Below are positions 1 to 64,000 of a stretch of 64,000 nucleotides of DNA, piece by piece. The stretch is taken from NCBI RefSeq assembly GCF_000143415.4, contig NW_003314390.1, forward strand, positions 86,973-150,972, in the 5' to 3' direction. The number at the start of each line of letters is the position of its first letter. The first letter of the stretch is position 1. Made by a program: the position numbers and the translations under genes. Source of the stretch: Selaginella moellendorffii (lineage: Eukaryota > Plantae > Lycopodiophyta). The notes under the pieces are model-generated. The model searched no databases, had not been told where the DNA came from, and saw only the letters and a list, made by a program, of their open reading frames with translations.

Positions 1-231
1 GAGAAGAGAGCAAGAAACGAGAGCTGAGAGAAGGCCTACATTCTTTGAAACAACGCGCATTACCTTGCTCAGATCCAGCAAGAACCAGGAACTCCAATGC
101 CAGATCCCGCGGAAGTCGCTGTTATTCTCGGGTGGCCGGCGCCATCGATCGAGCGAGCGTCGTGGTGCCCTGGCGCAACCCTCGGAAAAATGTGAAGAGG
201 AAGAATTTTATTATTTTCAAAACCCTCCTAG

Positions 232-348
232 GAATATCCTATTCCACGTCATCAATAGAATATCCATGAACAGCGGAAGGATATTCTACAGCATAGTTAG
301 CGGAATATCCTGGTCAACAGAATATGGCTACTTATAGACAGAATATTC
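232..348. promoter_or_regulatory. Cluster of five P1BS (PHR1-binding, GNATATNC) phosphate-starvation elements
   Basis: GAATATCC at 232, 258 and 303, GGATATTC at 279 and GAATATTC at 341, plus a near-miss GAATATGG at 320 and CCACGTCA at 244. The cluster lies upstream of an apparent minus-strand first exon (donor AAG|GTAAT near 64). Confidence 0.6.
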
Positions 349-370
349 TTAAAGTTGATTGATTTTGTGC

Positions 371-1708
371 CTAGCTGAGGAGAAGCACGCCGCCATGGAT
401 CCACGCCACGGCCGAGAAACTAATGAGACCAGCCAAGAGCGTCACGAGAATGCTCAAGCAAGCGTACGCATAGCCACACCTCTTCCATCCCACTGCGCGA
501 CGCTCCAGCCAGTAAATCTCCGCTGCGAGCGTCGACACCGTGCTCATGCACCCCAGCATTCCAAATTGGATCCCTCCAGACACTAGCAGCAGCTGGTGAT
601 TCGATACCTGTGAGAGACAGAGCTCTCGGCTAGAAACTCGAAACGATCGAGAAACTCTGGAAGAACTTACCACCCCGAGGAGCTCCAGGATGTTGAGGAC
701 GAACTCGGCCAAGGAGGCAGTGACGTTGGCACACAGAGTCCCCGTTGGAAGCCAGCAGAGCCTTCCAGCGACGCCCCGGCCATTGAGATTGGAGAGCCAC
801 CAGCGGAGCCACACTCCCAGAGGAGCGAGCGTGCAAGCGATCCATAGCTTCTTCCTCCTGTAGTCGTTCTCGCGAAACAGCAGGAAGAAAGCCATCGTCC
901 AGAGGCCAATGCTGAGGAACACAAAGAGGAGGAGCTGCGTCGTGTGCCTCCAGTAGAGCTTCTTCGGCTTCTTCGACTTTGAGGCTTCGGTGGTGGCATC
1001 ATCCAGCTTGCATGCCAGGAGCAAGTTTGCGGAATCAATGCCGATGAGCAGAGACATCATAGCCAGCTCCATTCCTAGAAATTCTTTGGAGTTAGCTGAA
1101 GAACTCAACCGACTTACCCAGGAGAAAGCCCAACAATCCTCTCACCCAGCAGCCGGCGGTGATGATCCTCACCATGCTTTGCGACCACGACGCAAACGTG
1201 GTGATGCTTCCCATCAAACCGGTAGAAAGTCCCACCGCTAAGTGCTCGGAGAAGTGTGCTATCTCTTTCTTGAGCACAACTCCCACCCAGCCCATGAAGA
1301 AACATCCGAGCTAAAGAAGGAAAACAAAAGCCACCATAAGAACTCGAAAGAGAAAAGGGAAGATCTTTGGGTACCATATTGGCTGGAAGATCGATGAACA
1401 AAGCACTGCTTGTATCCGTAACTTGAGCTATGGTCGGGCCAAAGAGCTGCTCCAGTCCATACCTCAAGAGCACCTAGAAGCGCCACTCGCATTCTCAGTT
1501 CTTCTGGAGCAACGAAAGAAATCGCCAAAACTTACTCCAAGAATCCCAAATGTTGCCAGGTGGGCGAGCACCGACACCTGATCTAGCAGCACACACACCT
1601 CCCGATCCTGTCTAGACAAGCTTTAGCAACCTGCATTGCGATCCCGAGCGCAAGACGCACCTCTGCGAAGGCGTCCGCAGCCGCCATCTTCTCCACATCC
1701 TCCTCCAT
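371..1708 (-). CDS. FEX: Fluoride export protein (FEX, tandem CrcB/Fluc domains), multi-exon
   Basis: Spliced segments read SVLAHLATFGILG / LLRYGLEQLFGP...DLPANM / GCFFMG...GLSTGLMGSITTFASW / APLGVWLRWWL...PTGTLCANV...GMLGCMSTVSTLAAE, giving two CrcB signatures. GT-AG introns are short. The ATG at 1708 is inferred. Confidence 0.85.
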
Positions 1709-2034
1709 CGCGTGGATGGACTCAAGAGCCCTAAACTAAAAATGGAATCCGATCCAATCCGATCCAAGCAGATCAAGTCGAGCGAGCGAGCGATGCGAGC
1801 GAGAGATGGCGTTGGCGTGATGTGATGGAAGTGGCCAATCACGATCAAGTGTGGCTGTAGCGTGTGCGCGACGGTGGGAAGAGAATCAACAGATCGGGCC
1901 CGGGAATTCGATCAAAAGAGGAACGTTCAAGGGAAGATCCAGCACAGCTTAGTCGCGATTCCTTTTTCTTTTCCCTTTCCATGTCAAGCAAGCACCGAGC
2001 GTGCGATCCCGCGGGCCCCCATTTCAAAAATTCA

Positions 2035-2074
2035 GAACCCTAAACCCTAGAAAAACGATAAACCCTAAACCCTA
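2035..2074. promoter_or_regulatory. Telo-box (AAACCCTA) cluster between the divergent FEX and P450 genes
   Basis: AACCCTAAACCCTAG...AAACCCTAAACCCTAC gives four telomere-type units. GGGCCC site-II-like motifs lie near 1896 and 2013. Confidence 0.5.
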
Positions 2075-2377
2075 CCATATCACACCCAAATCGGTTAAGG
2101 AATTGTGGTGACACGTTGAGTTTCTAGAAGATCATCCAATTGACTTGCAACAAACAATGAAAGAGCCAAATTTCAGTATGATTTGAGGGTTTGACACTGG
2201 ACCGGCAGCTGAGGGCCACTTCAACTGTGGGGCAACAAAATAGAAGGTTACAAGAGTTACACGTACCAGAGATCACAACACGTCCAAATAAATGCTTGGG
2301 CTCTCTTCCTTGGCGACGCATCACTGAGAAAGAGAGGTAAAAACAGGGTCGCTGAGGAACAAGATCGGAACGACACG

Positions 2378-4261
2378 ATGATTCCTTCCTCCACTGCTTG
2401 GGCATGGACGTCTTTGGCAGGAGCTGCTGGAGTTTTCTGGCTTGCGGCGATTGTCTACTGGAGGTCATGGCGATTCCGAAAGCTCCAGAGGCTTCCACCT
2501 GGGAGTATGGGATGGCCGCTCATTGGCGAGCTGGTGCCATACGTGACAATTGCTCGCTCCGAGACTCCATTTCGCTTCACAAGAGAACGAGAGAGCAAGT
2601 AAGCTCATCGATTCTTAGCACCTTGGAAATTTACTCTTCTCTCTCGCAGTGAATTGATCGATTGCAATGCTACAGGTATGGACCAGTGTTCAAGACGAGC
2701 TTGGTGACGGGCAAGACTATCATGATCACTGATGTGGAGGGTGTCAAGTTTGTTCTCCACAACGAGGGTGTTCTCTTCGAGACGGGCTATCCCCAATCGC
2801 TCAAGGATGTCCTGGGCGAGCGCGCGATGCTCTTCCATCACGGTGACTTGCAAAAGAGAATGCACGCCATGCTAAAGAGGTTTGTGAGCTCCACGCCCCT
2901 CAAGAAGTATCTCACGCGAGAGATGGAACTCCTCACTAAGCAAGGCATGAGTACGTGGAGCAGAGGCCAAAGGATTCTTCTCCAGGACGAGATCCAAAGG
3001 GTTACTACCTGAACATTTTCTCTTAAGTTTGATCACAAATCCTTTCGTTTTTATTTCAGATCACCCACGACTTTTTGATGAAGCAATTGTTTGGATTGGA
3101 GCCTGGCAAGCTTTCCACAACCATATTGGAAGAGTTTAACACCCTCATGGCGGGGATCATTGGTGTTCCTATGATGATTCCAGGGACTCCATACTTCAAA
3201 GCAATGAGGGTACTCTTACATTTTTTTATATTTCAAAACTTTAAATTCTTCTTTCAAAATCAGGCAAGGGAGAAGCTGTCCCAGATTATAATGGATATGG
3301 TGGCTGCTCGAAGGGCCAGACCAGACATAGAACACAAAGACATCCTCAACGCATTGATCGAAGAAGTGAAAGAAGAAGATGGTGATGTGGAGAAGATTAT
3401 AATCGACAATGTTTTGGTCAACATTGCAAATGCAGAGGGTATTCCGGCAATCGTCATTGCTTTGGCTGTGAAAAACTTATCAGAAACTCCCAAAGCACTC
3501 GAGCACATCAGAGTAAGAAAATTCCATTTCCAAGCTTCTCTAGATCCTTAACTTTCCAGAATCTCTAATGCAGGAAGAGAACCTTGCAATCAAGAGGGGA
3601 AAAGATTCGAATGAAGGCCTTTCTTGGAATGAATACATGTCTTTAGAGTTCACCCAAGCTGTAAGTTTTTTTCTCTTTAAATTTTGTATTGATAAAGAAT
3701 TCAGGTTTTTAACGAGACACTTCGTCTTGCCAATGGAGCTCAAGGAGTAATGCGGAAAGCCCTCAAAGACGTGGAATATAGAGGTAATTCACAATTTAAG
3801 AATCCACTAGTCTAACACTCCATGGAAATTCATTCAAGGTTACATAATCCCCAAGGGCTGGACAGTGCTTCCTTATTTTCTCAACATCCACTTCGATGAA
3901 AATATGTTTCCAAATCCAACTAAGTTCCACCCATGGCGCTGGCTAGAGGTAAATATTATGATTTCTCACAAACTACGTTTTATTCTCCTACTTATCAGAA
4001 AAACATTCCATCAACTTACGTGCTTCCTTTTGGTGGTGGGTCGAGATTGTGTCCGGGCCAAGAGCTTGCTAAAGTCCAGACTGCAGTGTTTCTTCACCAT
4101 TTGGTCACCCAGTTCAAGTATAATTTATCTTTTCTGGTTAAACATTTCATTAACAACATAATGTATTGAACAGATGGGATGCAGAGCCAGAAACAGTGAT
4201 CAACTTTCCGAAGATCAGCACCAGAAACCACACCCCAGTTGTGCTGTACGATCTACACTAA
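2378..4261 (+). CDS. Cytochrome P450, CYP85 clan (CYP90-like), 9 exons
   Basis: N-terminal anchor, [32 protein letters not shown], heme motif [11 protein letters not shown] and C-terminus [12 protein letters not shown]...LYDLH*. Eight short GT-AG introns restore the frame. Confidence 0.92.
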
Positions 4262-4309
4262 TTAGCCAGACCAAATAAACGTATGAGAAACATTCCAAGA
4301 GATCACAGT

Positions 4310-4720
4310 AAGAAGATGTAACTCCTGGATATGGACATGTAGCTCGCTTTACCCTATTGGCGGCCATGATTTTGAGGTGCGCATTGACGAAAAGAGGGTC
4401 CTCTACGTGAGGAAACTACCTGGTTTGGACAAATTCCTCCGTAGCATGACCCAGTTCACTAACTTGTTACGCGAATTAAGTCATTGACAAGATTGATCTG
4501 TGGGGCAATTTAATTGCACACAGGTTGTTTATGGACTCATGTACCAAGGTTTTGGACCACCAACAACAAGGTGGTGATCAAAGTGAAGAAGATGATTTTT
4601 ATGTCAAAGACTTGAATGTTCTTGTGTCATGGTTGATGATTGTGAGGACAATTTCCGGAATAATCAGAGGAATGGGACTGCTGTAAGGTTCTTTGAGGAC
4701 GACTTAAAGGACACTTAGAA
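4310..4720 (+). pseudogene. FCP1/SCP (NIF-domain) phosphatase relic, intronless
   Basis: Broken frames give KKM*LLDMD (DLDET-like), LYVRKLPGLDKFL, VIDKIDLWGNLIAHRLFMDSCT, FYVKDL and VMVDD...NG..V.FFEDD. Confidence 0.6.
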
Positions 4721-5686
4721 AGATCTGTATCTCTCAAGACGTAAGAAGTGCCTTGAGGCCAATTTTTTTTTGGCGTGAGTTATAGGGTAAAATAGTGACG
4801 GTCGTCAAGTTTGGAGAGCAAGTGCACGAAAGCACTCTCCCAAGAGAACCCACAACACAAGGCAGAAATACTGCAGGTAATTCAGAGAGACCGAGTGCAT
4901 GGATCCGGACTGATTTCTTTTCTCATCTCGCAGGAGCTTCGCAATATCAGGGTAGAGCTCCAGAAGGACAACGAGATCAAAAAGCGCTTCCATGATAATC
5001 TAATGTGGGTCTTGGGACTTATGTAGCATTGTGAGTGATTGCGACTTTGACGGATTATGTCAGTGACTTTCAGGTTCCGATCTCTACATGTTCTTCTTTT
5101 TATATGAAGCATGCATACATCCAATGAAAAAAACATGTGTTCCTCTAATCTTCATCTGCTTATTCTAAGTACAAGAAACGAAAGGGGAACGTCAAGGTCT
5201 ATGATAAGCTCTGAGGGAAGTATGCCGCAAGCAGGCGCTTTGCACCGGGTGAAACTTAACATTCATTCTTTCTAGTAAGCAGTATGTCTCCCCGAAGAAG
5301 TAGCCAAGCTGAAAGAGCTCGGTGACACGTCCGAGACATATGCAAAGCGAAAGAGCTCGTTTTCTAAGTCTTGGTCACGCTTTTGTTACAAAGTGACTCT
5401 CTTTCTTCTTTCTTATCGCTTTGAGTGTGGGCTCAGTGAAGTGTCGCAGAAATGCAAGCAAAGGTACTACTGAATTTTGTTTTTTCACTTTCCGTATTCT
5501 GTTTTCGAGTGTAAATGCTTTCATGCGCTTTGGCTATAGTGCTTATAAGTACAAGAGACAAAGAGGGAGGGGGTTTCTAGCGTCTCCACTATCATAACGT
5601 CCAAGCGAAGAAAAGGTCTGTGCTGCTATAGCGTTTGACAGAGGTGATCTTTGATCTTTAGAGGCGAGCCAGCCGGCCATCCGTTG

Positions 5687-7692
5687 TCAAAGATATGTTT
5701 CAAGCGTCAGTGGCTTCCGAATCTGGGCTGCTGTCTTGAACCTTACGCCGATTCCTGCAGCAAAGCTCGGACAGGGATCACCTCGACAACACTCAAAAGA
5801 AAACGAGAGGCAAGGCATCAAACCGTACTTGTGGAATGACGACGACAAGGCGGCCCAGCTCCGACTGTTCATGAAAGGGAGAGCTACCAAGTAGACGATA
5901 AAAGCCGCGTAGAGACAGATGAGAATTCCCACGAGCAGCAGGATCAATATGGATCGGATCGCACTGTGGAGCAGAAACACAGCTAATAGATAAAAGTTGA
6001 TGACGACAACGAGTAGCGCAATCAGACCCGCGGCAGCCTGCACGACCACGCATCATGCGTCAAACAGGAGAAGACGTAAGAATCCAACCTTGAGGAGGCC
6101 ACCGATTCTAAACGACCCCATGATCCGCTCGTTGTCAACGAAAGTTAGCAGCGGGATGAGAGCAAACGGAAGCTGGATGGACTGGAGAACGTTGAGCCAC
6201 TCGTTGAGCTGGTCGAGCTCGTTGTCGGAGCTGTCGAATGCTAGAGCGACGATGATTGTCGGAACGATGGCCACGCTGCGAGTTACCATGACTCGGATCC
6301 ACTTCCGGATACGCAGGTTGAGGAAGCCGGCCATGACGAACTGTCCGGTGTAGGTGCTGGTCATGGTGCTGCTCTGCCCGGCCGCGAGGAGGCCCGCGGC
6401 CCAGATATACTTGATGGGGAAGTTGGAGCCGCCGTAGGCATGCTGGAGGTACTCACCAGCGTTGGCGAGGCCGATGTGTTGAGCGCCGGGCTTGCCGTAG
6501 AAGCTCTTGGCGAAGACGGACATGATGAAGACGTTGATGAGGAAGGAGATGACGATGGCGATGGTGGACTCGATGGAGTAGTAGCGGAGAGCGTCGCGGA
6601 CGTGGACCTTGTTGCTCGTGTCGATGGCCCGGGACTGGACGAGGGCCGAGTGGAGGAAGATGTTGTGGGGCATGATGACGCAGCCGACGATCCCGACGGC
6701 CTTGTCGATCGCGTTTGCTGGGACTCTGGGGATCACCAGTCCTGATCGCCATCCAGGGAAAGAGATGAGAAGCGAAGCTTGCCACCTAGAAGAACTAGAA
6801 CTCTAGCGAAGAACTACTTGAAGAACTCTAAAGAAGAACTCGAGAGAACTCTAGCGAAGAACTCCAGAGAAGCACACGTAGAACTCGAGGAACTCTAGCG
6901 AATTCCAAGAAGAAGAAGTAGTACGTACCGGAGATGATGGCATTGGAGCTGGGCTGGGCTTCTCCAAAAACTCCCGCGAAGGACAGTCCCATGATCAAGA
7001 TGAGGACAGCAAACAGGGCCTCGAGCTTGCGCACGCCAAAATTCTCGAGGAAGAGGAACAAGAAGCTGCGCAGGAAAATCTGTGAAGCCTCGAGAGATCG
7101 ATCCAGCAAAGAGGACAAGGAAGAAAGAAGGAAAATCTCTTCTTTTTTCTTCTTTCTTACCCGTAGATCCCAGTCATGAGCACTCCAGCCCAGAGGTGGA
7201 TGTATCCCCGGGACAAGATCTTAAACGCGATAGCGCTGCCAATCACTTCCTGGATATCGGCCCCGATGATCGCGACCTCGGTCATGATCCATAGTACGAT
7301 CTTGGTGCTGGACGGGTACTCTTCCCGGCAGAGCTCGGCGAGATGGGATCCAGTGGCGACGCCGAGGCGTGCGGCCAGGAGCTGGATCAAGAGGCCCATG
7401 GCGTGGCGAGGAGGAGGAGCCAGAGGAGGTAGTAGCCCGCCTGGGCGCCCACCTGGAGATCGCTCTCGATGTTTCCCGGGTCCAGGTACGCAATGCTCAT
7501 CAGGAATCCCGGCCCCATGAAGATCCACAGCTTGCGCCACGAGAAATTGGGCTGCTCGCCATCGCCCTGGCCGCCAGGATCGACATCACCGACGCGCACG
7601 AGCTCCGATTTCTCGTACGCGCGCTCCTCTGCTGCTGGAGCGTCGTTGCGCGCCCGGAATTGCGATAGCAAAGGAGCGCTCTCGTCTCCCAT
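5687..7692 (-). pseudogene. NRAMP: NRAMP metal transporter with a 1-nt frameshift in exon 1 (pseudogene allele or sequencing error)
   Basis: Motifs [44 protein letters not shown] and GQSSTMTSTYTGQFVM are present. GCC ACG CC ATG at 7407-7397 lacks one base relative to A-T-A-M. The last exon boundary is uncertain. Confidence 0.85.
6785..6905. repeat. Degenerate GAAGAACTCTAG tandem motif in NRAMP intron 2
   Basis: About 8 imperfect (GAA)GAACT(C)TAG/CGAG units. A similar motif occurs in a FEX intron at 630-670. Confidence 0.55.
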
Positions 7693-7828
7693 TGCGCGAG
7701 CAGTAAAACCCTATCTTTTCCTCCACTCTGTTTTACATTCCAAGAATATTCCTATTTATAAAAACTTTATCCGTAGCTCAGAGGAATCGAGCCTGTGACC
7801 AAACTATTCTAAGGAATATCTGATATTT

Positions 7829-10153
7829 TCAAAATTTACGTGCGAAGACTTTTGTCTCGCATTGAATGTCCATTGATCGGCAATTGACACGGCTCCCAGT
7901 GGAAGAAATCCATATGATCAAGTTCTCCTCCACGATTGGTGAAGTTATTTGAACTGGAGCTTGGGCAATGGTGGTGAGAAGTTCTTGAGCCTCAAAGCCC
8001 AATCCTCCACGATGCAGCAAATCCACAATGCAGTAGTAGTGCTGGATCGTGGGCGCCGCGAAGAAATCGCCACTGATCGACAAGAAGCAAACTCTCGCGC
8101 GCTTAGATTCGCCCCTCCGGCTGCACGAGATCAGGCAAGAGGTGAAGCAGCTCTCGTCTGGATCCATTCCTTCCACCGCCATCGCTCCAAACAGATCGCC
8201 CAGCGCTACTCGCGATTCTCTGGCTGTGGCGTGTGCTCCAAGCACCGCGCTCCATGCTATGGCGTCTCTCTCGGGCATTCGATCGAAGAGTTTGCTAGCA
8301 GTATGCAACTCCCCATTCCGGGCATTTGCTAAGAGAATCGCTGTCCACGAAACTCCATCTCTGATTGGCATTGAATCAAAAAACGATTGGGCGCTGGCAA
8401 CATCACCCATCGCTCCCCATCCGCCAAGAAGCGTATTCCACGCAAAAATATCGCTCTCAGGCATCGCATCAAAGAGATTCTTGGCTTGATCTAAATGCCC
8501 GTTCCGGGCATATCCTGCTAGCATCGCATTCCACGTGTACGGGTGCCTTTCCGGCATGCTATCAAACAGCGCCACCGCGGCATCCAGGATGTTGTTGGCG
8601 ACGTAGGCTGCCAGCAAGGCCGTCCACGTCACCTGGTCACGCTCTGCCATGTCAGCGAACACTCTCCCAGCATCATCAAGATGCCCAGCCCGGGCATATG
8701 TAGTAAGCATTACATTCCAGGTGACTAGATCACGCTCGAGCATCTTCTCAAAGATTCTTTTACACTCGTCTATAAGACCTAGTTGCGAGTAGCCATTCAG
8801 TATGGTGTTCCAGCTGACGAGATCGAGCTGCTCTTGCTGCCCACGAATTTCTTCCAGGATTTGCTCGAATCGATCCAAATCTCCAGCATCAGCGCACGCA
8901 GCTGCCATGGCCGTGCACGAGGCGAGATCGTGCCGCGGCATTGCCAAGAACATCGATCGCGCTTCCTGGAATTGGCGCCTATGGATTTGGGCGGAGATTA
9001 CTACCGTCCAGGAGACCACATCTCGCAGAGGCATCGCATAGAACAGACACAGGACCTGGTAGAGATGCCCGTGCTGCGCGAACAGCGAGAGCATCGAATT
9101 CCAAGCGATGAGATTGTGATGGGGCATCTGATCGAAGAATCGCTTGCCCTGCTCGACATCGCCGATCCGGATGTGCATTGCCAGCATCGAGTTCCAAGAC
9201 GCCAGATCACGCTCTGGCATCGCTTCAAACAAATGAGTAGCTTCTTCCAGATGCCCGAGATCGGCATATGCGGACAATATCGAGTTCCAAGAGATCAAAT
9301 TCCGCTCCGGAATGTAATAGACGAAGAGGACCCTCGCCTTTTCCAGATTCCGGGTTTGGATGTACGCTGCCAGTATCGCATTGTAGGAGACGATATTCCG
9401 GCCAGGCATAATGGTCAGGAGATCTTCCGCATCGGAAAGATGGCCGAATTGGCCATATGCGGTCAGGATTGTGTTGTACGAGATCACATCTCTTTCCGCC
9501 ATGGAATTGAACAGCAAGTGAGCTTTCGCTATTTGGCCATTCTGGGTATATGCAGCAAGCATGGCATTCCATGACACGAGATTCCACCCTGGAATCTTAT
9601 CAAACATCCTGGCCGCTACATCCAGGTTGCCATTCTGTGCGTATGCGTTTAGGATTGACGTCCACGATACGACATTCCGTTCTGGAAGAGAATCAAAGAT
9701 CTTTCTCGCCTTCTCAAGATCCCCGCTTCTGGCATAAGCAACAAGCACAGTGTTCCAGGAGATCAAATCTCGCAGCGGCATTTCAGCGAATACCATTTCT
9801 GCTCGGTGGAGATTACCGCTCGCTGCATACGCAGCAATCATCTCTGTGCAGGAGAAGCAATTCCATTCTGGCATCGCGCGAAAGACTTCCTCCGCGCGGC
9901 CCAGATCGCCGTTCCGGCCATACGCAGAGAGGAGGAGCGTCCAAGAGAAGAAGTTCCTGTGGCGGATGGAATCGAAGATCTCGCGCGCGCGCTGTAAGCT
10001 CCCGAATTTTCCATACATCTCGATGAGACGATTGGACAGAAACGTGTCGCAATCCCTGCCAGAGAATAGCACCTGCGATGCCACATCGATTTCTTTTGCC
10101 CTCGAGTAGCAATGGCAGCTCTTGATGAGCTGCAGACACTCTTCTCTGCCCAT
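7829..10153 (-). CDS. PLS-class PPR protein (774 aa), intronless, divergent E-like tail, no DYW
   Basis: About 20 tandem 31-aa repeats (SWNxMLxAYAxxGxLxxAxxLFDxMPERD), followed by PTIQHYYCIVDLL. Confidence 0.92.
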   Translation of the reverse strand: MGREECLQLIKSCHCYSRAKEIDVASQVLFSGRDCDTFLSNRLIEMYGKFGSLQRAREIFDSIRHRNFFSWTLLLSAYGRNGDLGRAEEVFRAMPEWNCFSCTEMIAAYAASGNLHRAEMVFAEMPLRDLISWNTVLVAYARSGDLEKARKIFDSLPERNVVSWTSILNAYAQNGNLDVAARMFDKIPGWNLVSWNAMLAAYTQNGQIAKAHLLFNSMAERDVISYNTILTAYGQFGHLSDAEDLLTIMPGRNIVSYNAILAAYIQTRNLEKARVLFVYYIPERNLISWNSILSAYADLGHLEEATHLFEAMPERDLASWNSMLAMHIRIGDVEQGKRFFDQMPHHNLIAWNSMLSLFAQHGHLYQVLCLFYAMPLRDVVSWTVVISAQIHRRQFQEARSMFLAMPRHDLASCTAMAAACADAGDLDRFEQILEEIRGQQEQLDLVSWNTILNGYSQLGLIDECKRIFEKMLERDLVTWNVMLTTYARAGHLDDAGRVFADMAERDQVTWTALLAAYVANNILDAAVALFDSMPERHPYTWNAMLAGYARNGHLDQAKNLFDAMPESDIFAWNTLLGGWGAMGDVASAQSFFDSMPIRDGVSWTAILLANARNGELHTASKLFDRMPERDAIAWSAVLGAHATARESRVALGDLFGAMAVEGMDPDESCFTSCLISCSRRGESKRARVCFLSISGDFFAAPTIQHYYCIVDLLHRGGLGFEAQELLTTIAQAPVQITSPIVEENLIIWISSTGSRVNCRSMDIQCETKVFARKF

Positions 10154-10339
10154 ACAAAGATGAGCTCCACATTTCTTTTTGTGACTTTAGTTACCAAAAG
10201 TTTCCCAATAGAAAATATCAATGGGAAGATCACAATCACTTTCTGTTTTTTAGATAATAATAATAATATTAGAAATATTGTTAGGTTTTTCTACTACTAC
10301 TATATATATTTTATTTCAATAAATATAATTTAGAGTAAT

Positions 10340-10345
<6 letters not shown>

Positions 10346-10386
<41 letters not shown>
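10346..10386. repeat. (TA)n microsatellite
   Basis: About 20 perfect TA units. Confidence 0.95.
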
Positions 10387-10389
<3 letters not shown>

Positions 10390-10425
10390 TTATGAAATTA
10401 TAATAGTGTTCAAAATTATGTTCAT

Positions 10426-12067
10426 TGTAAGTGACTAATTTTTCCATTTTACTTTAGTCACTTAACCACACCTTTGACCATTTGGAAAAGTCTCACTCAC
10501 AATTTCCATAAGTTCTATTCCAGACTTGGGTATGCTAGCTTTGAGAATGGCATCCCCACCACTCAACCTTTGCACTTGACCAAAATGCTCTATGTATCTG
10601 ATCCCATGACCAACACCCCAAGGTACCACCGACATATTAGCCCGTTACATTAAGGCCATGCCTCTTTACTTTGGTCACACCAGTGGTCTAACACCATTTG
10701 CATCACAGTTCTGTCTCTTAAAGACTGGGCCATCCATCCATGAGTGATCATCTCAGATCCACTCTTTAGCATCTTTAGGATGTCTGTAGGCATGGGGAAT
10801 AGCCTTCCTCAATATCCCTTTTCCAATCCTCAACAAGACCCTTTCTGTCTATGGCCGTGTTGGCTAACACTGCCATTGAATCAAGGCCCATATGCCCAAC
10901 TAGTAAGTCCCATAGTCCTCTGGGATTTCCTCCTCCCATGACCATATCCTTGGTATCTACACCAGAGGATTGCTCCCCTTCTTTTTCACAATCTAGGACT
11001 TTAGGACAACATTTCGAAACACTGTGGCCTTACGCAAGCCTCGTGGGTACTCTCCCCACCTTCCGCCTTTGGGTGCTCTAGCCATGGGCTTAGAGCGAGG
11101 TTCCGTTGAGCCATGCCAGGTATCCAAGTAAGTAGTGCCACCCATACTTGGACTGGGAGCATCGACCATTTGATCTCTCGGGGGAACTATAGCCGGCTCT
11201 TGAACATTTCACCAAGCTACCCTGCTTGTTGGTTTGTATTCACTCTAGTTTTGGACTTCCCAATGGTTATCCCATCACCCAACACTTGGGTATGGGCTTT
11301 TTGGGCCAAACTGGTTTTTCCTGGCCAAACTGGCTCCACTAAAGTCCTCCCCTTTACTATACTTTTGGAGCTCACCAAACCCCCCAGGGTCTGGGAGACG
11401 AACGCTTTGGGCTTTTATGCTCTTAGACTCGAACTCGGACTCAAACTCAGACTCGGACTCAGATTCAGACTCAGACTTGGGTTGGGTTGGGTCTCGGCCT
11501 CGGTCTCGGTCTTAGTCCCAATCCCGGTCCCGGTCTTGGTCTCGGTCTCGACTTTGGACTCCATCTCGGGTCCTTCTAGAACTTCATCTTGGATTCCATC
11601 TCAGGTCCATCTTAGACTCCATCTTAGGTCTATCTCGAACTCCATCTTGGACTCCATTTCGGTCTATCTTGGACTCCATTTCAGACTCCATTTCAGACTC
11701 CATCTTCGTTCCATCTCGGACTCCATCTCGGGTCCATCTCGAACTCCATCTTGGTCCATCTTGGACTCCATCTTGGGTCTATCTTGGACTCTATCTCAGT
11801 CCATCTCAGACTCCGTCTTGGGTCCATCTCGGGTCTATCTCGGACTCCATCTCGAGTCCATCTCGAACTCCCTTTTCTAGATACTCTCTTATGGCTCACT
11901 TTACGCTTGTTCCTTGAGCACTTCGTTGGGAATTCCAATCCTGCTCTTGACCTTTCAAGTCATAGCTTTTAATCCAAATGTGTTACATTTGTTTTGCTTT
12001 TGCTTTGGCCATTACCACATAGCACCTTTTTGGCTCCACTTTGGGACTTAAGGATTTTTATCTCACA
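10426..12067 (-). mobile_element. Solo LTR of family C (same family as 57710-59483), decayed
   Basis: Reverse complement of the 57710 LTR end to end, with TG...CA termini and a perfect TSD TTCAT (10421-10425 and 12068-12072). It includes a decayed GGACTCCATCTC array. Confidence 0.92.
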
Positions 12068-12889
12068 TTCATAAGCTAAAATTTACTCCAAAGATTCATG
12101 TAGTTAAAGTTTGATAATTGTGAACTTTATTACATTTGTTAAAATATTTAAATCCTCAATTATCAAGATTTAATTTTTTTTTACATTTAGATAAAGTATA
12201 TAAGTGTAACTTAGTATTGCTAAAGATAAAAAAATTAGATCATTAAAGTATTTTACCTTGAATTGTTTTTAAAGTAATATTATGTATGCAACAAATGTTA
12301 ATGTTGTATTACTTTTTGCAATTATGGTTTTCAATATTGTTAAATCCCTTTCACTCAAATATTATAGTATATTTATGACAACTTCTAAATTAAAAATGCC
12401 ATATGTTTATAACAAGGATTATATTTATAATGATGATATTGTTATATATTTTTATTACTTATAATATTTAAATATAATATTAAAGATTTAATGAAATTAA
12501 TTTCAATCTTTTACACATTTTACTAAAAATTTTGCTAGCCAATTAGCAATAAAAATGATAATTAATTCTAATTTTCTAATTTTAACACTTCTTTTTATTT
12601 CATTTGTTAAAGTACTACACACTTTTTATGGGCTGATCCTTGCTTGTTAAGCTAATCAAACCTTTGAATGCTATCTGATAAAAAATAATTATATATGACA
12701 AGTCTTTTTAGTTACAAAGGAATTAAATACTTTTCCAAATTCTTATTTTGATTTGCTAAAATTATTTTCAAAGTTATATCTTCAACACTTTTTTTCTTCA
12801 CAAGTTTATTGAATATACATAAATTTAACACTACAATTTAATTTTAAATTATTTCTTTGTTTTTAAAAAGAATATGAAAGTACTTGTCT

Positions 12890-13420
12890 TCAAAGTACAT
12901 GTAAAAAGATTATCCATTTATCAGCTTTATATCTTCTTTTGCGATTATGAATTCTTTTAATAAGTGTTATTTCATTGAATAACTTTCGTTTTGATACATT
13001 CCCATCATTATCATCAAATATGTAAACTAATTTTTAAAACATTACTAAAATATTTAATAATATTGAGAATATGAATATGTTAAACACTTATTTGATTAGT
13101 GAATTAAATAATTATTTTAATGGACTCAAGCAGACTCATAAATGCTTATTAAAAGTTTATATATGGCCATTACTCTTGGGGTAGTTGCCCATTTTGGGTA
13201 ATAACAGCCTTACTCAGGTTATTAATAAATTATATACATTTTCAAAAAATTTATATATTATTTATTTTTCTAAGCATATTTAATAGCATATTTGATCTAT
13301 TAAAACTAACCAACTTCTAATATATTAGAACTTAATTATTTATTATTCTCTCATAAAACTTTGCCACTTTGCAGCAAGTTTTCTTGAGAGCAATCTGGCC
13401 CTCTCTCGAATTCCCTTCAA
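12890..13420. repeat. AT-rich dispersed repeat shared with 30095-30670, forming the left edge of the duplication
   Basis: The distal part is loosely similar to 30095-30490. From ~13265 onward it is near-identical to 30500+. Confidence 0.55.
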
Positions 13421-13498
13421 AAGAATAAATCCTAGTTCGCCCACCAGGCCTACACGGCACACCACAGTATTGACATCCAACTCGCAAAAGCTTGAAGC

Positions 13499-13790
13499 TC
13501 ATCTCGTTCTGCCATCCCCCGTTGCTGTCACCAAATCGGCTGCGTCGCCACCGCCTTGCCTGCGAGGTCGATGAGCGAATCTAAGAATCAGATCCTTGAA
13601 TTTTATCGTGTCAAGAATGGGGAAGTCCTGGCTGCGTCGGCGTGCCCGGAGAGGATGAACTCGGATGGAGACGAAGACCGATACAATCTCGATGAGGTGA
13701 TTGGAGAGAAAGGTGTCGCAATCCCTGCCATGAAAGCGTTGCCGCATCAATCTCATTCGCCCTCATTGCAACTCTTGATAAGCTCCTCCC
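13499..13790 (-). pseudogene. Relic of a PPR N-terminus resembling the 774-aa PPR
   Basis: GRDCDTFLSNHLIE matches GRDCDTFLSNRLIE of 7829-10153, then the similarity decays. Confidence 0.65.
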
Positions 13791-13821
13791 TAGAATCCCA
13801 AGAAAAGAGAATATCAAGAAC

Positions 13822-15609
13822 TTAGCTGCCATCGCTAGCAAAAACTCTGGAGAGCGAAAGATAAGCCGAAGAATCGTTGGAATCCACGTCCAGGAGAGCC
13901 ATTGCAGCTCGAGCTTCGCGAATGGGATCGTTGTAAATCCTCGACGCGCTCACCAGGCTCGCTAGCGCAACATCACTGGGCGAAAATGGCATGGAATCGA
14001 TCAAATCCTCCGCAGCTTGGAGCTTCCCAGCGCGGCCGAGCGCATCAACCAAGCAGCAGTAGTGCTCCACCAGAGGTGTCAGCTCAAAATCGAGAATCAG
14101 AGTAACGAAATAGTTCCGGGCCTCGCGAACAAGCCCGATGTGGCTGCAAGCCACCAAAACACTCGAAAACGTCATCTCGTCAATGCGAAAGCCATGAAGA
14201 ACCATGTCGTGAAAGATTCCATGGGCCTCTTGCGGATACCCCTTGTGGGCATATGCCGCGATCATAAGATTCCAAGAGATTATATTCCTCTCCGGAGTAT
14301 CATCGAAGTAAAGCCTAGCTTTCTCAACGTTTCCAACCTCACCATAGACAAATATCATGATGTTCCATGACACGAGATTCCTCTCGGGTATCTTCTCAAA
14401 CAAGTCCTTGGCCAAGGGAATATCCCCGTTCTGGGCATATGCTGTGTACATGGCATTCCAGGTGACGAGATTCTTGCCAGGCATGGTCGCGAATATCCTC
14501 TTGGCATCTTCCAGATCCCCTTCTCTAGATGCGGCCGTTAGCATCGCAGTGTAGGAGTAAACGTTCCTTCTTTCCGGGTTGGACGAGAACATTCGCTGGG
14601 CCTCGTGGTAATGGCCATTCTCCGCGTATCCGACGATCATGGCCGTCCAGCTCACCACATCCCAGCCGCTCATTCGCGCAAACACGGCCTTGGCCTCCTC
14701 GAGGCGGGAATTTTGAATGTAGCTCTGGAGCATGGACGTCCAGGATACAACGCAGCGATCCAACGGCGTGGAATCGAAGAGGGCTTTGGCGTCCGGGAGG
14801 GAGGAAGGGCTCTTGGCCATGGCTTGGGTCATGGCGGTCCAGGAGACGATGTCGAATTGGGGCTGCCGGTAGAAGATCGATTGCGCCTCTTCGATCCGGC
14901 CGCCTTGCGCGTAGGCGGATGCAAGGGCAGTGTAGGACAGGAGATCGCGGTTCTTCATCGAGTCGAAGACGATCTTGCCTTGATCGATCTGGCCGTGGCG
15001 CAGGTAGCCGTGGAGCATCAGCGTCCAGGCGATGTCGTCCTTCTCCGGCATTGCGTCGAAGATCGCCTTTGCGGCTTCCAGATGCCCTCCCAGCACGTAT
15101 TCTTTGAAGATCGTCGTCCAGGAGATGATTCCCCAGAAGGGCATTCGATCGAGAAAGCGTCTGGATTCGTGGAGGAGGCCGCCCAGGGCGTAGGCTCGGA
15201 TCATGATATTCCAGGTGATATCGTCCTTCTGGGGCATGGCATCGAAGAGAGATTTCGTCTCCTCTGGATTCCCAGTGTGGGCAAATGCCGTCAAGAGCGC
15301 GTTCCACAGCACGATGTCCGTCCCCGGCACAAGAAAGAAGAGATTTTTGGCGTCCTGGATGGCGCCGCCGTGGATGCATCCAGTGATCATGTTGTTCCAG
15401 GTGAAGACGTTGCGAGATCTCATCCGGTGGAAGGTCTTCCAGGCATTCTCCACGCTGCCGCATTTGCCGTAGCTGAGGAGCAGGAGATTGGTGAGATAGG
15501 TGTCGTCGCGGAAGCCATTCTCGATGAGCTTGGCGTGCGCGGCGCGGCATTCTGCCAGGCTCTTGATATTTCGGGTGATCGTCGCGAGAAATCTTCGATC
15601 CAAGCTCAT
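13822..15609 (-). CDS. PLS-E class PPR protein (595 aa), copy 1
   Basis: Tandem 31-aa repeats, then TFSSVLVACSHIG...EHYCCLVDALGRAGKL...MPFSP...SSAYLSLS (E domain). Confidence 0.93.
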   Translation of the reverse strand: MSLDRRFLATITRNIKSLAECRAAHAKLIENGFRDDTYLTNLLLLSYGKCGSVENAWKTFHRMRSRNVFTWNNMITGCIHGGAIQDAKNLFFLVPGTDIVLWNALLTAFAHTGNPEETKSLFDAMPQKDDITWNIMIRAYALGGLLHESRRFLDRMPFWGIISWTTIFKEYVLGGHLEAAKAIFDAMPEKDDIAWTLMLHGYLRHGQIDQGKIVFDSMKNRDLLSYTALASAYAQGGRIEEAQSIFYRQPQFDIVSWTAMTQAMAKSPSSLPDAKALFDSTPLDRCVVSWTSMLQSYIQNSRLEEAKAVFARMSGWDVVSWTAMIVGYAENGHYHEAQRMFSSNPERRNVYSYTAMLTAASREGDLEDAKRIFATMPGKNLVTWNAMYTAYAQNGDIPLAKDLFEKIPERNLVSWNIMIFVYGEVGNVEKARLYFDDTPERNIISWNLMIAAYAHKGYPQEAHGIFHDMVLHGFRIDEMTFSSVLVACSHIGLVREARNYFVTLILDFELTPLVEHYCCLVDALGRAGKLQAAEDLIDSMPFSPSDVALASLVSASRIYNDPIREARAAMALLDVDSNDSSAYLSLSRVFASDGS

Positions 15610-15633
15610 GCGCTACCTCCTAGGGTTTGGACG

Positions 15634-16832
15634 ATGCAGCGATGGATCCCCGGCGAGACGCGAGAGCTCCACGCGCGGTGGAAGCGCAAGGCGCTACAGG
15701 TATGGCGCAAGAGCCTCTACCTGGATCGTGTGGTGCGGTGGGACGAGCTGATCTACTCGGAGATCCCCAGAGCCATGGAATTCGTCCAGAGCCAGGGCGG
15801 GAGGATCGACATCAAGAGAATGCCGGCGGAGATGGACGAGGTGAGCAAGAGGAGGATGAGCAAGCTCCTTCGCAAGCACGCCGCGGTGTTTAAGCTCACG
15901 TACAAGCACCACAGGACCCAGGAGTGGATCGAGCTCAGGGATTTCATGCAAGAGATCATGGAGGCCGAGAGGCAGGCGATCCGGGACAGGGATGAGAAGC
16001 TGTCGGTGTCCATCGTGAAGAAAATCTTGATGATGTGCAAGGATCGCAGGGCGCCAGTGACTCCGCTCAAGAACTTGAGCAAAGAGTGTGCCTTCCCTGT
16101 GGATTTTGATGGTTTTCTCCGGAGGTATCCGGAGGATTTCCGGCTAGTCGGGGGATCCAGAATGGTGGAGCTCGTTTCGTGGGATCAGTCGCTAGCCGTG
16201 ACTGACAGAGAAAGGGCTGTGGAGGCAGGAAGAACGCAAAGAATTCTCGGCCCTTGGGCGTTCGTGAGTACGTTTCCAAAGAAGTTCGAGGCGGACAGGA
16301 TTTTCTGGGAGGAATTCGACAAGTTCCAAAGACTTCCAATGCCGTCACCTTACGAAGACCCCGGCAACTCGGCAGATCCAAGCAGTCTGTCTGGAGAGAA
16401 GAGACTCCTGGCAGTCTTTCACGAGCTACTCAGCCTCACGATCGAGAAGAGAGCATCTCTTGCAAAGTTCAAAGGATTCAAGCAGGAGTTGCGGCTGCCA
16501 GAGTACTCAGACGCTCTGCTTGCGAGCCACCCACGGTTTTTCTACGTCTCAGAGAGCAACTCACGCCAGATGGCGTTTCTCCGCGAAGCTTACCGGGAGA
16601 ACGATCGGGTGTCCGTGACAAGAGTAAAGGATCCGCTGGTTACTATAAGGAATCGATACATGGGCCTGCTAAGGGTGGAGTTCAGGGAGCCGCGGGTGAA
16701 AAGGCCTTGTGTATTTAGCACAGATGAAAGCGATAACGAGGTAAGTTGTTGCTCTATATGTTTTCTATCTCATCTTCTGGTTTGTTTGGCCGTTTGCAGG
16801 ATTGTGACACAGACGCCGCAGATATACCATGA
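15634..16832 (+). CDS. PORR (plant organelle RNA recognition) domain protein, copy 1
   Basis: Motifs KKILMM, FPVDF...RYPEDF, VELVSWDQSLAVT, FQRLPMPSPYED, EKRLLAVFHELLSLTIEKR, HPRFFYVS and FLREAY. Intron 16740-16799, last exon DCDTDAADIP*. Confidence 0.88.
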
Positions 16833-17332
16833 ATCGTGGAAGGAGAAAGCGCTCACAAGAGACAGACACTGATCGTTTGAGAAGGTATGTTGCTTATTTC
16901 TCGTTTTCCTTTGCGGGCAGTGATGACGAGGTCTCTAGATGTTTTCTATCTCACCTTTTCGTTTCTTTGGCCTTTGCAGGAATGTGACAAGACGCCGCGT
17001 GGAAGCAGGCATGCGCTCACACGTTGATCGTTTTTCCGGTCATGGGAAGGTATGTTGCTCTTCCTTTGCTGCGAGCAGTGATTGACGTTTGTTGGTTATA
17101 GAAAGCCAAAGCCGCGAGCTCCAAACCTGTTCTTGGAGTGACATCTCTTCGTTACCAAATGACCATTTCAATGCCGCTCGGCGAGAAACTGAGGTTAGTC
17201 GCAACCGGTTTCTAATCTTTTAATTTGGAGATTGTGACAAGGATGATGCAACTTACACTGCCTTGCAGACCGCCCCATTGTGACAGATTCAAGACCACTT
17301 GAAAGCATACAACTTCACAGGATAGGATCGAA

Positions 17333-18508
17333 TCAACGTAGGATAGTGCGATAAGTTCTACATAGCGAAAGAAGAGGACAGTCCCAGCTACATCGTGACA
17401 CCAGGTAGTCGCAAACATCCTTGTGCCAAAACTCCATCACCGATTCCCAGAGGCTGGGAACTCGTTTGGGCAGTGCCACCCTCAGCAAGCCATCGCCAGT
17501 CAAGTTGTAGCTCGCCCTGTCCTCCACATACCTGTGAGGGAAGTAAAGCCTGCGAGCAAACACTTTGGTGCTCGCTCCTCCGCGCTCCAGCCTCACTGCG
17601 TGGCCGCCATCCTCGTCCCGAGCAACGCCGGCTATGGATGCGATGCAACCAGTCCCTTGCGCTTCTCCCATCAGCTTCAAGAACCCGTCGCGCTCCATCA
17701 TGCCCCGGATCTCCCGAGCTGCTGCTGCTGCTTCTTCGCCATCTTTTCCTCCTCCCCCGGACGAGCAAGTGACTTCCACCTGAGCCGACTGCGCGCCAGG
17801 CATCTCCGCGACGATCACGTACGAATCCGGGAGCTCCAAGATGTCCACCAGTGGCGACACTGTGATCACGCTCGGGTCATGGACGCAAGCACCAACTTTG
17901 GTGGCAACGAGAGCTTCCGGTCGGACGAGTCGATCAGCGTTTTCGATGGTGTGGCCCATGGGCGGAGCTCGCAGCCCACGAGCCGTGGAATGAGCCTCAT
18001 CACTCCGAGGCTCCAGCTCCACCAAGTCTTGTACTAGCTCGGATCCTGGAACAAGCGGCACCGTCACCCGCAAGAGACCATTCTCAATCCGGTGGCTGAT
18101 CCTGGCCGCGTCGGCGTGCCCGGGGAGGATGAACTTGCGAGCAAACAGCTTGGTGAAAGCACCGCGATCACGGACGGAGAACTCGGCTGGCTCCTGGTCG
18201 TGGGAGACGCCAGCGATGGAGAGAAGATGAGAGCCCTCTACTGCTTCCACCTTGATTGATACGTCGCTGCTCGCCACTCCTGGCATCTCCACCAGGATGA
18301 GATACGCGCCTTGGAGGCGCACCACGTCGGTGGGAGGAGCCGTCACGACCGTGTCGCCGATGGCGCAAAGGAACGACATCATTGCGTCCTCTACCTCGGC
18401 TGTGGCGTTGGAGGAGCTCCCGCAGCCCCGCGCGTGGACGGAAAGGCCATGCTTGCACGCCGCCACCGCTGCCGTGAAGAGCGCCAACAGCAATAGCGCC
18501 CTTCTCAT
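17333..18508 (-). CDS. Signal-peptide protein with two alpha-crystallin/HSP20 domains, copy 1
   Basis: MRRALLLLALFTAAVAA leader. ACD1 reads PTDVV..VEMPGV...FARKFILP..ISHRIENGLLRVTVP and ACD2 reads VDILELPDSYVIVAEMPG...FARRLYFP...DGLLRVALPK. Intronless. Confidence 0.85.
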   Translation of the reverse strand: MRRALLLLALFTAAVAACKHGLSVHARGCGSSSNATAEVEDAMMSFLCAIGDTVVTAPPTDVVRLQGAYLILVEMPGVASSDVSIKVEAVEGSHLLSIAGVSHDQEPAEFSVRDRGAFTKLFARKFILPGHADAARISHRIENGLLRVTVPLVPGSELVQDLVELEPRSDEAHSTARGLRAPPMGHTIENADRLVRPEALVATKVGACVHDPSVITVSPLVDILELPDSYVIVAEMPGAQSAQVEVTCSSGGGGKDGEEAAAAAREIRGMMERDGFLKLMGEAQGTGCIASIAGVARDEDGGHAVRLERGGASTKVFARRLYFPHRYVEDRASYNLTGDGLLRVALPKRVPSLWESVMEFWHKDVCDYLVSRCSWDCPLLSLCRTYRTILR

Positions 18509-19320
18509 CTTACCCTACATCAAGAGCTTAGCAATTAGGATTATTATAGAAAACGATCGATCAAACCTTACAAAAAGGATTCCAAGTCCTTAAGCTTTCA
18601 GGAAAGGTGTAGGAAAAAACAAGAAAACACGTACCGGCGGCTTGGAAGCTTGTATTACCGAGAAATCTGAGTTCCACTAGATCGATCCTACACAGCCAGC
18701 CGTGATAGAAGAAAAGATTACCCACTGTAAACTTGCGAACTTGGATCCCGTCAGTTGGCGAGAAAGCAGCAGCGTCCATTTTTCCCCACCTCAGCCTCGA
18801 GAGTTTCTTATTTTGTTGGGAGCCCTTGACTTGGATCAGTGGTCGCTTCGCCACCATAAACTCCCTCCTCTTAGGACTCCTGCATGACAAGAAAGGCAAC
18901 ACTTTCCACAGCAAGACGTTTAGATATGCACCTGCCATTTTGCAACGGGTGCTCCCGCCTCATCCATGAATCCTGTGCACCATTTTGACACTGTCAATTA
19001 AGACAAAAGCAAAAGAGAACTCGTCCAACCAAAAACTCACCTTCGACAATGTAGCACCTAATGTAGACTCTCCTGTGTTTAAATGATTCTCGATATCGTT
19101 CAGATTAAAAGCAGGTCGCAAGAAGTTTAAATCTGCCTGACCAGTAAAACGCAGAAACATGCCACTCACCTGGAGTTTTAGCCGTTCTAGTACCAGTATT
19201 TTTCAGACTGCTCTATACTCTGCAATGAACATCGAAAACAAACATACCAGTGATTGCCTCTGTCTTTCTCACGCAGCTTTATTACACTGCCAAAAGAACA
19301 AAAACCAAAAAGAAAAAACG

Positions 19321-21220
19321 TTATAACTCTACAATGCTATCTAATGGAAAAGGTTTTGTTGATCCGATTGCCATAGTTGAGTTGGGCCATTTCAAACCTT
19401 CTAGAAGCTTCTTGTATGTTGCATTACCACGGAGGAGGAGGTAGTTAAGGTGTGTCGTGAAAAAACTTCGCTTCATAATCTCCGACTGCAATGTATATTC
19501 GTAAGTAACCAACAGGACTTCCAATCACAAACATACATAACCAGTAGTCTCGTTGTCAAGGCATGCGGACAGTGAAACGACTGAGCTTCCAAAGAGCGTT
19601 TTCGTTAGCAATGTTGGAATAGGCCGAAGGGTTGCGGTTTTCCAGCCTGAACCTGCCAAGAAATCTCTTGAGCAGAATTTTCTTAAGAATAGTTCAAGTA
19701 CCTGTGTTCTGAAAAGGAAGGTCCAATGCTGTGCCACTGTGGCAGGCGTTGAAGATTGCTGTAAGCTTTACAACCTCTCCAATGCCTAACACCATTATGT
19801 CGTGAAGTATATCATCTAATAGATACTGAAAGGAACAAAATTAAAATTTAGAAGAAAAAGACTTACTCCATCCTTCACGACAAATCTTTCATCGAAGTTA
19901 TCCATTTCATCGTGATCAAAATCAGTTATATTGCCTCCGTGACCTACCATCAAAAAAGAAATTCACGGAAAAGGCCATAAAACGAAAGACACATACCACA
20001 GAAGTAGAAAAGCAGTTGATCTCCAGGATTTGTGTTCGCCATAAGCTGTCGTATTGCTTTCAACGATTCACTCCTCGATGGAACTTTAACAAAGTACAAT
20101 CTTAGAACTAGTTAGCAACAAAATAGCAAACCTTGAAGGATATCAAATCGGCGATAATCATATTCCATCGATATGAGACGCGACATTAGATCTACATCCA
20201 ATGCACAACCGGGAAACCCGGCAATCAACAACGCCTTTTTCAACCCCTTCTCGTTCATCAAGGTTGGTGGAAAAGCTAAGTCGGTGCCAGTTTTGCAGTT
20301 GAAATAGTTCTGAAAGGTTGTCAAATGTGCTTCTCCGGGATTGAAAGCCACTGTTAGAGCAATCAGTAAGATTATCCCTGATACCAAACTATTAGAAAAC
20401 GAATTGGTTTACACACCCAATGTTAATACCTTTCAAATCTCCTCTAACATCCCAGAAGTAAGATTGAGGTCGGGAGCCCCTGCAGCCCCGATTAGTCGTC
20501 ACACAAATTCTTCAAAATAAGAAAAGCTTACAAACCTTACACCGTTTATGCCAGCTCCAAGAACAGGCATAATCCGATGGACGAGATGGAGGAGCTCTTG
20601 AAACATTGCATGAGTTCTCCTGCAACACCGAGAATTAATCATCAACAATAAGCTTTCCAGCAAAAGAAACAGGCTTTTACCTTGCACCGAGTCCAAGAAC
20701 AAGCAAGAGAAGTTGAAATATCAAAGAAATTCTCCTGCAACACCTATTAAGCAAGCCTTCCAGCACAAGAAACAAGCTTACCTTGCACCGCAGCTGCTGA
20801 AAGAAGGATCGGCTGGGCCAGACCGAGCAGATCGCGGAAAATCACGTAAGTTCTCCTGCATCAACGATTCATCGTCAACAATATCCTTCCAAGAAATAAG
20901 CTTACCTTGCGAGTCCAGTAACAGGCGGGATCGGGACCAGATCCTGACAGATCGGGCAGCTTCTCCTGCAATCATCAACAATATCGGTATGAAATGCGAT
21001 TTCGACTTGAAATCCCCCGGAAACACCATGGGAGAAGAACGACGCTCTACCGCTACCGTAATATGCAAGGAAATGCGGCGATCCGAGAAAGAAAGAAGCG
21101 CTAGCGAGCGGCCATCGATGCGCGGGAGGGAAATGAGTCAAGAGAAGGAAATCGATCGATTACCTTGCCGGGAACTTCTGCCACTGGCTGCTGCTGCCGC
21201 TGCCGCCGCTGCTTTCCATG
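19321..21220 (-). CDS. Type-I-like metacaspase, multi-exon (possibly disabled)
   Basis: KKALLIAG, PGDQLLFYFC|GHG (catalytic His), KLTAIFNACHSGTALDLP (catalytic Cys) and p10 VSLSACLDNETT. The simplest splice into the last exon is out of frame, and the 5' exons are uncertain. Confidence 0.75.
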
Positions 21221-21419
21221 CCGCATCATGTCCACAAGCTCGATGCTCGTCATCGCCGCCCGATCGTCGCCGCCGCGCAGGCGCATTGGCGCTGAGAAGA
21301 AGGCCCTAGCTTTCGGCCCGCCATTTCCCTCTATTTAAACGAGCCAGGCCTCTGGTACGGCATGGACCACATCTTCGTACGAATAGGCCAAATGTGAGAA
21401 GTCCATTATGGGCATTTGC

Positions 21420-22290
21420 TGGAATAACACCCGTCCACGACAATCTATCTCTTCTCTGCATTGAATCCAGCACGAATTAATCTTTAGGCATCTGGCTATG
21501 GCCCCAAATTCCCCCCAAAGAGTGTGTCAACCGAGGAGATCGCCCACCGGCATTGTATCAAAAGCATTGTCACCTTTATCAAAATGACCTTCTTGGGCAT
21601 ATGCTGCCTAGCAGCAGTTCCACGGCATCCAGCATGCTGCTAGATCCGAATGGTGCCAGCATTTCTCAGCGAGCACTACGTTCCAGGTGACCGCTGACAA
21701 AAGGATCCCGGGCACTGCTGCTGGTGTCGAGAAGCTGGACCTCTGGTGGCGCCTGCCGCATTTGCCATAGCTCAGGAGCAGCGAGATTGGTATCGTCACG
21801 CTGTCGATGATCTTGGGGGCGTTCTGCCATGTTCTTGGGTGATCACTCTTCGATCCAATCTATGACAATGCAGCGAATGGAGAGAGCTCGAAAGGCGCTA
21901 CAGGTAGTCTCTAGTGGTGCGATGGCCGAATTCCAAGGCCATGGAATTCGGCCAGCTAGATAGGGGACGTTGTTGTGTTTAAGCTCACTTTACGGATTTC
22001 ATGCAAGAGATCATGCAGGATTCCGGGACACACGGCTCTGTTCTATCGGCCTTCTTTCCAAGTCCAAAATGGTGGAGCTTGTTTCGTGGGATGATCAGTT
22101 GCTGGCCGTGGTAAGAATGCCCTTGGGTTTTTCGCGAGCACGAAGTTCGCCAAAAAGACTTCCAATGCTGCCACCTTTACGAAGATCCAAGCTCTGTCTG
22201 CAAGAAGAGGCTACTGGCAATCTTTCACGAGCTTCTTAGCCTCACGATCGAAAAGAGAGCTGCTTCTACAAGGTTCAGAGAATTGTTGCG
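21420..22290. pseudogene. Deletion-riddled third copy of the PPR(-)/PORR(+) head-to-head junction
   Basis: LLLSYGKCG on the minus strand, CTTCGATCCAA...ATGCAGCGA at the junction, and GTGGAGCTTGTTTCGTGGGAT and CTTTCACGAGC...CTCACGATCGAAAAGAGAGC on the plus strand. Confidence 0.8.
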
Positions 22291-22349
22291 TGCTCAAATG
22301 ATGACCGATGACCGGGTAGAGTCTGCTATGCTTTGAGCTTACTTCACAA

Positions 22350-22996
22350 GCTGTGGCTTTTAAGGGTGATCATAAGCCAATAAACATAGCATCACTAGAA
22401 CCAGGAAACACACAAGGTTTTAAGGATCTACGATCAAACATGAAGCACTTGCCTTGCCACGAGCTCTCTGCCGGCTGTGTCTCTTCCAAGTACCTGAGAA
22501 TTTCAGAAACCTTAGTCCACATTAAAACTCAAGCTAAACGTTGGATTCTCTGGGCATGGTGTAGAAAGCATTTCCTGAAAGGTTTCACGACTCGGCATTG
22601 CATCAAAAACATTCTTAGCTTGTTCCAAATGACCGAGGAGAGCGTATGCTGCAAGAGGATCGAGTTAAGAAGCTGGGTTCTTGATCAAACCCAGAGTTTC
22701 AGCGAATGCCGAGATGAGAGACGATTCATGCTGCGACACACGGCTCTGGAATCGGTGGATTGGAGACTTCACGGCCTTCGTGGGGAATGCTGATCTTGAA
22801 GCTTTCCCTGGGTGGTTGGAGCCTGTTTCGTGGGATCAGTGACTGAGCTGTGGATGTGGTTTAGTGATCATGTTCTATATGAAATTCTCGGTTTGAGCGT
22901 TTCCAAAGAAGTTGGAAGTTGACAACTTCCAATGCTGTCATCTTTACGAATACCCTAGAAGATCCAAGTAGTGAGACTAGCTAGTGAAAGGCAATT
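22350..22996. pseudogene. Further PPR fragment (-) and PORR fragment (+); the PORR relic resumes at 29227-29275 after an LTR insertion
   Basis: AAYALLGHLEQAKNVFDAMP on the minus strand. GTTTCGTGGGATCAGT, TTTCCAAAGAAGTT and CTTCCAATGC on the plus strand. Confidence 0.65.
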
Positions 22997-24425
22997 TGTC
23001 GCGAATGTAACTTTGGGTATCGAAAGTTATTTGTCGGCCAGTCCTTATGGACACTCTTTCCTTACTGCTATGACGGCAGGAGGTCGGTATTGCTAATACC
23101 CTTTATCAGTCCCTCTTGTGCTAGTGGAATTAACTGAGCATTTCAAGTGTATTTAGAACGGACGAGCATAAGGACAGAATTCCTACATGTTATTAGTTAA
23201 ACATATTTAGCCCGGTAAGGAGTTCCTATCTCGTTATGTCTTGCACTAGCTAGTGACAAAAACCCTCGCATATTGAGAGTAGTCCCTCAATATCACTGGA
23301 TGATAGCTTACCATGTCTGCCAAACACCCTCGCTATCATGCCCTTTGTGTTAGTCGCATTTTGGTCCCAAATGTTATTTATAGAAAGTGTCTAAATTTGC
23401 TCATTTGGCATATTTATAGAATGTAGAGATTCACCTGAAGTCCAAATTCGCAATCTAGCGCCATTCCATATTTAGTAAGTTTCAAGCTTGTCGCAAAAAC
23501 TAACTCCTAATACTAAAAGGGGCTTGGGGTGAAAGCCCAAAGCGTGTGTTCCTCAAGGGGGAAGGGGGGGGGGGGTTCCAAATGTATAGTAGGGATAGTG
23601 GGTAGGTTGGGCATGACTGACCAACTTGAGGCATATTCTAGCTCTCACTTGCGTGCTTGTCCTTGTTCTGCGTCCATCTTGGGTCTAAGCCCAAGTTCCA
23701 TACCATGCTAGCTGGTGGAGTACCCATATCCTCACATTAGGCCACCAGTATGCCAAAATAGCACCAGACTCCATTTGGCTCCATTTTGCGTGTTAGTCCT
23801 GGTATTGGGATGTTGGTTGCTCCAAAACTGTTCCAAGTCACTCTAGGCTCCTATCCCTTCGCTCCTTGGGCTGTATGCTAGGGAGTTGCTCTGTGGTTTA
23901 GTTCCGTCACTCCTTGGCTCCATGCTTGGGAGTTTGGCACCGTTCCTTCGCTCAGTGGCCCAAGGCCCTAAACCTCGGGTTGCGCACCACTATCCTTTGA
24001 ACATGTGGCATATGACATGTGGCATGTGTCACGTGGCATAAAGAGGGTTTAGGTTCCGCTTCGTGGTGTTATCCTATAGTAAAACACCATAGGATAAAGG
24101 GTCAAAACCATGTGTGCTACATTTGGTATCAGAGAATGAGTCTCGGCGAGTATTATCCTATGAGATTGGGCAACTAGTCTCGTTGCATACGTAGAGATGA
24201 AAACAATGATCCAAGTGGGTACACGTTTAGGTGCAAAGGCTTTGCAGTTGTTCCTTGGGTATGGATTTATTTACCTTGTTGTACCTTATGATGTGAGCTT
24301 GCTCTTGGGCTCATAGAATGGATTTGAAATGTTTCGTTTGCATAAGTTTGCACTTGGGCTTGTGAGTGAGGCACATTAGCAACTCAAGGTTACACTTTGA
24401 GTTGGCAGAGTTAATGTTAGCCTAT

Positions 24426-24511
24426 CAGTGGTTCCATGAGTTGTTCCAATGGTTCCATAAGTTGTTCCAGTGGTTCCATAAGTTGTTCCAGTGGTTCCAT
24501 AAGTTGTTCCA
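24426..24511. repeat. 21-bp tandem repeat x4
   Basis: CAGTGGTTCCATAAGTTGTTC units. Confidence 0.9.
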
Positions 24512-24595
24512 TGTACCATGGGTGAAAGTAAACCTTCCCTGGGTTTGCTATGAGTGGCAAATAGACTGGTCCGGTGCTATTTAGCATGGCACTAA

Positions 24596-25153
24596 CCCCT
24601 TTTCCAATTGGCTTAAGGGGAGAGAGATAAGGTGCGCTACAGTTGGTATCAGAGCAAATGGCACGGGTTCAATTCCCATTGATTAGTGGCTACTTAAAAG
24701 TATAATATACCCTTGCGCAAGGTATATTCCTACCCCTAAATTTGAAATCGTACGTATTGGGCATCCATGCGTACGTCCTTCCTCTTGTGTGGAGTATCCA
24801 CGGACGAAGGTATCCACCGTGGGACTGCAGTACGGGTGGATGACTAGTTGCCTCACATGGAATAGCTGGTCTACACAATGGAAGGATTGGTAGATTGAGT
24901 GCGGAAATGGAGGTGTTAGTTCCCCTTGGCTCAGTAGGGGTTATTAGTCAATAGTCAATGAGGACATTGACATCTCTGAAGGGGGGGTGAGTGTAGCACA
25001 TGTGATCATGGGATGAGATTTGAATATACTGTCACTATAGATCCTTGAAACCTTGGGAGATAAATGGGGATAAAATAGCCATTAAGGGCTCTCTCATCAA
25101 GCAATTGCCCCTTTTCCAGTTGGCTTAAGGGGAGAGAGATAAGGTGCGCTACA
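24596..25153 (+). mobile_element. TRIM family B, 5'-truncated copy
   Basis: Near-identical to 44281-44795, with PBS TGGTATCAGAGC, PPT GAAGGGGGGGTGAG and 3' LTR 24992-25153. Confidence 0.9.
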
Positions 25154-25195
25154 GTTGTGACTTCGGGTATCGAAAGTTACCTATCGCGACAGTCT

Positions 25196-28100
25196 TACAA
25201 ATGGTGAGTTGTGGGATGGATAGCGGTGAAGCGCTAAACCATTTTGTCTAGGCTTGCTATTGGAAAACTTGGTTGCAATGCTCAATTATTTTCCGGGGAA
25301 CCTTGCTATTGCTCCTTGAGTAGCTTGATATTGGATTAATTTTGAGTTTGGTCAGAAAGAGAGTGGCATAAGCTTATCCATGTTGTGAATAAAAGTTAGT
25401 GGTGTTGGGTGTTGTAAATTTCTATTAGTGGAGTGTGGCATTTATGTTGCATTTTATCGGATTGAGTTAGCACTTGATATTCACATAAACCTTTGAAGTA
25501 ATGACATGGACGTTGCTCGTGGTGTTGCTAAATTGATGATCAAGTTATTGTGATACTTATATCATAACCATGTGATAATGAGCAATGTGTTTACGAAGTT
25601 GCTTGGTTAAATGATGATCAACCCCAAAGTGGTTGATGGTGAAGCTAGTCTACTTGCACGAAGTAGCATTGTAGTAGTTTTGACTGAATTCTCAATAGTG
25701 GTCCATTATGCTAAGCTTAAGAGTATTCCTTAGTTCCTTGAGTTTGCCCATTGAGGTGTTGGAAAAGGTTATAACATTAATTTGTTATAGCTTGTTGGTT
25801 TATTCGTTAACACTTGGAGTAGATTGTTGGATGGAGAAGGTGTGTAGCTAAGGCATTGACATTGTTAGCACTTGTGTTAGTGGAATTGGCATTGTTATTT
25901 CAAATGATGAGGAATTTCCTTAGAACTTGATTTTCTATGTCATTTTTCTTGTTAGTGTTTTAGGCTTCACATTACATCTTGAAGGTGATTGAAAAAGAGT
26001 GTTAGTGCAATGTGGATATCCAAAGATATGATCTTCGTGATCAAGCTTTAGATGTTCATTTTGCATTTTGCAGATGTCGGTGTTGAATATCAAAATATGG
26101 GCATGATGTTCAACACTTTTATAATCATCATGTTGAACATCAAAGTTCAACATACTGTGGGTCATGAGAATTTGTGTTGAGGTGAACCTATGTGAAGTTG
26201 ATAGTAGGAGGAAGTTGGTTGAGTTTTGAAAGTTTGCATTTCTAGACTAAGAGTCATTCTTTCTCTAGAATAGAAAATTTTTCACAAATTTTCTTAGACT
26301 TTTCCAGTGGCTGATTTGTTGATCACTTTACCTAAAAATCATTTCATTTTCGTAAGCCAATACAAACTAGTGAAGGGGTTGGAGTTGACTTTCGTTGGCT
26401 TAGACTTTAGTAGGTAGGTTTTATGATGTGGCCTAAAAGGGATATTAACTTTTAGGCTTAAAACAATTGAGTTGGATAGAGTCTAGAGTTGGTGTAGAAA
26501 AGTGGTCGTTGCACTTTTCTAGAAGGGTGACTTTTGTGCCTTTCTTCTGTAGTGTTGTGCTTGGTGGCAGGTTGCATCTCACATTTCATTAAGACTTTAT
26601 AATAGTAATAAGCTCCCACTGATCTTGACTTAGTCTTGGTAGCCCTACGCCTTAGCTAAGGATGGTGATGTCCAACTTAATTGTTTGAGGTTGAGATGTT
26701 GATACCCGTACTATAGCTTTGTTTATGAGGAGGTTGTGTACTAGTATGAATCCATCTTATAGTCTTCACTTTAGTTTTGACTAAGTGTTGATCATGCATA
26801 ATTAGCCTCTTCAAGGCATGCTCAAAGCTGTTGGCTAAATGCATTGGTGAGCATATTGCGGTTGAGTTGGATTTGAGTGGTCATTTAGTTTGTGCTTGTC
26901 CATGAATCTTTATTTCGTACCTAGTATATTATGTTCATGTTGGATAAGTGTATAACTCAATGATGTGAGTTTAGTGTTTAGGTCTTGTGAAAGGCAAGTT
27001 GAAAAGTGATTGTTGGTTGCTTTGCAACTAGTGATTGCTTGTAGATTTTGTCGAAGACTGTGACACTTGCTTCATTTGATAATGATTCAGCAGTGATGGG
27101 CTTGCTTTACTGGATGGTGTTGAGGAGGATCGTGTCATTAAACTTATATGGTTTTCCATGTTGGTATGTTGACTCTACTTCTGTCGATATCATTTGGTTG
27201 CATTTAATTCGTAGTGTTAGATTTCATTAAGTCTTGGATGTGGTGAATCACTCCTTGATAATGTATTATCTGTAACTGAGTTTTGCTGAAGAACTTATCT
27301 CAGATATTGACTAAAGTATCTTTGACTTTGGTTAGCTTGATTGAAAAAGAGTTTTGAGTGAAGATTCACTCTCGCTTTCTTATAGTTTTGTCCTAGTATT
27401 AATAGTATTGAAGTGATGCTCTATCATTGATATTATTGATGTTAAGACTCGAGTGAAATGAGATGTTTTTCCGTAAGATTGACATTGAGTTTCATTAGTC
27501 TCGATGAAGATAGTATTGATAGTTTGGCTATAGCTTTGTGTTATTAGCATTCGTGCATTAGCTAGATAGCAGCAATATTGACGTTTAAATAAACTGAGTG
27601 GGAAGTTTGAGTTAGTTGTGTTCTAGATGACATTGTTTAGTAGAGGTTGAGCTTTAGCTTTTCCTTGAAAAGTGATTTAGTCGTGAACTATGCTAGCTTT
27701 ACAAGAGGAAAGGTTAGTGATCGATATTAAAATGTTTGAATCTATGTTGGATTTGAGTTGGAATATATTGATCATTGATGATTCTTCTTATGCTTGTTAT
27801 GAAGTGAGTTACGTTTTGTAATAGATGAATTCATGGAGGATCGTTTAGTGATCATTTATTGAGCATAACTTCGTTATGCTTAGCTTTTGGATTAATGCGG
27901 ATATGCTTTTCATTAGCTTTGGCATTATGAAGTTTAGCTTATGGATATGTTGAGGGGGATATTGTGGGTTGTACCATGATATTTTCTTTAGCATTGAAGT
28001 TAGTTTATGCATAACTTGTGATCATTATTGGGAAAGACTTAACTATAGGCTTCTTCGAGCTTTTGGTTCCTTGAGCTTTCATGCTTATGATCTATTTGTT

Positions 28101-28752
28101 AGAAGTTGTTAGGGAAGGCATTTTAGCCCATAGCTTCGATGTTGAAGTTAATATTTGCATCTTGCAATCATTGGTTATGATTGACTATCATCTAGGATAA
28201 TTGATTATCCTTGTCAAAAGGTTTTGCTTGATTGTTGTTGATATAGAATGATTTGTTGTTCTTCGGGATGATGCATTCTTTCTCCAATAATGATTATACA
28301 TTTCTCTATTGATAGAATGATTGATGATTTTTCATGGTGGTTAGTTGTTCTCTTTGATGGCTTATGGTTTCTCACAATACCACATGTTCTTTGTGGTTTG
28401 CTTTAAATTGGTCTCTTGGGTTTGAGACATCACTAATGCTTGCTTGAGCAACTCTTGTTCCTTGGTATTATTGACTGGGATCTATTTAAATTGACTAGTG
28501 TGATAATTGCCATGAATGAGTGTTTGTTAGTCTTACCACATTTATTCTGTTCTGTTGATTGTTGCTCGAGTTAGTTCTGATATATTGGGATGTTATTTCC
28601 TTCAAATGATACATTCGCAAGCATCTTGTTTACTAGTCAATAATATTTTATGTTCTTTGAGTTATCTTTGGTAAGTTGTTTGACATACTATCTACCATCT
28701 TCAATAGTTAAATTTCATCATTGAGTTCCTTGATGATATATTTGTTATTGTT
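25196..28752 (-). other. Unidentified 3.5-kb degenerate insert with strong strand bias
   Basis: G/T-rich on the plus strand with many stops. It replaces the middle of the family-A 3' LTR. I recognised no RT, INT or transposase motif. Confidence 0.4.
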
Positions 28753-29329
28753 CTTCTCGCTTGCGTGCCTGTTCTTGTTCTGCGTCCGGCTTGGGTCTAA
28801 GCCCAAGTTCCATACCATGCTAGCTAGTGGAGTACCCATATCCTCACGTTAGGCCACTAGTATGCCGAAATAGCACTAGACTCTATTTAACTCCGTTTTC
28901 CGTACTGGTCCTGGTATTGGGATGTTAGTTGCTCTAGGACTGTTCTAAATCGCTCCAAGGTCCTGTCCCTTCGCTCCTTGGGTTTTATGCTAGGGAGTTG
29001 CTCCGTGGTCCGGTTCCGTCACTCCTTAGCTCCATGCTTGGGAGTTTAGCATTGTTCCTTCGTTCAGTGGCCTAAGGCCCTGAACCTCCAGTTCCGCACC
29101 ACTGTCTTTTGGACACGTGGCATATGACACGTGGCATGTATCACATGGTATAAAGAGGGTTTGCTTTGAGGTGTTATCCTATGGTAAATCACCGTAGGAT
29201 AAAGGGTCAAAGCCACATGTGCTACATAATCTTTGACGAGTTTCTCAGCCTCACGATTGATCGAAAAGAGAGCAAAACAGCTAATATGTCTGCTAGGGAG
29301 CAGCTTACAGCAAGGTGACATAGCCCAAT

Positions 29330-29981
29330 GAGAGCCAAACTAATATCTCAGCTAGTCAGACATGCATTCCAACCACTATCTCTACTATACATTTGGAGAT
29401 AGTCCCCCCTCGAAGAACATAAGCTTTGGGCTTTCACCCCATGCCTCCCTTAGTACCATAACTTAGTCTCTGGGACAAACTTGAAACTTATTAAATATGA
29501 AATATCCCTAGATTGTGAATTTGGACACAGGATGAACATCATTGTGTTCAAGACAATCTCTACATTTTGTAGATATGTCAAATGAGCAAATCTAGACATT
29601 TTTCATAATTAGCATTTAAGACTGAAATAAAATTAATATAAAGGGCATGATAGTGAGGGTGTTTGGCAAACATGGTAAGCTATCATCCAGTGATATTGTA
29701 ATCTCAATACGCAAAGGTTCTTGTCATTAGCCAATGCAAGATATAACGAGATGGGAACTCCTTACCAGGCTAAGTATGCTTAACTAATAACATGTAGGAA
29801 TTCCATCCTTATGCTCATCTGGCTAAGTACACTTAAAATCCCCAATTAACTCTACTAGCACAAGAGGGGCTACCAAAGGGATCCAACTGTACCAACCTCC
29901 TGCCTTTACGACAGTAAGGAAAGAGTGTCCATAAGGACTGATTGACAAATATCTTTTGATACCTGAAATCACATTTGCGAC
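29330..29981 (-). mobile_element. Inverted partial LTR of family A (5' half)
   Basis: Reverse complement matches 22997-23645 and ends ...CACATTTGCGACA. Confidence 0.85.
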
Positions 29982-30675
29982 AGATGGATAGAATCGAATG
30001 AGAGCAGACCATGTGTTTTAAAAAGGTAAAACAAAATCCCTTTCCTATCTTAAACCTAAACTTGTTAAGAAAGGGATGGATTTATCTTTAGGATATATGT
30101 AAAAACCTCATCCACCCAACATTTTTATATCTTCCCTTACATGAAATCTTTCATTCAACATTATTTCATCACGTAATGTTTACTTTAATACATTCCCATC
30201 ATTATTACCATTACCTCAAGGCATCTCTGGAACATTATTAAAATATTAAATATTTTTAAAAACATGAACGTGTTAAACACTTATTTAATTATTCAACTAA
30301 ATATATCACATTTAACTATTTTAATGAACTCAAACTAGTATATAAATATTTGTTAAAAGTTTATGTATGGTCATTATCCTGAAAATGCATTTGTTAGGCT
30401 AGATTGCCCATTCAAGGTAGTAACAACTTTACTTAGGTTATTAATTTATTTATCCATATACATTTTCTTAAAATTATATATTAATTAAAAATTATTTAAT
30501 TTTCTAAGCATATTTAATAGCATATTTGATCTATTAAAACTAACCAAATATTAGAACTTAATTATTTATTATTCTCTCAGAGAACTTTGCTGGTTTGCAA
30601 CTTGCAACTTGGCACTTGCAGCAAGTTTTCTTGAGTGCAATCTGGCCCTCTCTCAAATTCCCTTCAAAAGAATAA

Positions 30676-32161
30676 GTAAGAAATGCACAATACAACACCC
30701 CTCACTCTTACGTGGTTGCCCCTTTGCCACGCTGACTCCTCGCTTCCTCTGTGGTGCGCTTAGTCACGCCCAGCTCTGCACCTTAAATGTTTAACAACTA
30801 ACTCTAAATTAGTAACTTTAAACTTTAATTAGTAGATGTTATTAATGGATATGTTAACGACTATAATTTTATAATTAGCCAGTGAATGAATGGCTATAAT
30901 TTATAAGTATATAACCTACAATTGGTTTAGGTTTTTCCTCATTGTGTTTTATGTTTGTGCTCCTTATATTTTCTTTCTTATTTTATTCATTCTCTTTAGT
31001 ATTATGGCTAGATTGGAATATGTAGATCATGCTCAAGATAGTATTCTTTCTTTTTCTGATCTTATTGATAGAACTAATAGTAAAGTAAATTCTTTTAGTT
31101 TTTGTATTATGGTTGGTCTTCTTCCACAAGAGAGAGAATATGAAAGATGTCATCGACCAATGAGATATCGATCTGATAATCAAGGTTGTAAAGATGGTTT
31201 AAAGTGGAATTGTAAAAATTGCAATACCACAAGATCTCTTAGAACTAATACATGGTTTGCAAATAGTAATCTCACATTTGCTCAAATGCTTAGAATGATG
31301 TATTGTTGGTGCATTAAAATGCCACAAGATCAAGCTCGTATTGAGTGTAGTATTTAAAGTGAGCATACAACAACAAATTGGTATAACTTTTGTCGTGATA
31401 TTTGTGTTATCACATTACAACAAGGTAGTCAAAAGATTAATGGTCCAGGAAGAATTGTGGAAATTAATGAAAGTAAGTTTGGTAAGTGGAAATATAATAT
31501 TGGTAGAAGAGTAGAAGGTCAATGGGTCTTTGGAGGAATTGAACGTGATTCAGATTGAATGTCTATGGTTCCAGTGGCCAATTGTACTACACAAACTTTA
31601 ACTGATATATTATATACATATGTTGAACCAAGTAAGTTCTATTTCTATTATTATTCTTAACTAATAATTATAATTAATTTTTTTAGGAACAATTATATAT
31701 AGTGATTGTTGGGCTGGTTATGTTTCAGAGTGGTTGAATCAATTGAACTTCACTCATCATACAGTCAACCACTCTCAGAATTTTGTTGATCCCATGATTG
31801 GAATTCATACAAATTGTATTGAATTAATATGGAATGCAGTGAAAAAATCCCTTCCTTGCTATGGTACAACAAAAGAATTATATAGCTTTTACTTTCAAGA
31901 ATATATTTGGCGAAAAATATATATTGAAAGAAAGGAAGCTGCATTTAATATTCTATGCAGTCATATTAAGCTATACAATCAAGATAATGCTGTTATAGTA
32001 GAATAAATAATATATTTGATTTTGTACTTTTAAATACTTAAAAATAGTTGAAAATAATATACTAGAACAATCTTTAATTTACAGTAATGAGGTGGCATGT
32101 ATGAGGTGGCAAACGGGGCCCACCCTAAATAAGGGGGAGTGCTGTATTATGCATTCTACCC
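30676..32161 (+). mobile_element. Merlin (IS1016/IS1595-family) DNA transposon
   Basis: 8-bp TSD AAGAATAA (30668-30675 and 32162-32169). Imperfect TIRs share AATGCAYAATACARCAC...TTTGCCAC. The empty site is at 13421-13428. Confidence 0.9.
31004..32006 (+). pseudogene. Merlin/ISXO2-like DDE transposase with a spliceosomal intron and premature stops
   Basis: Zn ribbon (ERC...WNCKNC...SLRTNTWF), GPGRIVEINESKFG, GQWVFGGIER, intron 31632-31686 (GTAAG...TTTAG), TIIYSDCWAGY and HHTVNHSQNFVDP..GIHTNCIELIW. Confidence 0.88.
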
Positions 32162-32236
32162 AAGAATAAATCCTAGTTCGCCCACCAGGCCTACACGGCA
32201 CACCACAGTATTGACATCCAGCTCGCAAAATGAAGC

Positions 32237-32550
32237 TCATCTTGTTCTGCCATCCCCTGTTGCTACCACCAGATCGGCTGCGTCGCCACCGCCTTGCCTG
32301 CGAGGTCGATGAGCGAATCTGCGAATCAGCTCCTTGAATTTTATCGTGTCAAGAACGGGGAAGTCCTGGCTGCATCGGCGTGCCTGGAGAGGATGAACTC
32401 GGATGGAGACGAAGATTTCGCGCGCGCTCTGGGCTCCCGATACAATCTCGATGAGGCGATTGGAGAGAAATGTGTCGCAATCCCTGCCATGAAACCGTTG
32501 CCGCATCAATCTCATTCGCCCTCATCGCAACTCTTGATAAGCTCCTCCCT
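32237..32550 (-). pseudogene. PPR N-terminal relic, copy 2
   Basis: GRDCDTFLSNRLIE...AREIF. Confidence 0.65.
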
Positions 32551-32580
32551 AGAATCCCAAGAAAAGAGAATATCAAGAAC

Positions 32581-34368
32581 TTAGCTGCCATCGCTAGCAA
32601 AAACTCTGGAGAGCGAAAGATAAGCCGAAGAATCGTTGGAATCCACGTCCAGGAGAACCATCGCAGCTCGAGCTTCGCGAATGGGATCGTTGTAAATCCT
32701 CGACGCGCTCACCAGGCTTGCTAGCGCAACATCACTGGGCGAAAATGGCATGGAATCGATCAAATCTTCCGCAGTTTGGAGCTTCCCAGCGCGGCCGAGC
32801 GCATCAACCAAGCAGCAGTAGTGCTCCACCAGAGGTGTCACCTCAAAATCGAGAATCAGAGTAACGAAATAGTTCCGGGCCTCGCGAACAAGCCCGATGT
32901 GGCTGCAAGCCACCAAAACACTCGAAAACGTCATCTCGTCAATGCGAGAGCCATGAAGAACCATGTCGTGAAAGATTCCATGGGCCTCTTGCGGATACCC
33001 CTTGTGGGCATATGCCGCGATCATAAGATTCCAAGAGATTATATTCCTCTCCGGAGTATCATCGAAGTAAAGCCTAGCTTTCTCAACGTTTCCAACCTCA
33101 CCATAGACAAATATCATGATGTTCCATGACACGAGATTCCTCTCGGGTATCTTCTCAAACAAGTCCTTGGCCAAGGGAATATCCCCGTTCTGGGCATATG
33201 CTGTGTACATGGCATTCCAGGTGACGAGATTCTTGCCAGGCATGGTCGCGAATATCCTCTTGGCATCTTCCAGATCCCCTTCTCTAGATGCGGCCGTTAG
33301 CATCGCAGTGTAGGAGTAAACGTTCCTTCTTTCCGGGTTGGACGAGAACATTCGCTGGGCCTCGTGGTAATGGCCATTCTCCGCGTATCCGACGATCATG
33401 GCCGTCCAGCTCACCACATCCCAGCCGCTCATTCGCGCAAACACGGCCTTGGCCTCCTCGAGGCGGGAATTTTGAATGTAGCTCTGGAGCATGGACGTCC
33501 AGGATACAACGCAGCGATCCAACGGCGTGGAATCGAAGAGGGCTTTGGCGTCCGGGAGGGAGGAAGGGCTCTTGGCCATGGCTTGGGTCATGGCGGTCCA
33601 GGAGACGATGTCGAATTGGGGCTGCCGGTAGAAGATCGATTGCGCCTCTTCGATCCGGCCGCCTTGCGCGTAGGCGGATGCAAGGGCAGTGTAGGACAGG
33701 AGATCGCGGTTCTTCATCGAGTCGAAGACGATCTTGCCTTGATCGATCTGGCCGTGGCGCAGGTAGCCGTGGAGCATCAGCGTCCAGGCGATGTCGTCCT
33801 TCTCCGGCATTGCGTCGAAGATCGCCTTTGCGGCTTCCAGATGCCCTCCCAGCGCGTATTCTTTGAAGATCGTCGTCCAGGAGATGATTCCCCAGAAGGG
33901 CATTCGATCGAGAAAGCGTCTGGATTCGTGGAGGAGGCCGCCCAGGGCGTAGGCTCGGATCATGATATTCCAGGTGATATCGTCCTTCTGGGGCATGGCA
34001 TCGAAGAGAGATTTCGCCTCCTCCGGATTCCCAGTGTAGGCAAATGCCGTCAAGAGCGCGTTCCACAGCACGATGTCCGTCCCCGGCACAAGAAAGAAGA
34101 GATTCTTGGCGTCCTGGATGGCGCCGCCGTGGATGCATCCAGTGATCATGTTGTTCCAGGTGAAGACGTTGCGAGATCTCATCCGGTGGAAGGTCTTCCA
34201 GGCATTCTCCACGCTGCCGCATTTGCCGTAGCTGAGGAGCAGGAGATTGGTGAGATAGGTGTCGTCGCGGAAGCCATTCTCGATGATCTTGGCGTGAGCG
34301 GCGCGGCATTCTGCCAGGCTCTTGATATTTCGGGTGATCGTCGCGAGAAATCTTCGATCCAAGCTCAT
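32581..34368 (-). CDS. PLS-E class PPR protein (595 aa), copy 2
   Basis: 8 amino-acid differences from 13822-15609. Confidence 0.93.
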   Translation of the reverse strand: MSLDRRFLATITRNIKSLAECRAAHAKIIENGFRDDTYLTNLLLLSYGKCGSVENAWKTFHRMRSRNVFTWNNMITGCIHGGAIQDAKNLFFLVPGTDIVLWNALLTAFAYTGNPEEAKSLFDAMPQKDDITWNIMIRAYALGGLLHESRRFLDRMPFWGIISWTTIFKEYALGGHLEAAKAIFDAMPEKDDIAWTLMLHGYLRHGQIDQGKIVFDSMKNRDLLSYTALASAYAQGGRIEEAQSIFYRQPQFDIVSWTAMTQAMAKSPSSLPDAKALFDSTPLDRCVVSWTSMLQSYIQNSRLEEAKAVFARMSGWDVVSWTAMIVGYAENGHYHEAQRMFSSNPERRNVYSYTAMLTAASREGDLEDAKRIFATMPGKNLVTWNAMYTAYAQNGDIPLAKDLFEKIPERNLVSWNIMIFVYGEVGNVEKARLYFDDTPERNIISWNLMIAAYAHKGYPQEAHGIFHDMVLHGSRIDEMTFSSVLVACSHIGLVREARNYFVTLILDFEVTPLVEHYCCLVDALGRAGKLQTAEDLIDSMPFSPSDVALASLVSASRIYNDPIREARAAMVLLDVDSNDSSAYLSLSRVFASDGS

Positions 34369-34392
34369 GCGCTACCTCCTAGGGTTTGGACG

Positions 34393-35591
34393 ATGCAGCG
34401 ATGGATTCCCGGCGAGACGCGAGAGCTCCACGCGCGGTGGAAGCGCAAGGCGCTACAGGTATGGCGCAAGAGCCTCTACCTGGATCGTGTGGTGCGGTGG
34501 GACGAGCTGATCTACTCGGAGATCCCCAGAGCCATGGAATTCGTCCAGAGCCAGGGCGGGAGGATCGACATCAAGAGAATGCCGGCGGAGATGGACGAGG
34601 TGAGCAAGAGGAGGATGAGCAAGCTCCTTCGCAAGCACGCCGCGGTGTTTAAGCTCACGTACAAGCACCACAGGACCCAGGAGTGGATCGAGCTCAGGGA
34701 TTTCATGCAAGAGATCATGGAGGCCGAGAGGCAGGCGATCCGTGACAGGGATGAGAAGCTCTCGGTGTCCATCGTGAAGAAAATCTTGATGATGTGCAAG
34801 GATCGCAGGGCGCCAGTGACTCCCCTCAAGAACTTGAGCAAGGAGTGTGCCTTCCCTGTGGATTTTGATGGGTTTCTCCGGAGGTATCCGGAGGATTTCC
34901 GGCTAGTCGGGGGATCCAGAATGGTGGAGCTCGTTTCGTGGGATCAGTCGCTAGCCGTGACTGACAGAGAAAGGGCTGTGGAGGCAGGAAGAACGCAAAG
35001 AATTCTCGGCCCTTGGGCGTTCGTGAGTACGTTTCCAAAGAAGTTCGAGGCGGACAGGATTTTCTGGGAGGAATTCGACAAGTTCCAAAGACTTCCAATG
35101 CCGTCACCTTACGAAGACCCCGGCAACTCGGCAGATCCAAGCAGTCTGTCTGGAGAGAAGAGACTCCTGGCAGTCTTTCACGAGCTACTCAGCCTCACGA
35201 TCGAGAAGAGAGCATCTCTTGCAAAGTTCAAAGGATTCAAGCAGGAGTTGCGGCTGCCAGAGTACTCAGACGCTCTGCTTGCGAGTCACCCACGGTTTTT
35301 CTACGTCTCAGAGAGCAACTCACGCCAGATGGCGTTTCTCCGCGAAGCTTACCGGGAGAACGATCGGGTGTCCGTGACACGAGTAAAGGATCCGCTGGTT
35401 ACTATAAGGAATCGATACATGGGCCTGCTAAGGGTGGAGTTCAGGGAGCCGCGGGTGAAAAGGCCTTGTGTATTTAGCACAGATGAAAGCGATAACGAGG
35501 TAAGTTGTTGCTCTATATGTTTTCTATCTCATCTTCTGGTTTGTTTGGCCATTTGCAGGATTGTGACACAGACGCCGCAGATATACCATGA
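34393..35591 (+). CDS. PORR domain protein, copy 2
   Basis: Protein identical by eye to copy 1. Intron 35499-35558. Confidence 0.88.
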
Positions 35592-36099
35592 ATCGTGGAA
35601 GGAGAAAGCGCTCACAAGAGACAGACACTGAAGGTATGTTGTTTATTTCTCTTTTTCCTTTGCGGGAAGTGATGACGAGGTCTCTAGATGTTTTCTATCT
35701 CACCTTTTCGTTTCTTTGGCCTTTGCAGGAATCTGACAAGACGCCGCAGATATACGATGAATCGTGGAAGCAGGCACGTCGATCGTTTTTCCGGTCATGG
35801 GAAGGTATGTTGCTCTTCCTTTGCTGCGAGCAGTGATTGACGTTTGTTGGGTATAGAAAGCCAAAGCCGCGAGCTCCAAACCTGTTCTTGGAGTGACATC
35901 TCTTCGTTACCAAATGACCATTTCAATGCCGCTCAGCGGGAGACTGAGGTTAGTCGCAACCGGTTTCTAATTTTTTTAATTGGAGATTGTGACAAGGATG
36001 ATGCAACTTACACTGTGGCAGGCTTTCCCTTGCAGACCGCCCCATTGTGACAGATTCAAGACCACTTGAAAGCATACAACTTCACAGGATAGGATCGAA

Positions 36100-37272
36100 T
36101 CAACGTATATAGCGATACGATCTACATAGCGAAAGAAGAGCACAGTCCCAGCTACATCGTGATGCCAGGTAGTCACAAACATCCTTGTGCCAAAACTCCA
36201 TCACCGATTCCCAGAGGCTGGGAACTCGCTTGGGCAGTGCCACCCTCAGCAAGCCATCGCCAGTCAAGTTGTAGCTCGCCCTGTCCTCCACATACCTGAG
36301 AGGGAAGTAAAGCCTGCGAGCAAACACTTTGGTGCTCGCTCCTCCGCGCTCCAGCCTCACTGCGTGGCCGCCATCCTCGTCCCGAGCAACGCCGGCTATG
36401 GATGCGATGCAACCAGTCCCTTGCGCTTCTCCCATCAGCTTCAAGAACCCGTCGCGCTCCATCATGCCCCGGATCTCCCGAGCTGCTGCTGCTGCTTCTT
36501 CGCCATCTTTTCCTCCTCCCCCGGACGAGCAAGTGACTTCCACCTGAGCCGACTGCGCGCCAGGCATCTCCGCGACGATCACGTACGAATCCGGGAGCTC
36601 CAAGATGTCCACCAGTGGCGACACTGTGATCACGCTCGGCTCATGGACGCAAGCACCAACTTTGGTGGCAACGAGAGCTTCTGGTCGGACGAGTCGATCA
36701 GCGTTTTCGATGGTGTAGTCCATGGACGGAGCTCGCAGCCCACGAGCCGTGGAATGATCCTCATCACTCCGAGGCTCCAGCTCCACCAAGTCTTGTACTA
36801 GCTCGGATCCTGGAACAAGCGGCACCGTCACCCGCAAGACACCATTCTCAATCCGGTGGCTGATCCTGGCCGCGTCGGCGTGCCCGGGGAGGACGAACTT
36901 GCGAGCGAACAGCTTGGTGAAAGCACCGCGATCACGGACGGAGAACTCGGCTGGCTCCTGGTCGTGGGAGACGCCAGCGATGGAGAGAAGATGAGAGCCC
37001 TCTACTGCTTCCACCTTGATTGATACGTCGCTGCTCGCCACTCCTGGCATCTCCACCAGGATGAGATACGCGCCTTGGAGGCGCACCACGTCGGTGGGAG
37101 GAGCCGTCACGACCGTGTCGCCGATGGCGCAAAGGAACGACATCATTGCGTCCTCTACCTCGACTGTGGCGTTGGAGGAGCTCCCGCAGCCCCGCGCGTG
37201 GACGGAAAGGCCATGCTTGCACGCCGCCACCGCTGCCGTGAAGAGCGCTAACAGCAATAGCACCCTTCTCAT
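36100..37272 (-). CDS. Signal-peptide double-HSP20 protein, copy 2 (390 aa)
   Basis: Near-identical to 17333-18508, with a small C-terminal indel. Confidence 0.85.
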   Translation of the reverse strand: MRRVLLLLALFTAAVAACKHGLSVHARGCGSSSNATVEVEDAMMSFLCAIGDTVVTAPPTDVVRLQGAYLILVEMPGVASSDVSIKVEAVEGSHLLSIAGVSHDQEPAEFSVRDRGAFTKLFARKFVLPGHADAARISHRIENGVLRVTVPLVPGSELVQDLVELEPRSDEDHSTARGLRAPSMDYTIENADRLVRPEALVATKVGACVHEPSVITVSPLVDILELPDSYVIVAEMPGAQSAQVEVTCSSGGGGKDGEEAAAAAREIRGMMERDGFLKLMGEAQGTGCIASIAGVARDEDGGHAVRLERGGASTKVFARRLYFPLRYVEDRASYNLTGDGLLRVALPKRVPSLWESVMEFWHKDVCDYLASRCSWDCALLSLCRSYRYIR

Positions 37273-38258
37273 CTTACCCTACATCAAGACCTTAGCAATT
37301 ATGATTATTATAGAAAACGATCGACCAAACCTTTTACAAAAAGGATTCCAAGCTTTCAGTGAGCGTTAAGTTGGTGTTAGAAAACAAGCGTACCGATCCT
37401 ACACAGCCAGCCGTGATAGAAGAAAAGATACCCACCTGTAAACTTGCGAACTAGATCAGTGGTCGCTTCGCCACCATAAACTCCCTCTTAGGACTCCTGC
37501 ATGACAAGAAAGGTAACACTTTCCACAGCCATTTTGTTACCTGCCGTTTTGCAACGGGTGCTCCCGCCTCGTCCATGAATCCTGTGCACCATTTTGACAC
37601 TGTCAATTAAGAGAAGAGAACTCGCCCAACCAAAAGCTCACCTCTACTGTGTAATGCCATCCTTTAATAATTCTGCTGCACAGGAGCACCACTTGGTCTT
37701 ACTCGTCTTGGAAGGGCTTGTTGCACACCTCCGAGCAAATCCTTTTGCTCTAACCACGACGGTCCTCGTCGACAAACCAGACGTGTTCCAGGAACCATGG
37801 TATGTGTGGTTGCATATACAACCAAAGAGTGTCCGCCTAAGGCAGCACGCTTGTCAAGGATAGGGGACCTAATCTGGGATATTGGGACGGGCATAGGGTC
37901 GCCTTGCTTAGCGGCATGGGAACTGAGAAGAAGGAGCAACTAGCACGGATAGCAATGAACAAGCTGGCAGAGAATGTTCAAACCTCTACTGACGGTCGTG
38001 TGTCTCGAATAGCTGCAATGTTGTGCCGAAAGAGAAGTGTGGAATGATAAGTTGATTTCTATTTTGTCTCTTCAATGCTCTTCTTCCAGTCGGCACTTTA
38101 AGAGTTACTCAATGTTATACTCTCTGCCAATGGAGGACAAGACTCAGTCGGCAGAAACATTGCTTGCAATATACTTGAACTTCCCCACTGCTAACTAACT
38201 GAGCCGCTAAAAAAGAACAACTACAGTTCAGAATTATGTGAGGTATGCTTCTCTGGGA

Positions 38259-38810
38259 TTAAATCGAACTTTTTTCTTTTCCTGTGAGATGCAGCCATTC
38301 TGTGCACACCCAGCACGCACACCGTGAATCAGCATAGCAGCAATATCTCACATTGGGATTCAATATATGCCAGAAGAGCAGTCCAGTCCAGGAAACCACA
38401 TCCTTATCATCGAACAAGAACTTCGCTTCCTGCAAATGCCAAATTTGGGCATATGCTACGAGCATGATTGTCCACGTAACCGTGCTTCTCTGGGGCACCC
38501 AGTTTAACAATCGCCTGGCTTCTTCGGTCAGGCCCATCTGATTCTAAGCTGAACCCATGGCCCCCCAGGACACTGCATCTTGCATCGGCATTTTATGGAA
38601 CACAATCCCAGCCTCGTCCAGGTGCCTCTTCTGGGCATATGCTGCAAGAAGCGCGTTCCAAGTGAGGCAGTCGATCGAACGTCTTTTTGGCTTCCTCCAT
38701 GCATCCCCTGCGCGCAAAGGTGACGCGACTGGAGGAGATCCTCCATTGCGATGCAGGTTAGCTCTTTCAATCCGCATTCTTCGGTTTCTGAGCTCCAGTA
38801 TCTCCAAATT
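38259..38810 (-). pseudogene. PPR pseudogene fragment
   Basis: LTWNALLAAYAQKRHLDEA..FHKMP, an in-frame stop, then VTWTIMLVAYAQ..LQEAKFLFD and KDVVSWT. Confidence 0.85.
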
Positions 38811-38953
38811 CTTTGGAAACTTTCTCATTTGGTAAATAATGTGCATTGACAAATACAATAAGAAATAGAAAATGAAAGACAATGCATTAACTTGTTTTTA
38901 TTTTTAAACCACAAAGCAGAATCTTATTATATGTATATAATCCGTCGACTCTG

Positions 38954-39619
38954 CTAACCAATTGCGCGTCTGGTCTGCTCGCTGAGGCGTATAGTGTGCA
39001 CATCTTCATGGCCCCATTTGCCAATCCAGTACTGCAAGCTGTGCTCATTGGTCGATTCAGCTGTTGCTCCGCTGAAGATTGGTCTCATGTACAAGGTATC
39101 CATTACGACCTCCTCACTGTTGGCCGGGTTGGGTCGAACTCTGACGCACTGAGCTTGCCTCCACAATGAGAGACTGTACTTTCCAAATGTTTTCCTCTCA
39201 CCTGCAGCAAGCATGCATAGATCAAGAGGATCGATATAAGCGGATGAGGCTGATTGAATATACGTACCAGGTAAGATTTCCACAAAACCCCCTTCGGACT
39301 GAAGCTTTTGAGTAATGAAGAGCACGGTGCTGGTTGCCCAACCTGTTACGGTGGATGCAATTGATATACCTGAGATGCTTGCAGCAGCAGCTGTGAAGGC
39401 CGCCAAGGCCTCAGTAGAAACAAAGAACACATCGATGACTCCATTAGCAACCAGAGCCGCGCTGAATGGTGCAGCGGCTCCAGCGGTTGCAACGACAGTG
39501 GCAACCGCCGCAAATACAGTGACAACAACGGTGGCAATACCAATGGCTGCAGTATCAGGGCCTACCTTCACAAGGTAAGGGTCGCGAGTGTTGTTGTGGA
39601 TGGAAATGTAGGAGCCCAT
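38954..39619 (-). CDS. Uncharacterised 199-aa protein with a long Ala/Val/Thr-rich hydrophobic segment; one intron
   Basis: ATG at 39619 (MGSYIS) and an in-frame 66-nt GT-AG intron at 39202-39267. The coding frame is clean. Confidence 0.75.
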   Translation of the reverse strand: MGSYISIHNNTRDPYLVKVGPDTAAIGIATVVVTVFAAVATVVATAGAAAPFSAALVANGVIDVFFVSTEALAAFTAAAASISGISIASTVTGWATSTVLFITQKLQSEGGFVEILPGTYIQSASSAYIDPLDLCMLAAGERKTFGKYSLSLWRQAQCVRVRPNPANSEEVVMDTLYMRPIFSGATAESTNEHSLQYWIGKWGHEDVHTIRLSEQTRRAIG

Positions 39620-39977
39620 TGCACAATTTTGCACCCGAGCAGGCAGGCAATGCTGGCAATGTTGCTTGAGGAATCCTCATCCTGATACTTAAGGGGGCAA
39701 GGGGCATACAACGTGCTAGTGTAAATTAAGTAGGTCGCTTCGCTTGGCTGGCAAATAGTTGCTCAAAGACAAAAGCCATACTGTTTGAATAGAGGCGCAC
39801 GTGCATTGATGAACCAAGACTGATTCAAAATTCTGGAGTGTAATTTGGAGCAGCATCACTTGTTGGATTTAAATATGGTCTAAATAGTACATTTTATTCT
39901 GATATGTTATAAATACATCTTTTAACTTGCATTTGCACAAGCTTTATATTTAAAATTAAATGTGTATAATTAAACAA

Positions 39978-40012
<35 letters not shown>

Positions 40013-40503
40013 CATATATTGTGAGTGCATGGAATACAGAAAATATACATATCAATTAACCTAAAAACTCTAATCTATATACAGGAACAAGGGGTTCAGA
40101 TTGAAACCAATCCGACAGCTACTAAAATCCCATTATATGGCTGAAGAGGTGTGAAAACTCCTCTTCGTTGGAAATCTATTGTTAGTAAAAAAACAAAAGA
40201 GAAAAGGGCCTGATTTCCAAGGGCTAAGAAGAAGCACGAATAAAAGAATGCTGTATATTGATAAGAAAAATGATGGAATGGAGATAAAGATTCACAATTT
40301 AAATTCCCCCCCTTTGAAAAGCTAGTGGTTCTAACTGCTAGCATATATTATATGTTGTGCATGATTTAATCTATGACTCTGATGCAGCCCTGGGTTCAAG
40401 GTCGGAGTCCTCTGAACTTTGTTTTTGGTTGAGACACTCTGCTCCCCTGATAGAACTAGACACTGTCCTCGGTGTGAACATAGTCAGTCTACATCGCTTG
40501 TTG

Positions 40504-42423
40504 CTACTGCTGCTCCAGTTGATAGAGGCGACGTTTTTGTTGTGGGAGTGTAAGCTCGTGGTTGGGGACACTGTCTGGTGGATCTGTCCCATCTTCCTGG
40601 AGGTCAGCTACCTCAGCTAGGAGGGCGGTATGATCATCCTCGAGCTTCTGGTAGCAGGTGTTGAGCTCTTCGTATGTGAATTTGTAGGTGAATTCGTGAG
40701 CTGTTGATGGGGTTGATCGCTGCTTGGAGACGATCTTCCTGATGTCCCGAAGGTCAGTGCAGATTTGCTTCATCTCCTCAAGCTGAGTGTCTAGTTGGTG
40801 GTTTAAAGGCTCGTAAAACTCCTTGACTGCTCCCCGGGTGTATATGAAGGAATCTTGCTTGAGAAAATGCTGTGCGATGTTGGCTGGTGTTGGGAAGTGG
40901 TTCGCTTGCTCGTGGTACATGCGTTGATCGAGGGCTTCGAACAACTTGCAGGTGCAGTAGCTTGGGTTGCAGAGTTTATCCTCGTATTCCTTCCTGATCT
41001 CATCGTAATCACGGCATGGCTGAGGCATGGCTGCTGCTCCTGCTCCTACTCCGTGATCCTGGTGTATCTCGCTAGGGTTTGCTGTGTTCTTGCCGGGAGT
41101 TGAAGTTGCTGGAGGCTTAATCTGCTTCGTTGGATGTGGGTGACGTGGTCGGGCTAGATTCTTTGAGGTGGGTGGAGAGGAGCTTTTTGGTTTGATGCTG
41201 GATGAACAGCCCAGATGTGGCGCTGAAATTAATGTATCCGTTGGCAAATTTTTCTCTTGGAATTTCGTTGAAGGGGCAGAAGTTTTGTTAATGCTGGTCG
41301 TGGCATTTGCTGGAGCAGGCATGATTCCGTGTTCTGCAAGTGATTGGCGAAGGTAGTTAATGTTTTCTTTTGTGGAACGTGTCGAGGAGGTCGGGGCAGT
41401 GAGAATGTTGTTCTCAGCTGGTGGAGAAACTGAGTTCTCGGCGAGCAGCTGAAGCTTTGCTTTGGCGATGTTGATGTGTTGGTGAGAAGTTGTCGGTTTT
41501 GGGGCTGATTCGAGTGGATTTGGGCTCTGGGGTGAGTGTGGAAACTGGTGTGAGTTGTCTTCATTGTCGCTGATGATGAGGTGCTCTCGGATTAGCGGTT
41601 TTGGAGCTGAATTCGCTGGTGTTTTGTGTGTGAGGCGGCGGCGAAGTGGAGTTGAATTGTTGGAGTGTTTGTTGCTGGAGCTGGTGTTGTTGGAGTGAGT
41701 TGAGCCTGATTGTTGAGATGCTGGCTTTGGTTTCTTGCTGGGAGTTGCTCCTTCTGATTCTGAGTGTTCTTCGGAGCTGTTGCTTTGTTTTGTGGAGTTC
41801 GTTTGGGTTGTCCACGGTTGCTTGTTGGGAAGATCTTGGTGTAGAACGATCAGCAGTGGGAAGATTACTGTCTGCATGGTCTTCTCGTTGAGTGTGGCAA
41901 GGATGGCGTGGTCAAGAAGCTTGAGAAGGAGCTCATGGAGATGATGAGCCACGTTCACACGTTTGCCGTCAAGTAGAGCTCCGTAGACTTCTGCTGTGTG
42001 CTTGCCGATGGTGCGATCTGTTGGGTGAAGTTTGTAGTAGAGGAGGAGGACTTTGAGGCAATCCATATGCTGCTCCTCGATATCCTCCCATGTGAGCTCA
42101 CCGGTAATTTCTCGATTGGCCTTGATGATTTGCTGTGGAACTTCTCCTGAAAATTTGAGGAGTCCCTTGTTGGAGATTTTGAAAACGGAGGCGATTCTTG
42201 TTGAGCTGAGGGTGATCTCATTGGTGCCATCGGTTATGGTGCTGTTGTTGGGGTTGAAGGAGGCAGCCAGCTTCCTCGCCAGTTTTTGGTCTGGGTGTGT
42301 TGAAAAGGCCTTGTGGAGGAGCTCGAATCCATGGTTCTTGAGCCAAGTGGTTGTGTCGTTGCTAATATGGTGTATGACATATCTGAGGCGCCGGGGTGGA
42401 TGAGCTGGCATCTTTCTCTTCAT
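40504..42423 (-). CDS. Intact 639-aa additional ORF of Gypsy-1 (PMD/plant-transposon-protein-like N-terminus, disordered linker, coiled-coil C-terminus)
   Basis: Uninterrupted ORF between integrase and PPT, containing DQKLARKLAASFNP..TI....EITLS...IASVFKI..G and VYGALLDGKRVNVA. Confidence 0.75.
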   Translation of the reverse strand: MKRKMPAHPPRRLRYVIHHISNDTTTWLKNHGFELLHKAFSTHPDQKLARKLAASFNPNNSTITDGTNEITLSSTRIASVFKISNKGLLKFSGEVPQQIIKANREITGELTWEDIEEQHMDCLKVLLLYYKLHPTDRTIGKHTAEVYGALLDGKRVNVAHHLHELLLKLLDHAILATLNEKTMQTVIFPLLIVLHQDLPNKQPWTTQTNSTKQSNSSEEHSESEGATPSKKPKPASQQSGSTHSNNTSSSNKHSNNSTPLRRRLTHKTPANSAPKPLIREHLIISDNEDNSHQFPHSPQSPNPLESAPKPTTSHQHINIAKAKLQLLAENSVSPPAENNILTAPTSSTRSTKENINYLRQSLAEHGIMPAPANATTSINKTSAPSTKFQEKNLPTDTLISAPHLGCSSSIKPKSSSPPTSKNLARPRHPHPTKQIKPPATSTPGKNTANPSEIHQDHGVGAGAAAMPQPCRDYDEIRKEYEDKLCNPSYCTCKLFEALDQRMYHEQANHFPTPANIAQHFLKQDSFIYTRGAVKEFYEPLNHQLDTQLEEMKQICTDLRDIRKIVSKQRSTPSTAHEFTYKFTYEELNTCYQKLEDDHTALLAEVADLQEDGTDPPDSVPNHELTLPQQKRRLYQLEQQ

Positions 42424-44164
42424 TTTCTGTGATCGAAGTGCTGGCCCCGTTAGGGTTCTTGAGACCCGTAACTGTTGGTTGGCTGATCATGTGGCACTCG
42501 ATTGTTGGTGATGAACGGTAGAGATTTGTTGACGGAATTGATGTGGTTTGATTTGGCTTGATTGCAAATCAATGGTGGATATTGGTGATGAAGTTAACTC
42601 AAGTTGAACTGTTGATATTTGCTCAGGTGGCATTGATCCAATGGTAGCTTGGGACTTACAGATTTTTGCTGCTGTTTGTTGCTGAAGTTGGTGGATGAGT
42701 TCGTGTTGCGTGAAGTTGAGTTGTGTCGAACTGATTTGAGTTCAAGTTTGTCTGTCGGGGTGATTGTCGATTGTTGGTTTTAGGGTGTTTGTCAGTTTGG
42801 GTCAGAAATTTGCTGAGGTGCTGATGCTGAACATGTCAACGTGATATGGTCGAAGCTTGTTGAGGTTGACATCTCAGTGAAGTCTTCAGCGAGTGTGCTG
42901 ACTTTGGCAGTGCCGTTGGGGTATAGTTCAATGATTTTGAAAGGTCCTTCCCAGTTGGTGTGGAGTTTTCGGCCAAGTTTGCCGATGGGTCCTCGGTATC
43001 AGAGAACATGATCGTCGATGCTGTATTTGGGAATGTTATGCTGGGATGCTTGTCGGTCATGCCGAGCTTTTCTCTGTTTTTGGATGGCGTGAAGTGTCCA
43101 GAGGGCATTGAGTCGGAGTTCATCGAGATGTTCGAGTTGCTGAAGCCTTTCTCGAACTGCATGTTGGGTGTCGAGATTATACTTGACGGTGACTCGTATG
43201 CTTGGGACAATGAATTCGATTCTATTCCGAAGGTGAGTTTGAATGGCATCATGTCTGTGGTGACTTTATACGCAGTTCGAGAGGCCCAAAGTACGTCGAG
43301 AAGTTTGTCATCCCAGTCTTTGCCGGAATCGTTGATGACTTTTTTGAGGATGGTCTTCAGTGTTTTGTTCATTGCTTCTGCTTGACCGTTGCCTTGAGGA
43401 TAGTATGGTGTCGACATTTTGTGTCGGATTTTGAACTTAGTGGCAAGATGTTTGATTGTTTCATTGATGAAGTGGGTGCCTCTGTTAGTGACAAGTTCGA
43501 GTGGTGTGCCGAAACAAGTGATGATATTTTCATAGATGAAGGTTGCTGTTGCTTTTGCTGTGGCATGTTGGAGAGGTATTGCTTCGGCCCACTTGGTAGT
43601 GTAATCGGTGGCAACGATGATGTACTGATTTTGTCAACGGGTGCTGACTTGGGGTCCGAAAAAGTCGAGTCCCCATTTCTGAAATGATGCCATTGGGAAT
43701 GTTGGGTTGAGTTGTTGAGTCTGAGTTTTCCGCCGTAATTGGTTTCGTTGACATGTGTCGCAGCATTTGCAGAATTCTTCAGTGTCGTGCCAGAGTGTCG
43801 GCCACCAGAGGCCGGCTTGAAGAATCTTCCAAGTGGTGGTGTCAACGGAGAAGTGTCTGCTGGAAGATCCATCATGAGCTTCCTTGATGATTTGAGTTGT
43901 GTTTGGCTGCTTGATGCATCGGCGAAGAATGTTGTCAATTCCGAGTTTGTAGAGAGTGCCTCCAATGATTGAGTATCGTCAGGTTTTAGCAACAAAAGTC
44001 TTCTTTTGGTCGGACATAGTGTACTGATCTGGAACTTTTGCTGAGTTCAGGTAATGGAAGACGTCATCAAGCCAGGTTGCTAGTATTGAAACTCGGAATA
44101 GGTTTGAGTCTGGTAAGTCGTCGGTAAGTCTTTCGGATTTGTCACCGGTGGTGATCTGGTTGAG

Positions 44165-44795
44165 TGTAGTGCATGTGATCATGGGATGAGATTTGGATAT
44201 ACTGTCACCGTGGATCCTTGGAACCTTGGGGGATAAATGGGGATAAAATAGCCACTAAGGGCTCTCTCATCAAGCAATTGCCCCTTTTCCAGTTGGCTTA
44301 AGGGGAGAGAGATAAGGTGCGCTATAGTTGGTATCGGAGCAAATGGCACAAGTTCGATTCCCATTGATTAGTGGCTACTTAAAAAGAAATCATACGTATT
44401 GGGCAGCCATGCGTATGTCCTTCCTCTTGTGTGGAGTATCCACGGACGAAGGTATCCACCGTGGGACTGCGGTACGGGTGGATGACTAGTTGCCTCACAT
44501 GGAATAACTAGTCTACACAATGGAAGGATTGGTAGATTGAGTGCAGAAATGGAGGTGCTAGTTCCCCTTGGCTCGGTAGGGGTTGTTAGTCAATAGTCAA
44601 TGAGGACATTGACATCTCTGAAGGGGGGGTGAGTGTAGCGCATGTGATCATGGGATGAGATTTGGATATACTATCACTGTGGATCCTTGGAATCTTAGGG
44701 GATAAATGGGGATAAAATAGCCACTAAAGGCTCTCTCATCAAGCAATTGCCCCTTTTCCAGTTGGCTTAAGGGGAGAGAGATAAGGTGCGCTACA
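44165..44795 (+). mobile_element. TRIM family B, complete (631 bp)
   Basis: 162-bp LTRs (44165-44326 and 44634-44795), PBS TGGTATCGGAGC, PPT, and TSD TTGAG/CTGAG. Confidence 0.95.
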
Positions 44796-47279
44796 CTGAG
44801 ATAGTCTGCTTGCTTGTGATTTTTGCTAGGTTTGTGGATGATCTCAAAGTTGTATTCTTGTAGTAAAAGGAACCATCTTGATATTCAACCAGATAGTATC
44901 GGCTTGTTGATGAGGTAAAGGAGTGCCTTGTGGTCGACGAAAAGGACGACTTTGGTTGACAGTATGTAGTGTCAGAACTTCTAAAGTGAGTAGATCATAC
45001 CAAGAGCTTCTTTCTCGGTGGTGGTGTAATTTCGTTCAGCTGGGTTGAGTAGTCGGCTGGCATAGTAGATCGGTTGATCTCGGTTGTCATGTTGAGTTTG
45101 GCTGAGAATTGAACCAGTGGCGACGTTAGAAGTGTCAACATGAATGTGGAACTCTTGTGTCCAGTTGGGCTTGGCAAGGATCGGTGCTGTTGTTAGTTTG
45201 AGTCAGAGATTATTGAATGCTTGTTGCTGTTCGGACGTCCATGTCCATTGGGCATCTTGTTTCAGTCCATCGGTGAGTGGTTTGGCGATGTGAGTGTACT
45301 TGTGGATGAATCGTCGGTGATATCCGACTTTGCCGAGGAAGTGCTGAAGTTCTTTCTGATTCCGGCAGTTCGAGTTTGGAGATGACATCAACTTTGTCCT
45401 TGTCAATGAGAATGCTGTCTTTGCAGACAACATGGCCGAGAAGTACTCCAGATTTGACAAAGAAAGCGTATTTGTCGGGGTTGAGTGCTATGTTGTTCTC
45501 CTCGCACTTGTTGAGGCATTTCTCCAGGCATTCAAGATGTTGATCTTTCGAGCTGAAAATGCTGAAGTCATCCATGAAGACTCTCATGAAGTCAGTGAGG
45601 TAGTCTCGGAAAGTGTTGGTGACGAGCCTTTGGAAGGTGAATGGGGCATTGCAAAGTCCAAAAGGCATTCGTCGGTAAGCATAGGCTCCCCATGGACTGA
45701 TGAATGTTGTCTTGTGCTGATATTCTTCGGCGATGTGAATTTGGTTGTAGCTGGAAAAACCATTGAGGAAGGAGTACATCTCGTGTTTGGCAACTGCGTC
45801 AAGAACTTCATCGGTAAATGGTATCAGGAAGACATCTTTTTCGGTGGCGTCATTGAGCTGTTTATAGTTGATGCAGATTCGAAGTTTGCCATTTTTCTTT
45901 GGCACAACCACCAGTGGTGAAAGCCATATTAGATTCTAAATCGGGTAGATGTACTCAACATGGAGAAGCTTGTCAAGTTCTTTCTTTACTTGTTCCATCA
46001 GATTTGGATTCATCAAGTAGGCTGCTTGTCTTCTTGGTTTTGAGTCTGGAAGAAGGGTGATGGTGTGAAGGCTGAGTGTTGGTGAAACTCCCTTAAGGTC
46101 TCGGTAACTCCAAGCGAACAAGTGTTTCTTCTTTCAAAGAAGTCTGATGCCTTTGTCTCGAAAACTTGCCGAGATATCGGTGGCAAGTACAATATTGTGT
46201 TTGTTGTCGTCGTCGACGAGGCTGACTTTTTTGAGTTTTTGGTCGGCTGGAATGGACGGAATGTAGGCAACTTTGTTGTGGTTGTTGACTGTGAATACTG
46301 GTGGTGGTTCGAGTTTGTATCTCTAGTGACTGGATTTTTCAGTGCTGATGTAATCGGGGGTCGTTCTCGTTGGAAGTCGGCGGCGATTTGAAACAGGTCA
46401 ATCTCGGCCAAAGGTTTGAGATCGGGGTAGGTTTTGAGAATTTGTTGTTCTTCATAGTCGTCGAGGCCATCTTCGAGATTATATTCTTCCAAGTCAATAG
46501 GTCGGTTGTGGCTGGACAGCGATTTGGTCACTTTTGTCGACATGGTTGTCGGTCCATCCGGTCCTCAAAGGATAAGATTGTCATTGGGCCAGTCTTGATA
46601 AACTTGGGCAGTTCAGAGCCAAGGTTGACCGAGGAGAATTGAGTATCCGTTGGTTTGCTCCGGTAGTTTGAGGACGACATAGTTGACTGGTATTTTGACG
46701 CCTTGAATGGTGGTGTTGACCTTTCGGATGGGTCGAACAGATCGGTGGTCAGCCATTCGGACATTGAAAGGTTCTGGGTGGACTGGGCCGATGTTGAGTT
46801 TTTGAACAAGACTTTCTTCAATAATATTAATGTTGGAGCCGCGTCAATTATGGCTCCTCGAACAAGGTGTTTGTCGAGTCGTAGGTTGATTGTCGGAACA
46901 TCATTGTCACAATCGCCTGGTTGAATCTCAGTTCGAAATGTGTCAACAACTGTTTGTGTCGAGTTGAGTGTGGACGAGTCTGTCAAAGTGTTGGTTGGTG
47001 CAGATGTCAAATCGGTGAGCTGTTTGGTGAGGTAGGGTGCAATCTTCAGCAGTTGGCTGACGGTGATCTGAATATTTTGGTTGAGGATAGTCTCTGCTAC
47101 TTCTTGGACTTCGTCGAAGTTTGCTGAATTGTGTTCTGGTGTCGGTGTTGATATGGCATGATTTGTCTGTCGGTTTTCTGATATTGAGTCTTGGCATTGT
47201 TGTCGAGCTGGTGATGGTTGAGCTTCATTGTCAGAGTCTAAAATCACCAATTCAGGTGGTTGTAGAGCGAGTTGCTATT

Positions 47280-47841
47280 TGTAAGCAACCAAAGGGAACG
47301 ACTTGAGAGACGATCCATGGGGTTCAAATATAGAGGGAAAGGGCCCATGAACAAGAGTGCACCCCTTTTTCCAATCAGTTAAGGGTCTTGGGATATTTGG
47401 GGTTAAGCGTCCTTGGGTTTGAATAGTACTGGGCTGGGTGACCTCCCGGGAAGTCCAAACTCAGGAGTTTACATTTGGTATCAGAGCGGTCTCGGATCCG
47501 ACTCTATTGGTTGGCTAAGGAAATCACACCACATGTTGATTGACATCTGGCTGGTCTAGTTTGCTCCCGCTAGGCTCGACCCGAGGGGTAGGGTGTCAAG
47601 AGAGTTCCGTTCACGAGGGCGTGAACTTGCAGGGAAGCGTGGTGGATTGTAAGCAACCAAAGGGAACGACTTGAGAGACGATCCATGGGGTTCAAATATA
47701 GAGGGAAAGGGCCCATGAACAAGAGTGCACCCCCTTTTCCAATCGGTTAAGGGTCTTGGGATATTTGGGGTTAAGCGTCCTTGGGTTTGAATAGTACCCG
47801 GCTGGGTGACCTCCCGGGAAGTCCAAACTCAGGAGTTTACA
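47280..47841 (+). mobile_element. Cassandra TRIM (562 bp) with a 5S rRNA-derived segment in each LTR
   Basis: 194-bp LTRs (47280-47473 and 47648-47841), perfect TSD CTATT and PBS TGGTATCAGAGC. GTTAAGCGTCCTTGGG...TAGTACT.GG.TGGGTGACCTCCCGGGAAGTCC matches the 5S box A/IE/box C region. Confidence 0.95.
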
Positions 47842-49589
47842 CTATTGTATCTTGGCGGCTAGCTTCTACTTCTTTTTCCATTCCCGGAGTTTTGTTGGGC
47901 TCTCCTAGCCATTCTCTTCACGATGTTTGAAAATGCTGTCCGGTTGTGTGTGTTTTTCTACTCGAATATGTGCTCGGGTTTGTACTGCCATGACTTGAGG
48001 ATTGGAGTCATCATTGTCGGCATAAGGTAGTTTGTCAGTCTCGACCATCCTTGTTGTTGGTGGTTGCTGCTGGTTCTGATCTTGTTGTCGAGGAGGCGGC
48101 AGACCAAGTCTTGGCGGACCGCCTTGGTTTTGAAGTCAAGGTTGCCATGGTCGGTTGTTGTAGTTGCCTTGGTAGGCCTGGTCTTGATAACCTTGGCCTT
48201 GGTATCTTCGGTTCTGGTATCTTGGGTATTGTTGGTATCCTTGGTTGTAGTTGTCTCGGGTTTTCCGGGTAGTTCCGGTTTGCCGGGTATTGTCGATCAT
48301 TGTAGTTGTTGTTGTAATTGTTGTAGTTGTTGTAGTGAGGTTGATCATTCCATTGTCGACTCTGGTGTTAGAAGTTGTTTCTCAGTGGTCTCCAGTTTGT
48401 CGGAGGTTGTGCTTGGTAATTGTTGAAGTATTGATTTGGATATGGTTGTCAAAACTGCTGTCGGGGATAGTTCGAGACTTGTTGAACTTCTGGAGAACTT
48501 TGAAATCTACAAGTCTTGGCATCATGACCTTCTTTGGCACAGATCTGGCATTTGGAGATTTGGAGCTTACAGTCACTTGCCGGATGTCCTTCATTCTTGC
48601 ACTTAATACACCAAATTCCAGATCGAAATTCTTTGATGTCGGCCTTGGCTTTTCCCTTGAGCTTGTTGATTGTTTTTCTGAGTTTTCAAAGTTTTGACTT
48701 GGCGCTCTCTCTGAGTTCATCGTCGGAGTCATCGTCAGAACTACTGTCAAAATCTGAGTTATCCGTGTCGTCTACTTGTGCTGTCATTCGTCAAGCTTGA
48801 ACATCTTGAAGGGCTCTTGCGAGTTCAAGGTAAGTGGCAACGTTGATGTGTGTTGCCACTTCTCGGAGGGATCGGCAGAGTCCTTGCATGTACCATTGGT
48901 AAAGTAATGTTTCGGTGGCACTGTTGCCCCATTTGCTAGCATGTCGAGTGAAGGTTTGAGTGTAGTCGTCGATGGATTGACCGGACTTCTGCTTGAGTTT
49001 TTGGATCTTGTGAAGTCGTTGGCTTTGAGTGAGGGAAGACTTGAATCGGTCTACGAGCTTGAGTGTGAGGTCGTTGAAACTTGTATTTTGAGGAAGCGTT
49101 TGAGCCCATTCGTTGGCTCTCTTTCGAAGGGTACATCAGAAGTAGTATGGAAGTTCGGTTGTCTGGCTGTTGATTCGGATTGCTTCTCGGAACTGTTCAA
49201 CATGTTTCTCGGCATCTTCTAACTTCAGACCATGAACTAGTGGATAGGAGATGTGTCTTCCAACAGGTATATTGGTGACAGCAGTAGTGACTGCCATTTG
49301 CTGTTGGTAGTAATGTCGGTATTGTCGAGGTTGTTTTGTTAGGTTGTCACTGTGGAGTGCTGTTGTCGGGGTCGACGGCAAAGTTGGTGTAAGAGGAAGG
49401 TGGTGAATTGTTGTTGTTGTTTAGTGGACTCTTCTTTGTTTTTTCTTCTGTATTGGGACTGTTTTTGGGTGTGTCGTCGATGTCGTCGTCGGTGTCGGGT
49501 TGCTTGCCGGTGTTGATTTTTGGAAGATGGTGCTCGAACTTCTTGTCAACGTACTTGTCAGAGTTATGTTGTGTTGGTTGTGGTTGTTC

Positions 49590-51030
49590 TTCTAAATTGT
49601 CAAAGAGTTCTTCGAACGTATAGTTGTGTGGTGATTGTGGTTGCTGTGGAAGATTGTTGTCGTCGACAATTGGTTCGTCGATCTCATTGTTGTTGGATGA
49701 TTGTAGCTGTTCGGCAGCTCGGTGTGAGTTGTTGACGTCGAGTGCTTGACTATTGGACGATTTGGGTTGTTTGTCTTTACTGCTGTTGACTGGGTATATC
49801 GAAGTGCGACTGTAATTGGTGAAGTCAAGTTGTTGTCTTGTCGGCGTGTTGAAGTCAAAAGTGTGTTCAAAAAATCTTGCTGATAGCAGGCTTTAGTAGA
49901 TGTTGGAAGCAAATGTGGGATATGTTGGTGTTGTGAAGATCGGTCGGTATGGCGAAAATGGTGCTAGTCTGGTGAAGTCTATGAAGCTGGGCGGGAAACT
50001 TGGTCGTTCGTCGTCACTGTAGATGGGGTTGGTGAATGTACCTTTGAAGTGGTTGTATGCTGCTTGAAAAATGTTTTGTTGCTCAAGCGTAGCCTGTGTC
50101 GACTACTTGAATGTTCGGTCGGGCTCGGGCACTTTGGTGGGTGCTGTCAAGGGTGTTGATTCAGACTTGGGCACTTGGGTGGGTGCTGTCGAGGGTGCTG
50201 CCAGTGGTGTGTCCAATGGTGTTGTGTAGTCGTCATATTCTTCACGGATGTCTGATACTGATTCGTCGGAGTTAGCTCGTGGTAATAATTCATGTCGGAT
50301 GTAATTCTCTCTCTTAGAGGGTCTAACAACTTGATTCAACTTCTCTTGGTCTTTCTTTCTCTTTGTTTCTAAATTCTTCAAGTCTCTATCTAAATGTCGG
50401 ATAAGCCATTTTCGGTCTTCTTCTGACTTGCTAAATGTTCTTCGTGGTTTTGGATACATGCATTCTTCTACTGGTTGTAGGTGTCAAATTCAAGTCTGCA
50501 GTCAATCATGTAGTTCAGGCAAAACTTCAGGAAGACTGTCGGCAGGCCAATTGTCGATAAAGTCGTTGTGAACTTGTTCTTTCTTTTCAGTGCAAATATC
50601 GACGGTGGTGCGTGTTGGGTTGGGTTGTGTTCAGCCGAGTTGTGTTGGGTCGAGTGTGCTGGTGCAGTATGCAAACTGGTCTTCCACTTGCTGGTGCTAA
50701 GATGGAGTTCGATGAAGAGTACGGGATATTCGGGTTTGTCTGGAATGATTTCTTTGATAATGTCATCGAGTTGTTCGAGTCCAGATTGGGCGATGGCATG
50801 ATTGGCGAGAGTTGTTGCAGCGAACGTGTTGATTTCGAACCGAGTTCGGACTGTTGTTTCGGTGTTGAGCTGCTGACTTTGTCGGAGGGGTTTTCGAAAA
50901 ATCGGTAGTGCGTTGTGAAGTTGTCCCTCGACAAGTTGTCTGATACCGGGTAACAAAGTGATGGGTTCATCATTGGTGTAGGTTTTGAGGATGTGCTTCG
51001 ATATTGGGAACTGGAATCATGTCGGAGCAC
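49590..51030 (-). pseudogene. Fragmented ORF(s) upstream of the Gypsy-1 gag core (5' accessory ORF or gag extension)
   Basis: Consecutive minus-strand ORF fragments (50468-50956, 50103-50459, 49592-49912) with the same codon bias as gag-pol. Confidence 0.5.
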
Positions 51031-54000
51031 TAGGATTGCCAGGTTGACGATTGCACAGAAGATGGGTTCATTTTGGCAGTGGTGTCAGTTTGTGTCGAGC
51101 GCACTGGTTGAGGTTTCGAGCTTGGAGTGGGTGGTCTTGTGCTCAGAGATGGATTTCGCCAATGAAGCTACTGAGGGCATCTCTTGATGAAGGTGCTGGT
51201 AGATTGGAGTTTCTTGTCAAAGAGGGTCATTGGTGTTCTCCGTCAGTGATTGGACTTGGAGATCTTGAGAGAGAGCTTTTAGATTCTTCAAAGATCTCCT
51301 CTGGAAAGTGTCTGTCTCTACTGCGTTGGGCAGCGATTGCTTGGATGCTGTTGATCCATGTCGGTAGTAGCATTTGGGTGAATTTACGAATTAGGGTGTA
51401 ATTTGGGCAAATTTGGGGAGGTGGGTAAATTTCTGGATCGTTCGCACTATATGTGCACAAAGAATGGAGAAAGAATGGAAGAATTTGTGAACCTGAAGGG
51501 GAATACAAAGCCGTGGTCGCCAAATGAAGAGGTGTGAAAACTCCTCTTCACTGGAAATCTATTGTTAGTAAGAAAACAAAAGAGAAAAGGGCCTGATCTC
51601 TAAGGGCTAAGAAGAAGCATACTGTATATTGATAAGAAAAATGATGGAATGGAGATAGGGATCCATAATTCAGATTCCCCCCTTTGAAAAGCTAGCGGTT
51701 CTAACTGCTAGCATATACTATATGTTGTGCATGATTTAATCTATGGCTCCGATGCAGCCCTGGGTTCAAGGTCGGAGTCCCTTGAACCTTGTTTTTGGTT
51801 GAGACAATGGCATCATAACCATACACTTGGTCCTCATATCATCCCCCCCTCTTGGAATAATGGAAGACTATCAAGGTTCTCTTGTAGATGGGCTGGGATC
51901 TAGAGGAATGTCACGAAGAGGCATTGGCGGATTTGTAGGTGGTATCAAGTGTTCCTGATCCTTTTGTATAAAGCGTTTCAACTGCTGCGCATACACAATT
52001 TCTTGAGGATTGGCCTCCTGAATGTCATGCTAAACCTCGTAAACTTGCAGTCCCATTTGCCACAACACTCGGTATAGTACTTTCCACTGAGCAAGGAGCC
52101 CCTTAGATAAACCACATATCGTGAGATAGGGAAAACGGACTAACCCCAAATCATCCACTTTGTACTCCACAAATGGATGATGATGGAAGTTATAGTGCTA
52201 TTGTTGTCCCACTTATACACGGCCTAAGTGTTCGGCAAACAAGTGGAAGAATGCTCATCAAATACTAATCCCACGACCTAGCATTAGCAACTCATGGCAA
52301 TCGTGAAGGTAAACCCAACTCCATTAGTAATATTATATCATGACTATATAGAAATTTATATGGTGAAGCACCAATAGAACTCTACACCCCTGTGACATAT
52401 GCATACCAAAGAGATGGCAAATAACCATCCCAATCCAAATGCTGAAAGTTCATGTACTTAGCAATCATTCCTTTGAATGTCTGAACAAGCCATTTCACCA
52501 AACCGTCTGACTGTGGATGATAAGCACTTGTGAAAGTGTGGCATATCCCCAACCGAGATATCAAAACATGAAGTGCCTCAGCCACAAATGCAGGACCATT
52601 ATCCGAAAAAATCTGCTTCGGACAAGAATGCTAGAACACTACTTAATTGAGGAGGAAGTATCCAATAGCAATTGCAGAGGCACTAGCAAGAGCACCAACT
52701 TCCACCCAATAAATCAAATAGTCAAAAGCAATAAAAATATATTCATTGCTAACAGTCGATCATGGAAAAGGTCCCATAAGATCAAATGCCACCAACTCAA
52801 ACGGATAGGAAATTGCAATTGACTCCAACTGTCCTTCTGCGGTACGAGGGGGAGTATTACGAACTTGGCACCAAATGCAACTACACATATACCGGATAAC
52901 ATCACGTTACATCTTCGGCTAATAGAAAGATTTGTGTAGCTTCTCGGTCACACGATGATGTCCCATATGCCCGCCTAGAATAGGAGAATCATGGTAAGCA
53001 TGGAAAAGACCATAGAATAAAGACGGAAGGCACCATTAGCTATAAAGGATCATTAGGATCCGTCCCCACAAAATAAAGAAGGCCGTTTTTAATGTGATAT
53101 TGAGAATGTAAATGCCGGAATGGCAAGTCATTAGCAAGTGATATAAGATTCTCAAACCCATCTTGAAGCATTCGAATCCACAGCTCAACTTTTTTAGCCT
53201 CACGAATCTTATCAATAGAAGGTAAATCTTGTTTTGCACCTTATGGACATTGAACGTTAAGTATAGCAACCACCAATGGCACAGAATCCTCGTCTAAAAA
53301 ATCCATAAATGCTAGAACAACAGGCTCGTAAAAAATATGAGAAGAGAGTGGAGAAGGAAGAGGAGCTCAAGAAAGGGCATCAACATCAGCCATAGAACTC
53401 CCAAGGCAATGAACAACATCAAAATCATATATTTACAGCTTCAAAGCCCACAGAGCAATATGACCAACCATGTTCTTTCGCTTCAATAATGAAGTAACAG
53501 CAACATAATCACCTTGAAGTAATGTCTGAGAACCATGTAGATATACATGAAGTTTCTCGAAACTCTAAACTGCTGCTAAACAGTCCTTCTCTATCCTAGA
53601 GTAATTCACTTCCACTGGTTGTAATCTACAGTTTATATACGCAATAGGATGGCATTGACCAGGCACACTCAGGCTTTCTTGCATCAACACACCTTCAAGA
53701 CCAATATCAAAAGCATCCATGCACAAAATAAAAAGTTGAGTGTAATTAGGATATGCCAAAACTGGAGGAGTCGTTAACAGCTCTTTAAGATCCACGAACA
53801 CTCATTTACAATCCGGAGACCAGATGAAAGATGACATTGATGACTTTACAATGCTCGCAATGGTGTAGTGCGATCAGAAAGATGATCCACAAAACAATCG
53901 AAATACTACATATTGCCCAGGAAGCGCTGCACATCATTCACACACTTTGAAGTAGGGAACTTTAGAATAGCCACAAGTTTATTAAGATCAACTTGCAAAC

Positions 54001-55256
54001 CCTCGCAAGAAATATGATACCCAAGATAAGTTGTATCCTTGGACCCAAACATGCACTTTGACCATTTTAGCTTTAATCCAACATCTCGTAGCCAATCCAA
54101 CACTTTACAAACATCATGAATGTGCTCCTCCCACATCCCTTCCGAGTGAATCAAGACATCATCAATGAAGTTAACAGTCATCTCTAACATATTGTAAAAA
54201 AACCTCGTCCATCATCTATTGAAAAGTTGCTAGAGCATTGTTCAAACTAAACGGCATTACCAAGAACTCATACAAACTAAATAGTGTATAAAAAATAGTC
54301 TTAAAAATAGTTTCTTCGGCCATTGGTACTTGCCAATACCTAGAAGTAAAATCTAGTTTGGTGAATTAACGACTTCGCCCCAAACGATCCAAGAGATTAG
54401 TAGTGTGAAGAAGAGGGTACATATCTGGGATCATTATTTCATTTAACAAATGATAGTCAATACAGAAAAGAACACTCCCATCAAACTTTGTCACAAGATG
54501 AGGTTCACATGCCCAAGGACTTTATGACTTTCAAATAACACCCTTCTCCAACATCTCCTTGACGTTTGTACATAAAATCTTGATCTCTTTGGGTGACCGA
54601 CGACGAACAGGAACTTTGATTGGACACGCATCCCTAATTGGAATAGAATGATGTGTGGCAATCTTGGCTCTAGATGATAGGTCAAATTCAAAGAGATCAG
54701 AATACTCCTTCATGAGCCAGTCAACCGCTGCAACACAAAGATTGTTAAGATTGGAAAAGGAAAGAGCAAAACAAGACAAAAACATAGGAGAAAGGAGTGG
54801 GGGAACAAAAATAATAAAAGTAGAAGTAGAAGCCAAGGGACAAAAAGGTACAAAAGTGAGAGGAATGAATGAAATATAAGGAAGGATGAGATAAAGGGGA
54901 GAAACTTCAAAATCACACTTGGTATGATTGCACTGCAACCAATCCATACCAAGAATGAAGTCAAAAGCCTGACTTGACACTACCCACAATGATTATAACC
55001 CAAGCTCGATATCACCCACATGCACAACTAAGTCCACCTCATCCCATGCACATGCATGTATACGGCCGTTGCCATAAAGAATGAAAATTGGCTCCACTGC
55101 ACGACACAAGTGTAGATGGCAATATGTGGCAACGGGTTGAGCAATAGAAGATAAACTCAAACTTGTATCAACTAACATGGAGAGAATAATAAAAGACCAT
55201 TTGTTATAAAAATGAATTTGGAAAGTAAACACTAGATGAACTAGTGCCAAGTGAAT

Positions 55257-57709
55257 CGTAAGGCGAGGTTATCAAGGTTTGGGAAATAGTTCTTGAGTAT
55301 TCAAAGAAATAACTTTAAACAAAAATCAATGTTTGAGAACTTTCACGCTTATGTAAAGAACCATGTTATATTAGTTGGGTAATTTGCTAAGTGGGATTGG
55401 CAAGTTAGAGGAACTAAAACCCTAGTTAAAGGTGATAACTTCAAAAGGGTGGCTCATGGGGCCAAGCATGAAGGAGTCCATACATGATCACAGATTGATC
55501 AAGTAGCTTGTTAAGTGAGAAGACTTAGAAGCTTAAAGGAACTAAGTTCCTAAGTTGTAATCCATAGTACGCATTAAACATAAGTTGGTGCACTAGCATA
55601 GGGAGTCATGCCAAGCATTTTTGGTAGTACCACCTGTAGATGCATATATGGAGGTTGAGTTCAAGTCCCAACTCTCTAGTGCTTGGGTTTAAGTCCCAAT
55701 TTACTAGAGCGTAATGATGGTTTGGAATATAAAGACACTCATTTTGGTGGTTATGGACTCTTAGTAAGGAAGTTGGCTTAAGCACATTACCAAATGGGGG
55801 ATGCTTTAGAGTCATAATGTACAGTTAAATTGCTTAGTGTGAAAGCTCAACATATCTAACTTGAATACTTTAGTGCAAGTAGCACCAAAGATGTGGTGAA
55901 TGAGATAGAGACACCCAATCTTGGTTGTTATGGACTCTTGGCCAGAAGGGCTAGTTTAGGCACACTGCCAAGTGTGGGGGATGCCCTTAGGGTTATAGTC
56001 AAGGTTTTAAGGTGAGATCATTAGGTGATCTTATAGCTAAATAAGAACAAAGTCTTTATTAAGTTAAGAAATAAGATTCCTAGTTCAAAGTGTTGATTTG
56101 AACTATTAGTGATGGTATAAATTGATCGAGGTTATCAAATGGAAAGGACACTTAGGGGAGTCTTATATTAATATGGTGAGTCTAAAAAAGTAGTCTTTAA
56201 GAAACACTTATAAAAAGGTTACAAAGTTGGGCCATGGATAGAGCTTGTAGCAAAAAATGCTACAGAAACTTACTAGGGATGAACACCCTTTGGATTTGGC
56301 AAAGTAAAGCCTTTGCTATAAAACAAAAAACATACCTTGAAGATAGAGGTAGTGTTCCTATGTTGCTTGGTACAAAAATTGAAGGAAAAGAGTAAAAGAC
56401 TAATGGCCAAGATTGGGAAATTATTGGAAAGAATCCAAGTGGCAAAGTTAGGTATGGAACACTTAGGTGTTGGATGCTAACAGATTGTGGGAAAGGAAAT
56501 ATGTTTTCGAGAATGAATTCCCAAATGTTCTAATATGGAGAAAGTGAAAGCTCTAAGGGAGGGAGCAGAAAAATAGCCAAATGATAAGACTATGGACAAC
56601 CCTAGCACAAACTATGGATAACTGGAATTTAATGCTAAGGGTAGCATAAAATAAAAAAGAGGGTGCCTTCAAATAAAGAACTTCCTAGTATGGGAAAGTA
56701 ATGTTTGCATAATTGGTGTAATGCAAGGTGTAGGACACACCTAAAAAATTGACTTGAAATATTAATATTTAAATCTTAAAGTGTGATGGCTATGTTGGTA
56801 GAGCTTGAGCTTACTCTAAAATAAGTAGTAAAATTGAGACCAAAAGGATTTTAGCGAGAACTAAACAAACAAGGAGAAAACCACCATAAGTGGTTTAATG
56901 AATCTTTAAGTTGGAGACATTATACCCTTGTGAGGATGGGCAAGGTATAGTGAGCCTTTGGTGTTGAATTATTGATGAATATTGGCTTAGTGCCATGGTA
57001 ATCCATGATGAGGTTACTTTATAAAATAATTTATTGTTCAATGAGGACATCAAATTTCGTCTATAGGTGGTAGAGTTATGAGACACAAATCCCTAAGCCC
57101 TAAAGTGGAGCTAAAAGGGTGCCACATGGTAGTGGTTGGAGTGGAAGGCCAACAAATGTAATATATTTGGACCAAAAGCACTAACTTGGAAAGTTGAGAG
57201 TATGAATGGAACCCCGAACAAAGTGCTTGAGGAATGAGTATGAAACAATCGATGAATGAGTCTCTGAAAAGGAATACAAAAAGGACTAACACATGGTAAA
57301 TGTTGTGATACATGGAAGTGTAAGAAATGAGTCCGAGAAGGAATCCAATATGGACCTGAGATGGACCTGAGATGGGCTTGAGATGGAGTCCAAGATGGAT
57401 CCGACATAGAGTCCAAGGTCAAGTCTGAGATGGAGACTAGGACGAGGACCGAGGTTGAGTCCAAGGTCAAGACCAAGACCGAGATTGAGACTGAGACTAA
57501 GATCGAGACCGAGATCGAGATTGAGACCGAGACTGAGTCTGAGTCCGAGTCTGAGTGCAAGTGCGAGTGCGAGTGCAAGTGCAAGTCCAAGTCTGAATCC
57601 AAGTCTGAGGGTGGAAGCCCAATGTGATCGTCTCCCAAACCCTAAAGGGTTTAGTGAGCTCCAAAAGTATAGTAAATGGAAAACTCTAGTGGAGTTAGTT
57701 TTGCCAAGA
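55257..57709 (+). mobile_element. Old decayed family-C element (3' internal region plus start of 3' LTR at 57077)
   Basis: Collinear with 61650-63515 and with the LTR, with many C>T and G>A changes. It is cut at 57709 by a younger copy. Confidence 0.88.
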
Positions 57710-60700
57710 TGTGAGACAGAAAATCCCTAGGCCCCAAAGTGGAGCCGGAAGGGCGCCACATGGTAGTGGCCGAAGCGAGAGCCAAACGAGCGTAACACGT
57801 TTGGACCAAAAGCTCCGACTTGAAAAGTCAAGAGCGGGAGTGGAACTCCCAACGAAGTGCCCGAGGAACGAGCACGAAGCGAGCAAAAGGTGAGGCTCCA
57901 AAAAGGGACCCAAAAGGACCAACACATGACACATGGGAGTGTCCGAGATGGACTCGAGTTGGAGTCCGAAGTGGAGTCCGAGATGGACCCGAGTTGGAGT
58001 CCGAAGTGGAGTCCGAGGTGGACCCGAGATGGACCCGAGTTGGAGTCCGAAGTGGAGTCCGAGATGGAGTCCGAGATGGAGTCCGAGATGGAGTCCGAGG
58101 TGGACCTGAGATGGACCCGAGTTGGAGTCCGAAGTGGAGTCCGAGATGGACCCGAGATGGAGTCCGAGATGGAGTCCGAGGTGGACCCGAGATGGACCCG
58201 AAATGGAGTCCGAGATGGAGTCCGAGATGGACCCGAGATGGAGTCCGAGATGGACCCGAGATGGACCCGAGATGGAGTCCGAGATGGAGTCCGAGATGGA
58301 GTCCGAGATGGAGTCCGAAGTCGAGACCGAGACCGGGACCGAGACCGGGACCGAGACCGAGACCGAGACCGAGATCGGGACCGAGACCGAGGCCGAGGCC
58401 GAGACCGAGCCCGAGCCCGAGTCCGAGTCCGAATCCGAGTCCGAGTCCGAGTCCGAGTCCGAGTCCGAGTCCGAGTCCGGAGCCTGAGAGGGTGAAAGCC
58501 CAAAGCGTTCGTCTCCCAGACCCTGGGGGGTTTGGTGAGCCCCAAAAGTATAGTAGGGGGAGGACTGCAGTGGAGCCAGTTTGGCCAGGAAAGGCCAGTT
58601 TGGCCCAGGAAGGCCAGACCCAGTGTTGGGTGATGAGCTGCCCACTGGGAAGTCCAAGACTAGAGTGAACACGGACCGACAAGCGGGGTAGCTTGGTGAA
58701 GTGTTCAAGAGCCGGCTTTAGTTCCCCCGGGAGATCGACTGGCCGATGCTCCCAGTCCAAGTGTGGGTGGCACTACCTACTTGGATACCTGGTGTGGCTC
58801 AATGGAACCTCGCTCTAAGCCCATGGCTAGAGCACCTAAAGGCGATAGGTGGGGAGAGTACCCAGGTGGCTCGCGTAAGGCCACGGTGTTCCGAAATGTT
58901 GTCCCAAAGGCCCAGACTGTGGAAAGGAAGAGGAGCAGTCCTCTGGGGTAGTGACCAAGGACACAGTCATGTGGTGAGGAAGTCCCAGAGGATCGTGGGA
59001 CTTAGTGGTCGGGCCTGTGGGCCTCGATCCAGTGGCAGTGTTGGCAAACACGGCCAGGGGCAGAAAGGGACTTGGTAGGAACTGACAAAGGGACTTTGGG
59101 GAAGGCAATTCCCCAGGTCTGTGGGCATCCTAAGGATGCTAAGGAGTGGATCCAGGATGACCACTCGTGGACACATGGCCCAGTCTTGGAGAGACGAGGT
59201 GGTGATGCAAGTGGTGTTGAACCACTAGTGCAGCAAAGGTGAATGGGCATGGCCTTAGCGTAACGGGCCGAGATGTCAGTGGTACCTTTGGGTGTCGGTC
59301 TCGGGACCGGACACGTGGGGCACTTGGACCAGGTGCAAGTGTGGAGTGGCATGGATGCCATTCTTGGGGCTAGCAAGTCCCAAGTCCTAAATTGGACTGA
59401 TGGAGGTTGTGAATGAGACTCCGCCAAGTAGTCGGAGGTGTGGTTAAGTGACTAAAGTAGAATGGAAAATTTAGTCGCTTACAATTTGGTATCGGAGCTG
59501 TTCCTTAGTCCGACTTTTATTGGTGCTCAAGTATATCACCACTGGTGTTGGCATCGGAAGGTCCGAGGAGTGGGCCTATCCTTGAGGAGTGGCAAGTCGG
59601 GAAGACATGGCTCTCCATTACAGTTCATGTGTGAACTTGTAGACGAGGTGGTGGATAGAAAAGGGCCAATAATGGAACGACTTTGGGATCTTGGGAACAG
59701 TGCAAGGTTTTCCTCATTGAGTTGAGGATGTGATTCGGATGAGCATTTGTCTCAGCAAATTGGCTTAGGTTGTTGTGGTAAACAACTAAAGTTGGGATCA
59801 CGGGAAAGATAGAGACTCCAAAACAATAAAGGAGTCACAAGATTATCCTCATATAGTTGAGGTTGGTGCTCATGAATGTGAGACCAAAGGTAATGACCGT
59901 GGAAGGTCAAATACGGAAGAGGACTCAAGTCCTTGAAATGGTAGCCGGGGCTACCTCTAATAAATGTTGGAACAACCCAAGGAGTTGGGGGTGTATTAAG
60001 TGGATGAGTTGGTATTCTCATCACATGGACAAGTAGTCCTAAGGGGCAAAGGTTGCCCCCAGAGAACAAAATCAAGTGTCGGAGTAACACTTGTGAAAAT
60101 AGTCCTTTTGAGTAGGACTGGAATGCAAGAAGGGTATTCCAGTGAGCTAGTGCCTCACAAGTAGAACCTTACGGGTCTGTGGATTAACCAAGTCCAAAAC
60201 TGCTGGATGACTCAAGTAGAGTCAAGCGATGGTCCTAAAAGGACTGATGGAAGCATTTGGACTGAGGTGTGTTGTACCCCACAAAGGATGGGGGGGATCA
60301 TAAGATCCAAGGATGAGAACAGAGGGTATCTCATCGATGGCAAAATGTGCCATGCTAAAGTTATGGGAAAGGTGTTCCCAGAAGAAAACAACTTTGACAT
60401 AAAGTTGTGTATGACCTCTATGGGGCAGTGCTAATGGATGGTTGGCATGAGAAAGAGCGGTGTTGGTCTTGGCAAAGACTTAGACACAAAAGGGAAATGT
60501 CATAGAGGTAGGCTCGTGGAGCCGATGGTGTGGAGACACCAAATGTGCCAAGGTGTGATACCTTGAGGCTATGTTGGTGGGTTCATGAGAACCCCTTGCC
60601 AAAGGAATCCTAATGGAAATGGGAATGGCATAGCCTAAGCGGTAGAGCATGCAGTTGGAGTGCGGTGACCCAGATAATGATGGAGGTGTGCAAGCACCAA

Positions 60701-63700
60701 GCAATGAGTTGTAGGACTTGACAACCATGAGGCAACTAAGCAAGAGGTGCAAAATAACTAGTTAAATGGGTAGAAGGTAGCTACCCAAGACTTCTAGTAT
60801 AGGGAAGTCGGATATACCCTTACGGGGGATAAGTTGCTTATGTTGCGATATAGTAAGTCAATGTCATAAAAGGAAATACTCATTGTCAAGAAAGCCATCA
60901 TTGGGACACCCGAACACTCTAGAACACCAGAAGGTGGTGTTTGATGTCGTGAGGGTAATGGATAAAGCCCAAGGGACTAAGTCCCTAGCGAATGATGGAT
61001 AGAAGGTGCTATCCAAATGTCCAAGGTTGCGGAGACGGGAGAGGACTGTCTACCCAAGTTGGACAAAGCCCAAAAATGGAATTTTGGCAAGGCTAGTGAT
61101 GGGCATGTAAAGGCCCATAAGCAACAATGTAATCCCAGTGTGTGGGATTATAAGCTGAGCATACCCGGATTGAGGAACCACTCCCTGGGCTATTGGGTAG
61201 GTTCATCCCTAAGAATACTTGCTAAGGCATGATAGAAAGTGCAAATCTATCCTCCTGGTCTGGAGGAGAATGACCGAAGAAAAGGTGTGAAGCCAAAGGC
61301 AAGTAGTATTGGGATGGAACTGAACCATAGAAATCAAAGGACATATCCAACAGTGGTTATGAAAGTTGGGAGTGGAGAAGCAAGAGGGTGCTCGAGGATG
61401 TTGTTGCTAGCAACCGTGATGCCATGGAGAGTCTAAAATATGGAATTGTCCATGTTAGACTATATGGCAACTATAAAGCTTGCGAAAGGGGAGGCCTTAG
61501 CAAGCTAAGGGACAGAGTTCCTTCAAGGTTCCCAAAGACGATTCTAGGTAGCGTAGTACCTAGAAAGGCCAAGTGTAAATGGTTCATGGAACACGCAAAA
61601 TCAGAGTGGCGCAGCAGAAGCGTGGTCTTGAAGCTTGCCATGAGGCAAGGCTGTCAAGGTTAGGGAAGTAGTTCCCGAGTGTTCAAAGAGAGGGCTTTGA
61701 ACGAAAGTCGATGGTCAAGGACTTTCACGCTTATGCAGGAACCATGTTACAATGGTCGGAGGACTTGCCAAGTGAGATTGGCACGTCAGGGGAACAAAGA
61801 CCCTAGTTGAAGGTGATAACTTCAAAAGGGGTGGGCCATGGGGCTGAGCATGGAGGAGTCCATGCATGATCACAGACATGTCAAGTGAGAGGACTTGGCA
61901 GTGTGGAGGAACTAGGTTCCTAAACTGTGATCTGTAGCGCGCTTTAAAAATAGGTTGGTGCACCGGCGTGGGGAGTCACGCCAGGCATCTAGTGTGATGC
62001 CGTCCGTAGATGCATATACGGAGGTTGGGTTCGAGTCCCGACCCTCTAGTGCTTGGGTTCGAGTCCCAAATCACTAGGGCGTGGTGATGGTTTGGAATAT
62101 GAGGACACTCATATTTCGGTGGTCATGGACTCTCAGTGGGGAGACTGGTTTGGGCACACCGCCAAGCGAGGGATGCCTCGGAGTCGTGATGCACGGTTAG
62201 ATTGCTTAGTGTGAAAGCTCAGCATATCTAACTTGAACACTTTGGTGCAAGTGGCACAAAGGTCGTGGTGAGTGAGATGGGGACACCTAATCTCAGTTGC
62301 TATGAACTCTTGGCCGTAAGGGCTAGCTTGGGTGCACCGCCAAGTGTGGGGGATGCCCCCGGGGTTATAGTCAACAACTTGGAGGTCTAGAAAACCAAGT
62401 ACCTCTTGGCAACTCTGTTAAGGTGCCAAGGTGAGATCACTAGGTGATCTTATGGCCAGAAAAGGACAAGGTCCTTGGTTGGCTAAGGGATGAAGTTCCT
62501 GGTTCAAAATGTTGAAATTGAACTGTTTAAGGTGGTGTGGCTTGGTCGTGATAACCAAGTGGGAAGAGCACCTAAGGGAAATAAACTATGTCCGTGCGAT
62601 GGCATAGTGAGTCCGAGGAAAGTAGTCTCTATAAAAGACCCATGGGAGGGTCACGAAGTTGGGCCGTGGATAGAGCCCATAGCAGAAGATGCTAAAGAGA
62701 CGTACTAGGGGTGAACATCCTCCGGACTTGGCAAAGAAGAGTCTTTGCTATGGAACTGAAACAATACCTCAAGGAGGGAGGTAGAGATTCGATGTTGCTT
62801 GGTGCAACAATCAACGGATAGGAGCAAAAGATGAATGGCCAAGATAGGGCCGTGGAATCCCTTGGAAGGAATCCAAGTGACAAAGTTAGGCGAGGAACAC
62901 TAATGTGTTGGACGCTAACAAGTTGCGGGAAAGTGTGTTGCGGGAAAGTGTGTTTCCAAGGAGGGATTCCGAATTGCTCCGATTTGGCAAAAGTTAACTG
63001 GAACTTTGGCACGAAATAGAAGAGAGGATGATAATGCCCTCGAGTAGAGAACTTCTTAGGATGGGAAGTGGAGTTGCACAAAAGGTGCAAGGCAAGGTGT
63101 CGGAGACACCTAGGAAATTGACTCCAAGAAGTCAAAATTCAAAGTTCCAAAGTGCAAAGGTTATATCGATGGAAATTGAGACTACTCGAGAAGGAGTAGT
63201 GGGATTGACTTAGAGAAGGGTTTCTAAGAGGTTTAGTGAGAACTAAACCAATAAAAGGAGAGAACCACTCCTTGTGGTCCAATCAGTCTCTAAGTTGGGG
63301 AGACTACCCTCCTTAGAGGATAGGCAAGGCATGGTGAGCCTTTGGTGTCAAACCATTGAGGCATATGCAAAAGGCATGGTGAGCCTTCAATGTCAAACCA
63401 TTGACAAATATTGGCTAGGTGCCAAGGATGGAAATGGTAACACATACGAGTGTTACTTTACAAAATGGTTTACCGTTCGATGAGGACATCGAACTTCGTC
63501 TATGGGTGGTGGAGTTGTGAGACACAAAATCCCTAGGCCCCAAAGTGGAGCCGGAAGGGCGCCACATGGTAGTGGCCGAAGTGAGAGCCAAACGAGCGTA
63601 ACACGTTTGGACCAAAAGCTCCGACTTGAAAAGTCAAGAGCGGGAGTGGAACTCCCAACGAAGTGCCCGAGGAACGAGCACGAAGCGAGCAAAAGGTGAG

Positions 63701-64000
63701 GCTCCAAAAAGGGACCCAAAAGGACCAACACATGACACGTGGGAGTGTCCGAGATGGACTCGAGTTGGAGTCCGAAGTGGAGTCCGAGATGGACCCGAGT
63801 TGGAGTCCGAAGTGGAGTCCGAGGTGGACCCGAGATGGACCCGAGTTGGAGTCCGAAGTGGAGTCCGAGATGGAGTCCGAGGTGGACCCGAGATGGACCC
63901 GAGTTGGAGTCCGAAGTGGAGTCCGAGATGGACCCGAGATGGAGTCCGAGATGGAGTCCGAGGTGGACCCGAGATGGACCCGAAATGGAGTCCGAGATGG
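57710..64000 (+). mobile_element. Young family-C LTR element, LARD-like (no recognisable gag/pol); 3' LTR runs off the window
   Basis: 5' LTR 57710-59483, PBS TGGTATCGGAGC at 59487, PPT GGGTGGTGGAGT and 3' LTR from 63516 (about 3 mismatches in the first 240 bp). Confidence 0.92.
57936..58480. repeat. Compound minisatellite inside the family-C LTR (11-13-mers GATGGAGTCCGA / GATGGACCCGA, then hexamers GAGACC and GAGTCC)
   Basis: Seen directly. Also at 63744-64000, 57330-57610 (decayed) and 11425-11870 (decayed, reverse). Confidence 0.95.

Follow-up and report, generated by a model that had tools for sequence, protein, structure and literature searches.

The gene at positions 2378 to 4261 of the window (the 64,000-nucleotide stretch of Selaginella moellendorffii DNA that we analysed) is an intact, functional haplotype copy of CYP90E2, an ER-anchored P450, and alignment with its relatives indicates that its I helix has truly lost the acid-alcohol pair of the oxygen-activation motif. 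CYP90 enzymes are textbook brassinosteroid (BR) hydroxylases. Taken together, the anatomy, identity, expression and constraint of this gene are established beyond reasonable doubt. What is new, as read from the sequences, is that the whole CYP90E subfamily is without the oxygen-activation pair. The gene and its family were already known, and the loss appears to be undescribed in the literature searched, the CYP90E I helix being unmentioned in PMC6658078, PMC12370966 and PMC3862569.

CYP90E2 consists of nine exons on the forward strand and encodes a 475-aa product with no internal stops; all eight introns are GT-AG and 44-77 nt in length. Its features within the window are the following.

2378..2598, + strand: exon 1, with the start codon, the N-terminal membrane anchor and a 12-residue hinge; transcript contigs link 2598 to 2676
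2676..3000, + strand: exon 2, seen in the gene model, in transcript contigs and by a Pfam p450 match
3060..3209, + strand: exon 3, seen in the gene model and in transcript contigs
3264..3512, + strand: exon 4, residues 233-315, which holds the I helix and taken alone has no Pfam p450 match
3408..3470, + strand: I-helix core N281-V301, in exon 4, with a Ser/Thr count of zero
3429..3446, + strand: N288-A289-E290-G291-I292-P293, which replaces A-G-x-[ED]-[TS]-x; the modelled helix is broken at E290-G291
3574..3660, + strand: exon 5, seen in the gene model and in transcript contigs
3705..3783, + strand: exon 6, with the K-helix ExxR (ETLR) at 3714-3725
3839..3948, + strand: exon 7, with PWRW at 3931-3942
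3999..4117, + strand: exon 8, with the haem loop at 4029-4058 and Cys425 at 4050-4052
4174..4261, + strand: exon 9, ending in the stop codon TAA at 4259-4261

Splicing was checked on window positions 2200-4500 with contigs from four public runs, each of a different study. Spliced contigs skip exactly the eight predicted introns, which identifies them as transcript assemblies and validates the gene model at the RNA level. One transcript contig of 875 nt is the window allele with two letters different, and there are no base differences among the transcript contigs within 3400-3460, so that the motif is unaltered. A joint that came out at 3207/3262 belongs to the intron after exon 3 as well, as read from the G3208A allele. 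An apparent intron in the 3'UTR, after 4265, was rejected as a 264-bp indel between haplotypes. The neighbours of CYP90E2 are CrcB and Nramp, and no flavonoid-pathway gene adjoins it.

At every residue the spliced model is identical to SELMODRAFT_186571 (XP_002992110.1; UniProt D8T951, 'ROT3B-2'). The CYP90 genes of S. moellendorffii number four, CYP90E1, E2, E3 and F1 (PMC3862569), and since CYP90E1 and CYP90E3 are the UniProt names of D8S8C4 and D8SQ89, respectively, the window gene and its allele ROT3B-1 are CYP90E2 by elimination. CYP90E2 is 92% identical to CYP90E1, 82% to CYP90E3 and 39% to Cicer CYP90D1. Under the nomenclature rules that we applied (more than 55% identity for a subfamily, 40% for a family), the first two values, together with a support of 100/100 for the E1+E2+E3 clade, place it in the CYP90E subfamily; the 39% identity to CYP90C/D falls slightly below the family rule. 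Beyond the Selaginella paralogues the best matches are CYP90D1/C1 proteins, at 37-39% identity, and a collection of 5.8 billion sequences held no CYP90E orthologue above 41% identity in another species. When exon 4 was run exhaustively with HMMER against 1.84 billion cluster representatives, the single true match was the 475-aa protein D8T951, with 100% identity across residues 233-315; nine other matches were discarded as long repetitive proteins aligning to an acidic stretch.

The motif (A/G)Gx(D/E)(T/S) is typical of monooxygenase P450s, although it is not obligatory across the superfamily, and the N-A-E-G-I-P of CYP90E2 does not conform to it. The first-pass annotation had called the motif lost at 3400-3480, and NAEGIP, with no Thr or Ser, is indeed found there, at 3429-3446. 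We aligned the I helix with MAFFT (8 and 241 sequences), with phmmer against the CYP90B1 structures, with phmmer against CYP154C1 and with a profile HMM, and in every alignment the canonical A-G-x-E-T-T/S pairs without gaps with N288-A289-E290-G291-I292-P293. The ungapped pairing in the profile HMM, built from 232 non-Selaginella relatives, has a posterior of 8-9, and the alignment is fixed by I-x-D upstream and by IALA-x-K downstream. That a Thr or Ser might turn up at the canonical position on alignment had been offered as a check on the loss; none was placed there by any method. Moreover, residues 281-301 contain zero Ser and zero Thr, so that no register can place an alcohol at the canonical position. 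A register shifted by +1, which would set A-N-A-E-G-I-P against the A-x-x-E-T-I-P of CYP87D-like proteins or the G-E-D-S-V-P of CYP90D, is tempting at first sight but was rejected: it requires two compensating indels, is picked by none of MAFFT, phmmer and the profile HMM, and makes E290 the acid yet still leaves Gly at the Thr place.

How unusual the CYP90E2 residues are can be judged from 229 aligned non-Selaginella relatives of the CYP85 clan, which cover CYP90A/B/C/D, 724, 85, 87, 707 and others. The column of I292 is T or S in 228 of the 229 (T in 212, S in 16, N in 1), that of G291 is E or D in 219 of the 229, and not one of these relatives is without Ser or Thr across 288-298; with such conservation, the CYP90E2 motif is not chance variation. 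The acid and Ser/Thr of the CYP90C/D-type I helix are present in all sampled CYP90C/D proteins and absent in CYP90E2. The earlier wording, in which AGYETT became NAEGIP, stands as regards the loss but not as regards its starting point, since the nearest relatives, CYP90C/D, have the consensus P-G-E-(D/E)-(S/T)-(V/M)-P. With CYP90C/D as the reference, the change is D/E to G plus S/T to I, and E290 is retained.

The rest of the P450 framework is in place. The haem loop FxxGxRxCxG is present, with an invariant Cys425 column and a Pfam PF00067 match on exon 8 (E 3e-9), and ExxR (E348/R351) and PWRW (P402-W405) are intact at invariant columns, so that all three elements said at first pass to be intact (ExxR, PWRW and the haem Cys) were found, at 3714-3725, 3931-3942 and 4050-4052. 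The Pfam p450 model matches exons 2, 6, 7 and 8. Exon 4 alone has no significant P450 match in Pfam, and among PDB sequences it reaches P450s only at E ~0.6; it is thus highly divergent, and no placement can be drawn from it. An AlphaFold2 model of CYP90E2, made from an 87-sequence alignment, has a pLDDT of 92.9 and a pTM of 0.88, and its first Foldseek match is CYP90B1 (TM 0.85-0.92; for 6a18, TM 0.85/0.91 and rmsd 2.1 Å). In this model DSSP assigns the I helix to 274-289 and 292-306, with a predicted two-residue break at E290-G291 that precedes I292-P293, whereas Cicer CYP90D1, modelled from the same alignment as a control, has an I helix that runs unbroken over 272-303. We infer the break in CYP90E2 at the level of the model. 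The N-terminal anchor of CYP90E2 is normal, forming a model helix at 4-37. CYP90E2 was stated to be without an ER signal (PMC3862569), a statement that derives from a truncated 386-aa gene model; the full gene corrects the literature on this point, since CYP90E2 does carry a normal membrane anchor.

In a tree of 48 proteins (IQ-TREE, LG+C20), the three CYP90E proteins are sister to angiosperm CYP90C/D with a support of 100/97 and lie apart from CYP90A, 90B/724, 85 and 87. At 1.4 substitutions per site, the stem of CYP90E is much longer than that of C/D (0.5), and the apparent sister relationship of CYP90E to the brassinosteroid C-23 hydroxylases CYP90C/D therefore carries a long-branch caveat; the same placement with CYP90C/D, in agreement with our tree, is given in PMC6658078. 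The CYP90 membership proposed at first pass is in this way borne out and narrowed, to a CYP90E2 that is sister to CYP90C/D and 92% identical to CYP90E1. None of the 48 proteins is a CYP90J, and for the relation between CYP90E and CYP90J we rely on PMC12370966, where GbCYP90J6 is described as phylogenetically close to lycophyte CYP90E. A search from a Diphasiastrum protein toward gymnosperm CYP90J returned CYP90A-type proteins and no CYP90J.

The exon structure was projected onto the paralogous and allelic loci of the reference assembly, which hold six haplotype copies.

E1a: intact, same nine exons
E1b: 4 bp missing from exon 4, with a frameshift immediately upstream of the I helix
E2a: 207-bp deletion (window 2317-2523), start codon gone; scaffold GL377598
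E2b, the window gene: intact
E3a and E3b: both intact, with the nine exons of the window gene

All E1, E2 and E3 copies and alleles carry N-I-A-N-A-E-(G/N)-(I/V)-P-A. In the NCBI model XP_024538364.1, 12 aa around the frameshift of E1b are left out. As to E2a, transcripts whose variant letters match this allele in exons 3-9 still have exon 1, which suggests that the 207-bp deletion on GL377598 may reflect either a misassembly or a polymorphism. Nei-Gojobori estimates for the coding sequences are as follows.

E2-E3: dN 0.106, dS 1.50, dN/dS 0.07
E1-E3: dN about 0.10, dS about 1.49, dN/dS 0.068
E3a-E3b: dN 0.0009, dS 0.026, dN/dS 0.035
E1-E2: dN 0.035, dS 0.144, dN/dS 0.24
E2 alleles, exons 2-9: dN 0.0085, dS 0.031, dN/dS 0.27

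The presence of the motif in all of CYP90E, combined with a dN/dS of ~0.07 at a dS of ~1.5, indicates that the altered I helix is older than the deep duplication. On the sequence record, the acid and Ser/Thr pair was replaced by Gly/Asn and Ile/Val, followed by Pro, before the E1/E2/E3 split, and the altered helix has been kept since by strong purifying selection, a pattern that rules out simple decay.

What CYP90E2 does is best approached through its paralogues. SmCYP90E3v1, assayed in E. coli, yields trace amentoflavone from apigenin as well as a naringenin dimer, and gymnosperm CYP90J enzymes convert apigenin to amentoflavone through a diradical mechanism (PMC12370966). CYP90E1 (Sm233379) and both CYP90E3 alleles (Sm182839, Sm157387) gave no rescue of the Arabidopsis mutants rot3, dwf4 and cpd; CYP90F1 rescued cpd (PMC6658078). 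The idea of flavone coupling had thus been published before for one paralogue, CYP90E3v1. The first-pass annotation had seen in the window gene a P450 repurposed for specialised metabolism, with flavone coupling as a candidate reaction, and this reading gains partial support from the published trace activity of E3v1 and the failed complementation by E1 and E3. It had also tied coupling to the loss of the motif, and here the loss itself holds while the causal link lacks support: the AGxxT of GbCYP90J6, an efficient amentoflavone synthase from Ginkgo, is normal and includes E292/T293, with hydrogen bonding to intermediates as the proposed role of E292 (PMC12370966). As the best coupler thus keeps the pair, motif loss is neither required for coupling nor shown to be helpful, and a link between the two is not supported.

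Several other P450s have an altered I-helix motif. In the phenol couplers CYP158A2 and OxyB the conserved I-helix Thr is absent, and CYP158A2 has Ala where the Thr is expected. P450eryF, again without the Thr, uses the 5-OH of its substrate and waters instead (PMC9049603), and the I-helix motif is altered as well in the non-canonical plant P450s CYP719A and CYP80G2 (PMC5913652). We infer that CYP90E2 is no longer dependent on the canonical proton relay. The enzyme would still accept electrons and O2; substrate hydroxyls and water ordered within the opened groove of the I helix could protonate the iron-bound dioxygen, as in P450eryF; and the chemistry would be hydrogen abstraction from phenols without oxygen rebound. 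Most probably the enzyme would couple flavones or flavanones oxidatively, forming biflavonoids. Flavonoid phenol coupling is the leading candidate because weak coupling is known from the paralogue and biflavonoids are abundant in Selaginella. A Thr-less CYP90E2 that couples flavonoids with the assistance of its substrate is, taken as a whole, the best explanation that we can offer, and we would give it roughly an even chance; on the narrower matter of substrate and reaction, flavonoid coupling is a plausible assignment that falls somewhat short of that. A stronger form of the idea holds that N-A-E-G-I-P, together with the predicted helix break, is an adaptive re-tooling of a steroid C-23 hydroxylase ancestor into a substrate-assisted phenol-coupling oxidase, and that CYP90E1, E2 and E3 are the native biflavonoid synthases of Selaginella. 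This we regard as unlikely; were it true, the three enzymes might differ in regiochemistry or substrates, they would parallel, in a plant, the bacterial couplers that lack the Thr, and biflavonoids would have an origin mechanistically separate from that in the Thr-retaining gymnosperm CYP90J enzymes.

CYP90E2 might instead have stayed with steroids, as an oxidase of a lycophyte BR-like pathway that acts, for example, beside the 22-hydroxyl and takes its protons from a substrate OH and water in the P450eryF manner; EryF itself is a precedent for hydroxylation next to a substrate OH. Such an enzyme would fit the sister position to the C-23 hydroxylases CYP90C/D (also in PMC6658078), the E290 retained from a C/D-type P-G-E-D-S, and both the small CYP90 complement of Selaginella, just four genes, and the plant's response to brassinolide and propiconazole (PMC3862569). 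Overexpression of CYP90E1 in Arabidopsis, furthermore, altered BR marker genes and fertility (PMC6658078), and the marker changes are a hint of a steroid substrate. The proposal is weakened by the complementation tests, in which rot3, dwf4 and cpd were rescued neither by CYP90E1 nor by either E3 allele, and it has also to contend with the very long CYP90E stem, which argues for a changed function, with the absence of both the acid and the alcohol, and with the report that most BR intermediates are undetectable in Selaginella (PMC6658078). We consider it improbable, although a serious contender. A further specialised reaction without canonical oxygen activation is less probable still: C-O-C coupling of the hinokiflavone type, the coupling of other phenolics, or a CYP74-like peroxide rearrangement with N288 above the haem. 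The lost pair, the Asn at the 'A' place of AGxxT and the broken I helix of the model are all consistent with a reaction of this kind, and since the paralogue turns over its two flavonoids weakly, the native substrate may be a different one. CYP74 enzymes have an enlarged haem-binding loop and need no reductase. The Cys loop of CYP90E2, in contrast, is of normal length and aligns to CYP90B1 without an insertion, and the CYP74 analogy drawn at first pass finds no support on this point.

Degeneration of the motif in crippled or decaying duplicates is by far the least credible account, and we reject it on dN/dS and expression. Two of the six haplotype copies are damaged in the reference assembly (the 4-bp deletion of E1b and the 207-bp deletion of E2a), and the E1-E2 dN/dS is higher, at 0.24. 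Against this, dN/dS is 0.07 at a dS of ~1.5 for E1/E2 versus E3 and 0.035 between the E3 alleles, the remaining P450 motifs are intact, the transcripts are correctly spliced, the structure model is confident and the paralogue CYP90E3v1 is measurably active; E2a-type transcripts, for their part, retain exon 1, so that the deletion may be polymorphic or may come from the assembly itself.

A constrained lycophyte subfamily without the oxygen-activation pair would offer a simple molecular reason for the failed complementation of C-23 mutants, and the same loss in CYP90E could explain the coupling activity of CYP90E3v1. The reach of these suggestions is limited in that the literature already has the gene, its family name and the proposal of flavone coupling, and in that the best coupler keeps the pair.

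Finally, we compared CYP90E2 with the systems that it most resembles. Its closest likenesses are SmCYP90E3v1 and SmCYP90E1, which have the same 9-exon structure and an N-A-E-[GN]-[IV]-P I helix; CYP90E1 differs in having Asn-Val where E2 and E3 have Gly-Ile. The sister clade, with CYP90C1 (ROT3) and CYP90D1, shares with CYP90E2 a Glu in the x position and, a little beyond the motif, a Pro, but unlike CYP90E keeps the acid and the Ser/Thr, and its modelled I helix (that of Cicer CYP90D1) is unbroken. The closest solved structure is that of CYP90B1 (DWF4; PDB 6A15-6A18, E 1e-91), which, however, is a sterol C-22 hydroxylase with a canonical A-G-H-E-T-S I helix. P450eryF (CYP107A1) resembles CYP90E2 in the absence of the conserved I-helix Thr, although it keeps the acidic residue and is a bacterial, soluble enzyme unrelated in sequence. 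GbCYP90J6 belongs to the same CYP90 family and carries out a coupling reaction of the type proposed for CYP90E2, and by motif position its E292/T293, taken from the text of the paper, correspond to G291/I292 of CYP90E2.

A published claim about CYP90E2 traces to a deletion in the assembled sequence of its second haplotype copy (E2a, L002). Features of the gene and its surroundings are as follows:

L002:3351-3830 (scaffold GL377598), 5' region of the second CYP90E2 haplotype copy, allelic to window 2086-2530
window 3381-3434, minor in-frame joint within exon 4, in one run
window 4266-4529, 264-bp stretch immediately 3' of the CYP90E2 stop codon
window 371-1473 (minus strand) and 5687-6785 (minus strand), flanking genes for a CrcB-type fluoride channel and an Nramp metal transporter

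The L002 copy is missing 207 bp (window 2317-2523) bordered by a GGCGA microhomology; the ATG start and roughly 49 codons at the 5' end go with it. The copy also carries ~265 additional bases upstream. This deletion accounts for both the 386-aa truncated CYP90E2 model and the published claim that the protein has no signal peptide (PMC3862569). Since exon 1 is retained in transcript contigs bearing the SNPs of the L002 allele, the deletion may be either a polymorphism or an assembly error.

At the other end of the gene, the 264-bp stretch is missing from the transcript contigs of three runs, as an intron would be; it is also missing from the L002 haplotype, and we rejected the intron reading in favor of a 3'UTR indel. 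The minor joint has GT..AG ends inside exon 4 and removes 54 nt, which takes out residues 272-289 and thereby the N-terminal half of the I helix. Its depth in that run is low, at 22 as compared to roughly 800-2500. It is probably splicing noise.

Several telomere-like AAACCCTA(A) units of the telo-box type lie at window 2030-2080, ~300 bp upstream of the start codon, a typical place for plant promoter telo-boxes. The CrcB/P450/Nramp gene order is identical on the L002 haplotype. Among the flanking genes examined, none belonging to a flavonoid or sterol pathway adjoins CYP90E2, and there is thus no sign of a biosynthetic cluster around it.

Gene models depart from their loci in the two paralogs:

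L005:3874-4118 (scaffold GL377600), CYP90E1 exon 4 on the second haplotype
L004:4597-4950, C-terminal part of the SELMODRAFT_182839 (P0012) locus, a CYP90E3 copy

In the CYP90E1 copy, a 4-bp deletion (AGAT) shifts the frame ~10 codons ahead of the I helix, and the NCBI model XP_024538364.1 (463 aa) bypasses the frameshift by omitting 12 residues. The deletion marks a null allele or else stems from a sequencing error. The older JGI model SELMODRAFT_182839 has an out-of-frame C-terminus lacking the haem cysteine. The L004 locus encodes a complete FGGGARLCPG loop and a normal C-terminus; therefore the model is mis-spliced and the gene itself is sound.

Only one of the 229 aligned non-Selaginella CYP85-clan relatives lacks Thr or Ser at the column of I292: P0101 from Linum trigynum (A-A-S-E-N-A-S-S), in which Asn occupies it. 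Diphasiastrum complanatum P0027 and P0138-P0142, encoded mostly in tandem on a single chromosome and best matching CYP90A1, form a lycophyte expansion of probable CYP90-family P450s. Their I helix reads G-G-H-V-S-T, which would constitute a second, distinct motif departure among lycophyte CYP90s: these proteins have lost the acid and retained the alcohol, whereas CYP90E2 has neither.

Follow-up and report, generated by a model that had tools for sequence, protein, structure and literature searches.

A Merlin-1_SMo transposon copy with a putative short intron in its transposase gene in Selaginella moellendorffii

A transposase-bearing element lying among plant genes of S. moellendorffii, with a coding region that is split by a short GT-AG segment, raises the question of whether plants harbour a lineage of Merlin, the eukaryotic kin of IS1595/IS1016, and whether the gene of such a lineage has acquired an intron. 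We examined this question in a stretch of 64,000 nucleotides (hereafter the window) that contains the element in full. Our main reading, to which we assign a probability of roughly 0.85, is that the element belongs to the Merlin-1_SMo family of S. moellendorffii, as a non-autonomous copy killed by mutation. The family and this exact copy are already known, and what is modestly new is an overlooked, putative short intron that relatives lack.

Element ends and the empty paralogous site

A direct read of the window, together with a comparison of the flanks, places the element between two exact copies of an 8-bp target site duplication (TSD), and its ends form imperfect terminal inverted repeats (TIRs):

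30668..30675, no strand: left TSD copy, AAGAATAA, 8 bp
30676..32161, plus strand: TSD-bounded element of the Merlin-1_SMo family, 1486 bp
30676..30749, plus strand: left TIR, imperfect, with a core of about 55 nt, alignable to about 74 nt; starts GTAAGAAATGCA
32089..32161, minus strand: right TIR, ending ...TGCATTCTACCC; its reverse complement starts GGGTAGAATGCA
32162..32169, no strand: right TSD copy, AAGAATAA, 8 bp

The length, TSD and imperfect TIRs described in an earlier, sequence-only reading of this DNA are thereby borne out. Local alignment of the left end with the reverse-complemented right end runs over about 70 nt with small indels and scores 49, above every shuffled version (19.2 +/- 3.6, maximum 35). 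The ends have a G+C content of about 50%, the interior 28% and the element overall 31%, against 55% in the host flank. Members of the Merlin superfamily are recognised by a DDE_Tnp_IS1595 transposase, a TSD of 8 or 9 bp, TIRs of 24-462 bp and a conserved terminal 5'-GG (PMC8101967, citing Feschotte 2004). The window element carries the domain, an 8-bp TSD and TIRs; its right end reads GGG on its own strand, while its left end reads GT where GG is canonical. According to the supplement text of the same paper, two sibling copies begin with GG and GA, have the ends G[G/A]AAGAAATGCA...TGCATTCTACCC, and are flanked by 8-bp TSDs of other sequence, GAGGAGTC and GCCTACGC. By self-BLAST there is no second copy of the element within the window. 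The same comparison displays a dense ladder of matches at 11540-11875, 57940-58490 and 63747-64000, which look like satellite-like tandem arrays, inverted between about 11.5 kb and about 58/64 kb.

The insertion site has an uninterrupted counterpart in a second, paralogous block of the window:

13421..13428, no strand: uninterrupted target site with a single AAGAATAA, in the paralogous block
12990..18586, plus strand: duplicate block A, without the element (self-BLAST)
32170..37352, plus strand: duplicate block B, right of the insertion (self-BLAST)
32584-34368, minus strand: PPR gene, block B
34393-35628, plus strand: PORR-domain gene, block B
36103-37272, minus strand: HSP20-domain ORF, block B

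The left flank with one AAGAATAA recurs at 13395-13428, differing at 1 of its 34 nt, and is followed directly by right-flank sequence; shuffled versions of this 34-nt query find no match in the window. Self-BLAST pairs 12990-13428 with 30184-30675 and 13421-18586 with 32162-37352, and the two pairs overlap by exactly the 8 bp of the TSD, so that the empty site claimed at 13421 is upheld. Over 13429-18586 and 32170-37352, the blocks differ by 76 substitutions in 5132 aligned sites (1.48%, indels excluded), comprising 47 transitions and 29 transversions with a symmetric spectrum. Since the divergence is only 1.48%, the insertion is younger than the duplication, or the last homogenisation, of this block of about 5.6 kb. 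The insertion site lies some 420 bp downstream of the PPR stop codon, and the PPR, PORR and HSP20 genes in the block B flank identify its surroundings as ordinary plant nuclear DNA. We also noted, immediately to the right of the element, a 96-aa ORF (32294-32584 versus 13550-13690), in which block A has a 21-nt gap relative to block B, and which probably represents non-coding sequence flanking the PPR gene on its 3' side.

The empty site would lose its value for dating if the two blocks were two haplotypes placed in tandem, one of them with a heterozygous insertion, or if the element had been precisely excised from block A. A divergence as low as that observed is compatible with the former, as we take it to be close to that of the two haplotypes in the S. 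moellendorffii assembly. The assembly indeed holds two haplotypes (PMC3095285), and the insertion junction string is found once among the 110 S. moellendorffii contigs of the published survey discussed below. However, the window is free of N gaps throughout its 64 kb, and the 11 kb that separate blocks A and B are not repeated after block B (self-BLAST). Moreover, about 230 bp left of the site (12990-13260 versus 30184-30500) the identity of the blocks, until then about 98.5%, drops to about 75% and indels become numerous, which is unlike alleles and could mark either the edge of the duplication or that of a gene-conversion tract. As for excision, a footprint normally stays behind when a DDE cut-and-paste element leaves, and none is seen in block A, which keeps one clean AAGAATAA. 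We thus consider both variants distinctly unlikely. If the insertion post-dates the duplication, as we prefer, it follows that a working transposase existed recently.

The transposase gene, its relatives and the published family

The coding region of the element is laid out as follows:

31004..31631, plus strand: transposase exon 1 (zinc-ribbon/HTH and first catalytic Asp), broken by two stops
31355-31357, exon 1: first stop, TAA
31466-31468, exon 1: first catalytic D changed to N (VEID>VEIN; relatives read VEIDESKFG)
31556-31558, exon 1: second stop, TGA, at a CpG
31632..31686, plus strand: putative spliceosomal intron, 55 nt, phase 1, GTAAGT...TTTTTAG, acceptor TTTTTTTAG
31687..32006, plus strand: transposase exon 2, with a DDE_Tnp_IS1595 match above cut-off
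31704-31706, exon 2: second catalytic D, kept (SDCW)
31821-31823, exon 2: catalytic E, kept (HTNxIE)
32004-32006, exon 2: terminal stop codon

We searched this region as its uninterrupted pieces, P1 (31004-31354), P2 (31358-31555), P3 (31559-31630) and P4 (31689-32003). In a profile search of the kind that the sequence-only reading had proposed, P4 matches Pfam DDE_Tnp_IS1595 (PF12762) with 30.9 bits against a cut-off of 27 (E 3.3e-7), and the NCBIfam model transpos_IS1595 with E 1.7e-7, which is below that model's cut-off (31 versus 75 bits). P1, P2 and P3 have no family match in Pfam or NCBIfam because these pieces are too short or too decayed, and their identity rests on their BLAST collinearity with full-length relatives. 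This collinearity is strict: P1-P4 follow one another along full-length ISXO2-like proteins, and in one of these (P0076) they align with residues 27-123, 125-190, 192-215 and 217-319, so that exactly one residue is skipped for each stop and one at the P3/P4 junction. The assignment to an ISXO2-like DDE transposase of the Merlin/IS1595 superfamily therefore holds, as do the reported VEID>VEIN change and the stop codons. Given the two stops and the N in place of the first catalytic D, the window copy, which has neither an open frame nor an intact D-D-E triad, is unable to make a D-D-E protein. We further observed a T-rich, acceptor-like stretch (...ttctctttag, 30990-31003) 4 nt before the transposase ATG, and the gene might carry a 5'-UTR intron as well.

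An exhaustive search with P4 returned 3153 relatives at E<=1e-3. Those with names come from animals, namely Mytilus and a pseudoscorpion, and are described as 'ISXO2-like transposase domain' proteins; the rest stem from metagenomes and Logan assemblies. The 150 best of the 3153 are mostly metagenomic or Logan proteins. The window element has the zinc-ribbon/HTH plus DDE_Tnp_IS1595 architecture in common with animal Merlin (Mytilus P0006, Cordylochernes P0001), with 50% identity over exon 2 and 66% over the piece containing the first catalytic D. It differs from animal Merlin in two extra residues after the W-x-G-Y motif, which S. kraussiana relics also have. With bacterial IS1595 elements (IS1016/ISXO2-like, ISEc75) it shares the DDE_Tnp_IS1595 catalytic domain and the 8-bp TSD, but it resides in a eukaryotic host, has a putative intron and has longer, imperfect TIRs.

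Some of the relatives deserve a separate remark. Two Merlin genes of Mytilus galloprovincialis (L003:2001-3032 and L004:2001-3032) encode an identical 343-aa product, lie about 20 kb apart and are each nested antisense in the span of a glycoside-hydrolase (MGH1-like/GH63) gene model. Merlin relics with 49-58% identity to exon 2 are also found on two contigs of ENA 'metagenome' assemblies, L001 (2.1 Mb) and L002 (104 kb), the latter with a frameshift inside the region matching P2; both contigs are presumably eukaryotic.

Bacterial IS1595 contamination, or a recent transfer from bacteria, deserves mention because bacterial IS1595-family transposases are detectable with exon 2 at 35-37% identity (plasmid tblastn). 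Yet the element is closer to animal Merlins (50-66% identity per piece), sits between the PPR, PORR and HSP20 plant genes of a gap-free contig, is missing from the paralogous site, contains a GT-AG interruption and belongs to a set of about 110 genomic hits. Contamination or a recent bacterial transfer is thus extremely improbable, and the earlier conclusion that the element is a genuine resident of the plant genome stands.

Its novelty does not. Merlin-1_Smo of S. moellendorffii is catalogued in Repbase, and in a tblastn survey S. moellendorffii, S. kraussiana and S. tamariscina all yielded Merlin, with no hint of contamination (Lopes et al. 2021, PMC8101967). The sequence-only reading had allowed that prior cataloguing would lower the novelty only, and this is the situation encountered. 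The S2 Appendix of that survey lists 110 S. moellendorffii contigs, the third of which, NW_003314390.1_116976_119629, has flanks, TSD and interior identical to those of the window copy, its first bases corresponding to window position 30005. The published Merlin-1_Smo copies are thus the same family as the window element and include literally the same copy. The exon-1 protein of the window copy differs by about 10% from the copies listed there. The survey states that no functionally active copy is present, the DDE domain being truncated and none complete.

The 54/55-nt interruption

The split of the transposase by a 55-nt GT-AG segment, as claimed from the sequence, is confirmed at 31632-31686, and in the sibling NW_003314411.1 the segment is 54 nt long. 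Inside it lie an in-frame TAA and, about 27 nt ahead of the T-rich AG acceptor, a branch-like CTAAT motif; it is situated at a CAG|G proto-splice site. Introns of Selaginella are short. Removing the segment restores the frame and yields exact collinearity with five intron-less relatives (P0076, P0115, P0078, P0045 and P0117), and in a MAFFT alignment the split codon corresponds to the glycine in a conserved P-G-T motif that closely precedes the second catalytic Asp. By sequence comparison, the interruption thus combines GT-AG borders with a frame and collinearity that are restored on its removal, as a spliceosomal intron would. We regard the comparative support for an intron as strong, short of proof of splicing.

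Relatives are uninterrupted at this point. P0006 (Mytilus), P0076 and P0012 are each encoded by one ORF, of 1032, 1140 and 912 nt respectively, without intron, and L002 has exactly 30 codons between its P2 and P4 matches, where the window copy has 30 codons plus 55 nt. Within Selaginella, at least five S. kraussiana contigs read straight across the junction (...GTTGAAAAAGGTAGTACTATTTATAGTGACTGTTGG, translated V-E-K-G-S-T-I-Y-S-D-C-W), and the single S. tamariscina relic examined is continuous there apart from a 1-nt frameshift. Among the 110 S. moellendorffii contigs, 27 contain the SDCW string of the exon-2 start and 10 an unbroken longer string that reaches across the acceptor into the start of exon 2; none contains the single intron-less junction string that was tested. 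Because the segment is absent from the S. kraussiana and S. tamariscina relics and from the animal and metagenomic relatives, the putative intron looks lineage-specific, gained at the CAG|G site within the S. moellendorffii family.

As to where the segment came from, an origin by tandem duplication of adjacent coding sequence is unsupported, whether it is compared with the end of exon 1 (P 0.23) or the start of exon 2 (P 0.46). Most of it (31637-31686) aligns with an exon-1 segment, 31048-31098, in which 37 of 52 columns match (score 22, shuffle P about 0.005; 1 of 111 natural 55-mers reaches that score). We treat this likeness, which by eye is weaker in the less-decayed sibling, as probable chance in T-rich sequence. 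The intron sequence is found nowhere else in the 64-kb window, which consequently holds no sign of an 'introner'-type repeat.

The same segment could in principle be a disabling insertion that became fixed in the copy ancestral to all those of S. moellendorffii, after which the family, left without a transposase of its own, spread by other means or not at all. Relatives without the insert are what any insertion would predict, and Lopes et al. (PMC8101967) found no complete DDE domain. Such an insertion would, however, have had to arrive with a consensus GTAAGT donor, a branch-like motif and a T-rich acceptor at a CAG|G site, and to be removable with exact restoration of the frame and of the P-G-T motif. 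The frequency of the SDCW and acceptor-spanning strings, with the tested intron-less junction in no contig, also speaks against it. So does NW_003314411.1, in which exon 1 is open (a 218-aa translation is given in PMC8101967) and is followed by the 54-nt segment and an exon 2 that, read by eye, is open as well. Finally, an insertion younger than the 1.48%-diverged duplication implies a transposase that worked recently. We therefore hold a disabling insertion to be very unlikely and retain the intron as the preferred reading.

An intron would also account for the truncation reported in the literature. According to CD-search, three of four example proteins in PMC8101967 are C-terminally incomplete. 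Three of the four end in ...EP/LGKFYFYYYS, which is translation into the putative intron, and the remaining one ends immediately ahead of the junction; that paper nowhere uses the word 'intron'. As three of the listed proteins read into the putative intron, the published truncation of the DDE domain is most simply explained as an artefact of translating without splicing.

Mutation load and proposed history of the copy

The sequence-only reading had also held that the copy suffered heavy G>A/C>T damage after it inserted. We compared siblings by eye and by counting short diagnostic strings in the supplement text of the 110 contigs, with the following counts:

First stop TAA: 1 contig, the window copy alone; alternative AAA in 30
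Second stop TGA (CpG): 4 contigs; alternative CGA in 7
Catalytic D>N: 5 contigs; alternative GAT in 36
C46Y: 8 contigs
A193T: 3 contigs
E22D, G145N, H164I and F184S: 1 contig each, the window copy
Donor-adjacent G>A: 1 contig; alternative in 4
Three exon-2 string windows: 1 contig each; alternatives in 7, 2 and 9

Whichever lineage carries the change, copies differ mostly by C>T/G>A, and of the 15 exon-2 differences that separate the window copy from NW_003314411.1, 12 are C>T/G>A in the direction of the window copy (eye count). Another sibling, NW_003314291.1, is a deletion derivative without exon 2. The damage of the window copy thus appears to be a mix of inherited and private changes, where the sites common to several copies reflect either identity by descent or recurrent C>T. 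Of the earlier claim, the part concerning the first stop and several substitutions is compatible with these counts, since they are private, whereas the D>N change, the second stop, C46Y and A193T are shared with other contigs.

One could still suppose that the element arrived intact and acquired all of its damage in place, as a silenced element subject to unusually rapid C-to-T decay. The private status of the first stop, E22D, G145N, H164I, F184S, the donor-adjacent G>A and the three exon-2 windows among the 110 contigs would fit such a course, as would the directional exon-2 differences set beside the symmetric spectrum in the host flanks. The shared changes listed above fit it poorly, and the private exon-2 load of about 4% (by eye) compares with about 0.74% per lineage in the flanks. 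When a cut-and-paste element moves, its mutations move with it, and no donor has to remain; the private load can therefore have been acquired elsewhere than at the window site, and private mutations date the split from the siblings, not the residence at the site. We consider decay wholly in place unlikely, if to a lesser degree than the alternatives above, and favour a mixed origin of the damage, in which case the window copy may well already have lacked catalytic activity when it inserted, having been moved in trans.

The following history would accommodate these observations. After the local block of about 5.6 kb had been duplicated or last homogenised, the element would have arrived by cut-and-paste through a DDE transposase, with a staggered cut at AAGAATAA repaired into the 8-bp duplication. 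The transposase gene of the family would consist of two exons split by the 54/55-nt phase-1 GT-AG intron in the glycine codon of P-G-T, and splicing, if it occurs as the comparison suggests, would yield a full D-D-E protein of about 315 residues. The window copy itself could have been mobilised in trans by the transposase of a sibling recognising its conserved ends, and its decay by C>T/G>A transitions would be that expected of methylated, silenced repeats, the bias presumably being driven by methylation.

Both the intron gain and an insertion younger than the 1.48%-diverged duplication suggest recent activity of the family over an ancient relic. A more inclusive proposition is that Merlin-1_SMo was active very recently and possibly still is, that its intron was gained in the S. 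moellendorffii lineage, that at least one copy (NW_003314411.1) has both exons open and that the 'truncated DDE domain' is artefactual; taken jointly, these points remain tentative, and we would place them slightly below even odds.

The window copy carries little weight in itself, being one more dead member of a catalogued family. A modest corrective value lies in the observation that the only published survey of plant Merlin found no complete Selaginella transposase, apparently because a short intron was overlooked. The putative intron gain and the young insertion bear on how DNA transposons may adapt their genes to the splicing machinery of the host.
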